IMG/VR virus record: IMGVR_UViG_3300021430_000595
Source of the DNA: a virus
DNA: 64,000 nucleotides
Direction: 5' to 3' (one strand)
Below the pieces are notes generated by a model. It was given only the letters and a program-made list of their open reading frames with translations. It was not told the DNA's origin and did not search any database. Shown here piece by piece: positions 1 through 64,000 of the stretch. The position numbers and the translations under genes are program-made. Positions within the stretch are counted from its first letter, which is position 1, and every line of letters starts with the position of its first letter.

Positions 1-657
1 AAAGAAGAAATTAGAGAAAAATTACTTCAAATTACTAATGAGTTTTTATCTTTTTTGGGTATCGATTTTTTCATATACGATATACATTTTACCGGTTCTT
101 TAGCAAACTATAATTGGTCTAGTTATTCTGATTTAGACATACATATTATGGTTGATTTAGATGAATTTAGTAACGGTAAAGAAGATAGTTCTACATATAA
201 CGAAATAGTTAGGGAATTCTTTGAATTAAAAAAGAAAGCTTGGGCATCATCAAACGATATTAAAGTTAAAGGTTTTGAAGTTGAGTTTTATGTTCAGGAT
301 ATTGACGATAAAGCGGTGTCAACAGGAGTTTACTCTATTCTTAATAATGAATGGGTTATAGAACCGGAAAGGGGTGAACACAACATAGACGAGGAAAAAA
401 TATTAAAAAAAGGTGAAGAATATGCAAAATCAATAGATGGTCTATTGAGTAAAGCGAAAGATGGTGAAGATGTGACAAAACAAGTTGATGAACTAAAGAG
501 TAAGTTAAAGAAGTTCAGACAATCGGGTTTAGAGAGTGGTGGTGAGTATTCTTATGAGAATCTAACTTTTAAATTATTAAGAAGAAACGGGTATATTGAA
601 AAATTGTTCAAGATAAAAACATTTGTGAGAAATAAGAAATTATCACTTCCACAATAA
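1..657 (+). CDS. Pol-beta-superfamily nucleotidyltransferase (5' partial)
   Basis: Frame is open from base 1. Has GSLANYNWSSYSDLDIHI (GS...DxD) and a downstream VEFYVQD third acidic residue. Confidence 0.75.
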   Translation, partial: KEEIREKLLQITNEFLSFLGIDFFIYDIHFTGSLANYNWSSYSDLDIHIMVDLDEFSNGKEDSSTYNEIVREFFELKKKAWASSNDIKVKGFEVEFYVQDIDDKAVSTGVYSILNNEWVIEPERGEHNIDEEKILKKGEEYAKSIDGLLSKAKDGEDVTKQVDELKSKLKKFRQSGLESGGEYSYENLTFKLLRRNGYIEKLFKIKTFVRNKKLSLPQ

Positions 658-687
658 ATAACCCGAATTTTTTTCCATATATGCATG

Positions 688-695
688 TATTTATA
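688..695 (+). promoter_or_regulatory. Putative late promoter TATTTAT(A)
   Basis: Same motif found on the coding strand before about 20 genes. Confidence 0.55.
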
Positions 696-733
696 GGATA
701 CAAGAATAATATAATTATCAATATTTAAAAAAA

Positions 734-1723
734 ATGGCAGACATAAAACCATTAGGTAGTGAAAAACTTCAAGGTGACGATAAATTAAAGCGTATCCTTG
801 AGTTAACGTATTACGGTAATGATAAAAAATCATCAACCACCAAAACATCATCAACATCTAAAACTGAATACTTATCAGAATCTGTTGGTGGATTTAAGTA
901 TGGTATCGTTAAAGAGAAAGACGGATACTATGTAAAAAAAGGTTTGAATGAAAGTTCACTTGATTACATTGGTGGTCTTTTCATGAAAAATAAAAATAGA
1001 TTTAACTCATATGCTGAGGCTCTTAAAAGATTAGAACTATTAAGTGGTTCTGAATTAAATGAAGCCACAAAGTATGTGTTAAAACAAAAACCTTCAACCG
1101 AAGCAACAACAGATATGCCAGCGGTAACAGGTGATGTACCACCTCCACCGGCCGATATACCACCAGCACCTGAAGATACTACTTTACCTGATACAGGTAT
1201 GGAAGAACCTTCAATGGATGCAGGTATGGAAGAACCTTCATCAGAAATGGGTGCTAAACCATCAGATTACATGTCTGAAATTCAAAAGTTCTCAGGTAAG
1301 TTAGGTCAAGAGTTGAGAGACCAAAAAGAAAAAATGGAAAGTGATGATATTAAGTATGTACTTAATATGATTATCTCAGCTGTTGATTTAGATAAACTTG
1401 ACGATGAAGATATCGAAGAAATCGGTAAGAAGTTTGACAGAGATGTTGAATCTGATGCTGAGATGGGTGATGAAATGCCAGATGTCCCTGCTGATGATGA
1501 AACCACTCCCGCAGAACCAACAGGTGATGAGGAATTAGGTGAAATTCACGCAATGGACAAATTGGAAGATTTTATAAACACACCAGTATCCACTGATGAA
1601 ATCGATTTATCTAAATATTCTGATTTAGGTAGTTTAGACGAAACTAAAGAAATTGATTTAGATGAAATTAAAAACGAAATCAACAAAAGTATAGCTGAAA
1701 CTTTAGGTAAATACTTTAAGTAA
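734..1723 (+). CDS. Hypothetical acidic head-associated protein
   Basis: 329-aa ORF with Pro/Asp/Glu-rich linkers and LxE motifs, upstream of the terminase. Confidence 0.6.
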   Translation: MADIKPLGSEKLQGDDKLKRILELTYYGNDKKSSTTKTSSTSKTEYLSESVGGFKYGIVKEKDGYYVKKGLNESSLDYIGGLFMKNKNRFNSYAEALKRLELLSGSELNEATKYVLKQKPSTEATTDMPAVTGDVPPPPADIPPAPEDTTLPDTGMEEPSMDAGMEEPSSEMGAKPSDYMSEIQKFSGKLGQELRDQKEKMESDDIKYVLNMIISAVDLDKLDDEDIEEIGKKFDRDVESDAEMGDEMPDVPADDETTPAEPTGDEELGEIHAMDKLEDFINTPVSTDEIDLSKYSDLGSLDETKEIDLDEIKNEINKSIAETLGKYFK

Positions 1724-1724
1724 T

Positions 1725-2126
1725 ATGCGTCTTATATATGTTAATGAAATCGGAACCGATTATAAAGGTCAAAAACAGTATGAATTCATTTTTAGTGAAT
1801 CAACTGAGATTGACATGGACGAATGGTTTGACGTACCGGCTTCATCGACAGTAAGTTCGAAATCTCCCCATGTAGAATATATAGACCAAGTTGGTCTTCT
1901 TAAAGACACCGACATAGTTTTTGAATTAATACAAAATTCGGACTATTTCGGTGTTATTGATGCTGTGGACGGTATAATTGCGATGGCGTGGGAAAAATCA
2001 AATTTTGATTTGGACGAAGATAGATTGTATTTCCGTTTTGGTGAAACATATGAAAATGTTTCAAAAAAATTAAAACAAAGAGGTATAACTCTTGACAAAA
2101 AAGATTTAAAAGTCAAAAAATCATGA
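1725..2126 (+). CDS. Hypothetical protein
   Basis: 133-aa ORF tightly coupled to its neighbours. Confidence 0.65.
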   Translation: MRLIYVNEIGTDYKGQKQYEFIFSESTEIDMDEWFDVPASSTVSSKSPHVEYIDQVGLLKDTDIVFELIQNSDYFGVIDAVDGIIAMAWEKSNFDLDEDRLYFRFGETYENVSKKLKQRGITLDKKDLKVKKS

Positions 2127-3049
2127 ATAGAAAAATAACTATTGAAAAATTATTGAAGGAGGGTTTTACTGAAAAAACTCTTTCACGTTTAAGTGATAAA
2201 GAATTAACAACTTTATCTAATACAGTGTTAAAAGAAGAGTCTGCAGGTTCTCTTGTTATGAAAAAAGCTACAACTCCACCCGCAGAAGTAAAAAAATATA
2301 CAGATGCCGGTTTTAATGTGGAATTGAGAGAAAAGAAAGATTCGGGTGTTTGTCCTGTTTGCGGTATGAAAAATTGCAAATGCGATGACAAAAAACACAA
2401 GGAAATTAAAGAGGAAAAACCATCTGCAGGACTTTCAAAAGAAAAGAAAAGTGAAGTAGTTAAGAAAGCAAAAAAAGGTGAAGATATAGGAAAGAAAGGT
2501 AAATCATTTAAAGACATTGAGAAAAAGGCGAAAGAAAGTGGTGCTAAAGACCCTAAAGCGGTTGCGGCTGCAGCTATGTGGAAAAATGTTCAGAGAGAAA
2601 ATGTTTCTGAAGTTGAGGAATGGGTATTAGATTTGGCAGAATCAAAATACACACAATTCACATCAAAAAACGATATCATGAATGTAATTAATGAAAAAAT
2701 GGAGACATTCCAACCAATGCCAACTTCAAAAGCGAAAAGAGGACATAACAATGTCCCTGAGTTTATGACTTATGATTCAATTGTTGGAACTCAACCTTCA
2801 CCATCACAACCCGACATAGATACACCTGTTAAACCAAAAACCCCTGAAAAACCGGTTAAACCGAGAACACCATACGAACCGGGACCGGGTACAAACCCTA
2901 AACCGAAAGCAACATCACCATCAAAACCTGATGTTGATACTCCGGTTAAACCAAAAACACCTGTAAAACCGGTTAAACCGAGAACACCATACGAACCGGG
3001 ACCTGGTACGAACCCTAAACCAAAAGCGTTAGCTGAAAAGAAAAAATAA
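2123..3049 (+). CDS. Hypothetical Lys/Pro-rich protein with Cys cluster and duplicated C-terminal segment
   Basis: CPVCGMKNCKC motif; two copies of a 39-aa Pro-rich unit. Confidence 0.65.
   Translation: MNRKITIEKLLKEGFTEKTLSRLSDKELTTLSNTVLKEESAGSLVMKKATTPPAEVKKYTDAGFNVELREKKDSGVCPVCGMKNCKCDDKKHKEIKEEKPSAGLSKEKKSEVVKKAKKGEDIGKKGKSFKDIEKKAKESGAKDPKAVAAAAMWKNVQRENVSEVEEWVLDLAESKYTQFTSKNDIMNVINEKMETFQPMPTSKAKRGHNNVPEFMTYDSIVGTQPSPSQPDIDTPVKPKTPEKPVKPRTPYEPGPGTNPKPKATSPSKPDVDTPVKPKTPVKPVKPRTPYEPGPGTNPKPKALAEKKK
2798..3027 (+). repeat. Tandem 117-bp in-frame duplication
   Basis: ccatcacaacccgac at 2801 recurs as ccatcaaaacctgat at 2918; aaaccggttaaaccgagaacaccatacgaaccggg is identical in both copies. 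Confidence 0.9.
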
Positions 3050-3053
3050 TAAA

Positions 3054-4385
3054 ATGGAGTTTAGAAAAAAAGAATTGTTATCTTTGTTGAAAGAAGATAT
3101 TACAGAAATGCCAATGGATTTTGACACTCCCGATAGACCGTATCAGGGAATACAAACAAAACTTGCACAGGGTGATACACCACTCAAAAAAGTACCGTTA
3201 CCTCAAACAGGTGATGAACCAAATAAAAACTTCCAAGAATTATTAGCTTCTGAAAGATACAGACAAGTAATTGCTAAAGTTAGAGAGTATACAGGTATTC
3301 AAACACCATTAAGTGGTGAACAAGGTATAATGCCGTTAGCCCAAATGATGATGAACGCACATAATGAAATTGTTGCAACCGAAAGAAATCATAAAGAAGC
3401 TTTGGAAAACTTGGCTGTTGAATTGGTTAAGAGAGAAATGTCAATACCTGAAGATGCGTTGCAGTTCGACGCTAAAATCGTAGGATTGGGTGAAGTTAAT
3501 ACTGAAGATTTTAACAGAGACATGGGTGATGAAGAAAACATGGACACTGTTGATGTTGAAACTGATTTAGCTGATGATTTGGCCACCATGAATTTAGAAA
3601 AAGCCAAGAGAAGATTAATCAATAACATGATACAAGGGGCATCTAAAAAAGGTCACTATATGTATCATTATGTTGCAGATAAAATTAGAGAGATTACAGG
3701 GTCAGAAACATTACTAAATCAATATGGTATATTGATGTCAATTAACGATACATTGTATTGGCAATTAAGTGATGATACCATGAAAATGATGATGGGTGGA
3801 CCCGGAGGTGGTGGTAGTGTTGCCGGTAAAGAAGAAGTTAAAAGAGAAACTAACCCACCAACAATTGTTGCAAGAGCAGTAAATTTTCCCGCTCTTGTAC
3901 ATGAGTTAATTAAAGGGGTTATGGAATTATTCGCGATTCAAGGTAGACCAACAGATGAAGAAGGTAATGAAGACCCAAGATGGTCTGAAATCGAACAATC
4001 TGAAGATACTTTAGAGAAAGAAATATGGGATTTACGTTTAGGTCCCGCGATTTGGGATAGAATTAGAAATCAATTCCCTGAAGAAATATTGGTTGATGAG
4101 AATAAGTTTGAATTACAGAACTATCTAATGCAATCAATATTCCAATTACCAGCTAAACAGTTTTTGGTTTTCATGAAAGAAGTAATATCGGGTTCAGAAA
4201 ATGGAAAACGATTAATGGGTGAATTGTTGAGGGGTATTGATGAGATGTTCAAAGACCAAAATTATCAAGAGGCATTATCAATGTTCCAAGACGACTTAGA
4301 TGACGTTACTGACAATACCGATGATGACGATTTAGGTGATTTCTTAGGTGGTTTAGGTATTAGATTATCCGATGATGACGAGTAA
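3054..4385 (+). CDS. Hypothetical protein (head module)
   Basis: 443-aa ORF with N-terminal LLKEDITE and an acidic tail. Confidence 0.7.
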   Translation: MEFRKKELLSLLKEDITEMPMDFDTPDRPYQGIQTKLAQGDTPLKKVPLPQTGDEPNKNFQELLASERYRQVIAKVREYTGIQTPLSGEQGIMPLAQMMMNAHNEIVATERNHKEALENLAVELVKREMSIPEDALQFDAKIVGLGEVNTEDFNRDMGDEENMDTVDVETDLADDLATMNLEKAKRRLINNMIQGASKKGHYMYHYVADKIREITGSETLLNQYGILMSINDTLYWQLSDDTMKMMMGGPGGGGSVAGKEEVKRETNPPTIVARAVNFPALVHELIKGVMELFAIQGRPTDEEGNEDPRWSEIEQSEDTLEKEIWDLRLGPAIWDRIRNQFPEEILVDENKFELQNYLMQSIFQLPAKQFLVFMKEVISGSENGKRLMGELLRGIDEMFKDQNYQEALSMFQDDLDDVTDNTDDDDLGDFLGGLGIRLSDDDE

Positions 4386-4404
4386 ATAAATACAACTATA
4401 AAGG

Positions 4405-4432
4405 AAAGGGAGGTTTTTACCTCCCTTTTTTT
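4405..4432 (+). terminator. Rho-independent terminator
   Basis: aaagggaggt-tttt-acctcccttt stem followed by a T run. Confidence 0.85.
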
Positions 4433-4433
4433 G

Positions 4434-4440
4434 TATTTAT
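4434..4440 (+). promoter_or_regulatory. Putative late promoter TATTTAT, 4 nt before the terminase ATG
   Basis: Sits immediately after the terminator, so the terminase probably needs a new promoter here. Confidence 0.7.
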
Positions 4441-4444
4441 ATAT

Positions 4445-6217
4445 ATGAGTAATCAGAAAATACAACAGTTAAAGGAATATGCTCGTATAATGAAAGACAC
4501 TCCTTATGCGTTAAAAACATATTTACAAACATACGATAATACACAGAAAAAATTCGTTCCGTTAGAGTTGTTCCCCGACCAAATACAACTATTAAAAGAC
4601 TACGAATCGTATAATGAGAACATAACAAGAAAATATAGACAGGCCGGTGTTACCACCGTAACTGCTGCGTGGATTTCTAAAAGATTACAGTTAGCAAAAC
4701 CGGAAAATCCCGATAAGGTACTTGTAATTGCAAATAAAAAAGATACCGCAGTTGAGATGGCCAATAAGATTAGACATTTCTTAGAACAATGGCCTGACTG
4801 GATTAATGTTGGTTTCTCACCCGATAAAAACTCAGAAAGTAGATTTAGATTAAACAACGGTTGTGAAGTTAAAGCAGTAGCAACATCAGGAGATGCTTTA
4901 CGTGGTTATACACCAACCATTCTTGTATTTGACGAGGCGGCATATATCGAAGCGGGTGAAGACTTTTGGGCCGCATCTATGGCATCCCTATCTACAGGTG
5001 GTAAGATTATCCTTATTTCAACACCAAACGGTTTTGACCCAATTTACTATGGGGTGTATGACCAAGCAATTAGAGGTGTTAATGATTTCCATATAACCGA
5101 TTTAAGATGGTTTAAAGACCCAAGATATACAAAGGATTTAAGATGGGTTAAATGTAACGATATTGTTCATTACATGTTACATAGAGATTTATATAACGAC
5201 GATGAGGTTGTTATGACAGATTTTGACATAACTAAATATAATGAGTACTTGGAACAAGGTTATAAACCACTTTCTTCTTGGTTTGAAGGTATGTCTAAAA
5301 AATTCAAGTTCGATAGAAGAAAAATTGCACAAGAATTGGAATGTGACTTCTTGGGTTCAGGTGATGGTGTAATATCAGGTGAGATACAAGACAACATCAC
5401 TAAAAATATGTTGAGAGAACCTAAAGAAAAGTATATGCAAGGTACTTTTTGGCAATGGAAAGAACCTGTTCAAGGTCACAGATATATTATGGGTGTTGAT
5501 GTTAGTAGAGGTGATAGTGAAGACTTCTCATCAATTAATATAATTGATTTTGATGAAAGAGAACAAGTTGCAGAATATGTCGGTAAAATACCCCCAGACG
5601 ATTTAGCATCACTTGCATACAAATGGGGTGTACTTTATGAAGCGTTTATTGTAATTGATATTACCGGTGGTATGGGTGTTGCAACATCAAGAAAATTACA
5701 GGAAATGAATTATAGAAATCTTTTTATTGATGGTGTTAATGTCAAAAATATTTGGGAATATAATTCAAAAGCAATGGATAAAATCCCCGGATTGAATTTT
5801 AACAATAAAAGAAGTCAAATAATTGCAGCGTTTGAAGAACAGTTAAGGAAAGGATTTCAAGTTAGGTCATCAAGGTTAATGAACGAATTGAACACATTTG
5901 TTTATATAAACGGTAGAGCAGACCACATGAAAGGTGCACACGATGATGCCATTATGAGTTTATCTATGGCTCTTTATGCTGCGGATATTTCATTCACTCA
6001 GTTAGAAAGAAACGAAAATGCAAATAAAGCGATGTTGGAATCTTGGACAATATCCGAGAGAACATATGAACCAAATAAATCATTTTACTCATATGGAACC
6101 GCATTTGACCAAATAGGTTCAATGTCACTTGATGGTCAACAAGTTTTACCTCAAAGACAAAATGCAACAAAAGAACAATATTCACAATATTCATGGTTAT
6201 TTGGTAAAAAAAGATAA
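4445..6217 (+). CDS. terL: Terminase large subunit (T4 gp17-like)
   Basis: KYRQAGVTT Walker A, LVFDEAA Walker B, ISTPNG motif C, nuclease GVDVSRG and HDDAIM. Confidence 0.95.
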   Translation: MSNQKIQQLKEYARIMKDTPYALKTYLQTYDNTQKKFVPLELFPDQIQLLKDYESYNENITRKYRQAGVTTVTAAWISKRLQLAKPENPDKVLVIANKKDTAVEMANKIRHFLEQWPDWINVGFSPDKNSESRFRLNNGCEVKAVATSGDALRGYTPTILVFDEAAYIEAGEDFWAASMASLSTGGKIILISTPNGFDPIYYGVYDQAIRGVNDFHITDLRWFKDPRYTKDLRWVKCNDIVHYMLHRDLYNDDEVVMTDFDITKYNEYLEQGYKPLSSWFEGMSKKFKFDRRKIAQELECDFLGSGDGVISGEIQDNITKNMLREPKEKYMQGTFWQWKEPVQGHRYIMGVDVSRGDSEDFSSINIIDFDEREQVAEYVGKIPPDDLASLAYKWGVLYEAFIVIDITGGMGVATSRKLQEMNYRNLFIDGVNVKNIWEYNSKAMDKIPGLNFNNKRSQIIAAFEEQLRKGFQVRSSRLMNELNTFVYINGRADHMKGAHDDAIMSLSMALYAADISFTQLERNENANKAMLESWTISERTYEPNKSFYSYGTAFDQIGSMSLDGQQVLPQRQNATKEQYSQYSWLFGKKR

Positions 6218-6269
6218 CCATTTATAATAAACCATTTTTTAATTATATTCTTATAAACTATTTATACGT

Positions 6270-8063
6270 ATGGCAGATAATAATTTGACGGTGTTTCAGA
6301 GATTAACTAGAATGTTTGGTTTCCCAAACAAACCAACCACTGAACAACCACCGTCGTTTAATTTCGATAAAGAAGAAATTCTAAAAACAAGTAGTCGAGA
6401 AGAGTACGAAAAAGCGATGTTACAGGCTCAACAAAGTCAATACATTGCAGATAAATGGACTAAGTTAGAACAATCATTATACAATCAATCAGTTTACTAT
6501 GAACCAAATAGATTGGCTGCATATTATGATTACGAGTCCATGGAGTTTACTCCTGAAATTTCCGCAGCTTTGGATATATACGCTGAAGAATCGACCACAT
6601 TATCAGAAAAAGGTGAAATTCTTACCGTTTTCTCGGAATCAACAAGAATTAAAAGTATTCTTGAAGACCTATTCATTAATCGACTTGATTTAAACACTAA
6701 CCTACAAATGTGGGCTAGAGGTGTTTGTAAGTACGGTGACAATTTTGTGTATTTAAAAATTGACCCCGAAAAAGGTGTTGTTGGTTGTCAACAATTACCA
6801 AACATTGAGATTGAAAGAATGGAAGGTAGGGAAAGTAAAACACCTAATCAACAGAATCCACTACAATTACCGTCAAGAGAGTTGAGGTTCCAATGGAAAA
6901 ATAAAGACATGGAATTCCAAGCGTGGGAAATTGCACACTTTAGATTATTGGGTGACGATAGAAAATTACCATACGGTACATCAATGTTGGACAAGATAAG
7001 AAGAATTTGGAAACAATTACTTCTTGCTGAGGATGCGATGTTAATTTATAGAACAACAAGAGCACCCGAAAGACGTGTCTTTAAAGTGTTCGTTGGTAAC
7101 ATGGATGATAAAGATATTGAGGCTTACGTACAACGTGTTGCGAATAAATTTAAGAGAGACCAAGTGGTTGATTCAAGAAACGGTCAAGTTGATATGAGAT
7201 ACAATCAAATGGCGGTTGACCAAGATTATTTCATACCTGTACGTGACCCCGCACAAACTAACCCAATTGAAACATTAGCAGGTGCACAAAACTTAGGTGA
7301 AATCGCAGATATTGAATATATACAAAAGAAAATGTTAGCTGCGTTACGTATACCAAAAGCGTTCTTAGGTTTTGAAGAAGTTGTTGGTGATGGAAAAACC
7401 TTAGCATTAATGGATATTCGTTTTGCTAGAACAATCAACAGAATCCAAAAATCATTAATACAAGAGTTAAATAAAATTGCATTAATTCACCTTTACCTTC
7501 TTGGTATGGAAGATGAATTAAACAATTTCTCACTTTCATTAACAAACCCATCGGCACAATCTGATTTGTTAAGAATTGAACAATGGAAAGAGAAAATTAC
7601 ATTGTATAAGGACGCAACTTCAGACCAATCTCAGGTTGGTATTTTACCGGTATCACATACTTGGGCTAAGAAAAATATCTTAGGTATGAGTGATAGTGAA
7701 GTTATCCAAGATTTACAACAACAAAGACTTGAGAGAGCAATTGGTTTTGAATTAACGAATACTCAAAATGTAATTAAACGTTCTGGTGTCTTTGATGATG
7801 TTGACGCTAAATACGGTGTACCTGAAGAAGAAAGAGTGGAAGGTGGGGAAACACCAGCGGAGGGTGGAATGGATATGGGTGGAGGTGCACCACCAACACC
7901 ACCGGCAGGTGGAGGTGAAGGACCTTTAAGTGAAAGTAAAAAAGATAAAATTCTAAGTATGTTGGGTGATAATAACAAATTGGAAGACCTTTTTGATATT
8001 AATAAAGCACAACAGAATATTTATGAAATAGAAAATAAACTGAAAGATATTTTAAACGAATAA
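6270..8063 (+). CDS. Portal protein (T4 gp20-like)
   Basis: EDAMLIYRTTRAPERRVFKV, DYFIPVR, IETLAGAQNLGEIADIEY. Confidence 0.95.
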   Translation: MADNNLTVFQRLTRMFGFPNKPTTEQPPSFNFDKEEILKTSSREEYEKAMLQAQQSQYIADKWTKLEQSLYNQSVYYEPNRLAAYYDYESMEFTPEISAALDIYAEESTTLSEKGEILTVFSESTRIKSILEDLFINRLDLNTNLQMWARGVCKYGDNFVYLKIDPEKGVVGCQQLPNIEIERMEGRESKTPNQQNPLQLPSRELRFQWKNKDMEFQAWEIAHFRLLGDDRKLPYGTSMLDKIRRIWKQLLLAEDAMLIYRTTRAPERRVFKVFVGNMDDKDIEAYVQRVANKFKRDQVVDSRNGQVDMRYNQMAVDQDYFIPVRDPAQTNPIETLAGAQNLGEIADIEYIQKKMLAALRIPKAFLGFEEVVGDGKTLALMDIRFARTINRIQKSLIQELNKIALIHLYLLGMEDELNNFSLSLTNPSAQSDLLRIEQWKEKITLYKDATSDQSQVGILPVSHTWAKKNILGMSDSEVIQDLQQQRLERAIGFELTNTQNVIKRSGVFDDVDAKYGVPEEERVEGGETPAEGGMDMGGGAPPTPPAGGGEGPLSESKKDKILSMLGDNNKLEDLFDINKAQQNIYEIENKLKDILNE

Positions 8064-8068
8064 ATAAA

Positions 8069-8809
8069 ATGACAAACTTCGGAGAATTAAAAACAAAACT
8101 CTTAACTAAATTAACAGAGTCTTACGCCAATAAAAAAAATGGTGAAGTTAAGGATTTAGTAAAGAAATTAAAATCAAATAAACCATTAGTGGAGATGTAT
8201 GTCTTCTACGATGAGATTGAAAACTTGAATATTCAAACAAAAGATAAGGCGAAACTTTATGTGGAGTCTATTGAACCAATCTTAATTGACAAAATCAAAT
8301 CTTTGAAAAAAGACATGAAAGAATTTGGAAAAATTCTTAAAGATGTTGTTGTTGAGAACAACGAGTTCTATAGTAGTTTGGATGTTCTCGCAGAAGAAAA
8401 TAATATTCACAACATCTCTAAGAAAATTGATGCCAGAGAAAATATTGTTAACTACTTAGTAGCCGAAAAGAAAAAAGAAACAGTTGAAATACCAACGGTA
8501 CAAATTGAAAATTTCTCATTACTAAACACAGTTTTGGTAAATAATTTTAACATCAAGTATAGTGAATTCTTAAATGAAGAACAAAAAGAAACATTTAATA
8601 AAATTGTTTCTATGAGTAATGATGAATTGTTGTCAGAAATGACTAACATTAAAAATGAACTAACAACAAAATTAGATAACTTACTTAGTGAGTCTACAGA
8701 TGATTCAATGTTAAATAAATTGAAATCTGTTAAGTCTGAGGTCACTAATTCAGACGTGTCAAGATACAACTATTTTAAACTATTGGAATTAAAAAACGGA
8801 TTAATTTGA
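8069..8809 (+). CDS. Hypothetical helical protein (head module)
   Basis: 246-aa ORF directly after the portal. Confidence 0.7.
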   Translation: MTNFGELKTKLLTKLTESYANKKNGEVKDLVKKLKSNKPLVEMYVFYDEIENLNIQTKDKAKLYVESIEPILIDKIKSLKKDMKEFGKILKDVVVENNEFYSSLDVLAEENNIHNISKKIDARENIVNYLVAEKKKETVEIPTVQIENFSLLNTVLVNNFNIKYSEFLNEEQKETFNKIVSMSNDELLSEMTNIKNELTTKLDNLLSESTDDSMLNKLKSVKSEVTNSDVSRYNYFKLLELKNGLI

Positions 8810-9001
8810 TTTTTCCTCGTTTGTTCTAATTTGTTGTTTATATGCTGCTTTTAATTTTTTAGCTCTATTAACAACTGACGGTTTAACATACTGTTGTTTT
8901 TCTCTTAACTTTTCAGTTTGTTTTGTTTTTTGAACCTTGTATTTGTATTTTTTAAGTGCAGATTCAAGGTTCTTTTCTTTTTTGACGTTTATTATAATCA
9001 T
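8801..9001 (-). CDS. rpsU: Phage-encoded 30S ribosomal protein bS21
   Basis: 66 aa, very basic: MIIINVK..NLESALKKYK..LREKQQYVKPSV..R..KAAY, a Bacteroidota-type bS21 pattern. Confidence 0.9.
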   Translation of the reverse strand: MIIINVKKEKNLESALKKYKYKVQKTKQTEKLREKQQYVKPSVVNRAKKLKAAYKQQIRTNEEKSN

Positions 9002-9100
9002 AGTCTTTTTATTTAAATATAATGATAAAATTTTGATTTGTTAAGTTTATTGTGTATATTTTGCATACACCATAAAGTATATAAGTATTATGAAAAATTA

Positions 9101-9526
9101 ATGAAGAAAGGTAAATTTATCACGGTTGGTAACCACAATAATGTAAAGATTGGTTATGGTACAGTTGATTATAAAAATTTGAAGACAATATACATTCAAC
9201 TAAATTCGTGGACACAACCAACAGTTGAGGAACATGATTTTGACAGATTGATTCTCAAAACCCGCAGAAAAATAAAAGAAAACATCTACAATTTAAATTC
9301 TGAGTTCTTTAAGAAAGAATCCATTGTTGATTTAGATATAAAAACAAACGGAATTAAGACCAATAAAAGGTCTTTCATGGACTTGGAAGTTACTCTATAC
9401 GTAAACAAACCATTCGATGTAAGGTCTAAAGAAATTAAAGATATAGTTAACAATCTATCAAAAAACATAATTGATACAACTTTGACAGACGAAACTTTAT
9501 TTAATTTCTTCGAAAAAAAGAATTAA
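9101..9526 (+). CDS. Hypothetical protein
   Basis: ATG at 9101 preferred over the track's start at 9038; divergent from rpsU. Confidence 0.65.
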   Translation: MKKGKFITVGNHNNVKIGYGTVDYKNLKTIYIQLNSWTQPTVEEHDFDRLILKTRRKIKENIYNLNSEFFKKESIVDLDIKTNGIKTNKRSFMDLEVTLYVNKPFDVRSKEIKDIVNNLSKNIIDTTLTDETLFNFFEKKN

Positions 9527-9564
9527 TCCAAGATTCAACGTATTTATTATAAAAAATACGTTGG

Positions 9565-10248
9565 ATGAAAATACTTGGACCAAACGAGACCGGAAAAGGA
9601 ATATTAATAGAGTACGACGCCGGATTTATATCTCCAAAAGATAATCAAAGAATTATATCTGAGATGAAGGACATCGACTTCTCTGACGATATAATTCTTT
9701 ATGCTGTTTTACAGAAATACGACACTCCAAATAAAAACGGAAGGATTTATCCCGAAGTTCTCTTAAAAAGAGAAAATGAAAAATACCAAACGTTAATAAA
9801 AAAAGGAAGTGCGTTAAACGAATTAAATCACCCAACTTCATCCTTAATTGACTTAGACAGAGTTTCACATTCTATTCTTGAAACTTGGTGGGATGGAAAA
9901 ATCTTAATGGGTAAAATAAAATTATTTACATCACCCGGATGGAAAAAAATGGGTATTGTAAGTACCAAAGGTGACCAAGCTGCAATGTTGTTAATGAATG
10001 GTGCAACATTAGGTATTTCTTCAAGAGGTGTTGGTTCACTAAAAAATGTTAAAGGACAAAATATCGTACAAGACGACTTTGAATTGGTTTGTTTTGATTT
10101 GGTGTCATCTCCAAGTACACCCGGAGCATATGTGTTCTCAGATATAAAAGACAGAGAACAGTATCAAGAATCAATAGACGAAAAACCCCAAGACACAGAT
10201 AAGATGAAAAATCTCATGTCAAAATTAGACTCCTTTTTAGGTAGATAA
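9565..10248 (+). CDS. Prohead core protease (T4 gp21-like)
   Basis: NKNGRIYP, ELNHP, GISSRGVGS, DLVSSPSTPGA. Confidence 0.93.
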   Translation: MKILGPNETGKGILIEYDAGFISPKDNQRIISEMKDIDFSDDIILYAVLQKYDTPNKNGRIYPEVLLKRENEKYQTLIKKGSALNELNHPTSSLIDLDRVSHSILETWWDGKILMGKIKLFTSPGWKKMGIVSTKGDQAAMLLMNGATLGISSRGVGSLKNVKGQNIVQDDFELVCFDLVSSPSTPGAYVFSDIKDREQYQESIDEKPQDTDKMKNLMSKLDSFLGR

Positions 10249-10328
10249 TAAATTTATTAGAGATTATAATACTATAAACTGTATTTTTTTACAATAACGA
10301 CATATTTATTAGTAAACAATTCAATAAA

Positions 10329-11567
10329 ATGAGTAATAAATCAATCCTAGAACAAGCGTTACTTCAAGTACAAACACTTGAAGAAGCAGTGAAAGCAAAT
10401 GCAAAGGGTATACTTGCATCAACCATGAAGCAAGAACTAAATGATTTGCTAAAAGAATCTATGGAAGAAGAGGAAGAGGTTGACGAACAACCAATTCCTG
10501 ATGAAGAGACAACAGATGATGTACCGGCAGACGCTGGTGATGAAACAGGTCTTGATAATTCAGATATGGGAGATGATGAAGTATCATCTGACGATGACGA
10601 ACCGTCAAAAGATATCGATTCATTAGATTCAGACGAAAACCCAATGGATGACATGATGGGTAATGAAATGTCTGATGAAGATGATGAAGATGTTGTTGAC
10701 ATGACCGGTGCCGGTGAAGACGAAATTTTAAAAGTTTTCAAAGCAATGGGTCCAAATGATGGTGTTATCGTTAAGAAAGATGAAGAACACATCGAATTAT
10801 CTGATGGTGATGATGAGTATATCATCAAGTTAGACGAAGAAATGAATTCTGACGAAGATTTAGATGAAGAAATGGACGATGAGTCTATGGGTTCAGAAGA
10901 ATCAATGGAAGAAGGAATGATGTCTGATGAAGAAACAGAAGAAACTGTTTACGAAATTGAACTTGATGCTGATGAAGAATACGTAAGTGAAGATTGGAAC
11001 GAAGGAGAGTCACACGATGGTGAAGGTCATGAAGATGACATGAACGAAGGTGATGACGATTCTGAGGAAGAAACTCACGAAAGCGATGTTGAAGAATCTG
11101 CTCGTACCATGGGTAACGGTTATCACGGAGGATTAAAATCTAAAAAGAAATTCTACGCTGGTAATAAAAGAGAAGAAATCAACGAAGAAGTTAGTAAACT
11201 TAAAAAACAAAACGATGAATACAAGAAAGCTCTTGTACTATTCAAAGAAAAGTTAAATGAGGTTGCAGTATTCAACGCTAACTTAGCATACGCTACACGT
11301 ATATTCACAGAACACTCAACTACCAAACAAGAGAAGTTGAACATACTTAAAAGATTCGATTCAATCTCAACCTTGAAAGAATCTAAAAATCTTTACAGTG
11401 TTATTAAATCTGAATTAGAAACTAAAACACCTGTAACAGAATCAGTGGTTGAAAAAATAACTACAGCACCAACGTCTTCATCTTCAGGAAAAGTATTGTC
11501 GGAATCAAAAGCATACGAAAATCCACAATTCAAGAGAATGAAAGATTTGATGTCAAAGTTAAAATAA
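10329..11567 (+). CDS. Prohead core scaffold protein (gp22-like)
   Basis: Highly acidic with a coiled-coil C-terminus; lies between protease and capsid. Confidence 0.8.
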   Translation: MSNKSILEQALLQVQTLEEAVKANAKGILASTMKQELNDLLKESMEEEEEVDEQPIPDEETTDDVPADAGDETGLDNSDMGDDEVSSDDDEPSKDIDSLDSDENPMDDMMGNEMSDEDDEDVVDMTGAGEDEILKVFKAMGPNDGVIVKKDEEHIELSDGDDEYIIKLDEEMNSDEDLDEEMDDESMGSEESMEEGMMSDEETEETVYEIELDADEEYVSEDWNEGESHDGEGHEDDMNEGDDDSEEETHESDVEESARTMGNGYHGGLKSKKKFYAGNKREEINEEVSKLKKQNDEYKKALVLFKEKLNEVAVFNANLAYATRIFTEHSTTKQEKLNILKRFDSISTLKESKNLYSVIKSELETKTPVTESVVEKITTAPTSSSSGKVLSESKAYENPQFKRMKDLMSKLK

Positions 11568-11607
11568 AAATAAAAAATAAACTTAAAAAACCAAAAAATA
11601 CAAAAAA

Positions 11608-13338
11608 ATGGGAGCATTATTAGAATCAGGTATGGTTGGTAACATCGGTCTTAAGCACCTTCGCGTTATCAAAGAAGATACCATTAAAAAATGGGATGAC
11701 TTAGGATTCCTAGAGGGTCTTAACGGTCACCAAAAAGACAACATCGCACAATTGTATGAAAACCAAGCTTCATACCTAATCAACGAAGCGGCAGTAGCAG
11801 ATGCTTCAGGTTCATTCGAAACTGTAGTATTCCCTATCATCCGTCGTGTTTTCTCTAAATTGTTAGCGAATGACATCGTATCAGTACAAGCAATGAACTT
11901 ACCAATCGGTAAATTGTTCTACTTCGTACCTAAAATCCAAGAAAGAACAGCAGGTAACGGACACTATCAACCATATGGTTTCCCTAGCAGCTTAACTGAC
12001 CCTAACACTGGTTATACAGGTAACAACTTATATGACCGTTTCTATGAGGGTAGTGATGCTAACGACCAAGGTTTGTTCGACTACTCAAAAGGTGCATTCA
12101 GTACCATTAGTGTAAACCCACATGCGTTTGTTACTTTCTCAGCTGGTTCAGCATCTACATCTGCGGCAGCATTGTCAGGAGCAAGTGTATCAAGTTTCAT
12201 TATCGCCGTATCAGGTTTCACAACTTATGATGGTGGTAGTAAACTTGCAGGTCCTAATGGTCACCCAATGGACACTGAAGAATTCTTAGCTTCATTAGGT
12301 GTAACTATCGCGGGTAACACAACTGCTAACAACGGTGCTAAAAACTTCAACGTAGTAACACAGAAGTATGGTAAGGGTATCGTTGAATACGGTAGTAAAT
12401 CTGCGGGTAGAACAGGTAACTACTTTAATGTATGTGACGCTGAAGGTGTTATCTACCTAAGTGTTGACGTAGAAACTTACACTAACACATCAGGTTACAC
12501 TGCAGCTGACTACTCAAGTAACGATTTAGCGTTAGCTAACATCACTGTTTCTTGGAGAGAGTACAGTTCATTAGAATTCGAAGAAGAAATCGGTGAGGTT
12601 TCATTCGACTTGGAATCAGTAACAGTTTCTGTAACTGAAAGAAAATTAAGAGCTAGCTGGTCTCCTGAATTAGCTCAAGACGTAAGTGCATTCCACAACA
12701 TCGACGCTGAAGCTGAGTTAACAGCATTGTTATCTGAGCAAATCGCAGCTGAGATTGACCGTGAAATCTTACGTGACCTTCGTAAAGGTGCAGCTTGGAC
12801 AGCTAAGTGGGACTATAACGAGTGGAAATACGGTAATGGTGGTTCATCATACGCTGGTTACACTCAAAAAGATTGGAACCAAACATTGGTTACCAAAATT
12901 AACCAAATCTCAGCTCAAATCCACAAAACTACTTTAAGAGGTGGTGCTAACTGGATTGTTGTATCTTCTGAGGTATCAGCAGTATTTGATGACTTGGAAT
13001 ACTTCCACGTATCAAACGCTCAACCTGAGCAAGACCAATACAACATGGGTATCGAGAAAATCGGTTCATTAGCAGGTCGTTACCAAGTTTACCGTGACCC
13101 TTATTTACCAGCAGGTAAAATCATCATCGGTCACAAAGGTAAATCATTGTTGGACGCTGGTTACATATACGCACCATACGTTCCATTACAATTAACACCT
13201 ACAATGTACAATCCATTTAACTTCACACCAATCAAAGGTATCATGACAAGATACGCTAAGAAAATGGTTAACAACCGTTACTTCGGTGTGATTAACGTAA
13301 ATGGTCTACAGACTTTCAGTCTTGACACATTGAGATAA
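11608..13338 (+). CDS. Major capsid protein (T4 gp23-like)
   Basis: VSVQAMNLPIG, RKLRASWSPELAQD, AGYIYAPYVPL, GIMTRYA; strongly biased codons. Confidence 0.97.
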   Translation: MGALLESGMVGNIGLKHLRVIKEDTIKKWDDLGFLEGLNGHQKDNIAQLYENQASYLINEAAVADASGSFETVVFPIIRRVFSKLLANDIVSVQAMNLPIGKLFYFVPKIQERTAGNGHYQPYGFPSSLTDPNTGYTGNNLYDRFYEGSDANDQGLFDYSKGAFSTISVNPHAFVTFSAGSASTSAAALSGASVSSFIIAVSGFTTYDGGSKLAGPNGHPMDTEEFLASLGVTIAGNTTANNGAKNFNVVTQKYGKGIVEYGSKSAGRTGNYFNVCDAEGVIYLSVDVETYTNTSGYTAADYSSNDLALANITVSWREYSSLEFEEEIGEVSFDLESVTVSVTERKLRASWSPELAQDVSAFHNIDAEAELTALLSEQIAAEIDREILRDLRKGAAWTAKWDYNEWKYGNGGSSYAGYTQKDWNQTLVTKINQISAQIHKTTLRGGANWIVVSSEVSAVFDDLEYFHVSNAQPEQDQYNMGIEKIGSLAGRYQVYRDPYLPAGKIIIGHKGKSLLDAGYIYAPYVPLQLTPTMYNPFNFTPIKGIMTRYAKKMVNNRYFGVINVNGLQTFSLDTLR

Positions 13339-13359
13339 TCATTAAACATCTCGAAATAG

Positions 13360-13390
13360 AAAGGGGGGACAATGTCCCTCCTTTTTTTTT
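13360..13390 (+). terminator. Rho-independent terminator after the capsid gene
   Basis: aaggggggac-aat-gtccctcctt stem followed by a T run. Confidence 0.85.
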
Positions 13391-13418
13391 GTATAAAAAA
13401 GAAAATTGTTTATATTTG
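13388..13418 (+). promoter_or_regulatory. Bacteroidota housekeeping-sigma promoter (-33 TTTG / -7 TAnnTTTG)
   Basis: TTTG 13388-13391, 19-nt spacer, TATATTTG 13411-13418; ATG 4 nt later. Confidence 0.75.
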
Positions 13419-13422
13419 CGTT

Positions 13423-13713
13423 ATGAAAAATTATAAATTAGAGAAGTTACAGAATGGTGAAACATTCGTGACAAGTGAGAAAGGTAATTCAATGATACCA
13501 CTAATTAAGTCGGGTCAAGAGCACAAATTAGAACCATGTGATTGGGTTAACACACAACCCGGTGATATTGTTTATTGTAAAGTTAAAGGTAATTATTATA
13601 CACATTTAGTTATATCAAAAAACAATGACCGAGGTTGTTTAATTGGTAATAATCGTGGTGGTATTAATGGTTGGACAAAACAAATATACGGTAAAGTAAT
13701 TGAAGTTCTATAA
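13423..13713 (+). CDS. S24/S26-like peptidase domain protein
   Basis: KGNSMIPLIKSG (catalytic Ser motif), GDIVYC, and YTHLV (His at the base position). Confidence 0.6.
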   Translation: MKNYKLEKLQNGETFVTSEKGNSMIPLIKSGQEHKLEPCDWVNTQPGDIVYCKVKGNYYTHLVISKNNDRGCLIGNNRGGINGWTKQIYGKVIEVL

Positions 13714-13714
13714 T

Positions 13715-14068
13715 ATGGGTAAATTATCAAAAAAACAAATTGACAAGACACTGAAGTCTGATGAACCAATCGAGTATGATAAATTAAGGTTGGATGTTTT
13801 AAAAAGTTTGGTTGAAAGTAGAAATATCGATTGTAAACCAACAAAAGAAGTTATGGTTAAAACATTAATCATGGACGATGAGGGGAAATATATAAGACCA
13901 ATAGAGTATCAAAAACAAAGTGATAATAAGTTTATGGTTGGGATTGATATTAGAGACTCCGATAACTGTAGAGAGATGGGAAAATTAGTGGAAAAAGGAA
14001 TTGCACATAGAATGAACCTTTACAGTAACGACAGAGTTTATTATATTTCAAGTCAAAAACTATCATGA
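13715..14068 (+). CDS. Hypothetical protein
   Basis: ATG at 13715, coupled to neighbours. Confidence 0.55.
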   Translation: MGKLSKKQIDKTLKSDEPIEYDKLRLDVLKSLVESRNIDCKPTKEVMVKTLIMDDEGKYIRPIEYQKQSDNKFMVGIDIRDSDNCREMGKLVEKGIAHRMNLYSNDRVYYISSQKLS

Positions 14069-14505
14069 ACTGGACCGAATACTTTTTAAACATTGCGGAA
14101 AACGTAAAAATCAAATCTAAAGACCAATCAACACAGATTGGTGCTGTTATAGTGGGTGAGGATAATGAAGTGTTATCTACGGGTTATAACTCATTCCCAA
14201 GAGGATTGGATGACACTAAACAAGAACGTCAAGAAAGACCCGAAAAATACTTTTGGTTTGAACACGCTGAAAGAAATGCAATATATAACGCCGCAAGGGT
14301 TGGAACACCTTTAAAAAATGCATCAATTTACATCACATCGGGAGTTCCTTGTATGGATTGTGCGAGAGGTATTGTAAATGCCGGTATTAAGAAAGTTTAT
14401 TGTAAAACTGTCTGTACAACAACTAATAAAGAAAAATGGGAAGAGTCCCAAAAAAGGAGTATCGAACTATTAAATGAGTGTGGTGTTGAGGTTATTTATT
14501 ACTAA
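14065..14505 (+). CDS. dCMP deaminase
   Basis: HAERNAI and PCMDC zinc motifs, TGYNSFP. Confidence 0.92.
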   Translation: MNWTEYFLNIAENVKIKSKDQSTQIGAVIVGEDNEVLSTGYNSFPRGLDDTKQERQERPEKYFWFEHAERNAIYNAARVGTPLKNASIYITSGVPCMDCARGIVNAGIKKVYCKTVCTTTNKEKWEESQKRSIELLNECGVEVIYY

Positions 14506-14773
14506 GTTTTTTAACTTTAACCATTAAGTCTCCACTTCCTTTTATAATTCTGTGATAAACACCTTCAGGTATGTGAATGGGGGTGTTTTTTTTTATCTTT
14601 ACAGGTAATTCATCATCCATTTGAAACAACCAATCGGTTTCATATTCACACACAACAATACGGTCTTCTTCATCGAAATGCCACTTTAATTCCATTTCGG
14701 ATAAGTCTGAAGAAAATGTTCTGACGTAAAACCCGTCTTTTAATTGTTCTATAAATGGTAATTCTTTTACCAT
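14492..14773 (-). CDS. Cupin-fold protein
   Basis: WHFDEEDR ... IPEGVYHRIIKG. Confidence 0.7.
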   Translation of the reverse strand: MVKELPFIEQLKDGFYVRTFSSDLSEMELKWHFDEEDRIVVCEYETDWLFQMDDELPVKIKKNTPIHIPEGVYHRIIKGSGDLMVKVKKLSNK

Positions 14774-16308
14774 GGATTAGATGATTTTATTCCTAAAGCC
14801 TTACGATATCTAGAAATGTTACATGACCAATATCCTGCGGTTGTTCTATCTTTCTTTTGGTCACACTTGTGACGAGCTCTGAATGATTTTGCTGCCTTTT
14901 TATTACTACTTCTAATTTTTAAGTTAGGGTCACCAAAAGTCACTTTAACAATATTACCACTTTTATTTTTAACGTATACTGCGAATTTTTTAGGTCCACC
15001 CGGTGTTCTAAATGGTTTATTTAGTTTTACGTTTCTACCTCTGTGTTTCGCCTCAACAAGATATTCTTCTTCTCCGAGTATGAATGGTATATCTAAATAA
15101 ACTTCTTCACCTTCGTAAATTCCTGTTTTACCAATATCGGTCATTAGTAATTCATAGTCCTCACCATATACCTCTATATACCCTTTTTTCAACAATTCTC
15201 TAGACTCATTAAATAGGTTAAAGAATTTCTCAGAATATACTCGATAAACATTCTCAATTAACGGTTTTTCTTTAGTTATATGGAAGTTTAAACCTTCACT
15301 AATGATAACCTTTGATTCGGACAATGTCGTCAATCTCGGTGGGTTATATGAGTCAATAACCTCATCAATATCTAATGTAATTATATTATTTTCATTCATA
15401 GTGTGACTCATACCCATGTAACCGTTTTTCATATAGTATTTGTTATATGTTTCCATGATTTTCTCATAATCCTCACCCAATCCATTTTCATTCATTAAAT
15501 TCTTAAACCAACTTAATGTGTGTTCATCATTTAAATCATTATAAACGGCACCATTGTTTAAATCATCAAACATGTGTCTGTATATTGCAAATTTACCCGA
15601 TTTTAATTTTTCTCTATAATTAGAATTTCTAATAATAATGTAAACTAATAAACCTGATTCAATATGTTCGATAAAGTCTTCATCATCGTGTCTTTTTGTT
15701 GTACACCATTTAGTGTTTGCACCATATTTACACGATGCGTTGTGTGTAAATGGAACAACCATTAAGAAATCGGGTGTTTGTAAAATCTTGTTATACTCAT
15801 TTGGTGAAACATCAAATGCTTCACTAATTGATTTTACATTCTCATCGTATCTAGTAAATGTGGGTTTATTACCTTTACCGGGTTTTGGGTCTTTCTTTTC
15901 TGCTCTTCTTTTCTGTGATGTCATTGATTTCTTCTCTTTTTTACTATATGAAGAAGCCAATTTTGGTGTATCTTTTGAAACCTTTTTTAATGGTCTACAT
16001 TTTGGATAACCTTTTCTACCTTTCTCACCATCCGCAGATTTTCTACCGCAAGGGGGATGTTTACCGTCAATCTTTCTTGACACGTCAACCCATTTTTCTT
16101 TAAACCACCTACCCAAATCTTCGGTAAGTACTTCACCACTTTCAATGGATTCTTTTACATATTGAAAATCCTCTTCACTAATGTGGATTTTAGTTGTGTA
16201 GTCTTCAGTGTTGTCGTTACCACACTTGTGGCACACATATGGGTCATTACCCCCTTCTGAGAGTTTCCAATTCCACCCACATTCATGACAAGTAATTTTT
16301 TTATCCAT
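14767..16308 (-). CDS. Multi-module hypothetical protein (Zn ribbon plus several small basic domains)
   Basis: CHECG..CHKCG; LGRWFKEKWVD..CGR..YPKCRP; ASCKYGANTKWCT; KVTFGDP..SFRARHKC..AGYWSC. Confidence 0.7.
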   Translation of the reverse strand: MDKKITCHECGWNWKLSEGGNDPYVCHKCGNDNTEDYTTKIHISEEDFQYVKESIESGEVLTEDLGRWFKEKWVDVSRKIDGKHPPCGRKSADGEKGRKGYPKCRPLKKVSKDTPKLASSYSKKEKKSMTSQKRRAEKKDPKPGKGNKPTFTRYDENVKSISEAFDVSPNEYNKILQTPDFLMVVPFTHNASCKYGANTKWCTTKRHDDEDFIEHIESGLLVYIIIRNSNYREKLKSGKFAIYRHMFDDLNNGAVYNDLNDEHTLSWFKNLMNENGLGEDYEKIMETYNKYYMKNGYMGMSHTMNENNIITLDIDEVIDSYNPPRLTTLSESKVIISEGLNFHITKEKPLIENVYRVYSEKFFNLFNESRELLKKGYIEVYGEDYELLMTDIGKTGIYEGEEVYLDIPFILGEEEYLVEAKHRGRNVKLNKPFRTPGGPKKFAVYVKNKSGNIVKVTFGDPNLKIRSSNKKAAKSFRARHKCDQKKDRTTAGYWSCNISRYRKALGIKSSNPW

Positions 16309-16310
16309 TA

Positions 16311-16796
16311 TTAATAAATATTTGGTTTTATTAGTTTTAAAAATTCAACCCAAACATCTTGTGAGCTTTCATTTCTACCAATATTAGCACTATAACAACT
16401 TAATACAACATTACCTTTAATATAACCAAAGTTAATATCTAAACGGTCTAATGACGGTTGTTGGGGGTGTTTTTTAATTTCGGAAGGTATTAAATCGACA
16501 CCGAACCAATAACATTTACCGTTTTGTTTTTTAAATAAATAATTTATATAATCAACATCAATATCTATTTCATGATTTCTATATTTACAATCGTGTAATA
16601 GTGTATTTTGCCACAATCTAATTCTTCTTTCTTTTTGTTTAGTTGATTCTTCTTTGCGAAATTCAGGACTTTCTCTTTTTTTCCTTTTGTATTCTCTCGT
16701 AACAATTAAATGACAATTTTTACATGTTGAACTTCTTTTTGGATTATAAAAATCGATGTCATCTTTAATTATGTTACATTTATTACATTTTTTCAT
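16311..16796 (-). CDS. HNH-type homing endonuclease
   Basis: N-terminal CxxC pairs, CYWFG, PSLDRLD..GYIKGNVVLSCYSANIGRN. Confidence 0.8.
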   Translation of the reverse strand: MKKCNKCNIIKDDIDFYNPKRSSTCKNCHLIVTREYKRKKRESPEFRKEESTKQKERRIRLWQNTLLHDCKYRNHEIDIDVDYINYLFKKQNGKCYWFGVDLIPSEIKKHPQQPSLDRLDINFGYIKGNVVLSCYSANIGRNESSQDVWVEFLKLIKPNIY

Positions 16797-16849
16797 AAAA
16801 TATGTTTATCCATTTATAAATATGTGGATAAACATAGAAAATTGGTAAA

Positions 16850-17275
16850 TTAAATTTTTTTCCATTTACCTCCCTTTGATTTGTATCTTTTAGCTGCCGC
16901 ACCATTACAATACGCACTTGGACAAACTTTATATTTAGATTTAGCCCATGATAAACATGATGCCCAAAGTTTTGGATTTGTTGGTTTATTTTTAGACTCG
17001 TCAATTTGATTTTCCTCATTTAATGAATCTTTAGTTGTGTTCATTAAAAAGTCAAATACTTGGTCCATATTCTCTTTCGCAACTGTGATATGGTCATCAG
17101 CCCAATCATGACCATTTTGTAATATTTCCTCAACAACCATAGGGTCTAATTCTAACAGAAGTTGACATTGTCTATGTATTTGTTTTAGATTACTGAAGAA
17201 CATGTAGTTCTCAGTTTTTTCCTCACTTTTGTAAGGTGCTAATTGTTGTTTTATAATTCCTTCTAAATTGTCCAT
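16850..17275 (-). CDS. Hypothetical protein with C-terminal PSAYxNG..YKxKGGKW module
   Basis: 141-aa ORF with TATTTAT 4 nt upstream. Confidence 0.65.
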   Translation of the reverse strand: MDNLEGIIKQQLAPYKSEEKTENYMFFSNLKQIHRQCQLLLELDPMVVEEILQNGHDWADDHITVAKENMDQVFDFLMNTTKDSLNEENQIDESKNKPTNPKLWASCLSWAKSKYKVCPSAYCNGAAAKRYKSKGGKWKKI

Positions 17276-17289
17276 AATGATAAATATTT

Positions 17290-18666
17290 TTATTTTTCTG
17301 ATAGTATTTCAAACTTCACGTAGTTATCATAGAATATCTCTTCCGTGTAAGTTTTGGCTTTAAATTCCATGTAATATTCCCTTGGAATCATATATGAGGT
17401 ATCCAAGAAGAAAGAGTTCTCATTTGTGACATCAGTTTTTGTCCAATCATATATAACAACATTGGTGTTACCTTCTTTAATGAATATTCTGTAATAAACT
17501 TCATCAAATAGAATTGTTCTAGATTGTTCAATTGACTTTAGATTTAATACTACTTTTTTTAATTCTCCTCTGATTATTTTCTCATTTTGTTTAATACCGG
17601 AGAATTGTATTTTGTATGATTGCGTTTCTGTTGGATTTTCACCGACTGTATACCCAAAAGTATATGGTTTAGGAACGAATTTTTGGGTAACATCCGCAAT
17701 AGATACCCCATCTAAACTTAAATTTTTCCATTTATCATAAAAGAATCTTTTACCATCACAAAGTTGTCCGGTAATACCAAATGATACCTTATAAACACCT
17801 TTCCTAATCTTTGTAGTTGTAAGACCCGTTAAACCCGAAATAGAAACACTACTTGAGTTTAAAATGTCAACTGTAGGGTTAGTGTCTAAATCATAGAAAT
17901 TAGTCCCTTTGGTAACATACAAGTAAAGGTTATTTGTTCTTTCCGCAATAAAATTCTGTCTATTATCTTCTATGGTATCATCAAATATCGTCTCCACAAA
18001 TGGTTCAAAGAATGTTTGGGTGTATTTTGTGAAAAAAGATACTGATTGTTCGGTATCTAAATTATCAATTGTCTCATATTGATTATCAAACTTAATACCC
18101 AAACCATTATCGGTATTACCTGAAAGAATTATTCCATTAACATAATTGGTAATGTCTAAGTTAATATTCTCATTACCATTGGTAAAATGGATAGTGTTAA
18201 TAACTGTTGAACCTGTTGAATATATACCCTGAGTTGTCCAACCACTTAATGTTGTTTTATTAAACCAATTCGATGGTCTATTATCAAAAACCTTGTTACC
18301 TAAACTATCATCATAGTTAACAAATTCATAGTCAAAACCAACACCTTCATCCCAAGATTCATCTATTTTGAAAACAACCAAATCAAAAGAAGTTGCTCTT
18401 TGTCTACCGGTGGCTCTATCATCACCAATTAATTTGGGGTCACCAATAACAGTATTTGTCATTTTTAAATAATGACGGGTATTTGCGTTGATTACTAAGT
18501 CACCGTTATTTACCTTATTTTGTAAATCAGTGAAATCCACTTTAAAAATAAATCTAGAAAGTCCTAATCCGTAATAAATCTCTGTTGTTGGATTTTTTGC
18601 GGTATTGACATTACTATCTTTTATTATAGTGTTATTTTTTGAGAAATATGAACGATAATATGACAT
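17290..18666 (-). CDS. Putative virion structural protein
   Basis: Beta-rich, Thr/Asn/Gly-rich (WDEGVGFDY); late motif upstream. Confidence 0.55.
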   Translation of the reverse strand: MSYYRSYFSKNNTIIKDSNVNTAKNPTTEIYYGLGLSRFIFKVDFTDLQNKVNNGDLVINANTRHYLKMTNTVIGDPKLIGDDRATGRQRATSFDLVVFKIDESWDEGVGFDYEFVNYDDSLGNKVFDNRPSNWFNKTTLSGWTTQGIYSTGSTVINTIHFTNGNENINLDITNYVNGIILSGNTDNGLGIKFDNQYETIDNLDTEQSVSFFTKYTQTFFEPFVETIFDDTIEDNRQNFIAERTNNLYLYVTKGTNFYDLDTNPTVDILNSSSVSISGLTGLTTTKIRKGVYKVSFGITGQLCDGKRFFYDKWKNLSLDGVSIADVTQKFVPKPYTFGYTVGENPTETQSYKIQFSGIKQNEKIIRGELKKVVLNLKSIEQSRTILFDEVYYRIFIKEGNTNVVIYDWTKTDVTNENSFFLDTSYMIPREYYMEFKAKTYTEEIFYDNYVKFEILSEK

Positions 18667-18691
18667 TGGCTTTTATCTAATAAATATCTTT

Positions 18692-20281
18692 TTAGTTCAA
18701 TTTAATAGAAGTATTTATTAAATCTTGTCTTAACTTGTTGTATAGTCGTTCCATTTCGGTATGTGCATCATAATCACCCTTCACATACGGTTTATTTATA
18801 TTGTGTACGTGAGTTGTGAGAACTTTATATACCGCATCGATAAATTCTAGTAGTATTTCACCTCTAACAAATGAATAAGTATTGGGGTCAATTTTTTCAA
18901 TATAATCCTCTTGTGTATATTCGTAAGTGTTTAAATTAGAAAAATCAACTGTCTTGTCTGTGAAATTAGTATCAGTTGAAAGTAAGTATAGTTTGTCCGC
19001 TGTTATGTTTGCAAAAGTTTGTTCCTTAACCGTGGTATCTGTTTTTAACACCTGTTTGGTTTTTTCAATATTTCTTTCAGGTGGTGATATTTTATCGGTA
19101 CTAAAAACCAACCCTGAACCTGAAGTTGTACTTGAAGTCAAATAAATCTTTGAAAAAATTAATGTTCTATTTTGAAATTCCGTACTTGAGGATGTTACCC
19201 TATTTTTAAATTCAAATGTTGGTCTAAAATAAAATGGGTGTATTTCAATTAATTCATTTGGGTTAAATGTACCTACATTAGTTACTATTAGATTAGTTAA
19301 TATTTTAAATGGTAAAATACCGTTAAACCCCTTTTTATGAACATCTTTTAAATTGTTTCGTATTGAAAGGTATGTTTGATAAATTTTGTTGTTCAATGTT
19401 GAGCCGGTAAATCCATCAACTTCATTTAAATCTATTCTATATGTGTACGTATTACCCGATTCAGTTAAAAATACCGTTTCTCCCTGTAACATTTCTGTAG
19501 ATTCTGTAAAGTTGTTTGAATCGTATTTTGGTACTGAAAAATTTGGTGAAATTTGATAAACATAAAAATTACAGTATCTTGGGTTACTTAAATCATCAAC
19601 ATCATATTCAATAATAAATTTAAGTCTTTTACTTTCAACTACACGTTGTGTTTCAACTTCCTCAACTAAAAACTTCTTTTCTGCGAATTTTTTTAAATGA
19701 AGTTTCGCAGCCTTTTTTGACATTAACGGGAAACCCTTAGCAATTAATTCTCGTTCAGAAGTACTTGCTCTATTTTTAGATAATAATTTACCACCCCTCA
19801 AAACAACACCACCCTCGGTAAAAACCGCATCAGAACCGTATTTACCCGATATCGAATAATCTTTATATTTCGAAAGTGCATTTTTTGAGTTTTCTGGTAA
19901 TTCACCATTCTCATTTTTTATAATATCGTCTTTTGGTTTAACTGAAACACCATAAGACGTGTCCGCAATCTGTTCATTAAACGTCTGAGAATTAAAATCG
20001 AATCTAGTAGTAAACGGACCCGCGATGTATTCTTGGTTAACTGTTGTTTTTTCAGTGTCGTATCTGATTATTTTAACAGTTTGTTTTAATTCAGGTATGA
20101 AGTTTATATTGTTCGGTAAAAACGGTATTGCTAAAAATGGGTCATCTTTACTCCATTTTTCATAATTGTCTTTTATATTGGATTTACCCCCAACAAAATC
20201 ATCATAATCAATAACACGTATTCTACCCAAACCCTTTGGGTCGTTATTATCAATACAAACACCTAAATCAACTATTTTCAT
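18692..20281 (-). CDS. Baseplate central spike (gp5/VgrG OB-fold-like)
   Basis: N-terminal GVCIDNNDPKGLGRIRV and C-terminal THVH spike-tip motif. Confidence 0.75.
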   Translation of the reverse strand: MKIVDLGVCIDNNDPKGLGRIRVIDYDDFVGGKSNIKDNYEKWSKDDPFLAIPFLPNNINFIPELKQTVKIIRYDTEKTTVNQEYIAGPFTTRFDFNSQTFNEQIADTSYGVSVKPKDDIIKNENGELPENSKNALSKYKDYSISGKYGSDAVFTEGGVVLRGGKLLSKNRASTSERELIAKGFPLMSKKAAKLHLKKFAEKKFLVEEVETQRVVESKRLKFIIEYDVDDLSNPRYCNFYVYQISPNFSVPKYDSNNFTESTEMLQGETVFLTESGNTYTYRIDLNEVDGFTGSTLNNKIYQTYLSIRNNLKDVHKKGFNGILPFKILTNLIVTNVGTFNPNELIEIHPFYFRPTFEFKNRVTSSSTEFQNRTLIFSKIYLTSSTTSGSGLVFSTDKISPPERNIEKTKQVLKTDTTVKEQTFANITADKLYLLSTDTNFTDKTVDFSNLNTYEYTQEDYIEKIDPNTYSFVRGEILLEFIDAVYKVLTTHVHNINKPYVKGDYDAHTEMERLYNKLRQDLINTSIKLN

Positions 20282-20478
20282 TATAATTTTCTGTTTTCAA
20301 TTTCTTTCACAACCTTTTCGTATAACTCTTCAATCTTTTCAAGTTTATGAGTTAAATCAATAATTAACGTTTTTAACTCCTCATGTTGTTTATACAAAAA
20401 TTCTTCAGTTTCAAACAAATCTTTGTTTGATTTATGTTCTATGTTCTCTATTACATTTACAAATTTATCTTTGTCCAT
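20281..20478 (-). CDS. Small coiled-coil hypothetical protein
   Basis: ATG at 20478, coupled to flanking genes. Confidence 0.6.
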   Translation of the reverse strand: MDKDKFVNVIENIEHKSNKDLFETEEFLYKQHEELKTLIIDLTHKLEKIEELYEKVVKEIENRKL

Positions 20479-20479
20479 A

Positions 20480-22459
20480 TTAAAACTTTTTACCAACACC
20501 CGATATTACTCCGGGTGGTATTATCGCACCACCTGCCAATGGTGGTCCAGGTAATGCCCCTCCTTGTAGAACTATTTTAACAAACGAATTGGAATCCTCT
20601 TCTTCGGTGTGACCATCAACAATCGATTTTACCAAATTACCTATATCATTACTTTCACCATAAAGTGGTCCTGTTGGTACACCTGAAGCTTCTAATCTGT
20701 TCATAATATTCATAAACGCTCTGTCTTGACTATATCCCGGTAATGCATCTGAAAATAGTAAAAGAATTGGTGGTACCGATATTGGTGTTCTCGCGGAAAG
20801 TGCAGCTTCGATGGTTGATAGTATTGTTTGAAATAAATCATAACAATTGTTCAATTCATTATCCAATACTTTCCTTAATAACATTATTAATGATGTTATA
20901 ATTAACAAGTATCTTTTGTACTTATTTTTGATTATTTTTTGTACAATTTTACTTACAAATGCAATTAAATCTATTTTAATTAATCTCCAAAATTCTTTGA
21001 TAAAAATCCAAAATAAATCTGACACTATTTTAGAGATTGCTTTATAGAACTTTTTAACCAAATCTTTTATATTGATGTATGCATTTATTAAACCTGTTTT
21101 GAATATCTTATAAAGGATAATTAATGGTAAAAATAATTTAGCGGACAATATAGACATCATTAATGCCTTTGGTAAATTAAGTATGAAATTGTTAAGTAAA
21201 TTATTTAAAAAATCTGCAATAGATAGTGATGAATCTGACTGTTCAAATGCGTCTCTTGCAACATTTTCTAACGTATCGTCTATCGAATTTAAAGTACCTT
21301 TATTATTTGATAAATAAATAAAATCTTCAACATGTGAATCATCAATAGGGATTTCAAAATTGTAACAATCTTTAAATCTTAAAACTCTTCTAAATCTTGC
21401 ATTTTCATCATCCAAATCAATTCCCTCAACATCATCAAAATCAAAATAAAACTCAAGGTCTTCTTCGTCTTCATCAAACATATCTACAGGTGTTTGATTT
21501 TTTAATTCATCTTTGTTTTTTTCACTACCACAAAACGATAATAACTTATTTATAAGTCTCATTATCTTATCCAACGAAACGTTAAACTTATTCGAATCAC
21601 TACAACTAGACCCTCCTTGAATTGTTAATAACATTGATTGTTTTACAATATCATTGATGTCAGGAAACTCTAACGAACTGTAGTAATTTTGAATAAAATC
21701 TTGTACTTTAACCGCATTTGGTGTTCCTTGGGTTAATCCAGTAAAAACAAATTGTTGGGTTGAAGCACTCCATGTTGCGGTAAATAAATCCGTACCACTA
21801 TTTGAACTAAACGTGTATGTATTTCCGTTTGAAATTATATCGTAAAGTTCTCTATTTGTTTTTTGTTTGTTTTTGTCAGGTGATTTGGGTTCATACACTA
21901 ATTGGCCACAAGTACTATCAGGGTCAATTGTAAAAATATCTAAGAAATCAAATTCATCGGGTCTTAATGCGATTGTATCAATAGCGAATAAAGATTCACT
22001 ACCACAAATTCCATCACCCATAAACAACGCTTCTGATAATCTTTTTACTGCAATTTCTTTAGATTGACCAAGAGTTGTTTTAGTTGCACTAATTGCATGT
22101 CTTTTGATTTTTCCTTTTGCTGGGTTTTTATCAACATTTACGTCAATACCAATCTTTGATGGATTAATTGTATTAATGTTACCAGCACCTTCTCTTAATG
22201 TCTTCTTAGATGTTGTTATGAATTGTTCTGTTACTGTGATAAGTTCTGTAAAAATATCACTTTTATTGTCTTTTTTTTGTTTTCTCTTATTGTTTTTAAG
22301 TGCATCTAACTTATTACCAATAAGTTCTTCAGGATTCGGTAGATTATTTTGAAACGCATTAGAAAGTGAACCAAGACTCTCTTTTGGGTCATCATTGATT
22401 TTTTTAATTCCTTCAATTTTTGCTTGAAGAGTTTTTTTGGTTTCCTGTGTTTTACTCAT
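20480..22459 (-). CDS. Hypothetical protein (probably virion/baseplate associated)
   Basis: 659 aa with a hydrophobic helical central region; same operon as the spike. Confidence 0.6.
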   Translation of the reverse strand: MSKTQETKKTLQAKIEGIKKINDDPKESLGSLSNAFQNNLPNPEELIGNKLDALKNNKRKQKKDNKSDIFTELITVTEQFITTSKKTLREGAGNINTINPSKIGIDVNVDKNPAKGKIKRHAISATKTTLGQSKEIAVKRLSEALFMGDGICGSESLFAIDTIALRPDEFDFLDIFTIDPDSTCGQLVYEPKSPDKNKQKTNRELYDIISNGNTYTFSSNSGTDLFTATWSASTQQFVFTGLTQGTPNAVKVQDFIQNYYSSLEFPDINDIVKQSMLLTIQGGSSCSDSNKFNVSLDKIMRLINKLLSFCGSEKNKDELKNQTPVDMFDEDEEDLEFYFDFDDVEGIDLDDENARFRRVLRFKDCYNFEIPIDDSHVEDFIYLSNNKGTLNSIDDTLENVARDAFEQSDSSLSIADFLNNLLNNFILNLPKALMMSILSAKLFLPLIILYKIFKTGLINAYINIKDLVKKFYKAISKIVSDLFWIFIKEFWRLIKIDLIAFVSKIVQKIIKNKYKRYLLIITSLIMLLRKVLDNELNNCYDLFQTILSTIEAALSARTPISVPPILLLFSDALPGYSQDRAFMNIMNRLEASGVPTGPLYGESNDIGNLVKSIVDGHTEEEDSNSFVKIVLQGGALPGPPLAGGAIIPPGVISGVGKKF

Positions 22460-22839
22460 TATTCTCTATATGTACTTTCTTCATTTGAGTTATCACTCGT
22501 TTCGTTCATTAGTTTTTCAAGTAACGCCCTGTCTTCATCAGTTATTTGGAGTTTACCACCATTCGAATTGGGTCCCGAACCGTGCATTTGTTTTAATAGA
22601 GCACTTTGTAATTTAACTAATGATATTTTTTTCTCGGTACAGTCATTTAGTATCTTTTGTTGCTCTTTAATGACAGGTCCGATAACACTCATATCTTCCG
22701 CATCTTTCATAAATGTTAACATTTTCTTTGTTATCAACGATGCTGTGTTTTTTTGTTCTACAATATCATTATAAATCTCTTGCATTAGTGCAAGAGCGGA
22801 ATCGGTGTCCAATGATATGATGTTTTTCCTCTGTCTCAT
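22459..22839 (-). CDS. Hypothetical protein
   Basis: 126-aa helical ORF; TATTTAT 5 nt upstream. Confidence 0.6.
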   Translation of the reverse strand: MRQRKNIISLDTDSALALMQEIYNDIVEQKNTASLITKKMLTFMKDAEDMSVIGPVIKEQQKILNDCTEKKISLVKLQSALLKQMHGSGPNSNGGKLQITDEDRALLEKLMNETSDNSNEESTYRE

Positions 22840-22860
22840 ACACTATAAATAGATAATAAG

Positions 22861-23559
22861 TTAATTTATGAACCCTGAAACAATTCCCTCATACACTTTT
22901 TTGTACTTTTTTAAAGATACCCTAATTTCTTTTGTTGAAAGTGAGGTCATTTCTCTTAGAGATAGTAAAATCAAGTTTTTGTTGAATTTGTTACCGTCAC
23001 CTATTTGGAATATTTTCTCAAAATTTGCAAAGACTTCAATCAATGCATAACCTAGTTTCTGTTCATTCTCATTAAGTTCTTCGGATTCCATAAAATTTTC
23101 TAGTTCGGTAACAAATTTCACTATCACATCTTTATAATCTAAGTGAAATTCATCAATTGAATAAGAAAATTCCATACTTTCTTCAATGTCTGATGAAATA
23201 TCATCATAAGACACATTTCTATTTAATTCTTTAGCATCCTTTTGGATTGCTCCCATTAAATAGTTTTTACAAATCGTACCAAAATATGAATATGCTTTGT
23301 GATTCTTAGTATGGTCAAATTTGTTTATTTTAGTCATCAGAAATGACATAGTATCTGCATGAATATCGTCAAATTCTATGTCTTTTCTGTACAACTTATA
23401 ACGTCGAATAATACTTTCGACCATTATTGTGAGAGGTTCTCTTAAATATTCATTGAATATCTTATTCTTATCTGTTTCGGATTCGGATTCTAGGTATCGT
23501 ACAACCGCTTGTTCTTGTTCCTCCCCAAAATATATTTTTTGGGTTCGTTTACGCGGCAT
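22861..23559 (-). CDS. Late-transcription sigma factor (T4 gp55-like)
   Basis: Short sigma-like protein: YFGEEQEQAV, KINKFD..KAYSYFGTICKNYL (compare gp55 AYFTQI). Confidence 0.7.
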   Translation of the reverse strand: MPRKRTQKIYFGEEQEQAVVRYLESESETDKNKIFNEYLREPLTIMVESIIRRYKLYRKDIEFDDIHADTMSFLMTKINKFDHTKNHKAYSYFGTICKNYLMGAIQKDAKELNRNVSYDDISSDIEESMEFSYSIDEFHLDYKDVIVKFVTELENFMESEELNENEQKLGYALIEVFANFEKIFQIGDGNKFNKNLILLSLREMTSLSTKEIRVSLKKYKKVYEGIVSGFIN

Positions 23560-23562
23560 TTT

Positions 23563-24342
23563 TTAATTTTCTACATAATTTATATCTCTTATGTTCTTAA
23601 AGAAAAATTCTTTTTTCGCTGTGTCCAACCAGAACTTAACTTCTTTTTCAGATAACTTAACATCTTCAGAGTTTTTATAACTCCAAAATAGTGAGTTTTC
23701 TCTAAAATTAACGTGTTGATAACCAACTCTCGGTACCGACATAATTAACACGTTGTTATGTGTTAATCTTAGAAGGAACTCATACCCAAAAGTAAGTTTA
23801 ATGTTTGTTTTAAATTTACCATATTCTTTAACAATTGAGGTTTTATACAAACCACCACTAATTTGAAAATTTTGATATTCCAATAGTGCTTGATTATCTA
23901 AGAATCCTTGTTTATCGGTAAATCCATATGCCCATGTTGATTCATTGGTGTAACTTAAAAATTTACCATCAACATTAATGTCTTTAACCAACGGAAGAAA
24001 TACATTCACTTCGGGGTTTTCCCTCATATAAGTTGTCATTGACGGTAACCAATTTTTTGTGTATTCATCATCAATTTCTAATATTGAAAACCACTCGGTT
24101 TCACAATTTTCAATACCTAAATTAATTTGACTACAGAAATCAATCTCACCACTGTTCTCAACAAATCTATATTCCAAATTTGTTTCTTCTATTTTAATAG
24201 AAGATAAAACATTATTGGGTGCAACGATTAATAGTACAACGTCATTATAGAATTGTTCAACAGATTCTAATGCGTTTTTGAACATATACATATGTTCTTC
24301 GTCCCATTTATGAATGGGTAATATTACTGAGATGTTTTTCAT
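23563..24342 (-). CDS. Glycosyltransferase, GT-A/GT2-like
   Basis: ISVILPIH N-terminus, NLGIENCETEWFSILEIDDEY (DxD-like). Confidence 0.75.
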   Translation of the reverse strand: MKNISVILPIHKWDEEHMYMFKNALESVEQFYNDVVLLIVAPNNVLSSIKIEETNLEYRFVENSGEIDFCSQINLGIENCETEWFSILEIDDEYTKNWLPSMTTYMRENPEVNVFLPLVKDINVDGKFLSYTNESTWAYGFTDKQGFLDNQALLEYQNFQISGGLYKTSIVKEYGKFKTNIKLTFGYEFLLRLTHNNVLIMSVPRVGYQHVNFRENSLFWSYKNSEDVKLSEKEVKFWLDTAKKEFFFKNIRDINYVEN

Positions 24343-25421
24343 GCTACTTCTTGGGTTTCTTTATCTTCTTCTTTTATTTTAGACAATGCTTTATCGATTG
24401 CCTCAATACGTTTATTTCTAAATGAATCAAAAATGTTCAAAATGTTATTTTTAGTTACATCTGTGGTGTACGGTAATAATGTATCCTTCATTTTTTGTTT
24501 TACCTCATCATTAATTTCAATACCCTCCAACCAAGCTGAAACGTATGTTCCGATGATTTCAACAATTTTTGATTCATCGTATGTCCACATTCCATTTTCA
24601 GATAACCAATCCGGTTCATTTTTTGGAATTTTACCAATAACAGGGATACCACATTTCATTGATTCTAACGGGAATGTTCCAAATGTTGAGTCATCATCAA
24701 CCCATACAGATACCATACATTCTTTAAGACCTGTTGAGAAGTCACTATATGACATGTTAATCATATCTCTAAATGTAATCCATCTCAAATGAGGATATCG
24801 TATGTAGAATTCTGAAATAATCTTCTTACTGATTGACCTGTCTTTACAAGAGATTGCAATAATAGGTTTTTGGGTTTTTTCACTTGGAGTGAAATCATCA
24901 CCCATAATTGGTGGGATGATGTGAACTAAACATTCACTGAATATTTCACTAATGTATTTTTTTGAATGTTCTGTTGTTGTGATAACTCGGTCGAAACCAT
25001 AATCAGACCATCTACTACCAATAGGTAACGTTTCAAAGATATATTCTTTTTGTTGTACTAACATAACTTTAACACATCTAATGTTTGCTAAAGATTCCAA
25101 TACGTTTGAATAGTATTCAGGTACAACAATTATATCCTCGATTTTAATCTCGACTCTGTCGTCTTTAATTGTAACAACATCCAATTCATTGTACTTATCA
25201 CCTAACCAACCGGAAACACCCGTATAGGTTTTATCTTCAACAAGTATTTTTACGTTGTTACCGTCTTCTTTTAGTGTCAATGCTAAATCGTAAATATATT
25301 TAACAGACGCTCTTGGGTTATTTCTTGTGTCATATACTAAAAAATAAATGACATTTTTTTTGCTGTTTAAATTATCTAATGCTGTTGATAATTTTTCGAT
25401 GTTTTCTTTATTCTTGTTCAT
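24339..25421 (-). CDS. Glycosyltransferase, GT-B/GT4-like
   Basis: IIVVPE and STFGTFPLESMKCGIPVIG (compare ExFGxPxLEAMAxGxPV). Confidence 0.7.
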   Translation of the reverse strand: MNKNKENIEKLSTALDNLNSKKNVIYFLVYDTRNNPRASVKYIYDLALTLKEDGNNVKILVEDKTYTGVSGWLGDKYNELDVVTIKDDRVEIKIEDIIVVPEYYSNVLESLANIRCVKVMLVQQKEYIFETLPIGSRWSDYGFDRVITTTEHSKKYISEIFSECLVHIIPPIMGDDFTPSEKTQKPIIAISCKDRSISKKIISEFYIRYPHLRWITFRDMINMSYSDFSTGLKECMVSVWVDDDSTFGTFPLESMKCGIPVIGKIPKNEPDWLSENGMWTYDESKIVEIIGTYVSAWLEGIEINDEVKQKMKDTLLPYTTDVTKNNILNIFDSFRNKRIEAIDKALSKIKEEDKETQEVA

Positions 25422-25695
25422 CTTCAGGTATTAATATTTCATATTTTATTAAGGTGTTGAATGCGATTTTAAATGAGATTGATAATCCGTTACTACCGAA
25501 TTCTCCCAATTCTTCATCCGCTTCATCATATTCGTTTAAAACTCTTTCAATACAAGTTTTTATTACTTCATATTTGAAAATGTTTATTTCTAATGTTGTT
25601 GTGCCATCATCATTTTCTATTTGATTGCCTGTTTGACACTTTTTACTAATCCCATCAATGTCGATGTAATAGTTTTTTCCGAGTACTTCAACCAT
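25408..25695 (-). CDS. Hypothetical protein
   Basis: 95-aa ORF overlapping both neighbours. Confidence 0.6.
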   Translation of the reverse strand: MVEVLGKNYYIDIDGISKKCQTGNQIENDDGTTTLEINIFKYEVIKTCIERVLNEYDEADEELGEFGSNGLSISFKIAFNTLIKYEILIPEDEQE

Positions 25696-26270
25696 TTTTT
25701 GTCTATTTCAGATAATTTATTTATTTGTTGTTTATTTGTAAAGTGATTATTGTAAAACGTATTAAACTTTACAACTTTCTTTTTGGATGGGCAATTACTC
25801 ACAACGTGAATGTCATCGGTAATCCACATATCACATTTTTTCCATAAATCTTTTATTTTTTCAGGTGTTGAGAAGATGATGTTATCACAAATAATACCAT
25901 TCTTGGATAGAAAGAATAGAGTTGCTGGTTTTGCTTTACCTTTCTCACTTAAACCGACAAGAGTGAATTTAATATTTGGATTCTCAAAAACCATGGTGTT
26001 GAATTCCGTGGCTGCTTGATTATAACTTAACCCCGCATGTCCGTATATTTCTATGGGGAAGTCAAAATACAAAAACTTATTGAACTCATCGGCAGACTGA
26101 AATCTGTATGTGCTCAATAAGTTTTCTATTGAAATTGGTGTACCGTTTATTCCGTAGTCGAAAGATTCTTCAGCATCCGGTTCAGTATTCAGGTAATAAT
26201 CCTTATAATGATAATCAAATTTTTGTATAGTGTTCCTTAAAACACCGTCTATACTTACAAATATTTCCAT
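25617..26270 (-). CDS. HAD-fold 5'(3')-nucleotidase-like protein (degenerate motif I)
   Basis: IFVSIDGVLRN (DxDGV with the first D replaced by S), CDMWITDD, KFNTFYN. Confidence 0.55.
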   Translation of the reverse strand: MEIFVSIDGVLRNTIQKFDYHYKDYYLNTEPDAEESFDYGINGTPISIENLLSTYRFQSADEFNKFLYFDFPIEIYGHAGLSYNQAATEFNTMVFENPNIKFTLVGLSEKGKAKPATLFFLSKNGIICDNIIFSTPEKIKDLWKKCDMWITDDIHVVSNCPSKKKVVKFNTFYNNHFTNKQQINKLSEIDKKWLKYSEKTITSTLMGLVKSVKQAIK

Positions 26271-26307
26271 GAAGGAAATATAACATACAAAAAATTATAA
26301 GTAAAGG

Positions 26308-27024
26308 TTAATCGTACCTTTTCAGAATTTGCGTGATAATCGGGTTTCTAACAATATCTTCATTTCCGAATTCGAAAACACCAACATTTTTTAAATCACC
26401 TAATCTTACTTTTGCATCATATAAACCCGTTTTGGTTTTGTCCTTAAATTTATCAGATTGTTCTAAGTCACCCGATATGAAAAATTTAGAATTAAAACCA
26501 ATCCTAGTTAATAGGAGTTTCATTTGAGATGGTGTTGTATTCTGTGCTTCTTCAAAAACAAGAATTGTATTATCTACATTCCAACCTCTCATGTAAGCCA
26601 ATGCAGCAATTTCGATGAACCCTTCGTCTTTTAATTTTTCTCTAGCTTCCTTACCAATTATTTTGTTTAACAAATAGTAAGATGGGTAAATGTAAGGGTC
26701 GAGTTTTTCTTCTAATCCACCCGGTAATGAACCTAACTTTTCTTCTGCTTCAACTGCTGGTCTAACTATGATAATTTTTTCATACTTGTTGGTGTCATCC
26801 CACAATAATTCGATTGCTTTTTTCATGGCAATATAGGATTTACCAACACCTGCAGGTCCGAAACATAATGTTATTTCATTTTCACCAAGTGTTTTCCAAT
26901 ACTGTTCTTGGTTCTTAGTTAGGAACTTCTCTTTAGGTTGTTTGATTAGTTCTCTAATTCTCTGTTTTTTATTAACCTTTTTTTCCTCAACAGAGTTTGT
27001 TGTTTTTGATGTTGCTCTTCTCAA
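26308..27024 (-). CDS. phoH: PhoH-like ATPase
   Basis: GPAGVGKS, RPAVEAEEKLGSLPG, AYMRG, EEAQN, GDLEQSD, DIVRNP; TTG start. Confidence 0.93.
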   Translation of the reverse strand: MRRATSKTTNSVEEKKVNKKQRIRELIKQPKEKFLTKNQEQYWKTLGENEITLCFGPAGVGKSYIAMKKAIELLWDDTNKYEKIIIVRPAVEAEEKLGSLPGGLEEKLDPYIYPSYYLLNKIIGKEAREKLKDEGFIEIAALAYMRGWNVDNTILVFEEAQNTTPSQMKLLLTRIGFNSKFFISGDLEQSDKFKDKTKTGLYDAKVRLGDLKNVGVFEFGNEDIVRNPIITQILKRYD

Positions 27025-27051
27025 TTTTTTATTGTATTATAATAATAATTA

Positions 27052-27657
27052 TTATGAACCTGTAGAACCAAATCCACCTTGACCTCTTTCGGTATCACTT
27101 AATTCATCCGTTTCAACGAATGTAACTTGAGGATATGGTACTATCATGATTTGAGCAATACGGTCACCGACCTTATAATCTGTTTGGTCAATCCTAACAT
27201 CATTAGGTCCATAAACCTTTTTAAAGGTCGCTTGTATTTCACCTCTATACCCACTATCAATAACACCAACAGAGTTTGTTAAACTTAAATCTGTTTTTCT
27301 TATTGAAGAACGAGGGAAAATTAACCCGACATATCCTTTGGGAATTTCCATTGCGATGTCTGTCCCATATGTTACATGAAAACTTGTGTTTTCAATAATT
27401 TTTGTTGCAACTAAGTCCATGCCTGCATCACCATCTTTTGCATATTTTGGAATAACCGCATTAGGTGATAATTTTTTAACTTTCACCTCGAACTTATTGA
27501 CATTGTGTTCAACTTGGTTTTTAATGTTATTACCAAGTGTGTTTAATAACTTATTTAAGTCACCCATAATTGAAGACTCGTCACCATCTTCACTTAGAAT
27601 TTCTTTTTCTAAATCTTGGAGTTTCTTAATGTAGGATTCAATTTCTTTTTTGTCCAT
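27052..27657 (-). CDS. dut: dUTPase with N-terminal helical extension
   Basis: AGMDL, PRSS, GVIDSGYRGEI, RIAQ, RGQGGFGSTG. Confidence 0.95.
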   Translation of the reverse strand: MDKKEIESYIKKLQDLEKEILSEDGDESSIMGDLNKLLNTLGNNIKNQVEHNVNKFEVKVKKLSPNAVIPKYAKDGDAGMDLVATKIIENTSFHVTYGTDIAMEIPKGYVGLIFPRSSIRKTDLSLTNSVGVIDSGYRGEIQATFKKVYGPNDVRIDQTDYKVGDRIAQIMIVPYPQVTFVETDELSDTERGQGGFGSTGS

Positions 27658-28210
27658 TTTTTTCTTCTATTATAGATAATTCAAAACCCATTCTAACAAC
27701 GTTTGATAAGTTACTTGAACGGTATTTCGCCATTTTATCATCAGATTCTTTATCTGAATTTAGTAATGATTGAAACTCTTCTTCAGTTAGGTTAACACCG
27801 TATTTGGTTGCATAATGAACTGACCTTTCACCGGCTTTCATTGAAACCTCGTGTTCGGTAAAATCATACATTTTACCCAACGTCTTTTTCTGCCATTCAT
27901 TATCGTTTAACTTAAACATGAATGTTTTACCTATTTGAGATAAGAACACACATTTTAAAATCGACGATGTTTGACTTCTCATACTTTCAGGTAATAAATC
28001 ATTTATTTTAACAGCGTATTTTGCTGCTTTAAAACAATGACTTAACAAACCACCCGGATAACAACCATACATATCTAATGATGTGGATGCTGGAGCAATA
28101 AAGAAGTCTTCACCTAAGAAATCTTCTAATTCCTTAGTGAAGATATTGTATTTAGAGTTTGTGTCTAAAAACTTTTTTTTGTTTGATTGAATTTGTTCAG
28201 CGGTTAACAT
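27638..28210 (-). CDS. HD-domain-like protein (degenerate)
   Basis: APAS..YPGGLLSH; FLSQIGK where LLHDIGK is expected. Confidence 0.55.
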   Translation of the reverse strand: MLTAEQIQSNKKKFLDTNSKYNIFTKELEDFLGEDFFIAPASTSLDMYGCYPGGLLSHCFKAAKYAVKINDLLPESMRSQTSSILKCVFLSQIGKTFMFKLNDNEWQKKTLGKMYDFTEHEVSMKAGERSVHYATKYGVNLTEEEFQSLLNSDKESDDKMAKYRSSNLSNVVRMGFELSIIEEKNGQKRN

Positions 28211-28213
28211 AGG

Positions 28214-28447
28214 TTACTTTTTGTAGTACTCAGGAGTGTTGTTTTGGTCGATGATACATTCAATTGGCATCTTTACGATTGACAAACTTTCAGAAGAACG
28301 CATGTCACCCGCACGATATTTTGATGCAATTATGGTTGCTTCTTCAACTGATTGTGCTTCGACAATGTACTTCAATTTTTGTAATCTAGGATTACCGTTT
28401 CTGTCCACGTTTTCGGTTTCATAACCGATTGTTACTAAGTAGTGCAT
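28214..28447 (-). CDS. Small protein resembling the Bacteroidota DUF4494 N-terminal domain
   Basis: Y..NGNPRLQKLKYIVEAQSVEEA pattern, recognised from memory. Confidence 0.45.
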   Translation of the reverse strand: MHYLVTIGYETENVDRNGNPRLQKLKYIVEAQSVEEATIIASKYRAGDMRSSESLSIVKMPIECIIDQNNTPEYYKK

Positions 28448-28469
28448 AATTTTTGATTTTTTTTTGTTT

Positions 28470-29690
28470 TTAAATTATTGATTTGAAAAATTCTGTTCTG
28501 TCTTTTGAGACTGTTACTAATGAGTATTTGTCTTTTACTGTATTGTATAGACGGTTACCTAAATCCTCAATCATATTCGGATTTTCAATTAACAGTTTCA
28601 TGTATTTTGTCCACTGTTTGTGATTTTTATTCTGTGGTACTAATAGTGCATTACCATCATCCATTAACTTACCATCCCTATACGCGTTTTTCAAGTCAAT
28701 CGTATATGGCATACTTTCACTTGCAATAATAGGTTTTTTATGGAAACCCGCCTCAATAATTTTTAATTGGGATTTGTTGGCGTTAAATTCGGAAGGTAGA
28801 ATTGGTGCTAATGAAATATCGAATAGGTTGTAATTTGTTCCATATCTTCCGATTGGTTGTGTCCAAACTCTTTCGTACTTTTTATCACTTGTATCAATTT
28901 TAGGATTTTCCATAAAATTCATTAAGTGTGCTTTATAATCATTATCAACTGATTTATAGTTGTCGGTGAAAATTTGTTCATATTTGAACCAAACAGTTTC
29001 TTTTGGTTGAATGGGTCTCATTTTTCTCTCACCAGTTTGTGCATTTACCTCAGTAACAGTACCTCTTAAATCAAACCCACATAAAACAAATTTAACGTTG
29101 TCATATTGATTTGTTATCATGGAAATACCACCTCTAAGTAACTCTAAATCATGTAAGTGAGTAGAACCACCTAACCAACCAAAACGAATTTTGTCTGATT
29201 TTGTTGGTGACGGATTAAATTGGGTTTCTTTAGGGTCAATCGCATTTGGAAATACGTGTACATTTTTAATACCCAATCTTGTTTTTATAGTGTTTGCAAA
29301 AAATTCGGTTGTACATGTAACATGGTCAGCCAATCTCATCATTTCTACCTTTTTCTTAGGTAACTCATTTTGTCTGATTTGATGATACATAGGATGTTTT
29401 TGGTCGGGTGACCAAAAATCGTCAATGTCCATTACAACCTTAATTCCTTGGGATTTTAAGAAGTTGATTCTCTTAATATTGTCTTCGTGACTTGTTTGAT
29501 GGATAAAACTATGAAAGACAACGATATCGTAGTTTTTAAAGAAATTATCATCATTTTCCGCATTAAGCGTAATATCCACATGAAATTCTCCTGAATAGTT
29601 ATCCCCTATGTATTTGAAGGGGTCTAGGATTCTGTATTTACCTACACCGTGAGAATCCGGCGGTATTGCTAATATTCTAATTTTTGACAT
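28470..29690 (-). CDS. Glycosyltransferase, GT-B fold
   Basis: GVGKYRI, MDIDDFW, FGWLGGSTHLHDL, DISLAP..FNANKSQLKIIEAG. Confidence 0.85.
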   Translation of the reverse strand: MSKIRILAIPPDSHGVGKYRILDPFKYIGDNYSGEFHVDITLNAENDDNFFKNYDIVVFHSFIHQTSHEDNIKRINFLKSQGIKVVMDIDDFWSPDQKHPMYHQIRQNELPKKKVEMMRLADHVTCTTEFFANTIKTRLGIKNVHVFPNAIDPKETQFNPSPTKSDKIRFGWLGGSTHLHDLELLRGGISMITNQYDNVKFVLCGFDLRGTVTEVNAQTGERKMRPIQPKETVWFKYEQIFTDNYKSVDNDYKAHLMNFMENPKIDTSDKKYERVWTQPIGRYGTNYNLFDISLAPILPSEFNANKSQLKIIEAGFHKKPIIASESMPYTIDLKNAYRDGKLMDDGNALLVPQNKNHKQWTKYMKLLIENPNMIEDLGNRLYNTVKDKYSLVTVSKDRTEFFKSII

Positions 29691-29740
29691 CAATTAATTC
29701 TCTTTTCCAAATAATAAGAAAAAAAATTGAAAAATCAAAC

Positions 29741-30325
29741 TTACTTTGCTTTATTTACTCCGGTAATTTTTCCTTTGAATACAGAATCACCAACTTTCAA
29801 TACCAAATTTTCGTGAATTGACATCGTTTGCTGTGCGGTTAATATCTGATTTAGCTTGGTATCCAATATCTCCATAACCGTCTTTCTAACGATATTTTCA
29901 ATAACAGGAGTAAGTTGTTTAACTAAATCTGAAGAGTTGGTTTGAGGTACTGATGATTGGGTATTACTTTTACTTACCTGACTTTTTTTGGTTGATACAC
30001 CTTCAGATTCCATTAGTCTTTTAGTTTTTTCAACAAAATTTATATCTAATGAATCACTTAAACTAATTTGAGGTATAGGGTTTTCAATCATCGCTCTTTT
30101 AATTGCTTCAGGTAATTTAGATTCCTGTATTCTTTGTACATTAGTTACTTGTTGTTTAGGTAATGATGTTTGTGGTATTTCTTCGGGACTCACTCTTAAT
30201 ATTTCTTCATTAACCGAACCTTTTTCAAAATCACCGGTTTCAACTTTGTTCATAACTTTTTTTGCTTGTACTAATCTCTGCATCAAATCGTTTTGAGATA
30301 ATACACCTTGTCCTGTTTTTTCCAT
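29741..30325 (-). CDS. Hypothetical protein
   Basis: 194 aa; TAGTTAT variant motif upstream. Confidence 0.65.
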   Translation of the reverse strand: MEKTGQGVLSQNDLMQRLVQAKKVMNKVETGDFEKGSVNEEILRVSPEEIPQTSLPKQQVTNVQRIQESKLPEAIKRAMIENPIPQISLSDSLDINFVEKTKRLMESEGVSTKKSQVSKSNTQSSVPQTNSSDLVKQLTPVIENIVRKTVMEILDTKLNQILTAQQTMSIHENLVLKVGDSVFKGKITGVNKAK

Positions 30326-30352
30326 AATACTTTTTTTATATAATAACTATTT

Positions 30353-31207
30353 TTAAAAGAATATTAAAGTTTTCATTCTTTTTATTTCTTCCTGTAAATT
30401 TAGATTAGGTTCAACCTCTTCCGGTTTGACTACCTGAACATTGTCTTGTTTCAGTAATTTGTATAGGTCGGTTTCCGAATCTTTTTCAAGTCTTCTTCTC
30501 GTACCTTCACCCGGTGTTAAGTTACCACCAATTTCTTTTTGTGAATTTTTCCAATCGTCCAATTTTCTTTTGTATAAATCGTCGATAGCTAGTTTTAATT
30601 CATCAGGAGTTATTTGTTTTTGGTTATTAATCACTTTTATTTTACTCTTTAAGTCATCATAGACCTCGACATCCCTTTTAATTTCAGGTGACGGAGTTAT
30701 AGGTGGTTTTTCTTTTGGTTTTGGTTGTGGTAGTTCCTCTTTCTTTTTTGGTTCAGGTTTAGTCGGTTGTGGTGCCGGTTTTTCTGTTTTAGGTTGTTTT
30801 GATGTGTCCCAATCCGAAGTGACATAGGTTACTGTGAAACTTGAATCATCACCTTCTTTATATTGTGGTCTTTTACTGTCAAACTGTTCATCTTCATACA
30901 TTGTTATCGAACCCGGCGAAATTCTACTAATTAAAAATGTCCTCCAACCGTGTTCCGTAAAACCCTTTTTTGATACCGATGGTGGTTGTACCCAACCCCT
31001 AATCGCAAGATTACCCTTTTTCGTTAATCCCGATGCAACCGCTTCGACTTTTATTCTTCTACCTGATTGTACTTCACCTGAAGGTCCTCTATAATAAAAA
31101 GATACTGGTATCCTATTTTTAATGGCATACTCAAGTTTTGCTCTGATTGTAGTTTTCGGAGCATCTTCATTGATTAAGTTATCCAATATGTTATTGAAGT
31201 TTACCAT
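30353..31207 (-). CDS. WYL-domain protein
   Basis: VSFYYRG..R.IKVEAV..AIRGW..GWRTFLISRI, then a Pro/Lys linker; no HTH. Confidence 0.7.
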   Translation of the reverse strand: MVNFNNILDNLINEDAPKTTIRAKLEYAIKNRIPVSFYYRGPSGEVQSGRRIKVEAVASGLTKKGNLAIRGWVQPPSVSKKGFTEHGWRTFLISRISPGSITMYEDEQFDSKRPQYKEGDDSSFTVTYVTSDWDTSKQPKTEKPAPQPTKPEPKKKEELPQPKPKEKPPITPSPEIKRDVEVYDDLKSKIKVINNQKQITPDELKLAIDDLYKRKLDDWKNSQKEIGGNLTPGEGTRRRLEKDSETDLYKLLKQDNVQVVKPEEVEPNLNLQEEIKRMKTLIFF

Positions 31208-31866
31208 TAAAAATCAGGATATGTCTTTGAACTTCCGTATTTATTTTTTGCTTGTAATGTAACTCTTTCGTTTACGTCGGTTTTAGTACCAACATTACCT
31301 GAATTTTCACCTCTACCTTTCTCATCACCATCAGATATTGCGTTCGGGTTTACCGAAGAATATTCAAAAGCCCCATTATATGTGTTTTTTGCTAACAAAG
31401 TTTTTCTTTCATTAATATCAGTTTTAGTACCAATATTACCCGAATTCTCCCCTCTTCCTCTTTCATCGCCGTCAGATAATGCGTTTGGATTTCCTGATGA
31501 ATATTCAAATGAATTATTATATGTGTTTTTTGCTAACAAAGTTTTTCTTTCATTAATGTCGGTTTTTGAACCGATACTACCTGAGAGTTCACCCTTACCT
31601 TTATCATCACCATCAGATAATGCATTTGAGTTTCCTGATGAATATTGATTTGTTGGTCCGTATATGTTTCTTGCTTGTAATGTGGTTCTTTCCGCGATAT
31701 CAGTTTTTGAACCAATACTACCCGAAAGTTCACCTTTACCTCTTTCATCACCGTCAGATAATGCTCCCGTGTTTACTGAACTGTATAGGTCACCATAGTT
31801 ATATTCATTTCTTGCGAGTAGAATGTTTCTTTCTCTGTCTGCTATTATTTCTAATTGTGTTGGCAT
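31207..31866 (-). CDS. Protein made of about 4.5 tandem 47-aa repeats
   Basis: Unit I(N/A)ERxTLxAxNxYxxxxxYSSxNxNALSDGDExGxGExSGxIGxKTD. Confidence 0.85.
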   Translation of the reverse strand: MPTQLEIIADRERNILLARNEYNYGDLYSSVNTGALSDGDERGKGELSGSIGSKTDIAERTTLQARNIYGPTNQYSSGNSNALSDGDDKGKGELSGSIGSKTDINERKTLLAKNTYNNSFEYSSGNPNALSDGDERGRGENSGNIGTKTDINERKTLLAKNTYNGAFEYSSVNPNAISDGDEKGRGENSGNVGTKTDVNERVTLQAKNKYGSSKTYPDF

Positions 31867-31867
31867 A

Positions 31868-32365
31868 TTAGTAACTAATTAATTTTTTTATTTTATCCAT
31901 TTCCTCAAATAACTTTAAGGATGTTAATGGTGATATACTTGTTTTATGTGAGTTACTCTTAACGAGATTTGTTGGGACTTTAAAACTGAATCTTTTTTTA
32001 TGTGATTTTAGATAACTATTTTTTCTTTCACCGGTCATTCCAATCATTTCATCACTGTTCTTTTTTGATTCTTTTCTTCCCTTAATCAAATCTCTTTCTC
32101 CTTGAAGGTATTGATTAGCCCATTTTTCCATTAAATCACCACCACACAAATCATACTTAACTCTATCTTTTGTTTTATCCATGTTTTGAATGTCGTGGAT
32201 AATTCTTTTAAGTTGACCGTATTTCACTTTTTTATCGACTAATAATTTCTTAGCTCTTTGAATACCTCGCACATTCTCACCATTTAAACCACTTACTGTA
32301 TGGTTTATTTTGTCTAAAATGTTTTGTGGAATATCAAAAATCCTACCTTTTAAGTCTTTATTCAT
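31868..32365 (-). CDS. Hypothetical basic protein
   Basis: 165 aa ending LFEEMDKIKKLISY. Confidence 0.65.
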   Translation of the reverse strand: MNKDLKGRIFDIPQNILDKINHTVSGLNGENVRGIQRAKKLLVDKKVKYGQLKRIIHDIQNMDKTKDRVKYDLCGGDLMEKWANQYLQGERDLIKGRKESKKNSDEMIGMTGERKNSYLKSHKKRFSFKVPTNLVKSNSHKTSISPLTSLKLFEEMDKIKKLISY

Positions 32366-33113
32366 CTTCTTTAGAGTCTTTTAGGTCACCTATAACATCG
32401 TTAATTGAAAGATTATTCTTTTTTAACGTATTTTTTAATGCTTCAATTTGTTTTTTAATTATTGGATTTAATTCTGCTTTTACATCTTCAGTTTGGTCTT
32501 TTTTTACCAAATCGTCAGATGATGTTCTTTTTTTTAAAACACTTTCAACGTAGTCACTTACGTATTTTTTGGGGTTTTCAATTAGTCTAACTTTATCACC
32601 ACTTAAATCTTCATCATAACCATATGATGATAATCTTTCTTCTGTTTCATCATCACCCATACCCAAATCGTCCATAAAATAATCCTCAGCATCTTCCATG
32701 TCTTTGTCTTGACCCATGGTCTTCTCAAAACCAAGTGCTTTACTCATATCTGCCTCTGCCCAATATTTTAAAGTCGTGTGTGTACCATGGACACCATGTG
32801 TACCCATTTGTCCCGCTCCGGTTTTAATAACTTGGTCGGTCGTTGCTTTGGATGCTCCACCACTATCCTTTGTTTGTGGTATTTTTTTTACTGTAATGTT
32901 ACCTTTTTCATCAACAATCTCATCAACTTCAGTTTCTACCGCATCCGGTATTTTTTCAAAATCAGTATCTGCGGAAAATTCTTTAGCCCACTTTGACCAT
33001 TTTTTTCTTTCTTTTTTAGGTAAAGATTTGTCAGAAGCCTTAGCGTAGAAGTATCTCTGTTGTTTTTTAGACGCAAAAGTTTCTTCAATAATATGTTTAA
33101 TGTAATTATCCAT
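32358..33113 (-). CDS. Hypothetical protein
   Basis: 251 aa; N-terminus IIEETFASKKQQRYFYA. Confidence 0.65.
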   Translation of the reverse strand: MDNYIKHIIEETFASKKQQRYFYAKASDKSLPKKERKKWSKWAKEFSADTDFEKIPDAVETEVDEIVDEKGNITVKKIPQTKDSGGASKATTDQVIKTGAGQMGTHGVHGTHTTLKYWAEADMSKALGFEKTMGQDKDMEDAEDYFMDDLGMGDDETEERLSSYGYDEDLSGDKVRLIENPKKYVSDYVESVLKKRTSSDDLVKKDQTEDVKAELNPIIKKQIEALKNTLKKNNLSINDVIGDLKDSKEDE

Positions 33114-33131
33114 GTAATTATCTTTTTAAAT

Positions 33132-33162
33132 ATAAATATCAAAAGAAAGGAAAGATATTTAT
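33132..33162. promoter_or_regulatory. Back-to-back putative late promoters at the strand switch
   Basis: ATAAATA 33132-33138 (TATTTAT on the - strand) and TATTTAT 33156-33162 on +, each pointing into its own gene. Confidence 0.7.
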
Positions 33163-33170
33163 AGAATAAC

Positions 33171-34529
33171 ATGAATAGTCAAAACATACTTAAATTTTGG
33201 GGTAGTAAATTGGATTTACAACTGGATTCTTCGGAATTTCACGATTACGAAGTATATAAAACCGATTTGGATTACGATGATTTAGTTTTGGATTTAAATA
33301 ATAGTATCACCTATACCGGTTTGACTATTAATACCACAGGTCTATCAGATACCGATTGTACCCGAGACACAATATCCCTTGTAGAATATGATAATAGCGT
33401 AAATAATAGTGGTTATACGTATTCCGCACTTACTTGGACATTATCATACTCCGCATTAACCAACACATTAAATAATTCGGATATTATTTTAGAGAATGAC
33501 GTTTATAGTTACGAATTGAATGGAAATACCCATTATCTTACAATAGATTCGTATAATGACCCACTTTCTAATCCGTTTTCATTATCAACAAGTGGATTTA
33601 CAACAGGGATAACCGGAGCATCATATTCATGTATTCAAAAACTTGAGGATGAGACTAATTGTTGTCCACAAGACCCAATTCAAAATGCAAAACCATGGGC
33701 GTACCAAATTAATCATGGTGACGGAGCAGACAATTGTAATTACATAGTAAACAGGAGAACGGAAAAAGGTTGGACAATTGATTTGGTATTGAATAAAGAT
33801 AGTAATCCGTGGTCTGATGGTAATATGATTTATTATTTAGGTGTAAGAGGTGAAAATGATTTAGTTGATTATGCCGATAATAATTTATCATTTTCATTTA
33901 GTGATGACGGCAGGATAGAATGGAGAGCAATCAGATATTCGGGTGTTTGTATAACGGATAGTGGTTACACAGAAACATTTTACACATCTTCAGGTCAAAC
34001 ACCGGTGTTATGTACAAATGGAACATCATCAGATTTCAACATAACAATAACATTTGAAAGGGATAAATATTATTTAGATTGTGATATTGAAAATAAAGGT
34101 GGGTGGAATGATTTAATAACAGGTAAAACACTTTTAACCACAATTAAAGATTGGTTAACAGGTGAAACTCCGACTTACGAATATGTTGAGACATTAAATA
34201 AAAAATGGGCTGACGAAAGAAATCGAAGATTGGGTACTTTAAAAATTTATCTAAACGGTAGAACAATCTATAAAATAAAGAATTGGGAGGAGGTTATACC
34301 CTCAACAAGAGGATATCAACCAATGATACAATCTTGGGCGGGTGGTACTCAATATTCCGGTGGAATACATAACAAAGGAATATCTTGTTTTAACTTTAAA
34401 AGGGTGCAGTACTACGAAGAACCTTTGAATTTCGTGAGAGTTAGACACCACTATTTGGTTGATACTAAACCAAATTACGATATAATTGAATGTAACGAAG
34501 ATTGTGTAGACAATGTGGTTGGATTATAA
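33171..34529 (+). CDS. Putative virion protein (beta-sandwich/LamG-like)
   Basis: Thr/Ser/Cys-rich; GWTIDLV, LKIYLNG, YYEEPL pattern. Confidence 0.5.
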   Translation: MNSQNILKFWGSKLDLQLDSSEFHDYEVYKTDLDYDDLVLDLNNSITYTGLTINTTGLSDTDCTRDTISLVEYDNSVNNSGYTYSALTWTLSYSALTNTLNNSDIILENDVYSYELNGNTHYLTIDSYNDPLSNPFSLSTSGFTTGITGASYSCIQKLEDETNCCPQDPIQNAKPWAYQINHGDGADNCNYIVNRRTEKGWTIDLVLNKDSNPWSDGNMIYYLGVRGENDLVDYADNNLSFSFSDDGRIEWRAIRYSGVCITDSGYTETFYTSSGQTPVLCTNGTSSDFNITITFERDKYYLDCDIENKGGWNDLITGKTLLTTIKDWLTGETPTYEYVETLNKKWADERNRRLGTLKIYLNGRTIYKIKNWEEVIPSTRGYQPMIQSWAGGTQYSGGIHNKGISCFNFKRVQYYEEPLNFVRVRHHYLVDTKPNYDIIECNEDCVDNVVGL

Positions 34530-34574
34530 AATATCTCTACAAAAAAAGTTAATTATTACATATATTGAAAATTA

Positions 34575-35678
34575 ATGGATACTTTAAAAATAATATCAAA
34601 TAACTACAACGGACAGACAGCTGTAATTACATATTATCCAGATACGGGTGGTACAATTAATATCGGTACTGTAACATTACCATATGATTATGTTGCACCA
34701 TATTTTTATGGTACATATTCATTGTTTTTTCCCGCGTTTGGTAGTACGTGTACTCTTTTTGTTGAGGATGAGAGTTGTAATTTCTTATTACAAGAAAATG
34801 GTGATTTTATTTTTCAAGAAAACTATTATAAGATATGTATTGAACCTATCGCCCCCACACCATCTATCACACCATCTGTGACTCCAACACCTACACCAAC
34901 AAGAACACCTTCAGTTACCCCTTCGGTAACACCATCCATAACACCATCCATTACACCTTCAGTCACCCCAACACCATCAACAAGTGTAGTTTCAGGTGGT
35001 ATTGTTACGGATAATCTATTCATGGAATTAGATGCATCAAATTACACAAGTGGTACTTGGACTGACGAGACCGGTAATGGTAATAATGCAACAATTAATG
35101 GTGCAACTTGGTTATCAACAGATGGTGGTATTTTTGATTTAGATGGTACAAATGATACAATCAGTGTACCTCACGTATCTAATCTAAGTTTAACAACCAC
35201 AGGACAAAAAACAGTTCAGGTTTGGGTTAAATTTGACGCATTACCAGCATTGAATGTTCAAGTACCTGTTTTTGGTAAACTATCAAGTGCATCAGGTTTT
35301 GATGGATATTGGGGTGGGTTATTTTCAAATGGTGGTGTTGTTAGATGTGTAACAAATGGTACTGCAGTTCAAAGAATCAGTACATCAACATTAACAATAA
35401 CAACTAACACTTGGTATTTATTTACATTCATATCACAAATAACCGCAACCTCAAATACCACTAAAGTTTATATAAACAATACCGAATACATAACCGCAGC
35501 TCACGGTAATGATAGTTATGGGGAAACTAATCCATTCTATTTAGGTTGGATTGGTTCAGGTGTTTCGTCACAATATTTAAACGGAAAAATAGGTGCGTGT
35601 TATTTTTACACAAAAGGTTTAAACACCACAGAAATATCAACAAACTTTAATGCAACTAAAACCAAATATGGTTTATAA
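34575..35678 (+). CDS. Virion decoration/fibre protein: Pro-Thr-Ser linker plus LamG/ConA-like domain
   Basis: TPSVTP repeats; LDASNY..WTDETGNGNNATING, FDLDGTND, TVQVWVK, WYLFT, NFNATKTKYGL. Confidence 0.8.
   Translation: MDTLKIISNNYNGQTAVITYYPDTGGTINIGTVTLPYDYVAPYFYGTYSLFFPAFGSTCTLFVEDESCNFLLQENGDFIFQENYYKICIEPIAPTPSITPSVTPTPTPTRTPSVTPSVTPSITPSITPSVTPTPSTSVVSGGIVTDNLFMELDASNYTSGTWTDETGNGNNATINGATWLSTDGGIFDLDGTNDTISVPHVSNLSLTTTGQKTVQVWVKFDALPALNVQVPVFGKLSSASGFDGYWGGLFSNGGVVRCVTNGTAVQRISTSTLTITTNTWYLFTFISQITATSNTTKVYINNTEYITAAHGNDSYGETNPFYLGWIGSGVSSQYLNGKIGACYFYTKGLNTTEISTNFNATKTKYGL
34850..34985 (+). repeat. TPS(V/I) low-complexity repeat
   Basis: 12-bp-period coding repeats. Confidence 0.85.
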
Positions 35679-35699
35679 TTAAAACAATATTTATAGAAT

Positions 35700-36371
35700 A
35701 TGTCAAACTTACCAATATCTCAATTACCAATAACCCTTACAGCAAATACCGATTCCCAAATTGTGATTGTTGTTGATGGTGTGACATGTCAAATGTCAAA
35801 AAATGATTTTTTATATAATATACCTAATTTCTCAGGTAACACGGATAATTTTAATGGTTCAACAATGAGAACCATTTATTCGAGAACTAATGTAATCACT
35901 TATAATGAGGGTGATACTACAGACTTATTTAGTGGTAGTACTAATTTTGGTTCTAGAAATTTTCCCCAATCTTTTTTTACAAATAGTATAAATTACAATA
36001 ATAAAATTGTTTATTTTAGAATTACAGGAAAATGGGGTGGTGAAGATAACTCTCCTGAAATTGATATCACAACTAAATTTGGTAATGATACATTATCAAC
36101 AATAACAATTAGTGGTTCCAACACCATAGGTGCTAATAATCATCCTGCTGAAATTTACGGTGAAATAATTTTTAATGGTGGTAACGCAATTTGTTGTTAT
36201 TCTATAGGATGGTGCAATAACACGGGTGATTATAAAAGATATGCTCTTAGTGATGCATCTATACCTATAAGTGTTACCGGATTTACGGGTGGTGATTTTC
36301 AATTAATAATGAATAGTAATACCTCAAATGATTACACATCTTATTTAGGATATATTCAAATTTGGAATTAA
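35700..36371 (+). CDS. Putative fibre/decoration protein
   Basis: N-terminal LPISQLP..IVIVVDGVT attachment-type motif; late motif upstream. Confidence 0.5.
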   Translation: MSNLPISQLPITLTANTDSQIVIVVDGVTCQMSKNDFLYNIPNFSGNTDNFNGSTMRTIYSRTNVITYNEGDTTDLFSGSTNFGSRNFPQSFFTNSINYNNKIVYFRITGKWGGEDNSPEIDITTKFGNDTLSTITISGSNTIGANNHPAEIYGEIIFNGGNAICCYSIGWCNNTGDYKRYALSDASIPISVTGFTGGDFQLIMNSNTSNDYTSYLGYIQIWN

Positions 36372-36382
36372 ATTAATATAAT

Positions 36383-36751
36383 ATGGAATTTTTTATAAGA
36401 CAAGGGTCATCAGAACCAATTTTAAAAATGAAAATGGTTGATGACGGTAAAAACGACAAATCGGGTTTCAATGACAGGTTAGAAAGTTGTGATATCACCT
36501 TAGCTATGTACAACGTGGAAACGGGTGAACCCGAAATATTAAATTCTACCTGTCAAATAACCACAAGAACAAAAAAATATAATCAAACCACTGACGAGTA
36601 TTATATTGTTCACCAATTTACTGAATCTCAGACTTCTAAGGTCGGGAGATATGAGGGTATTATTACAATTCAATTTTTGGATACGAGTTTAATTCCCACA
36701 ACCAAGTTGATTTTACCGGTTAAAGAAAAATTGTTTATCACAATATTTTGA
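36383..36751 (+). CDS. Small Ig-like (BppU-N-like) structural protein
   Basis: FFIRQGSSEPILKM..GRYEG..ILP..LFITI. Confidence 0.5.
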   Translation: MEFFIRQGSSEPILKMKMVDDGKNDKSGFNDRLESCDITLAMYNVETGEPEILNSTCQITTRTKKYNQTTDEYYIVHQFTESQTSKVGRYEGIITIQFLDTSLIPTTKLILPVKEKLFITIF

Positions 36752-36779
36752 TAAGTCATTTTTAATTCGTATATTTTTG
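36747..36779 (+). promoter_or_regulatory. Bacteroidota-type promoter for DNA polymerase
   Basis: TTTG 36747-36750, 21-nt spacer, TATTTTTG 36772-36779. Confidence 0.6.
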
Positions 36780-36783
36780 GTAA

Positions 36784-36819
36784 GACAAATTATAACATGG
36801 TGTTATAAGCGAATGTGTC
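36784..36819 (+). promoter_or_regulatory. Inverted repeat/hairpin in the polymerase leader
   Basis: TTATAACA-tgg-TGTTATAA (36790-36808) flanked by GACA...TGTC. Confidence 0.5.
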
Positions 36820-36838
36820 AAACTAAAAATAATACGTT

Positions 36839-39736
36839 ATGTCAGAAGTAATTTCACAAGAAATCATTGAGAGTTTCTTAAACGGTTGGGACCCCGAACA
36901 ATACATAGTAGGGGTAGAGTATGATTATCGAACCAACACAATCTACAAAATCATTCAAGACCCTGACAAGGGTAAAGTTGTTAAATCCGATTCATTCACA
37001 CCATTTCTATGGGTTGGTGACTTATCAGGTCTGAATTTCTATCAAGGAAACAAATCACTGCAGAAGAAAAAAATGGGTGAGTATGGTATTCTTATTGAAA
37101 AATTAGATACCCATGGAAATGAAAGATTGGAAAGTGGTCAAAACTATTTGGTAAAAAGTTTGAAGGGTTATTCAGAACTCATAAACTTTTTTAAACAGGG
37201 TGGGATTGACCCATGGGGTGAAAAGTTTAAACCATTCTTTACAATATTATCACCCGTAGAACAGTATCTAATTCAAAAGAAAAAAAGACTTTTCAAGGGG
37301 ATTGATGATTACTCGGGAGTCCATCGATTTGTATTCGATATTGAGACCACAGGTTTAGAGCCTGAAACCAACAACATAATCTTGATTGGTGTTAAGGATA
37401 ACCGTGGTCTACATAAAACAATACCGGCATTTGGTGAGGATGGTGAAAAGAAGTGTATTGAGGAGTTTTTCCAAATCATTAAAGACTTAAAACCAACGAT
37501 TATTGGTGGTTACAACTCAGCATCATTCGACTTTCCGTTTATATTAAAAAGGGCGGAAATATTAGGTGTTGATATAAGAGAATCAACGGCAATATTGACA
37601 CATGATGGTATAAAACAGAAAGAGGGAGTGTTAAAACTCGCCAATGAAATCGAACCATACACTCAGCACGTTATTTGGGGTCACAATATTGTTGATATTG
37701 CACATGCGGTTCGTAGAGCCCAAGCAATCAATTCAGAGATTAAATCTTGGGGTTTGAAATATATTACCCAATATCTTGAAAAAGAGAAACCTAATCGAGT
37801 TTATGTAGATGGTGCGTTTATTTCCAAAATCTATTTAGATAATCATAGTTACTATGTGAACCCTAAAACGGGTAAATACAAAAAAATAGGTGAACCCGGA
37901 ACTGAAAATCTATTAGATAGATATCCCGGTAAATATGAAATATGGCCAGGTCAAAGAATTATCGAACAATATCTTGATGATGACTTGTATGAAACCATGA
38001 TTGTGGACGATTCATTCTCTCAATCAACATTCTTACTATCAAAGCTAGTACCAACAACTTACGAAAGAATCGCAACTATGGGTACTGCCACATTATGGAA
38101 AATCATCATGTTGGCGTGGTCTTACGAAAATAACTTAGCGATTCCCGCAAAAGATGAAAAAAGAGCAATTACAGGTGGTTTATCCCGATTGTTAAATGTG
38201 GGTTATGCAAAGAACATCGTTAAATTTGACTATGCATCACTTTATCCATCAATTCAACTTGTATATGATGTATTCCCTGAGTGTGACGTAATGGGTGTAC
38301 AGAAATCGATGTTAAAGTACTTCCGTAATATTCGTATCAAATACAAACGTCTTGCTGGTGAACTTAAAGATAAAGACCCGGTACAAGCGGAAATGTATGA
38401 CCGTAAACAATTACCAATTAAGATTTTCATCAACGCATATTTTGGTTCATTATCCGCACCACAGGTATTCCCATGGGGTGATATGAATAAAGGTGAAACA
38501 ATCACATGTACAGGTCGTCAATGTCTTCGTATGATGATTATGTTTTTCGAGAAGAAAGGTTACAAACCACTGGTAATGGACACGGACGGTGTGAACTTCT
38601 CAACTCCTGATAATGTGCAAGACCACGTTTATATCGGTAAAGGTTATAATGAATTGGTTGAGGAGGGGAAGGAATATCGTGGTATTGAGGCCGACACCGC
38701 AGAATTTAATGATACGTTTATGAGAAATGAGATGGGTCTTGATATTGATTATACTGCACCGGCTTGTATTAATGTATCAAGAAAAAATTACATCATCAAA
38801 TTACTCAAAAAAGGTAAAGAAAAAATCAAATTAACGGGTAACACAATCAAATCTAAGAAGTTACAACAATACATTGTTGAATTCTTAGATGAAGGATTAA
38901 AACATCTTTTAAATGGTGATGGTTTATCTTTTGTTGAACTTTATTACAGATATGTTGAACAAATATATAATAAACAGATTCCATTATCTAAGATTGCGAA
39001 TAAATCTCGTGTTAAACAGTCTGTAGATGACTACAAAAAACACATCAAGAAAACAACTAAGGCGGGTTCTTTGATGTCAAGACAAGCTCACATGGAGTTA
39101 ATTATTCAAAATAATTATCCTGCAACTCTTGGTGAGACGATTTATTATATCAATAATGGTGTGAAGAAGTCTGACGGTGATGTTCAAAAGATAACAAAAC
39201 CGACAAAGAAACAACAAGAAGAACATATGAAACAATATGGTATTCCAATGCAACCAAATCATATTGAAATTAATTGTTATATGGTATCAGAAAGGGATTT
39301 AACAACCAACCCTGATATGACAGGAGATTATAATGTTGCACGTTATTTAACCAACTTCAATAAGAGAATAGAACCTCTTTTAGTTGTGTTTAGTCCTGAG
39401 ATTAGACAAGATATTTTAGTTGAAAATCCCGCAGATAGACAATACTTCACAAAAAGTCAATGTGAGTTAGTTAGTGGATTCCCATTAAAAGAGGATGGTC
39501 AAGACAAATATGATGAGGTTATGACTCTTTCTGATAGTGAAGTACTATTTTGGAATAGAGTGAATAGAGACCCATTCTTTATGTACGTTGAGGACAGTCT
39601 AAAACTTGCTGACCCTTATTGGGTTGAACACAACAGAAAAGTTGTTTCTTTAGAAGCTAACAGTATAAAGAGTAACGAGGACGAAATAATCGAAAACAAT
39701 GGTAATGATTATGCGTACCACGCAACCAATATTTAG
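36839..39736 (+). CDS. Family B DNA polymerase with 3'-5' exonuclease
   Basis: DIETT, YNSASFD, FDYASLYPS, KIFINAYFG, MDTDG. Confidence 0.95.
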   Translation: MSEVISQEIIESFLNGWDPEQYIVGVEYDYRTNTIYKIIQDPDKGKVVKSDSFTPFLWVGDLSGLNFYQGNKSLQKKKMGEYGILIEKLDTHGNERLESGQNYLVKSLKGYSELINFFKQGGIDPWGEKFKPFFTILSPVEQYLIQKKKRLFKGIDDYSGVHRFVFDIETTGLEPETNNIILIGVKDNRGLHKTIPAFGEDGEKKCIEEFFQIIKDLKPTIIGGYNSASFDFPFILKRAEILGVDIRESTAILTHDGIKQKEGVLKLANEIEPYTQHVIWGHNIVDIAHAVRRAQAINSEIKSWGLKYITQYLEKEKPNRVYVDGAFISKIYLDNHSYYVNPKTGKYKKIGEPGTENLLDRYPGKYEIWPGQRIIEQYLDDDLYETMIVDDSFSQSTFLLSKLVPTTYERIATMGTATLWKIIMLAWSYENNLAIPAKDEKRAITGGLSRLLNVGYAKNIVKFDYASLYPSIQLVYDVFPECDVMGVQKSMLKYFRNIRIKYKRLAGELKDKDPVQAEMYDRKQLPIKIFINAYFGSLSAPQVFPWGDMNKGETITCTGRQCLRMMIMFFEKKGYKPLVMDTDGVNFSTPDNVQDHVYIGKGYNELVEEGKEYRGIEADTAEFNDTFMRNEMGLDIDYTAPACINVSRKNYIIKLLKKGKEKIKLTGNTIKSKKLQQYIVEFLDEGLKHLLNGDGLSFVELYYRYVEQIYNKQIPLSKIANKSRVKQSVDDYKKHIKKTTKAGSLMSRQAHMELIIQNNYPATLGETIYYINNGVKKSDGDVQKITKPTKKQQEEHMKQYGIPMQPNHIEINCYMVSERDLTTNPDMTGDYNVARYLTNFNKRIEPLLVVFSPEIRQDILVENPADRQYFTKSQCELVSGFPLKEDGQDKYDEVMTLSDSEVLFWNRVNRDPFFMYVEDSLKLADPYWVEHNRKVVSLEANSIKSNEDEIIENNGNDYAYHATNI

Positions 39737-40851
39737 ATTACGTTAAATGGTGATTGGAAAGGTCTGAACTTTAAAGCCTTGTTTAGGTTTTCTGCTTCAT
39801 TGGCCTTTCTTTCCATCATTTTATCCGGTCTTAGTCTTTCCAATCTCCCCATTAGTTCCTCAATTAATTTCAATTTCTCATCTTTACCTTCGGTCAGTAG
39901 GGTGCTGTAATCTAATTTAATAGAACTGTCAGGTACTTGTAAATCACCTGAGAATTTACCCCAAATTCTACCTAAACCTTCTTTTGAGTAAGCAATAAGG
40001 TATTTTCTAACCCAATTCTGTGCGGGTTTATTTAACATATCCCAAGTCAATTCTTCGGTATCAACATCTGAAGGTAATTTAACTATACCACTATTTTTAT
40101 CTAAACAAGTGTCAGTACCTGTTGTATCATAATACCAATACCAAACTTTACTTCTATTGTTTTGTATTGAACCAAAATCAAAACGACCACCCGGTACATT
40201 ATAAAGATGCACAACCTTTGTTCCATTAGGTCCGGCAGTTATTCTGTATGTTAAATCACCACCAATTAGTCGGTTTTTAATATTTCTATCACCCATCCTT
40301 AACAATAAGTCATATGCTGGTAATAGGAAATATGAACCTGACGCTCCTTGTTGTGCAAAACCACCAACACCACCAAATGCAACACCACCAAGACCACCAA
40401 ATCCACCTAAGAATGGGTCAACAATAGAGTCGGTTAATTCCGCTCTTGTGAACCATAAAAGTTCATTTATTTCTCTTCCGGCAGGAATAATATATGTTTG
40501 AGTGTTTGCCGATAATTCAATATAATCTTTTTTTAACTCACTATCACCACCTGTTTGTAAACCAACAATTTTTGAATATGGGTGTGTATATTGTGTCTCA
40601 TAATCTAAACTTCTTGTTGTAAATGCTCTTGTTAATGACTGAGTATCAACATCAAGACCCGCTAATGCAGACCATTGTGATTCAATCAACCAATCACTCA
40701 CATACTGTTCATATTCCGATAGAGAAAGTTCTAAAAACGTGTCCATTTGTTCCTCGGTTAATTCAACCCCTCTAACGGGTAAACCAAGTAAATGAAACAC
40801 TTGTGTGTATAATTTTTGTTTTTCGGTATTTGAAATTACGGTTGTGCTCAT
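39733..40851 (-). CDS. Neck/head-tail adaptor (T4 gp13-like)
   Basis: VELTEEQMD; WVRKYLIAYSKEGLGRIWGKF..LLTEGKDEK. Confidence 0.8.
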   Translation of the reverse strand: MSTTVISNTEKQKLYTQVFHLLGLPVRGVELTEEQMDTFLELSLSEYEQYVSDWLIESQWSALAGLDVDTQSLTRAFTTRSLDYETQYTHPYSKIVGLQTGGDSELKKDYIELSANTQTYIIPAGREINELLWFTRAELTDSIVDPFLGGFGGLGGVAFGGVGGFAQQGASGSYFLLPAYDLLLRMGDRNIKNRLIGGDLTYRITAGPNGTKVVHLYNVPGGRFDFGSIQNNRSKVWYWYYDTTGTDTCLDKNSGIVKLPSDVDTEELTWDMLNKPAQNWVRKYLIAYSKEGLGRIWGKFSGDLQVPDSSIKLDYSTLLTEGKDEKLKLIEELMGRLERLRPDKMMERKANEAENLNKALKFRPFQSPFNVI

Positions 40852-40854
40852 GAT

Positions 40855-40885
40855 TTTGTTTTATCAATAAATATCCGTATATTTG
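40855..40885 (+). promoter_or_regulatory. Bacteroidota-type promoter
   Basis: TTTG 40855-40858, 19-nt spacer, TATATTTG 40878-40885; a divergent TATTTAT (40867-40873, - strand) lies inside the spacer. Confidence 0.7.
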
Positions 40886-40906
40886 TCTTATATAACTCAT
40901 AATTTA

Positions 40907-42073
40907 ATGTTCCCAATAAATGTAAAAAAAAATATTCATTCACACTTTGTACAAATAACAAGTTTTAGTGGTCCGAACAAGAGAAAATTCCTAAAATCAT
41001 GGGAGGAATTGTGTAAGGAAATTTATTCTGAATACAATCAGTATGGTTTCTGCCATAAAAATAATACAACAGGGGTTTTAACTCCAAGAGGTAATTGGTC
41101 TCCTTTGAACCAATTCAACACAAACTATACAATAAACGTCGAATTATCCGAAAAAATAAACGAATGGATTATGAACGACCATATTTTCAGGGGAGTTCAA
41201 GAAATAGACGGTAAGGAAGTGAAACAGATTACATTTGATAAAACCGAATACCCCAATTCTGACGATTATGTTAGTGATGAGATTGATAACTATTTCTTTT
41301 GGTTAAGGTATTATCGTAATAGGATTTTTATTGACCAAAATAATATGGGTCAAAGTGATTTTCTTTACTCTTTATTTGAAACGGCATCCAAAACACTTGG
41401 TTCGGGCACATATGGTGAGTTTTGTATTGAATATTTTTATAAGAAAAAATTTCCATTTTCTAACATTTTTAGAACATCAGTTAAAAGAGGAGATTTAACC
41501 GATATGATTGGTGGTTGTGATTTGTTTATTTATGACAAAGATGACCCGAGTATCATAAAGAAATTTCAATCTAAACTAATCAGGATTGACAATAATAACG
41601 TGTTTAAAAAACACATAGACATAAACACTTACATAAAGAAAGGTATAGACTATCTGGTTTTAGTTGAATTAAACTATGACTTTAAATATGGAAGTATCAA
41701 TCCTAATAAAATGATATTTCTAAGGATTGATGAAGATATGTTAATTAAATTAATAGATGGATATACTTACAACAAAGAAAATTTAATTATGCAAGAAAAA
41801 ATTGACGATATATTTCATTCACAAGTATTTTTCGAATTCTTTATATATTGCACAAAGAATGATGTTGAATTCTCTCTTGAGGTTGGTGATGAGACATCTT
41901 TTGATTTTAAAGAAGAAGAAAGAAAGATAAACGTAATCTTACCTAAAGAGAGTAAAAATTTTAACCCAAACGAAATTAAGGACGTTTGGATTAAAATTAT
42001 TGAATCAATAACAACAAAAGAGGAAGATAAAAAATCTATGTTGAATAAATTAGAGTATCTCTTTAAGGATTGA
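40907..42073 (+). CDS. Hypothetical protein, possible PD-(D/E)xK nuclease fold
   Basis: GTYGE..DMIGGCDLFI..KFQSK motif spacing. Confidence 0.45.
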   Translation: MFPINVKKNIHSHFVQITSFSGPNKRKFLKSWEELCKEIYSEYNQYGFCHKNNTTGVLTPRGNWSPLNQFNTNYTINVELSEKINEWIMNDHIFRGVQEIDGKEVKQITFDKTEYPNSDDYVSDEIDNYFFWLRYYRNRIFIDQNNMGQSDFLYSLFETASKTLGSGTYGEFCIEYFYKKKFPFSNIFRTSVKRGDLTDMIGGCDLFIYDKDDPSIIKKFQSKLIRIDNNNVFKKHIDINTYIKKGIDYLVLVELNYDFKYGSINPNKMIFLRIDEDMLIKLIDGYTYNKENLIMQEKIDDIFHSQVFFEFFIYCTKNDVEFSLEVGDETSFDFKEEERKINVILPKESKNFNPNEIKDVWIKIIESITTKEEDKKSMLNKLEYLFKD

Positions 42074-43804
42074 TTCCGCAAAACTTTCAGAGAACTCACC
42101 GTCACCCATCACTTGGTCAATAATATTCTTTTTCTTTTGTAACATATTGTATACAATTCTTTCAATTGTATTTTCAAATATTGGATAATACACCAAGACG
42201 TTTTTCTTTTGTCCATATCTGAACGCCCTATCTTCCGCTTGACTATGGTGAGCTGGTACAAATGACAAATCGTTCATAATAACAACTTCAGCTTCAGTTA
42301 AGGTAATACCAACACCACCGGCCACAATATTTGAAATGAATAATTTTATTTTCTTTTCATTCTGAAATCTATCAACTGACTGTTGTCTTTTTTCTTTAGA
42401 CATTCTACCATCTAAAACAACAGAATTTTTTTTGTACTTTTCATGCAACATGTCTAAGGTTGAGGTGAAATTTGTAAAGACAATTACTTTCTTATCTTGT
42501 TCCAAACATTTATCAATTAATTCACATGTGTAATTAACCTTTTCCTGTGCAATTATTTGTCTAATTTTCATTAAACGATTAATAGTCACAGAAAGTGATT
42601 CTTTATGTTTATTTTCACTAGTAATTCTCATGAATTCTTCCAATTCTTCATCATAAAAAGTACTTTTTAAATCCAAGAATACAGGTGCAATAATTTTATC
42701 AGGTAAATCCAAGATATCGGTCTTCATTCTTCTTAAAACAAGGTTTTTAGTCCTCATTCTAAGTTCATCTAAATTAGTTGCACCGTCAGTTTTCCAAATC
42801 TTCTTTTTGTTTACAGTAAATTGGTAACCACCACAGTATCTTTTTACATATGATTGCCAATTTAAAGTTACATTTGAATTTACGATTCTCAAAAGATTAT
42901 AGAAATTGATTGGTCGGGATGTCATCGGAGTACCGGTTAACAACCAAACTTTCGGGATTGTCTTTAGAATATCATTAATAAGTTTTGTTCGTTGTGCGGT
43001 ATTGTTTGAAATATAGTGAGCCTCATCAACTATTGCTAAATCAAACTTTTCATTAAGAATTTGGTTGTTTCTTTCTTCACCTATTTCAGGTTCACCAATT
43101 GTGTGGTAGTTTTTCACAATATCATAGTTGATTATATAATAATCAAACGTAGAACCCCATTTTCTACCCTCAACAATCAATGTTTTTCTGTTAGAATAGT
43201 TTTCAATCTCTCTCTGCCAGTTTATTTTTAATGTTGCGGGACAAATGATTAAAATCTTTTTAGCACCACTTTCCAATGATGCGATGATTGCAGACGTTGT
43301 TTTACCTAAACCCATATCATCAGCAAGGATATACTTGTCATTCGCCAATAATTTCTCAATCGCAACCTTTTGGTGAGGTAATGGGGGTCTTTTAGAATAA
43401 GGACTGTAGTCAACTTCTCTATTTAATTTCTTCTCCTCTTGAATGATTGCAAATTTAGGTAACCACATTGCGTGGTTTTTTTCAGTATCTATAACTCTAC
43501 CCCAAATATGGTAAGCCATGTCACTTTCACATAGTAATTTTTCACACCATATTTTATCAGGTACTTTAGTTAGGTGTTTTGATTGCATCAATTTCTCACC
43601 GAAATTTTCAACAATCGAGATATATTTTTTTGCAACACGAGGAACTACCTCATGGTATTTCAGAACATATTCAGCTTGTGGACGAGTAAGTTGAAAATTT
43701 TTCATTTCCTCAAACTTTTTCTTCCATTCGAGCAATTGGTTATTAAAACCTTGGTATCTATTTAATATGTCCCTAGCTTCTATTTCAGGAATGTTAGTCT
43801 GCAT
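42050..43804 (-). CDS. SNF2/SMARCAL1-like helicase
   Basis: LADDMGLGKT, VDEAH, LTGTP, GGVGITLT, QAEDRAFRYGQ; ATG at 43804. Confidence 0.92.
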   Translation of the reverse strand: MQTNIPEIEARDILNRYQGFNNQLLEWKKKFEEMKNFQLTRPQAEYVLKYHEVVPRVAKKYISIVENFGEKLMQSKHLTKVPDKIWCEKLLCESDMAYHIWGRVIDTEKNHAMWLPKFAIIQEEKKLNREVDYSPYSKRPPLPHQKVAIEKLLANDKYILADDMGLGKTTSAIIASLESGAKKILIICPATLKINWQREIENYSNRKTLIVEGRKWGSTFDYYIINYDIVKNYHTIGEPEIGEERNNQILNEKFDLAIVDEAHYISNNTAQRTKLINDILKTIPKVWLLTGTPMTSRPINFYNLLRIVNSNVTLNWQSYVKRYCGGYQFTVNKKKIWKTDGATNLDELRMRTKNLVLRRMKTDILDLPDKIIAPVFLDLKSTFYDEELEEFMRITSENKHKESLSVTINRLMKIRQIIAQEKVNYTCELIDKCLEQDKKVIVFTNFTSTLDMLHEKYKKNSVVLDGRMSKEKRQQSVDRFQNEKKIKLFISNIVAGGVGITLTEAEVVIMNDLSFVPAHHSQAEDRAFRYGQKKNVLVYYPIFENTIERIVYNMLQKKKNIIDQVMGDGEFSESFAESILKEIL

Positions 43805-43857
43805 ACAATACTTTAAATATAAAGAAATAGATTCAATAATGGAACTATTTATATGAT

Positions 43858-44370
43858 ATGAAAAATAAATTACCAATCACAAGAATTAGTAAATTTTGGT
43901 CACAAACAGACTTTGACCTTAATATTCAAATGGGTGAAGAATATCTTCATGGTGATTTGGGTATGAAATTGGTACTATTTAGAGTAGACAGACAAAAAAC
44001 TGATACTGACAACGTTTATGGTGAAGTGGGTAAAGACCAAATAAAGTTTTTACCACCTGTTGAATTTTATGGTCTAGTTAAAATAGATGAACCTAAAAAT
44101 AATTCATATAATAAGGGTGTAAATAGATACTTAGAACCCGGTAATATGACATTATCCGTTTACTTGAAACATCTTCAAGAGTTGGATATTGATATTAGAT
44201 ACGGTGATTTTATCGGATACCCCGAATCTGAGGAAAAAATTAGATATTACACCGTAACAAACGATGGGAAAGTAACATCAGATAATAAACACAATATGTT
44301 TGGTTATAAACCTTTCTATAGAACAATAACGTGTGTACCAGCACAAGAATCTGAATTTAGAGGAATTTAA
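43858..44370 (+). CDS. Neck/head closure protein (gp14-like)
   Basis: DNVYGEV, IRYGDFI; position before the tail terminator. Confidence 0.6.
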
Positions 44371-44372
44371 TT

Positions 44373-46823
44373 ATGGGATTACCAAAAAGAAAAACAAATA
44401 TTAAAGTATACGGTGCAAATAAAAATACCGATGGTCCTGCGGTAGTTGGTAGAAGAAAAGAGTTATTAGAAGAAATAATAAAATCTGACACTTTTCTACC
44501 TGATTCCATATTGCACGATGACCTCGATTTAGGTATGCTTGAATTTGTACAGGAAAACTTTAAAGTGATTTCTGATGGTGAACAAATACCTGTTATTCCA
44601 AAAATATTAACAATTCAAAGATGGGCGGAATATACAAATAATTGGTCTTTTTCTGATGATGATGGTAATATTAAGTTACCATTCGTTGCTGTTGTGAGAA
44701 AACCTGACGTTCAGTTAGGTACAAACCCGTCTATACAAAGAACAATACCCGATAGAAGAGATTTCTTTTATGCTTCAGTTCCAACATGGGACGGTAATCA
44801 AATGGGTGCGGACATCTATAAAATACCTCAACCTATTGCAGTTGATATAAGTTTTGATGTAACAATTATATGTACTAAATTTAGAGACATTAACAAGTTC
44901 AACCAAAAGGTTTTACAAAAATTCTCATCAAGACAAGCATACACAAGAGTTAAAGGACATTATATTCCAATTATTTTAGATAGGATTGAAGATAATACAC
45001 CAATGGACACATTAGATGGTAGAAGATTTTATGTTCAAAATTATTCTTTCACCATGTTGGGATTCTTGATTGATGAAGAAGAATTCGATGTTTCACCGGC
45101 AATTGCTAGGTCTATCTTAATGAGTGAGGTTGATACAAGAGCAACTAAATTAAGTAAAAAATCTAATCCAATAACTATTAGAAGTAATTACTCAAGTGGT
45201 TCAATTATTGCAAATTATAGTGCAACATCATTATTTAAAGTGGATAAAACTATTAAGATTTCTTTTAATGATGTTTTAGAAAAAACAAATGGTGATGATG
45301 TGATTATACCTGTTGATATTTTCATTGATACGAATCAAATGTCAGGTACAACTCAATATGTGGTTAATGAAAATTATAATAACTTAACATTTAATAATAC
45401 GTTTAGTGGAATCACAATAGACTCAATAGGTAAGACAAAGTATAATTTCAGTTATCAAACAGAATCAACTTTTCAACCAATCATTACTCCAACACCAACA
45501 CCAACACCTAGCGTAACATCAACACCAACACCGTCGATAACCAATAGTGTTACACCAACTCCAAGTGTTACCCCATCGATAACCAATAGTGTTACCCCGA
45601 CTTCAAGTGTTACCCCATCAGTAACTCCGAGTATTACTCCGTCGATAACTAATAGTGTTACACCAACTCCGAGTACTACTCCATCGGTGACACCAACTAT
45701 CACACCAACACCGAGCGTTACCAAAACCCCAACACCTTCCTCAATGGCGGATGATAAACTTTTAATTACGGGTGGATTTGGTACATATAATGGTGCAATT
45801 CATAACAACATAGTTAAATTAAATTCAGATGGTTCTGTTGATAATACATTCAATAGTGGTACCGGATTTAATACTTTTTTAGAAAATCACGTAGTTTATA
45901 ACAATAAGATATATGGTACGGGATATTTTACATCATATAGTGGTTCAACATCTAATTATGTCGTTAGATTAAATTTAGATGGTTCAATTGATAACACATT
46001 TAATATTGGAACAGGATTTAATAACATTACAAAATGTGTTGTTCCACAACCAGATGGTAAGTTGTTAATTGGTGGATTTTTTACATCGTATAGTGGTGAT
46101 ACATCAGCCACTAGAATAGTTAGGTTAAATTCCGATGGTAGTGTTGATAAAACATTTAGTGGTGCCACATCAACTATTTTATCATCGACCGTTTATGATA
46201 TCAGTTTACAATCAGATGGTAAAATGATTCTTTGTGGTGTTATGACTCTTAAAAGAATTGAAAGACTTAACCCTGATAAAAGCTACGACGTTAGTTTTAA
46301 TACAACAATAGGTGTTGGTTTTAATGCTCTAACATATATGTCATCAGTACAATCTGATGGTAAGATTGTTGTTGGTGGTGATTTTACAACTTTCAGTGGA
46401 GTAACATCTAATAGAATAATAAGGTTAAATTCCGATGGTTCAATTGATAACACATTTAATATTGGAACAGGATTTAATAATGGTGTTTATTTTGTGTCAG
46501 CACTCTCAGATGGTAAAATAATGGTTGGAGGTAATTTCACTTCATATAATGGAACATCTGTGAATCGAATTGTAAGATTGAATTCGGACGGTTCAATCGA
46601 CAATACGTTTAATATTGGTACAGGATTTGATAATCAAGTGCTTAGTATTTATGTTCAGACAAATAGTAAAATATTGGTAAGTGGTAATTTCACTTCATAT
46701 AATGGAACATCTGTAGATAAAATTGTAAGATTGTTCTCTGATGGAACATTAGATACAACACTTAATACCGGCACAGGATTTAGTTCAGGGGCAACTGTTA
46801 CAACAATAACACCAATACCGTAA
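44373..46823 (+). CDS. Tail terminator (gp15-like) fused to a Pro-Thr-Ser stalk and delta-60-type beta-propeller
   Basis: [22 protein letters not shown] in the N-terminus; TPTPSVT stalk; [15 protein letters not shown]..[14 protein letters not shown] repeats. Confidence 0.75.
45482..45741 (+). repeat. Mucin-like TPTPS(V/I)TNSV repeat
   Basis: About 85 codons almost entirely T/P/S/V/I/N. Confidence 0.9.
45751..46800 (+). repeat. About 7 delta-60-like repeats (~50 aa)
   Basis: Recurrent [20 protein letters not shown]; some copies near-identical in DNA (e.g. ~45978-46024 vs ~46434-46480). Confidence 0.85.
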
Positions 46824-46828
46824 AAAAT

Positions 46829-47056
46829 ATGACAATACAAGAATTTTTAAACGAAAAAACGTGTTCACATATTGAAATATGTGAAAATTTAATAATTAAT
46901 TTAGTTGTTGATGATGTGGTATACGGTATTAATGTCGACACATCCCATATCGAATCGTCATTAATTTTGGAAAGAACTGATAATTTTATTATCGAGGGAA
47001 ATTCTTTAATTAGTGGTAATATTGTTATTGATATTACATCAACAAATATGTTGTAA
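46829..47056 (+). CDS. Small hypothetical protein
   Basis: 75-aa ORF with an A-rich start context. Confidence 0.45.
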   Translation: MTIQEFLNEKTCSHIEICENLIINLVVDDVVYGINVDTSHIESSLILERTDNFIIEGNSLISGNIVIDITSTNML

Positions 47057-47233
47057 TTAATCTCCGTAGATATCCTTCTTCTTTGATATCTCATTAACCT
47101 TGTTTGGTTTACAAGTATCATCTATCCATTTTTGGATTACCTTATAAATTTTCAATCCGTTTTTGTCACAATACTCTTTGAGCATATTGTGGTGCTTCTC
47201 ACTAATCTTAACGTTTTTAAAGGGTTCTGACAT
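47057..47233 (-). CDS. Ribbon-helix-helix-like protein (58 aa, absent from ORF track)
   Basis: MSEPFKNVKISEKHHNMLKEYCDKNGLKIYKVIQKWIDDTCKPNKVNEISKKKDIYGD; TATTTAT 7 nt upstream. Confidence 0.7.
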   Translation of the reverse strand: MSEPFKNVKISEKHHNMLKEYCDKNGLKIYKVIQKWIDDTCKPNKVNEISKKKDIYGD

Positions 47234-47256
47234 ATCAAAGATAAATATAGATAGAA

Positions 47257-47276
47257 AAGGATAATTTACTATCCTT
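47257..47276. promoter_or_regulatory. Inverted repeat AAGGATA-N6-TATCCTT, candidate operator
   Basis: Lies between the divergent RHH and sheath promoters. Confidence 0.4.
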
Positions 47277-47371
47277 AAATATAATTTTTCGAAAAATCAA
47301 GGAAATCTTTGCTAAAAACAAAGATATTTATTGATAAAGAAATAAAATATTAACAACCAAACAATTTAAAA

Positions 47372-50224
47372 ATGGCAAATTCAAATAGAGTTTTTGTGTC
47401 TCCGGGTGTCTATACTTCGGAAAAGGATTTAACCTTCGTTGCACAAAGCGTTGGTGTAAGCACATTAGGTTTGGTGGGTGAAACCTTAAAAGGTCCCGCT
47501 TTTGAACCTATCCTAATAACAAGTTATGATGAATTTAGGTCATATTTTGGTAACACAAGTCCGTTGAAAGATGGAAATGGTAACCCAAAATATGAATTAC
47601 CTTATTTCGCAAAATCATATTTAGAAGAATCGAATCAATTATTTGTAACAAGAATATTGGGTCTTACAGGTTACAAACCAGTTAAGACATTCGGTATACA
47701 AACAATAGGGGGTATTGTTTTGGGTGATTACAGTGGTTCAACTAGTGGTACTACAGTTCCGACATTAACGGGCGTAACAGGAAGTACATTCTACACCGAA
47801 TTATCTGATAAGGTATCGGTTGATGGTTCTTTCATTACAGATTACATCGTTTCAAATTATAGTGGTAACACATCGGCTCAACACGGTCAATGGTTCGTTA
47901 TGGGTTTAGTACCTGATTCATCTATCGTAAGTTTAACCGCCTCACTTGAGGAAACTTCTCCTTTAACAGGTTTAAGTAACGCAACAAACAATAACGGTAA
48001 AGAATGGTATAACGTACTTGTGAATAACACAAATGATGAAGTTTATTCTTACTTATTTGTTTACAATAGTGGAACATCAGAATTTGATGTGACAAGATTT
48101 ACATATGAAGCATCATTAAATACAGATTACGATGGTAAGGTTGTTGTGGCTTTCAGGTCAAGAGGTTCTTACTCAGGACAGGTTCTTAACTTAGAAGTAA
48201 CAGGAAACACAAGTTTTGTAATTAGTGGTAGTGGTTTATCTGTAAACCCTCTATCTGAATTTACCGTGAATGTTACAGGTTCAACAAGTGGTGCTAAAAC
48301 ATTCACTTGTAGTATGGATAATACATCATCAAAATACGTAACAAAAGTATTTGGTACTGATGTATATGACAAATTAAGAAGTGAAGTTCCGGTTTATGTT
48401 TATGAATCATATCCAAACTTCCTATCTGAAGCATATAAACAAGGTTTTGTTAGAGGTTTAAGTTTAACTGAAGTGTTTGAAGATGATGGTAACTCATTCT
48501 TAACAAGATGGGACACACCAATCTCTCCAACAGTAGTTTCTGAAGTTCGTGGTGGTGAAGTTGATGACCTATTTGATATAATCACAATTTCAGATGGTGA
48601 GTCAGGTAATTATGAAGTTAAAATTTCAATTATCAATATTAACATTGATACAGCAGAATTCGACTTAATTGTTCGTGACTTTAATGATACTGATGATAAC
48701 TTAGTTGTTCTTGAAAAATTCTCAAGATGTTCAATGAATCCTGATTTACCGGGTTACGTTGCAAGAAAAATCGGTACTTCAGATGGTGAATATGAATTAC
48801 GTTCAAGATACATTATGTTATCAATGTCACCTAATCACCCTGTAGATGCATATCCAGCTGGTTTCAAAGGATTCACTGCAAATACTTCTTTTGGTTCAGC
48901 GAAAACTTTAGGTTCGGTGATGTATAAAACAGAATTTTACGATGCCGGTGATACTATAGGTTACGAAGCAGACGGAACACCTATCATATCTTCAGGAGAT
49001 AAAGTAAGAAGAACGTACTTTGGTTTATCAAATCAAGTAAATCAAGTGAGTTTTGATAGAGATTTATTCAAATTTAAAGGAACAAGTGCTGTAGGTTCTA
49101 CGGATGGTTTCCACTTATCAACAAATGCATCAACTATCACAGGTACAACATATCAAACAACATCTTATGATTTAGAAGGTCAAACAGGTGTTGATAACGT
49201 ACTAACAAACATTAACTACCGTAAATTTACATTGGCAGTTGGTGGAGGTTTTGACGGTTGGGACATTTATAGAAATGTTAGAACCTACGGAGATGCTTAT
49301 ATCTTCGGTAAATCAACATATACAAGTGGTAACACAAACAATGGTGGGGTGTTCAACCCAACTGTTGGTAACTCAGATTATTACGCATACCAACAAGGTA
49401 TTGATGTGTTTTCAAATCCTGAAGCGGTTGATATCAATATATTTGCAACTCCGGGTATTAACTTCTATGACCATAGTTCATTAACAGCATACGCAATCGA
49501 CATGATTGAAGAAGATAGAGCGGATTCATTATATGTAATGTCTTCACCTAACTTAACTACAGCTGATGAGGTTATAGATGCGTTAGACGGTGTGTCAATT
49601 GACAGTAACTATTCAGCAACATATTGGCCATGGATACAGGTTAGAGATGTGGATAACGCAACTCAATTATATGTTCCACCAACAGGTGAAGTATTAAGAA
49701 ATATCGCGTTAACCGATAATGTATCGTTCCCTTGGTTCGCAGTAGCTGGTTATTCAAGAGGTTTAGTTAATTCAATTAAAGCATATAAGAAATTAACTCT
49801 TGATGAAAGAGATGACCTATATAAGAATAGAATTAACCCAATCGCAACCTTCGCGGACACAGGAACAATAATTTGGGGTAACAAAACACTTCAAGTTAGA
49901 GAATCTGCGTTGGATAGAATTAACGTAAGAAGATTACTATTGAGAGCAAGAAAATTAATCTCAGCAGTTGCGGTTAGATTACTATTCGAACAAAATGACG
50001 AACAAGTTCGTAATGAATTCTTGAGATTGGTTAACCCAATTCTTGAAGCGATTAAGAGAGAAAGAGGTTTATTTGAATTCCGTGTAACAGTATCTAATGA
50101 CCCAGAGGACATTGATGCAAATACATTGAGAGGTAAAATCTATATCAAACCTACTCGTTCACTTGAATTCATCGATGTTGAGTTCATAATTACACCAACA
50201 GGAGCATCATTTGATAACATTTAA
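47372..50224 (+). CDS. Tail sheath protein (gp18-like)
   Basis: FVSPGVYTSEKD, GPAFEP, YWPW, PWFAVAG, INPI, WGNKTL, RINVRRL, KPTRSLEFI. Confidence 0.96.
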   Translation: MANSNRVFVSPGVYTSEKDLTFVAQSVGVSTLGLVGETLKGPAFEPILITSYDEFRSYFGNTSPLKDGNGNPKYELPYFAKSYLEESNQLFVTRILGLTGYKPVKTFGIQTIGGIVLGDYSGSTSGTTVPTLTGVTGSTFYTELSDKVSVDGSFITDYIVSNYSGNTSAQHGQWFVMGLVPDSSIVSLTASLEETSPLTGLSNATNNNGKEWYNVLVNNTNDEVYSYLFVYNSGTSEFDVTRFTYEASLNTDYDGKVVVAFRSRGSYSGQVLNLEVTGNTSFVISGSGLSVNPLSEFTVNVTGSTSGAKTFTCSMDNTSSKYVTKVFGTDVYDKLRSEVPVYVYESYPNFLSEAYKQGFVRGLSLTEVFEDDGNSFLTRWDTPISPTVVSEVRGGEVDDLFDIITISDGESGNYEVKISIININIDTAEFDLIVRDFNDTDDNLVVLEKFSRCSMNPDLPGYVARKIGTSDGEYELRSRYIMLSMSPNHPVDAYPAGFKGFTANTSFGSAKTLGSVMYKTEFYDAGDTIGYEADGTPIISSGDKVRRTYFGLSNQVNQVSFDRDLFKFKGTSAVGSTDGFHLSTNASTITGTTYQTTSYDLEGQTGVDNVLTNINYRKFTLAVGGGFDGWDIYRNVRTYGDAYIFGKSTYTSGNTNNGGVFNPTVGNSDYYAYQQGIDVFSNPEAVDINIFATPGINFYDHSSLTAYAIDMIEEDRADSLYVMSSPNLTTADEVIDALDGVSIDSNYSATYWPWIQVRDVDNATQLYVPPTGEVLRNIALTDNVSFPWFAVAGYSRGLVNSIKAYKKLTLDERDDLYKNRINPIATFADTGTIIWGNKTLQVRESALDRINVRRLLLRARKLISAVAVRLLFEQNDEQVRNEFLRLVNPILEAIKRERGLFEFRVTVSNDPEDIDANTLRGKIYIKPTRSLEFIDVEFIITPTGASFDNI

Positions 50225-50229
50225 TAGTG

Positions 50230-50250
50230 AAGGGGGGTAACTCCCCCTTT
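50230..50250 (+). terminator. Terminator-like hairpin after sheath
   Basis: aagggggg-taac-tcccccttt. Confidence 0.7.
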
Positions 50251-50251
50251 A

Positions 50252-50267
50252 TGTTTTACGTGGAACA
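50252..50267. promoter_or_regulatory. parS-like palindrome TGTTTTACGTGGAACA
   Basis: 15/16 match to the chromosomal parS variant TGTTTCACGTGGAACA; intergenic. Confidence 0.6.
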
Positions 50268-50301
50268 ATAAAAATATAATGAATTTAAACTTATAAATCA
50301 C

Positions 50302-50396
50302 CCAGTATATGCACCAGTATTCTAGTTCTAGTTTTTCTAGTTTATTTAATTCTAGATATGAAAGACTAGTTAATATTGGAACCTAGTATACTAGTA
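50302..50396. repeat. Cluster of nine C(T/C)AG(T) motifs
   Basis: CCAGTA at 50302 and 50314; CTAG at 50322, 50328, 50337, 50352, 50366, 50383, 50391. Confidence 0.8.
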
Positions 50397-50517
50397 TGGA
50401 AAAAATACGAAAAAAAATTGACATAATCAAGTATTGGTTGAGAATTTTTTCACTTTTTCAGATACAACATATTTATAGGTAAGATAAAAATAAAAATAAT
50501 TAAAAACAAATATAGAC

Positions 50518-51006
50518 ATGGCAGATTTATTAATGAAAATGCCGGTTCCTTATGAACCGAAAAGAGTTAACCGATTCATCCTTAGATTCCCATCATCTTT
50601 GGGTATCAATGAATGGTATGTAGCATCAGCAGCTAGACCTAGTGCAAAAATAAATTCAGTTGCAATTCCGTTTATTAATACTTCAACATATGTTGCAGGT
50701 AGATTTGAGTGGAATGAGATAAGAGTTACCTTCAAAGACCCAATCGGTCCTTCAGCATCTCAAGCATTAATGGAATGGTTCCGTTTACACGCAGAATCTG
50801 TTACAGGTCGTATGGGTTATGCTGCTGGTTATAAGAAAGATATTGAATTAGAAATGTTAGACCCAACGGGGGTTGTTGTAGAGAAATGGATTCTACAAGG
50901 TACATTTATCACTGATTTGAACTTCAACGAACTTGATTATTCAAGAGATGATATCGCATCAATCACTTGTTCATTAAGAATGGATAGATGTATTCAAGTG
51001 TATTGA
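50518..51006 (+). CDS. Tail tube protein (gp19-like)
   Basis: EPKRVNRF, YVAGRFEW, MEW..GYAAGYKKD, W.LQGTF; follows the sheath. Confidence 0.92.
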   Translation: MADLLMKMPVPYEPKRVNRFILRFPSSLGINEWYVASAARPSAKINSVAIPFINTSTYVAGRFEWNEIRVTFKDPIGPSASQALMEWFRLHAESVTGRMGYAAGYKKDIELEMLDPTGVVVEKWILQGTFITDLNFNELDYSRDDIASITCSLRMDRCIQVY

Positions 51007-51067
51007 TTTTTTATTTATACATATCTGTCCATTGTTAAAGTACTTAAAATTCCATATATTTATTTAT

Positions 51068-51955
51068 ATGGAATTTTTTATTTGTAAAATTTGTAAAAAA
51101 GAATGTGACGGATTAATTGGTTTGAGAAGTCACTCTTCGTTATCTCATGGTTTGGATTCAGAAACAATTTATGTTGAGTATATTTTAAACGGAAATAAAC
51201 CAAAATGTGAATGTGGTTGCGGTGGTGATTCTCCGTTTATTTCAATAGGAAAAGGATTTTCAAGATTTATTAAAACACATCACAATCGAGTTCCCGGAAA
51301 AAACAACTTCCACAAAAATCCAGAATCAAAAATAAAATCTGCAAAAACTCAATCTGAAAATTGGAAAAAGGGGTTATATCGTAAATGGTGGGAAGAAAAC
51401 ACCCAAGAAACCAAAAGTAAAATTGAGGGTATAAAAGAAAAGTTACGTAATGATATTGACCGAGGTCGTAAAATATCAAAATCTCTTACCGGTAAAAAAA
51501 TGAATGGTGGGGTTAAAACGAAAATATCCAATTCTCAAAAACAAAGATTAGACAATCCGGAAATAAGAAAAAAAATGTCCGAAAAAAGGGTAAATTGGTT
51601 AAAGAACAAACAAAACAAAAAAAAGACCAAACTTGAAAAAAAATTTGAATCAATACTCGATTTACTAAATTTAAAAAATGAATTTCAACATGAATTCAAA
51701 CATAGGTTATTTGATTTTTATTTAACCGATTACAATATCTTAATAGAAGTTGATGGTGATTTTTACCATTGTAACCCATTATTATTCGAATCCCCAATGT
51801 ATGAAGTACAAAGACTAACACTAAATAACGATAGGTATAAGAATCGAATCTGTAAAAACCACGGAATAACTTTAATTAGGTATTGGGAAAAAGATATAAA
51901 CGAAAATCCTGAGTGGGTAATAAAAGATTTAAAACAGAGGTTAGAAATCATTTAA
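51068..51955 (+). CDS. Homing endonuclease: Zn finger + NUMOD3-like + Vsr/DUF559 (EDxHD-type) domain
   Basis: CKIC..H..H, CECGCG, KISKSLTGKK, FDFYL..LIEVDGDFYH..D..KN..IRYWE. Confidence 0.8.
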   Translation: MEFFICKICKKECDGLIGLRSHSSLSHGLDSETIYVEYILNGNKPKCECGCGGDSPFISIGKGFSRFIKTHHNRVPGKNNFHKNPESKIKSAKTQSENWKKGLYRKWWEENTQETKSKIEGIKEKLRNDIDRGRKISKSLTGKKMNGGVKTKISNSQKQRLDNPEIRKKMSEKRVNWLKNKQNKKKTKLEKKFESILDLLNLKNEFQHEFKHRLFDFYLTDYNILIEVDGDFYHCNPLLFESPMYEVQRLTLNNDRYKNRICKNHGITLIRYWEKDINENPEWVIKDLKQRLEII

Positions 51956-51959
51956 CATA

Positions 51960-51992
51960 AAAGGTCTCTCAAAAGGAGACCTTTACTTTTTT
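51960..51992 (+). terminator. Rho-independent terminator
   Basis: aaaggtctct-caaa-aggagaccttt followed by a T run. Confidence 0.75.
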
Positions 51993-52034
51993 ATTTAAGT
52001 TTTGTAAATTAAACTAGTTATAATAAAAAGAAAT

Positions 52035-52784
52035 ATGGAAGAATTCAGAATAGACCCAACCATTGCGTATGATGTTGTAGAACTACCTTCAAGAGGTATC
52101 CACTACCAAAACAAAAAAAAGTCAATAAAAGTTGCGTATTTAACCGCAGCAGATGAAAATATTTTATCTTCGTCAAATTTAATTGCAAATAATATGGTAA
52201 CTGAAGAGTTACTAAAGAGAAAGATTTTAGACAAAGATTTCCAAATTGAGGAAATGGTTGATGAAGATAAACAAGCAGTTTTAATCTTTTTAAGAAATAC
52301 GGCATTTGGTTCAGAATATACTTTCTATTTAACAGACCCTAAAACTAATGAGGAGTTTACAACAAACATTGATTTATCCGAATTAAAATTCAAAGATTTT
52401 AATTTAGAATCTGATGTGAATGGTGAATACCCATACCGAATGGAAAAGAGTGGTGTTGATATTACATTCAAATTTTTAACTCAAAAACAAATTAAAGAAT
52501 TGGATGAGATTGAAAAAAGTTGGAATGGAAATGGGGTTGCACCTATTGCAACAAAAAGACTTGAAATGATGATTAAATCAGTTGCTGGTAACCGTGACAT
52601 GATGAATATACATAATTTTATCCAAAAATTACCTATTAAAGATTCCCAAGACTTCAGAAAATATGTTAGGGAAAATACACCGGGTTTAGACCTTAAAAAA
52701 ACAGTAAAATCCCCGTCAGGAGAGTCCATGCTAGTAGAAGTCGGATTCGGGGTCGAGTTTTTTCGCCCTTTCTACGGAATATAG
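52035..52784 (+). CDS. Tail/baseplate hub assembly chaperone (T4 gp26-like)
   Basis: VELPSRG..Y, LTAADENIL, D..AVLIFLR..AFG, PGLD..GVEFF; between tube and tape measure. Confidence 0.8.
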   Translation: MEEFRIDPTIAYDVVELPSRGIHYQNKKKSIKVAYLTAADENILSSSNLIANNMVTEELLKRKILDKDFQIEEMVDEDKQAVLIFLRNTAFGSEYTFYLTDPKTNEEFTTNIDLSELKFKDFNLESDVNGEYPYRMEKSGVDITFKFLTQKQIKELDEIEKSWNGNGVAPIATKRLEMMIKSVAGNRDMMNIHNFIQKLPIKDSQDFRKYVRENTPGLDLKKTVKSPSGESMLVEVGFGVEFFRPFYGI

Positions 52785-52917
52785 GAAAGGTCAATTAGAT
52801 GAAATTTTATTTCTAATTAAGAGAGGGTTCTCTTATGGGGATATTATTACTATGCCCGTTTATTTAAGAAGATATTATGTTAGTTATATTATAGAATTAG
52901 AAAATAGTGTTGATTAA
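52759..52917 (+). CDS. Start-less gp51-like chaperone extension in the +1 frame (frameshift product)
   Basis: FFALSTEYRKGQLDEILFLIKRGFSYGDIITMPVYLRRYYVSYIIELENSVD*; in-frame TAG at 52735 and no ATG/GTG/TTG before 52852. Confidence 0.7.
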   Translation, partial: FFALSTEYRKGQLDEILFLIKRGFSYGDIITMPVYLRRYYVSYIIELENSVD

Positions 52918-52937
52918 TATTTATCTATAAAAGAATT

Positions 52938-54866
52938 ATGGCGGTTAGACAGTCAACAATAGATTTAGCGGTTAGTGCAAATGGTGGTAGGGGTGATTGG
53001 CCTCGATTCATTGATGAGTATGCTCAAGATGAACGTTTAGATAAAAACAATCCATCAGATTATGCTAAAATTCAAAACGCCTTTAATCAATATAGGTCAG
53101 CACCCCCAAGTTCAAATACAAATAGTGGGGGTGGTAATGTAAAACCAGCGAATGCGTTTCAAAAAATAATGGGTGGTGTTATAGGTACAGCCGCGGATTT
53201 AGCGGGTGCTAGTAAATCACAAGGTTATATGCCGGGTGTTAACGAAGAAATAGCATCTTTAGAATCGATGCTTGGCACATTATTAGATGCTAAAGGTAAT
53301 TTAAAAGATATAAATGACCTTTTTTCCGTTGGTGGTGATTTATTAAAAAACCAAACATTATTATATCTAAAAACCCAAACAGAACTATTAAGACAAATTA
53401 ATAGGGAGGCCGGATTAACAGGTAAATTTTCTGAAGATTTAAGAGATGAATTAACCCAAACAAATCCTGAATTATTAAGAATTGGTATTGGATTTGGAGA
53501 ATTAGTTGATGCCCAAAAAAGTTTAATTTCCGATTCGGGAAGATTTTTAGCGTTAAATAGAGAATCTTGGAAAGAAGCTGGTGTTGCAGCCACGGCATAT
53601 GTTGGTAGTTTATCTCAATTGGTTAGCATGTTCCCCGCATTTGAACAAGTGGGTATCGGAGCATCTGATGTTGCTGAACAAGTAAAAATTGCTGGTGGTA
53701 GGTCAATAGAACTAGGTTTACAATCACAAAAAATAACAGCGGGATTAAAAACGGAAATTGGTAGACTTAATGAGTTTGGTTTCAAAAATGGTGTCCAAGG
53801 ACTAACTGAAATGGTTAGAAAATCAACCGAATTCAGAATGAATATGGATTCGGTATTTAAAATTGCGGATGACCTTTTTGACCCTGATAAAGCAATAAAT
53901 TTATCAGCAAATTTACAAGCGATTGGTGGTGCGATTGGAGATTTCAATGACCCATTAAAGTTAATGTATATGGCAACAAATAATGTTGAAGGATTACAAG
54001 ACGCATTAATCGGAGTTGCGGGTTCTTTAGCAACATACAATCAAGAACAAGGTAGATTTGAAATCACAGGTGTTAATTTAAGGAAAGCAAAAGCAATGGC
54101 TGACGAACTTGATATTTCGTATAAAGAATTAGAAAAAGGTGCAATAGCGGCGGCTGAAAGGTCTTCAGCATCAGCAGCTTTAATGGCGTCAGGGTTAGAT
54201 TTAGATGATGACACAAAAAGATTTTTAACAAATATCTCAACCATGAAGGATGGAAAAATGACAATTCAACTTCAAGGTGAGGAAATGAGAAAAGTTTTTG
54301 GTGCGAATGAAATTGCTTTAGAAAACTTAACATCAAGTCAATTACAGCAATTAAAACAATACCAAGATGAATTTGCTAAGTTAACACCTGAACAAATTAT
54401 TGAAAAACAAGCTACCGATGTTGAAAATATGGAAAGAAATGTCGGTTACATTTTTGCATTACTAAGAAATGAATTTGGTTCAAGTGCTAGAAAGGTAGCT
54501 AAAGAATTTAATTTAGACCCAGCGGCGTTCTTATCCGGTAAAATAAAACAAGCTGCAGATACTGCGGCACCTGTTATCAAAAATCAAGGAGAGAAATTAA
54601 GAAAATATACGACCGAAGTTGCGGGTAAATTAAAATCTCCAGAACCTATGAGTGTCGACAATAAATCTAAAGAAACAAAAACAGAAACCAACACCGAATC
54701 ACAAAAAGTTGCTAGAGTTGAAACTAAAGTAACGGTTCAAGCGAATGATGTGACGGCAAATAGTTTAGCTCAATATTGGATAAAGAGCCCATCAACAATG
54801 AATGATATTGGTAATAGTATATTTGGAGACAAGGGAGATTATACAAGAATACCATTTATTTCATAA
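52938..54866 (+). CDS. Tape measure-like protein
   Basis: Ala/Gly/Leu-rich helical protein after the chaperone genes. Confidence 0.7.
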   Translation: MAVRQSTIDLAVSANGGRGDWPRFIDEYAQDERLDKNNPSDYAKIQNAFNQYRSAPPSSNTNSGGGNVKPANAFQKIMGGVIGTAADLAGASKSQGYMPGVNEEIASLESMLGTLLDAKGNLKDINDLFSVGGDLLKNQTLLYLKTQTELLRQINREAGLTGKFSEDLRDELTQTNPELLRIGIGFGELVDAQKSLISDSGRFLALNRESWKEAGVAATAYVGSLSQLVSMFPAFEQVGIGASDVAEQVKIAGGRSIELGLQSQKITAGLKTEIGRLNEFGFKNGVQGLTEMVRKSTEFRMNMDSVFKIADDLFDPDKAINLSANLQAIGGAIGDFNDPLKLMYMATNNVEGLQDALIGVAGSLATYNQEQGRFEITGVNLRKAKAMADELDISYKELEKGAIAAAERSSASAALMASGLDLDDDTKRFLTNISTMKDGKMTIQLQGEEMRKVFGANEIALENLTSSQLQQLKQYQDEFAKLTPEQIIEKQATDVENMERNVGYIFALLRNEFGSSARKVAKEFNLDPAAFLSGKIKQAADTAAPVIKNQGEKLRKYTTEVAGKLKSPEPMSVDNKSKETKTETNTESQKVARVETKVTVQANDVTANSLAQYWIKSPSTMNDIGNSIFGDKGDYTRIPFIS

Positions 54867-54899
54867 ACAATAAAATAAATTTAACCTATTTATACATAA

Positions 54900-57800
54900 A
54901 TGCCAACATATTTAGATTTTAATAGTACAAAATCATTTAGGGATTTTTTAATAGCGAAAACCTTAAATAGACCTAATGGACCACAGACGTTCAATAGTGG
55001 TAATTATGCTGTTCAAAATCTAAGTAATTTTTCAAACGTAGACCCGGGTGATGTTAAAACTGATTGGCCGGTTTATTTTGGTCAAAATTTCATTAATTTA
55101 TATGTACCACCAAATAATATAATTGAAGAGTATACCAATACATCTTTACCTATATTAGCTCTTTTGAATGGTGGTATAAATCCACAAGGATATATTAATT
55201 CATTTGAACCACAAACAACAAACTTAATTAGTATAATGTTAGGACAAAACTTTGATAACGACTCAAGGTTAATGAAGTTCGCAACAACTAATATAAGAGA
55301 AAACAGACAAGGACCCGTATTTGCGAGATTACAACAAAATTTAGAATCTGCGACTTTAGGTAGAGTAAGGGTAATTGATGCTATTGAAGGTAATTTATCC
55401 ACCGCAATTAATTTAGTTACAGGTAGAGAACCTTTAATTGAAAAGAACTATAAAATTACTGTAGCATCAACTTTATTAGGTAAAGGTGTTGATTTCTTAC
55501 AAACAGTTTCTGGTGTTGAATTTCCATTTAGTGAAATTCCGGGTGATTATTTATCAAACCCAAGAAGACCGGTTGAGAACAGACCAACACCAAGAACAGA
55601 AGCAGGTGCAATTTTACAAGACGTTACAGGTGTCTTAGGTTCATTAGTAGGAATACAAAGAAGACCAAAATTAACTAGAAAACCTTCAGACTTGTTTATT
55701 GAATATATGGGACAAGGTCAAAAACAAATACTATTTGACCAACTATCATATTCAACATACGCACCAAATTACACAACAACCGCAAGGTCACAACAATCAT
55801 CAAAAATATTTAACTTTGTTAATAATGTTGCTGGTAGTGTAAAAGAATTTTTAGGTTTAGAAGCACCAAAAGGTGTTGCATATATTGGTGATGATAGAAG
55901 TGAGGATGTTAAGTATACAATGTCCGACTTTAATGATAACATGGTTAAAAGTAGTTATTATTTAAGTCTATTATTTGACCCTGTACAAGCGTCTTTATTT
56001 GAAAGACAAAGAAACATATCTGAGGGTGGTGCTATAAGTACTAAACTTACTTGGATAAGCAAAAACTCACAAAATAAGATTGGTTTACATAACCAAGAAT
56101 TTCAATCACAAGAGGCGGATGCGTTTAACAACTCAATTTCCACAAAATATGGATTTAGAGAAGACTCAATACTTGGTAAAACACAAGAGTTACTTAACTC
56201 GATGCCAAAAGATGGTTTATCTTCAAGAACACACGTCGGTAACGTAATTGACCAAACAAGTAGAATTTTTAAAGAAGGTGATTCTATGTTATCGAGAGGT
56301 TCAGCAATAAAGTTTGTTGACCAATTTAGTCAAGAAACAGGTGCGGAATTTTGTAGAGTATGGACAAAAGATAGGTCGTATATGAACTATTCAGATACTA
56401 TGAAACGAACTGCAAATATTAGAAAGTTTGATGATAGTATTATGGGTGGTGAAAGTAGACCATGGAATATTAATATTGCTCCAATGTCAAGTGGAAATTA
56501 TGATGCAAAAAATAGTTTCAGAAATTCATTTGGTGCAAGAAATTCTACTAACATTTTAAGTGGACCTGACCCTGTAACTGGTTATGGTGCTGATGGTTTC
56601 TATGCTAAAAAATATATGTTCTCTATTGAGAACTTAGCATGGAGAACATCCAACACACCGGGTTTCACATATAATGATTTACCATTTTGTGAAAGAGGTC
56701 CTAATGGTGGGCGTGTTATGTGGTTTCCACCATATGATTTAAAAATTAGTGAAAATAACCAAGCTAGATGGCAAGATAATACCTTCTTAGGTAGACCGGA
56801 ACCAATCTACACATACCAAGACACATCAAGAAGTGGTCAATTGTCATTCAAAGTAATTGTTGACCATCCAAGTATATTGAATTTATTAGTTAGAGAATAT
56901 TTTAAAGATATGTCTGATGAAGAGTCAGAAAACTACATCAATGCGTTTTTTGCGGGTTGTGAAGAACTTGATTTTTATTCACTAATTAGAAGATTTGCAC
57001 AGTTAGATTCCAATGACATTAAATTAATTCAATCATATTTAAATAAGGGTGTTGACCCTGAAGTTATACAACAATACAAGATAACTACAGAATTTCCTGT
57101 AGTACCTGACCCCGGTACAAGTAACGTAAAAAATGAAGATACTATTAATTCAGGTAAAATTGTTTTAAAATATGAAAATGATAGACCCGACCCAAATAAT
57201 TTAAAAATAAGGACAGACCAAAATTACACAAAACTATATGAGTCATACGTTACTCCTGCAAATAAACAAAAATATGTTGACACTCTTGGTAGTGCATTAT
57301 TAACATTATCGGGATTAACACAAACTGACCCACAAGTAGTTAAAGAAAAAGAATATGTTTTTGGTTCAAATATCAATATAACTCAAACAAATATCGATTT
57401 TCAAAAATCAGAATTATCGGGTTATTTTGATGAAGCTCAAAACAATTATAACAAATATGTGGAGACGATTAATCAACTTGTGGATAGTCTTTCGGGTAAA
57501 ACCGCACAAAATATTGTAATAAAAATTGAATCCTCTTGTTCGTCTGTTGCATCTAACGACTACAACGAAAGATTGGCAATGAGAAGAAGTCACAGTGTTA
57601 TCCAAGATATTTTTGATAGAATAAAGAAAGATAATACTAAACCCCCCGATATTAAATGGCCGTTAAAGTTTACTCCTGTAAACAAAAATAATGGTGAAAA
57701 TGATAAGGAAATAATACAAAAGGGTGAACCAATTGTAATCATAAAAGAATATGATTTAAAAAGTTTTGGGTACGATTATGAAGGTAAATTAATTATACAG

Positions 57801-59747
57801 TCTAGAAATTATGGTGAGAATTTTACAGGTAAAGAAAATAATCCTGAACAAAATTGTATAGGTAAAGAATTTGTTAAGGTAAAAGATTTAAAAGTTGTCT
57901 CACCAATAGCGTTTTATTGTAGACAAACAACTTTTGAATTAAAATATCAAAACAGTTCAGAAAAACCTCTACCACCGGCACCAACACCTACACCTATTAC
58001 ACGTTTAGAACCAAATGGTCAAATCGCAGCATCTCAACCTAGTAGAAGACCCGCAATTGACCCATTAAAAAGAATTATTGCAAAAACACTATCTGAGTGT
58101 TTCTATTTTAAGAAACTTGAAGAGAACGACCCAATAGTTTTTAAATCTTTAAAAGATAAATTAAAGTATTTCCATCCAGCATTTCACTCTATGACACCGG
58201 AAGGATTAAATGCTCGTTTAACTTTCTTATTGCAATGTATTAGACCGGGTGATACTATACCAATTAAAGGTATTTCGGATGATACAGATTTAAGGGCGAG
58301 AAATACATCTTTCGGTCCACCTCCTGTTTGTATTTTAAGAATCGGTGATTTCTATCACTCAAAAGTTGTTATTAGGGACGTTAACATATCATATGATGAG
58401 GGTGGTCAAATGTTGTGGGATTTAAACCCTGAAGGTATTGGTGTACAACCAATGATTGCAACAGTTACACTTTCATTAAACTTTATTGGTGGACAGGGTT
58501 TATCGAAACCTGTTGAAAGATTACAAAACGCATTATCATCTAACTTCTTTGCAAATACAGAAATGTATGATGAGAGGTCTATTGCAACAAACGAAAAGAT
58601 TGGTGGTCAAAATGCTGAAGAGTTTACTCGTAAATTTTTAGATGATTTAAATAAAAACTTTACCAACGCCACCGGTTCTGATACCACAAAAAATACCAAT
58701 AAGATTTCCGAGGGTGATTATATGGGCCAATTACAAGATGGTACTGTGTTAAATTATACATCATTAGTTAAATCAATGTTTGACGCAACTAAAGACTACT
58801 TTGACAAATACCAAAGTAAATATAATGAGGTTTATACCAAATACGGTAAGGATATTACCACAATGGTATTTAGTAATGATTACAGACCTATAAACCAATA
58901 TGATGTATTCACAATAACATCACCAACACCGGGTAAAACTTTATCATTAATTGGATTACACCAAAAAACAAAAGAATTGACGGTATATGGTTCAGGATTA
59001 AAAACAGGATTGGTTTCGTTTATTGAAACTTCAAGTGCAAACTATTTAGTTAACATGTTGAAATTTGATAAAGAAATGACAGGTTCAAAATTATCTGATA
59101 CCAATGAAAAAATACTTAAACCATTTTTAATAAAAGAGATTATTGAGAAAAAAATAAACTCATTAACCGATTCAGACATTATGTCTGATTTAGAGTCGTC
59201 AAGAAACGAATTGATAAAAGTATTGGATAAATTAAACTTTGTTATCAAAAACAGTAAGGATTCTACAGTGAAAGATGGTAAAGTTAATTCTTCTACACTA
59301 TCAGGTTTCACATCGGATATTTTATATAAAGAATATGAAACATGTATTGATTACATTGAGAAAAATAACCCAACACTAACTGAAGATTTAGGAACAAACA
59401 TTACATTCTTAAATCCAACAGTACAAAGTGTGGATTTTGATTTCATAATGAGTCAACTACTTTCAGATAGTGTTGATGCACTAATGGCACAATTTACGGA
59501 TACGTTACTTTATCCTGATAGTTTAAAGAAACAGTTAAGAAAGAGAGTTGAAAAATTCATTAACGTACCGGAAGAGAAGAAATTTAAACTAACCAAGTTT
59601 AAAAACAGAAAGAGTGACAAAGAAATTAAGTTTACAATTGCATCAACAGCGGAAGAAACAAACACATCGATAAAAGAGGAAGTTGAGAAAATATTCTCAG
59701 ACTCAAATGATGTAACAAATAAACTTAATTTTTATAGAAAAAAATAA
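54900..59747 (+). CDS. Large baseplate protein: tube-initiator-like segments flanking an OmpA-like insertion
   Basis: WFPPYDL..W..FLGRPEPIYTY..R..LSF; YNERLAMRRSHSV; PPVCILRIGDFY..QPMIATVTLSLNFIG. Confidence 0.6.
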   Translation: MPTYLDFNSTKSFRDFLIAKTLNRPNGPQTFNSGNYAVQNLSNFSNVDPGDVKTDWPVYFGQNFINLYVPPNNIIEEYTNTSLPILALLNGGINPQGYINSFEPQTTNLISIMLGQNFDNDSRLMKFATTNIRENRQGPVFARLQQNLESATLGRVRVIDAIEGNLSTAINLVTGREPLIEKNYKITVASTLLGKGVDFLQTVSGVEFPFSEIPGDYLSNPRRPVENRPTPRTEAGAILQDVTGVLGSLVGIQRRPKLTRKPSDLFIEYMGQGQKQILFDQLSYSTYAPNYTTTARSQQSSKIFNFVNNVAGSVKEFLGLEAPKGVAYIGDDRSEDVKYTMSDFNDNMVKSSYYLSLLFDPVQASLFERQRNISEGGAISTKLTWISKNSQNKIGLHNQEFQSQEADAFNNSISTKYGFREDSILGKTQELLNSMPKDGLSSRTHVGNVIDQTSRIFKEGDSMLSRGSAIKFVDQFSQETGAEFCRVWTKDRSYMNYSDTMKRTANIRKFDDSIMGGESRPWNINIAPMSSGNYDAKNSFRNSFGARNSTNILSGPDPVTGYGADGFYAKKYMFSIENLAWRTSNTPGFTYNDLPFCERGPNGGRVMWFPPYDLKISENNQARWQDNTFLGRPEPIYTYQDTSRSGQLSFKVIVDHPSILNLLVREYFKDMSDEESENYINAFFAGCEELDFYSLIRRFAQLDSNDIKLIQSYLNKGVDPEVIQQYKITTEFPVVPDPGTSNVKNEDTINSGKIVLKYENDRPDPNNLKIRTDQNYTKLYESYVTPANKQKYVDTLGSALLTLSGLTQTDPQVVKEKEYVFGSNINITQTNIDFQKSELSGYFDEAQNNYNKYVETINQLVDSLSGKTAQNIVIKIESSCSSVASNDYNERLAMRRSHSVIQDIFDRIKKDNTKPPDIKWPLKFTPVNKNNGENDKEIIQKGEPIVIIKEYDLKSFGYDYEGKLIIQSRNYGENFTGKENNPEQNCIGKEFVKVKDLKVVSPIAFYCRQTTFELKYQNSSEKPLPPAPTPTPITRLEPNGQIAASQPSRRPAIDPLKRIIAKTLSECFYFKKLEENDPIVFKSLKDKLKYFHPAFHSMTPEGLNARLTFLLQCIRPGDTIPIKGISDDTDLRARNTSFGPPPVCILRIGDFYHSKVVIRDVNISYDEGGQMLWDLNPEGIGVQPMIATVTLSLNFIGGQGLSKPVERLQNALSSNFFANTEMYDERSIATNEKIGGQNAEEFTRKFLDDLNKNFTNATGSDTTKNTNKISEGDYMGQLQDGTVLNYTSLVKSMFDATKDYFDKYQSKYNEVYTKYGKDITTMVFSNDYRPINQYDVFTITSPTPGKTLSLIGLHQKTKELTVYGSGLKTGLVSFIETSSANYLVNMLKFDKEMTGSKLSDTNEKILKPFLIKEIIEKKINSLTDSDIMSDLESSRNELIKVLDKLNFVIKNSKDSTVKDGKVNSSTLSGFTSDILYKEYETCIDYIEKNNPTLTEDLGTNITFLNPTVQSVDFDFIMSQLLSDSVDALMAQFTDTLLYPDSLKKQLRKRVEKFINVPEEKKFKLTKFKNRKSDKEIKFTIASTAEETNTSIKEEVEKIFSDSNDVTNKLNFYRKK

Positions 59748-60073
59748 TGAGTAGACAATATTTCGATAGATATCAATTTTTTATTGAAGATGGTAATTTT
59801 AGAATAGTTCCCGGTATTGAAATACCAATAAAAACTACCGACAGATATATGTTCTATAAAAAAGGTAGGGACAGATTAGATAAAATATCACAGGATTATT
59901 ACGGTACTCCTGTTTTTGGTTGGTTAATTCTTCAAGCTAACCCAACCGCTGGTAGTGTGGAGTTTGAAATACCCGATAATTTTGTAATTAGAGTACCATT
60001 TCCTCTAGTTACCTCTTTACAAGATTACAGAAGAAATGTAGAATTATATAATCTATATTATGGAGAACAATAA
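59747..60073 (+). CDS. LysM-like baseplate wedge protein (gp53-like)
   Basis: DRLDKISQDYYGTP..W.ILQANP..IRVP. Confidence 0.8.
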   Translation: MSRQYFDRYQFFIEDGNFRIVPGIEIPIKTTDRYMFYKKGRDRLDKISQDYYGTPVFGWLILQANPTAGSVEFEIPDNFVIRVPFPLVTSLQDYRRNVELYNLYYGEQ

Positions 60074-63000
60074 GGATTACACAAATAGTGAAAACATACT
60101 TGTAAAAGTTGACCAAAATAATCTTATCTATATTGACCCAAACAGTGTTGTGGATTCAAATGGTGATGCACAACCAAGAGGTCATAGACAAGAAAATTTG
60201 GTTATGTACGTTAACTTGGAAGCAGATTTAATTCCGAGAACAACCCTTATTGCTGATGATAATGTAGGAAATACTTTAACACAAATTGCAAAAGGTAATT
60301 TAAATTTTTTAAGAAACGCATCGGGAGATGGTAATTTTGATTCTACTTGGACCGATTCTTTCGTTCCAAAACCAATACAAGGACAAGAATCAACATATAG
60401 AGATGGTTATGATGTAACATTTGGTGAAAACCAATTTAAAGACCCAAGTGGTCAAACCTTTGGTATTGACTCTATCAGTATTAGTGTTAAAGGTGCAAAT
60501 TTTGTTCCTCAAGTTACAATTAATTTCATTGATGTTAGAGGTAAAACACTTTTTGAATCAAGTGAGAATTCACCGTACAGAGCGTTCTTTCATTTACCTT
60601 GGCCAATATTTTACTTAACAGTAAAAGGTTATTATGGTAAAGCGATTAGGTATAGATTACATATGACTAAGTTTAATTCTAAATTTAATGAGTCAAATGG
60701 TAATTTTGAAATAACAACAACATTTGTTGGTTCAACCTTTGCGTGGTTAAACGATATTCCATTATCTGCAGTCATAAATTGTCCATACATGTTTATTTCT
60801 GAAGAAAATAAAAACGTCACGTTTAATGAAAAAACAGGTCAATATGAAAGGAGAATTAAACATTCGTCAAGGGGATATGCAATTTTAAAATCAATTTATA
60901 ACCAATACGAGGCTAAAGGTTTAATACCTAAAGGATTTCCCGTAAGAACACTTAGGGAAATGGGTTATATAGCAGAAAGTTTAGATAAAATTCTCGAACA
61001 ACAAATTTTTAGTAATGTTGGAATGGATATTTTCCAAGGAATTAAAGAATTAGATGATTTAATTAATGAATTTGAAAACTCAATGAAATCTTGGGGTCAA
61101 ATAAACCTTTCTGATGAATTTTTTACGGTAAATATCAAAAATACTAACAATGAAATTGTACAACAACCATGGTATTATTTGAAAGATAAAGAAAAAACCA
61201 ATCCTAAAAAAATTATTGGTAATGACACTGGTTCATTAGAATTGGTCTTAAAAAATTTCAATGAAAAAATATCAGAATCTAGATTGTTTACCGAATCACT
61301 ATTAAACAACACTACCGGAGATTTTAAAAAAATATCAATTAGAAAAGTAAAAGATGTACAATCTTATTACAAAGAATTAACGGATAAAAAGTTAATTGTC
61401 CATATTGATGGTATTTTTGAGGATATCTTTTTAATAAGAAAATCATTTGAGGAACAAAGAAAAAAAGTTGAAGATGATGTTGAGGCTAGGATGAATGAAG
61501 TTATAAAAAGTAAAGATGGTTTTGGATTTGAACCAACCATAAGAAATATGTTTGCGGTCCTCTTAGCAAACGCTGAAGTTTATATACGACTAATGAAGGA
61601 CGTACATAACAAGGCGTTCGATGCTTCAAACACAAGAAAAACCTTAATTTCTAATCTTTCAAAAGAGTCTAAAGGTGAAAATATATATCCGTGGCCTGAA
61701 GTTAAAAAACCACAAACAGGTGGAAAACAAAATGTTATTGCATATCCGGGTGATGAACAATTAATTTCTAAATTAAAATCGTATGATAAGACCCTTTGGC
61801 CTGAAGTGGATTTTGTTGAAGAATTTATTAATATCACAACAAAAAGGGTTGAAACAAATGTTTCAAAAGAGCAAACAAGAAATGATGTTAATTACGTTTT
61901 TGATTCAAATTTAGATGCAAATAAAGTTGAGGATATTTGTGGTATTGATGTTGTAAGTGAAGAAATACCTTATCTTGATAAAACTTATGCGTCTTTTGTT
62001 TATGAGATTTATGAAAGAGCTCGTTATTTAACGATGTTTGATTCATTTAATAATAAAATCATAGAACAATTGGCCAATGAAGAATTTAAAAATATAAAAG
62101 AGTCAATATCTGATTATAGTGATTTGATTGAAATTGCAAAAAAATTAACATCATTAGATAGTTTCATTAAAATAAGAAATTCTGTACCAAAAAAAGATTC
62201 TAATAATGTACCAATATTAGATGAGAACGGTAGGGTAATTACACAAACCGAATATGATGGTTTATTACCGTCATTATCACCATTTGATAAATTCAATTTT
62301 CTCAGAGACAATTTACCAACAACAGGATATATTGTTGATTCATTAAATGAACCATTTAAATTTGAAAGTTATATTGAAAATGCAACAAATTCTAATGGTG
62401 ATTTAGACGAAGATAGTTTAAATAAGTTATTATTGAACTACAAACCTGAACCATATAGAAAAAACATATATCCGTTTAATTCAACAACTTATTTAGATTA
62501 CATCAATAAAGAATCATTTACTGATGATAACTTTAAATTTAATGGTATATTAAAATTAAACACATCACAAGGATTTATTAGTTCTCCTATCAGTATTAAT
62601 TCTTGGTTAAAAACAGGATTTAACGACCCACTTTCATCATTATATGGTGATATTGATTTATTTTCGAATACGATAAACATATCAGGAAACACAACATCAA
62701 TACTTAATACCCCATATTTTCATAATCAACTTTATTCAGATTTTAACAAATTAAACGTTAAAGGAAAATATGTGGGGTCAGCATATTTGTTACTCAATTC
62801 GTTACCTTTTATTGATTTAGATGAAGAAATAATATTTGAAGGAAACACAATATTAACGTCATCTTTATTTAGAGAAATTTCCGCAACTCATTTCGTACCT
62901 TATCATTTATTATTAAAATGGGAGTCGATTTATCATAGATATAAAACTCATTTAATTGATGGTTACGATATATTAGATGGTTGTATTAATTCAAGTTATA

Positions 63001-64000
63001 ACGTAAGACCATTATCAGGTAAAACTTTATTTGATAATAACACATCACTTACCGCAGCAATTATTGGTGGGGTGTCTAGTACAGGTACAACTGTTACAGT
63101 TCCTTCAGTGACCAATATACAAACAGGAATGAAAATTGTTGTTATTTCAGGTACCGGACAAACCGCAAATAACACGATTATAACAGGAATAACAAATTCA
63201 ACTACGATTGAATTATCACAAACACCTTTAACAGGACTTACAGGTGCGACGATTTATGTTGTTTATGATGAAAACATCACATTTGACATCATACCAAGAA
63301 TCTCCACATCTTCAGGTTCAACAACCGGTGTGACATATATTCCATATACGGATGTTATTCCATCAGTGACAGGTTCAACTACAGGTACAACTTATACGGG
63401 ATATACTAACGTTGGAGTTAACCCATTTTATCAAGCAATATATAGTCAAATAGTTAATGATTACTCCACATATAACACAAGTTTAGGTAATATTTCATAC
63501 AGTGCAAATACCGTTAATCAAAGAATACAACATAGGGTAAGAAAGAAATCAAATAGAAACTATTGGGACGTATTTTTAGATAATTCAAAATACATTTCAA
63601 CTGATAAGAATTACACTTTATTACCATCAATGGGTGGTATTGAAGAATATAAACTACAAAATGATGATGCATTTGAGTTTTCACAGGAGATAAGTTTTAG
63701 AACTCTATGGTACACTGACGATTTTTTCACAACTAGTTTTAGTGGTCAAACATTTCCGAGTCCTTATGAATATTTTAGAAGTACAGGAAATACTTTTTCA
63801 TTAACAACAAACTACAAAAAGGCACTGGATTTAATTGCAACATTTAGACCTGAGATATTAGAATACTTTGAAAGTTTCTTTATAGATTTTGCATCTCAAA
63901 AATTAAACGAACAAGTACCTTATGAAACTTTTAGAAACGTAAATTATTCTAAGTTTCAAGACATATTAAAAAAATTATCTGTTGTTGAAAAATTAGATAG
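60060..64000 (+). CDS. Very large baseplate/virion protein (3' partial, >1300 aa, absent from ORF track)
   Basis: ATG at 60060 overlaps the previous gene: MENNKDYTNSENILVKVDQNNLIYIDPN...FIDVRGKTLF..SPYRAFFHLPWPIFYLTVKGYYG. Appears open to the window end; not checked codon by codon. Confidence 0.8.
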   Translation, partial: MENNKDYTNSENILVKVDQNNLIYIDPNSVVDSNGDAQPRGHRQENLVMYVNLEADLIPRTTLIADDNVGNTLTQIAKGNLNFLRNASGDGNFDSTWTDSFVPKPIQGQESTYRDGYDVTFGENQFKDPSGQTFGIDSISISVKGANFVPQVTINFIDVRGKTLFESSENSPYRAFFHLPWPIFYLTVKGYYGKAIRYRLHMTKFNSKFNESNGNFEITTTFVGSTFAWLNDIPLSAVINCPYMFISEENKNVTFNEKTGQYERRIKHSSRGYAILKSIYNQYEAKGLIPKGFPVRTLREMGYIAESLDKILEQQIFSNVGMDIFQGIKELDDLINEFENSMKSWGQINLSDEFFTVNIKNTNNEIVQQPWYYLKDKEKTNPKKIIGNDTGSLELVLKNFNEKISESRLFTESLLNNTTGDFKKISIRKVKDVQSYYKELTDKKLIVHIDGIFEDIFLIRKSFEEQRKKVEDDVEARMNEVIKSKDGFGFEPTIRNMFAVLLANAEVYIRLMKDVHNKAFDASNTRKTLISNLSKESKGENIYPWPEVKKPQTGGKQNVIAYPGDEQLISKLKSYDKTLWPEVDFVEEFINITTKRVETNVSKEQTRNDVNYVFDSNLDANKVEDICGIDVVSEEIPYLDKTYASFVYEIYERARYLTMFDSFNNKIIEQLANEEFKNIKESISDYSDLIEIAKKLTSLDSFIKIRNSVPKKDSNNVPILDENGRVITQTEYDGLLPSLSPFDKFNFLRDNLPTTGYIVDSLNEPFKFESYIENATNSNGDLDEDSLNKLLLNYKPEPYRKNIYPFNSTTYLDYINKESFTDDNFKFNGILKLNTSQGFISSPISINSWLKTGFNDPLSSLYGDIDLFSNTINISGNTTSILNTPYFHNQLYSDFNKLNVKGKYVGSAYLLLNSLPFIDLDEEIIFEGNTILTSSLFREISATHFVPYHLLLKWESIYHRYKTHLIDGYDILDGCINSSYNVRPLSGKTLFDNNTSLTAAIIGGVSSTGTTVTVPSVTNIQTGMKIVVISGTGQTANNTIITGITNSTTIELSQTPLTGLTGATIYVVYDENITFDIIPRISTSSGSTTGVTYIPYTDVIPSVTGSTTGTTYTGYTNVGVNPFYQAIYSQIVNDYSTYNTSLGNISYSANTVNQRIQHRVRKKSNRNYWDVFLDNSKYISTDKNYTLLPSMGGIEEYKLQNDDAFEFSQEISFRTLWYTDDFFTTSFSGQTFPSPYEYFRSTGNTFSLTTNYKKALDLIATFRPEILEYFESFFIDFASQKLNEQVPYETFRNVNYSKFQDILKKLSVVEKLD

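What the first reader, a model, noticed from the sequence alone, without database searches (positions are those of the whole stretch)
52735..52917. Programmed +1 (or -2) frameshift at GAG-TTT-TTT-CGC in the tail assembly chaperone
Seen: the chaperone ends ...VEFFRPFYGI*. The +1 frame is open from 52738 to 52917 and encodes a gp51-like segment (GFSYGDIITMPVYLRRYY) that fills the gap to the tape measure promoter, but has no start codon until mid-domain. The -1 frame stops after ~12 codons. Known: lambda G/GT uses -1 and Mu -2 shifts at this position before the tape measure; T4 encodes gp26 and gp51 separately; UUU-CGN is the +1 shift motif of influenza PA-X and amalgaviruses. Inference: tRNA-Phe slips UUU to UUC at a rare CGC codon, giving 249-aa and ~293-aa products. 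This would extend the G/GT rule to T4-like giants with an unusual shift direction.
Basis: partly seen in the sequence, partly recalled or inferred. Interest (0 to 1): 0.82.

Follow-up and report, generated by a model that had tools for sequence, protein, structure and literature searches.

The report
Forward frameshift in tail-chaperone gene
One tail-assembly gene of this uncultured giant T4-related phage very probably makes both a short and a long protein, because some ribosomes change reading frame on a run of six U's. It does with one gene what phage T4 does with its two separate genes 26 and 51.

Summary
The 249-codon gene at 52035-52784 belongs to the T4 gp26/gp51 family (PF12322, phrog_150). 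It ends just after TTT TTT CGC (52758-52766). The +1 frame is open from 52738 to 52917, and the -1 frame closes quickly.

The same arrangement holds in 243 of 247 related phage loci. Three of the other four are cut or stopped at a contig end. The fourth, L174, has both the +1 and -1 frames open and counts among 244 extended loci. The relatives range from 91% down to about 30% identity and include two cultured phages.

Codon-position variation switches to the +1 frame after the stop. Both Phe codons are always TTT. The Arg codon is always CGN and never AGR. The window has no start codon in the +1 overlap.

The extension is homologous to the C-terminal tail of T4 gp51 (hhalign P 1.7e-5). T4 gp26 ends at the equivalent position. 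So the short form corresponds to gp26 and the long form to gp51.

Cyanophages Syn9 and P-SSM2 reach the same tail by a -1 shift on T TTT TTC.

Real recoding is about 90% likely. Sequence alone cannot tell a +1 slip (UUU to UUC at rare CGC) from a -2 slip. I found no paper reporting this. This scan has already noted the gp26/gp51 frameshift on other DNA, mostly as -1.

The parts
52035..52784 (+). gp26/gp51-family gene, 0-frame product of 249 aa (short, gp26-like form)
   Evidence: PF12322 scores 30.4 bits against a cut-off of 24.5; phrog_150 'baseplate hub' covers 17-232 of 282. The AF2 model has pLDDT 88. This is the only PF12322 match in the 142-kb record.
52758..52766 (+). shift site TTT TTT CGC (two Phe codons plus a rare Arg codon)
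   Evidence: All 94 unique IMG/VR contexts that allowed TTY TTY read TTT TTT. CGN gave at least 120 hits and AGR gave none. Entropy at these bases is near zero, while synonymous sites around them vary. The shortest overlap window (29 nt) starts at this run.
52765..52917 (+). +1-frame extension of 50 codons plus TAA, the gp51-tail-like C-terminus of the long form
   Evidence: It is open and homologous in 244 loci. Third-position variation follows the +1 frame. hhalign to Straboviridae gp51 tails gives score 28.4 and P 1.7e-5, against a shuffle maximum of 18.1.
52738..52764 (+). upstream part of the open +1 frame; no start codon
   Evidence: In five unique relatives a +1-frame TAG lies two codons before the run.
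52938..54866 (+). 642-aa ORF, probable tape measure protein
   Evidence: It sits right after the chaperone gene, as does the annotated tape measure of Flavobacterium phage immuto. Atlas leads to PF10145 are weak (feature score 0.91, TM 0.42). Pfam, PHROG and tblastn gave no hit.
50518..51006 (+). tail tube gene (context)
   Evidence: phrog_4542 tail tube, E 1e-24.
47372..50224 (+). 950-aa ORF upstream of the tube, probable tail sheath (context)
   Evidence: Its position before the tube matches the annotated sheath genes of immuto and Mel-JY01. It was not searched itself.

Best explanation
This is a programmed ribosomal frameshift that makes two tail/baseplate-hub assembly chaperones from one gene.

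Most ribosomes read 52035-52784 and release a 249-aa protein, the equivalent of T4 gp26. A fraction shift into the +1 frame on UUU UUU CGC and continue to 52917. That gives a 293-aa protein whose extra 50 residues correspond to the C-terminal tail of T4 gp51.

The step I favour for this site: with the second UUU in the P site and the rare CGC awaiting its tRNA, tRNA-Phe re-pairs one base forward (UUU to UUC) and GCC is read next. By analogy with lambda G/GT, the shared body would coat the tape measure and the tail of the long form would dock it to the growing hub or tube.

What is shown: the conservation, the coding signature, the family membership and the tail homology. What is inferred: the slip itself, its direction (+1 versus -2), its efficiency and the chaperone role.
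For: Recoding as such:
- The +1 extension is present in 244 loci at 30-91% identity. These include Flavobacterium phage immuto and Microcystis phage Mel-JY01.
- None of the 120 closest or 150 most diverse database proteins carries the tail in frame; they all end at the site.
- Codon periodicity switches from the 0 frame to the +1 frame.
- There is no start codon in the window's overlap, nor in 47 of 162 unique relatives.
- There is one family gene per near-complete relative genome, against two in T4.
- The extension is homologous to the gp51 tail, and gp26 ends at the equivalent ...EFF... motif.
- The top three fold hits are phage tail-assembly-chaperone-type proteins: YqbN at Z 5.4, 3fgx at Z 5.3 and the HK97 TAC at Z 4.7.

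For +1 specifically:
- The base after the run is always C or T in classes I, II and IIIa.
- Arg is always CGN (at least 120 loci) and never AGR (0), although AGA makes up 73% of Arg codons here.
- CGC is 3 of about 17,800 codons.
- The variant L202 (TTC TTT CGC) keeps UUU-C.
- UUU CGN is the known +1 motif of influenza PA-X (my own knowledge).
Against: - A whole clade of 330-410 kb phages has [GA]TT TTC followed by CTC, CTT, ATC or GGT. There tRNA-Phe cannot re-pair at +1 but can at -2.
- The first Phe codon is also fixed as TTT in 94 of 94 contexts. The +1 model does not need this and the -2 model does.
- L202, the one sequence that lost it, has gained a new TTT TTC two codons downstream.
- CGT is as frequent as CGC at the site (45 versus 43).
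- The phage itself encodes tRNA-Arg(ACG), so the codon may not be 'hungry'.
- No conserved downstream structure was found.
- There are no protein-level data of any kind.
Confidence: 0.47

Rival explanations
1. The gene and its two products are the same, but the shift is -2. P-site tRNA-Phe on the second UUU slips two bases back onto UUU, UUC is then read as a third Phe, and GCC follows. The long form would be 294 aa with ...EFFF-ALS...
For: - -2 re-pairing works at every site type found: TTT TTT CGN, TTT TTT TGG, ATT TTT CTC and the [GA]TT TTC N clade. With tRNA-Leu it also works at TTT CTT in immuto, L188 and L178.
- It explains why the first Phe codon is fixed as TTT.
- It explains why L202, which lost that codon, gained a new TTT TTC downstream.
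- The C or T after the run is then explained by coding for Phe in the long form.
Against: - Single-tRNA -2 slips are poorly documented in bacteria and phages (my own knowledge).
- On a U6 run a -1 slip should compete, and it would give a dead-end product.
- L202's first site and L177/L178 (CTA TTT CTY) do not allow tRNA-Phe to re-pair at -2.
Confidence: 0.38
2. Transcriptional slippage: RNA polymerase drops one U, or adds two, on the T6 run, so a fraction of mRNAs carry the two frames fused.
For: Classes I and II have T6 or T7 runs, and both Phe codons are fixed as TTT.
Against: - Relatives keep the +1 arrangement with TTT CTT T (immuto, L188), CTA TTT CTT, and only T4 in the jumbo clade. These runs are far too short or interrupted for polymerase slippage.
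- A strict C or T after the run is not needed for it.
Confidence: 0.05
3. These are two separate genes. The extension would be translated on its own, from a non-canonical start or by re-initiation after the TAG.
For: Public records annotate it that way. Syn9 has a 47-aa 'gp51-like' ORF and Mel-JY01 a TTG-started ORF. T4 gene 26 has a known internal start, annotated as 26'.
Against: - The window has no ATG, GTG or TTG in the +1 overlap, and neither do 47 of 162 unique relatives.
- The conserved +1 peptide begins at the run, upstream of the 0-frame stop.
- In five unique variants a +1 stop lies two codons before the run.
- T4 gp51 carries the body and the tail in one chain.
Confidence: 0.04
4. 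An artefact or decay: a homopolymer sequencing error, or a gene broken by a frameshift mutation.
For: The site is a homopolymer in a metagenome assembly.
Against: The frame relation is the same in 244 loci from many independent samples and in two cultured phages, including non-homopolymer sites. Both frames are under purifying selection.
Confidence: 0.01

Closest known systems
Phage T4 gp26 (208 aa) and gp51 (249 aa), listed as 'hub assembly chaperones' in Leiman et al. 2010 (PMC3004832, Table 2)
   Same: Same family: both hit PF12322 and phrog_150. gp26 ends at ...EFFELL, the position of the shift site. gp51 continues with a tail of about 45 aa that is homologous to the window's +1 extension.
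   Different: - T4 has two paralogous genes on opposite strands and no frameshift. Here one gene and a shift give both forms.
- Identity is too low for BLASTP.
- The window protein has no cysteine, whereas the T4 proteins carry CxxC-type pairs (read).
- T4 genes 26 and 51 are not adjacent to gene 29.
Lambda gpG/gpGT and the conserved frameshift of tail assembly chaperone genes of long-tailed phages (Levin 1993; Xu, Hendrix and Duda 2004; my own knowledge)
   Same: The gene lies directly before the tape measure. The short and long forms share an N-terminal body. The shift site is near the 3' end. There is a weak fold resemblance to the HK97 TAC and to YqbN.
   Different: The direction is +1 or -2 rather than -1 at X XXY YYZ. 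The protein is larger (249 aa against about 140) and belongs to the T4 family. No sequence relation to gpG was found.
gp26-like / 'gp51-like' gene pair of T4-like cyanophages (Syn9 BSV9_gp12/gp13, P-SSM2)
   Same: There is a single PF12322 gene per genome. It ends at a T6C run and is followed by a gp51-like tail out of frame.
   Different: In the cyanophages the run is phased T TTT TTC and the tail is in the -1 frame, a classical heptamer. In the window the run is phased TTT TTT C and the tail is in the +1 frame. RefSeq annotates two genes and no frameshift.
+1 frameshift sites UUU CGN (influenza A PA-X) and CUU UGA (bacterial prfB); -2 site G GUU UUU of arterivirus PRRSV (my own knowledge)
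   Same: The window has UUU followed by a rare CGN codon. Immuto has CUU U, as in prfB. The jumbo clade has a GUU UU(C) run reminiscent of the PRRSV site.
   Different: No stop codon sits in the A site. No conserved Shine-Dalgarno-like or downstream element was shown. The systems are unrelated, so the resemblance is of mechanism only.

Membership tests
T4 gp26/gp51 family (Pfam PF12322 T4_baseplate; phrog_150) | Sequence match to the family profile above the curated threshold | tested here: met
   PF12322 scores 30.4 bits against a cut-off of 24.5, E 4e-7. phrog_150 gives E 1.2e-6 for the short form and 4.1e-8 for the fused form.
T4 gp26/gp51 family (Pfam PF12322 T4_baseplate; phrog_150) | Long form carries the gp51-type C-terminal tail | tested here: met
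   The phrog_150 match extends to 274 of 282 only when the +1 frame is joined. hhalign of extension against gp51 tails gives score 28.4 and P 1.7e-5; 150 shuffles reached at most 18.1. An extension HMM against the single T4 sequence found nothing.
T4 gp26/gp51 family (Pfam PF12322 T4_baseplate; phrog_150) | Role in baseplate hub assembly, absent from the virion (gp51) | not testable with these tools
   This is known for T4 only (PMC3004832).
Tail assembly chaperone with programmed frameshift (lambda G/GT type) | Gene lies immediately upstream of the tape measure gene | tested here: inconclusive
   The order sheath, tube, this gene, then a 642-aa ORF matches immuto, whose next gene is annotated as tape measure. 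The 642-aa ORF itself has only weak PF10145 leads and no Pfam, PHROG or tblastn hit.
Tail assembly chaperone with programmed frameshift (lambda G/GT type) | Two products with a common N-terminus made by a conserved frameshift near the 3' end | tested here: met
   This is met at the sequence level only: a conserved out-of-frame extension, a coding signature, no start codon and a fixed slippery run. The proteins were not observed.
Tail assembly chaperone with programmed frameshift (lambda G/GT type) | -1 shift on an X XXY YYZ heptamer | tested here: not met
   The extension is in the +1 frame and the run is phased TTT TTT C. The cyanophage members of the same family do meet this feature.
Tail assembly chaperone with programmed frameshift (lambda G/GT type) | TAC fold | tested here: inconclusive
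   VIA-align gives 3klu_A YqbN at Z 5.4 (rmsd 3.8, 84 aa), 3fgx_B at Z 5.3 and 2ob9_B HK97 TAC at Z 4.7 (96 aa) as the top three. All Z values are below the level the tool calls reliable. Foldseek found nothing.
+1 frameshift at UUU CGN with a hungry A-site codon | UUU followed by C, so tRNA-Phe can re-pair on UUC; rare 0-frame A-site codon | tested here: met
   The site is TTT CGC. CGC is 0.2 per 1000 codons. CGN is always used and AGR never. Against this, CGT is equally common in relatives and the phage encodes tRNA-Arg(ACG).
+1 frameshift at UUU CGN with a hungry A-site codon | Junction peptide with the +1 sequence | not testable with these tools
   This needs mass spectrometry.

The most novel reading that the evidence does not exclude
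The family-wide mechanism in the '+1-frame' clades would be a -2 slip of a single P-site tRNA on a U run. This is the only re-pairing that works at every site type, including [GA]UU UUC. One chaperone family would then use -1 in cyanophages and -2 in these giant phages on the same homologous U run, and T4 would have replaced recoding with gene duplication. A phage-encoded tRNA-Phe with G37 instead of A37 (found in this phage and in a 413-kb relative, but not in a 288-kb one) could help set the slip rate.
Probability: 0.33. Interest if true: 0.8.

Novelty: new variant of a known kind. Interest (0 to 1): 0.66.

Why it matters
Tail assembly chaperone frameshifting is one of the most conserved recoding events in phages. 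T4 and its relatives have stood apart as lacking it, and the roles of gp26 and gp51 remain obscure.

This locus and its roughly 240 relatives suggest that gp26 and gp51 are the short and long forms of such a chaperone. Most T4-related phages outside the Straboviridae would then make the pair by frameshifting. That gives a concrete, testable hypothesis for what gp26 and gp51 do.

It also explains the 'truncated gp51' ORFs annotated in marine phages, and it would correct thousands of annotations.

The direction matters to the recoding field. The same family uses -1 in one clade and +1 or -2 in another, on a homologous U run. That makes it a natural system for asking what sets the direction of a slip.

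Tried and rejected
P0139 as a single query found nothing.
- An HMM of the extension alone did not hit the single T4 gp51 sequence. Only the profile-profile comparison did.
- Full-length hhalign of the fused alignment against the gp51 alignment gave only a weak local match, Prob 12.7.
- BLASTP of the fused product against gp51 gave nothing.
- A region search with the gp51 tail found only 3 close homologues.
- No PDB relative was found by sequence or by Foldseek.
- The hairpin CCUUUCU...AGGAAAGG right after CGC is rejected as a stimulator. Only 24 of 54 unique relatives keep 6 or more pairs, there is no compensatory change, and alifold gives no support.
- Tape measure identity: tblastn found no match, and Pfam and PHROG found none.
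- No tRNA with a four-base anticodon was found among the 27 tRNA genes of the 142-kb record.
- TAG recoding is rejected. TAG ends 6 of 119 long ORFs, and reading it as sense barely changes coding density.
- Five literature searches found no paper describing a gp26/gp51 frameshift.

Full report
**The observation**

The window carries, on the + strand, a probable sheath gene (47372-50224) and a tube gene (50518-51006, phrog_4542 E 1e-24). A homing-endonuclease-like ORF follows (51032-51955), and then a 249-codon ORF at 52035-52784. That ORF ends ...GAG TTT TTT CGC CCT TTC TAC GGA ATA TAG.

The +1 frame is open from 52738 to a TAA at 52915-52917. It has no ATG, GTG or TTG until deep inside. The -1 frame closes after about a dozen codons. 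A 642-codon ORF starts at 52938.

**What the gene is**

The 249-aa product passes the Pfam threshold for PF12322 'T4_baseplate' (30.4 bits against 24.5). It matches phrog_150 'baseplate hub' over profile positions 17-232 of 282. When the +1 frame is joined at the run, the phrog_150 match extends to 17-274 and gains about 5 bits.

T4 gp26 (208 aa) covers phrog_150 positions 14-235 and ends ...EFFELL. T4 gp51 (249 aa) covers 13-280. Both hit PF12322 end to end, and they are paralogues of each other (BLASTP E 2e-6). So gp51 is a gp26-like body plus a tail of about 45 residues, and the window's shift site lies where gp26 stops.

To test the tail directly, I aligned 157 +1 extensions and compared them with the tails of T4 gp51 and nine other Straboviridae gp51 proteins. 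hhalign gave score 28.4 and P 1.7e-5 over 37 columns, including the shared ...Y..[DS][IV][ILM].M.P..[ER]R... motif. In 150 column shuffles the mean was 9.5 and the maximum 18.1; the reversed alignment scored 9.2. An HMM of the extension against the single T4 sequence found nothing, so the relation is remote but real.

**Is the out-of-frame arrangement conserved?**

- 80 IMG/VR loci at 73-91% identity all have the extension in the +1 frame at the same place.
- Flavobacterium phage immuto and Microcystis phage Mel-JY01, both about 32% identical, have it too.
- Two alignment-seeded scans and one single-protein scan brought in 165 more distant loci, some from 330-410 kb contigs.
- Of 247 loci where the end of the N-terminal body could be located, 243 keep the +1 frame open for at least 35 codons past the 0-frame stop. 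The median is 44 codons, against 4 for the -1 frame.
- Of the four not counted, two are truncated by a contig end, one has a stop 16 nt from a contig end, and one (L174) has both the +1 and -1 frames open and counts among 244 extended loci.
- Some contigs were fetched twice. About 160-170 sequences are unique.
- None of the 120 nearest clusters, nor the 150 best of 1785 clusters at 50% identity, carries the tail in frame. Nearly all end within a few residues of the site.
- Among 77 unique close relatives, variation upstream is concentrated at third positions of the 0 frame (0.67 / 0.53 / 1.13 bits). Downstream of the stop it follows the +1 frame (0.93 / 0.62 / 1.35).
- 47 of 162 unique loci, the window included, have no canonical start codon in the +1 overlap.
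- In five unique variants a +1-frame TAG lies two codons before the run. That leaves a 29-nt window for the shift, and it begins at the run.

Sequencing error, pseudogenisation and independent initiation are therefore excluded for practical purposes.

**The site**

Four site types appear, written as 0-frame codons:
- Class I, the window's type: TTT TTT CGN CCN TTC.
- Class II: TTT TTT TGG CCT, with TTT CTT TGG in immuto and L188.
- Class IIIa: ATT TTT CTC or TTT CTT AAT.
- Class IIIb, mostly on 330-410 kb contigs: [GA]TT TTC followed by CTC, CTT, ATC or GGT.

A scan of IMG/VR with a pattern that allowed TTY TTY CGN returned at least 120 loci. In all 94 unique contexts both Phe codons are TTT, and the Arg codon is CGT 45, CGC 43, CGA 4, CGG 2. 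The same pattern with AGR found nothing. Yet in the window's own genes AGA makes up 479 of 655 Arg codons, TTC makes up 35% of Phe codons, and CGC occurs 3 times in about 17,800 codons.

A hairpin that can be drawn just after CGC in the window is not conserved.

**+1 or -2?**

Both routes reach the same frame. The +1 route (P-site tRNA-Phe moving from UUU to UUC or UUU while CGN, UGG or CUC waits) fits classes I, II and IIIa, and the variant L202 (TTC TTT CGC). It also has the precedent of UUU CGN in influenza PA-X. It cannot work in class IIIb, where UUC would have to re-pair on UCC.

The -2 route (tRNA-Phe moving two bases back onto UUU) fits every class. It explains why the first Phe codon is also frozen as TTT. 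It also explains why L202, the only sequence that lost that codon, has turned the otherwise invariant CCT into TTT and so created a new TTT TTC two codons downstream. On the other side, single-tRNA -2 slips have little precedent, and CTA TTT CTY sites (L177, L178) require tRNA-Leu for -2.

For this window I put +1 at about 0.47 and -2 at about 0.38. Recoding of either kind stands at about 0.9. Transcriptional slippage is unlikely, because relatives keep the arrangement with interrupted runs or runs of only four T.

**Comparison with other T4-related phages**

T4 has two PF12322 genes. A 92%-complete 288-kb relative and a 100%-complete 413-kb relative have one each, as has the window's own 142-kb record, which CheckV rates at 45% complete. 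gp51 is full-length and in frame in 1375 Straboviridae records.

Following a lead from earlier notes of this scan, I checked the cyanophages Syn9 and P-SSM2. Each has one PF12322 gene, ending AGT TTT TTC GTA TAA or TCT TTT TTC GGG TAG. A clearly gp51-like tail sits in the -1 frame, reached by the classical heptamer T TTT TTC. RefSeq annotates a 'gp26-like' gene and a separate 47-aa 'gp51-like' ORF in Syn9, with no frameshift.

So the same U6C run is phased differently in the two clades: -1 in cyanophages, +1 or -2 here.

**Fold and function**

An AlphaFold model of the short form is confident (pLDDT 88, pTM 0.81). Foldseek found nothing in the PDB.

The exhaustive aligner ranked three phage tail-assembly-chaperone-type proteins first: YqbN 3klu at Z 5.4, 3fgx at Z 5.3 and the HK97 TAC 2ob9 at Z 4.7. 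These scores are weak, so I count them as a consistent hint and not as proof.

The function I propose is to chaperone the tape measure and the hub, with the long form's tail as the docking part. This is inferred from gene position, from the label 'hub assembly chaperone' given to gp26 and gp51 by Leiman et al. 2010 (PMC3004832), and from the lambda G/GT paradigm.

The tape-measure identity of 52938-54866 rests on position, size, immuto's annotation and weak Atlas leads.

**Novelty**

Five full-text searches found no paper that describes gp26/gp51 as a frameshift pair, and public records do not annotate it.

This scan has already noted the phenomenon on other DNA. 203 notes in at least 179 genomes hold the relevant words. 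They are mostly -1 sites, with one +1 site at TTT TTT CGG. I treated those notes as leads only and re-tested what I used.

I rate the finding a new variant of a known kind: the tail-chaperone frameshift, in the T4 family, with an unusual direction.

Noticed in passing
own record outside the window, G000:C1:54795-63823 (minus strand): There is a cluster of 27 tRNA genes. It includes a tRNA with anticodon CUA, which is an amber-suppressor type that ARAGORN calls 'Pyl'. It also holds tRNA-Arg(ACG), tRNA-Trp and tRNA-Phe. TAG ends only 6 of 119 long ORFs, one being the chaperone gene. Reading TAG as sense hardly changes coding density, so there is no sign of general recoding.
   Followed up: partly
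G000:C1:63748-63823; L264 and L278 (413-kb relative); L263 (288-kb relative): The phage's tRNA-Phe(GAA) has G at position 37 (anticodon loop CU-GAA-GA), where bacterial tRNA-Phe normally has A37. The 413-kb relative has one A37 copy and one G37 copy. The 288-kb close relative has only A37. This may bear on slippage at UUU runs, but the association is not consistent.
   Followed up: partly
L285 (G002:C1, about 108-111 kb): ARAGORN reports a tRNA-like gene with a two-base 'anticodon' (tt), that is, a shortened anticodon loop, in the 413-kb phage.
   Followed up: no
window 51032-51955: An HNH/DUF559-type homing-endonuclease-like ORF sits between the tube gene and the chaperone gene (phrog_559 E 2e-10, PF04480 E 1.6e-4). 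Immuto and Mel-JY01 have no gene at that position.
   Followed up: no
window 52749-52753 and relatives: The rare Gly codon GGG (3 per 1000 against 48 for GGT) is conserved 9 nt before the run. It forms GGGGT in class I only. I could not decide whether this is a Shine-Dalgarno-like stimulator or chance.
   Followed up: no
L202 (IMGVR_UViG_3300025732_002738): This is the only class I variant with TTC TTT CGC. It also changes the invariant CCT to TTT, making a second run TTT TTC two codons downstream. This looks like a compensatory move of the slip site.
   Followed up: partly
proteins P0136-P0274; loci L169-L187: Many family members carry an N-terminal extension of 100-290 residues and an insertion, giving 400-585 aa. 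This is the group with the ...ESLGGGS... motif on 330-410 kb contigs. The extension was not examined.
   Followed up: no
proteins P0275-P0277 (T4 gp51 homologues): These carry a precomputed Pfam family PF28602.1 beside PF12322. My Pfam copy lacks it. It may be a model of the gp51 tail and should be tried on the +1 extension.
   Followed up: no
L230 (IMGVR_UViG_3300042361_000245): This is the one locus whose +1 extension has a premature stop (...EILFLVK*), 16 nt from the contig end. It is probably an assembly-end error.
   Followed up: no
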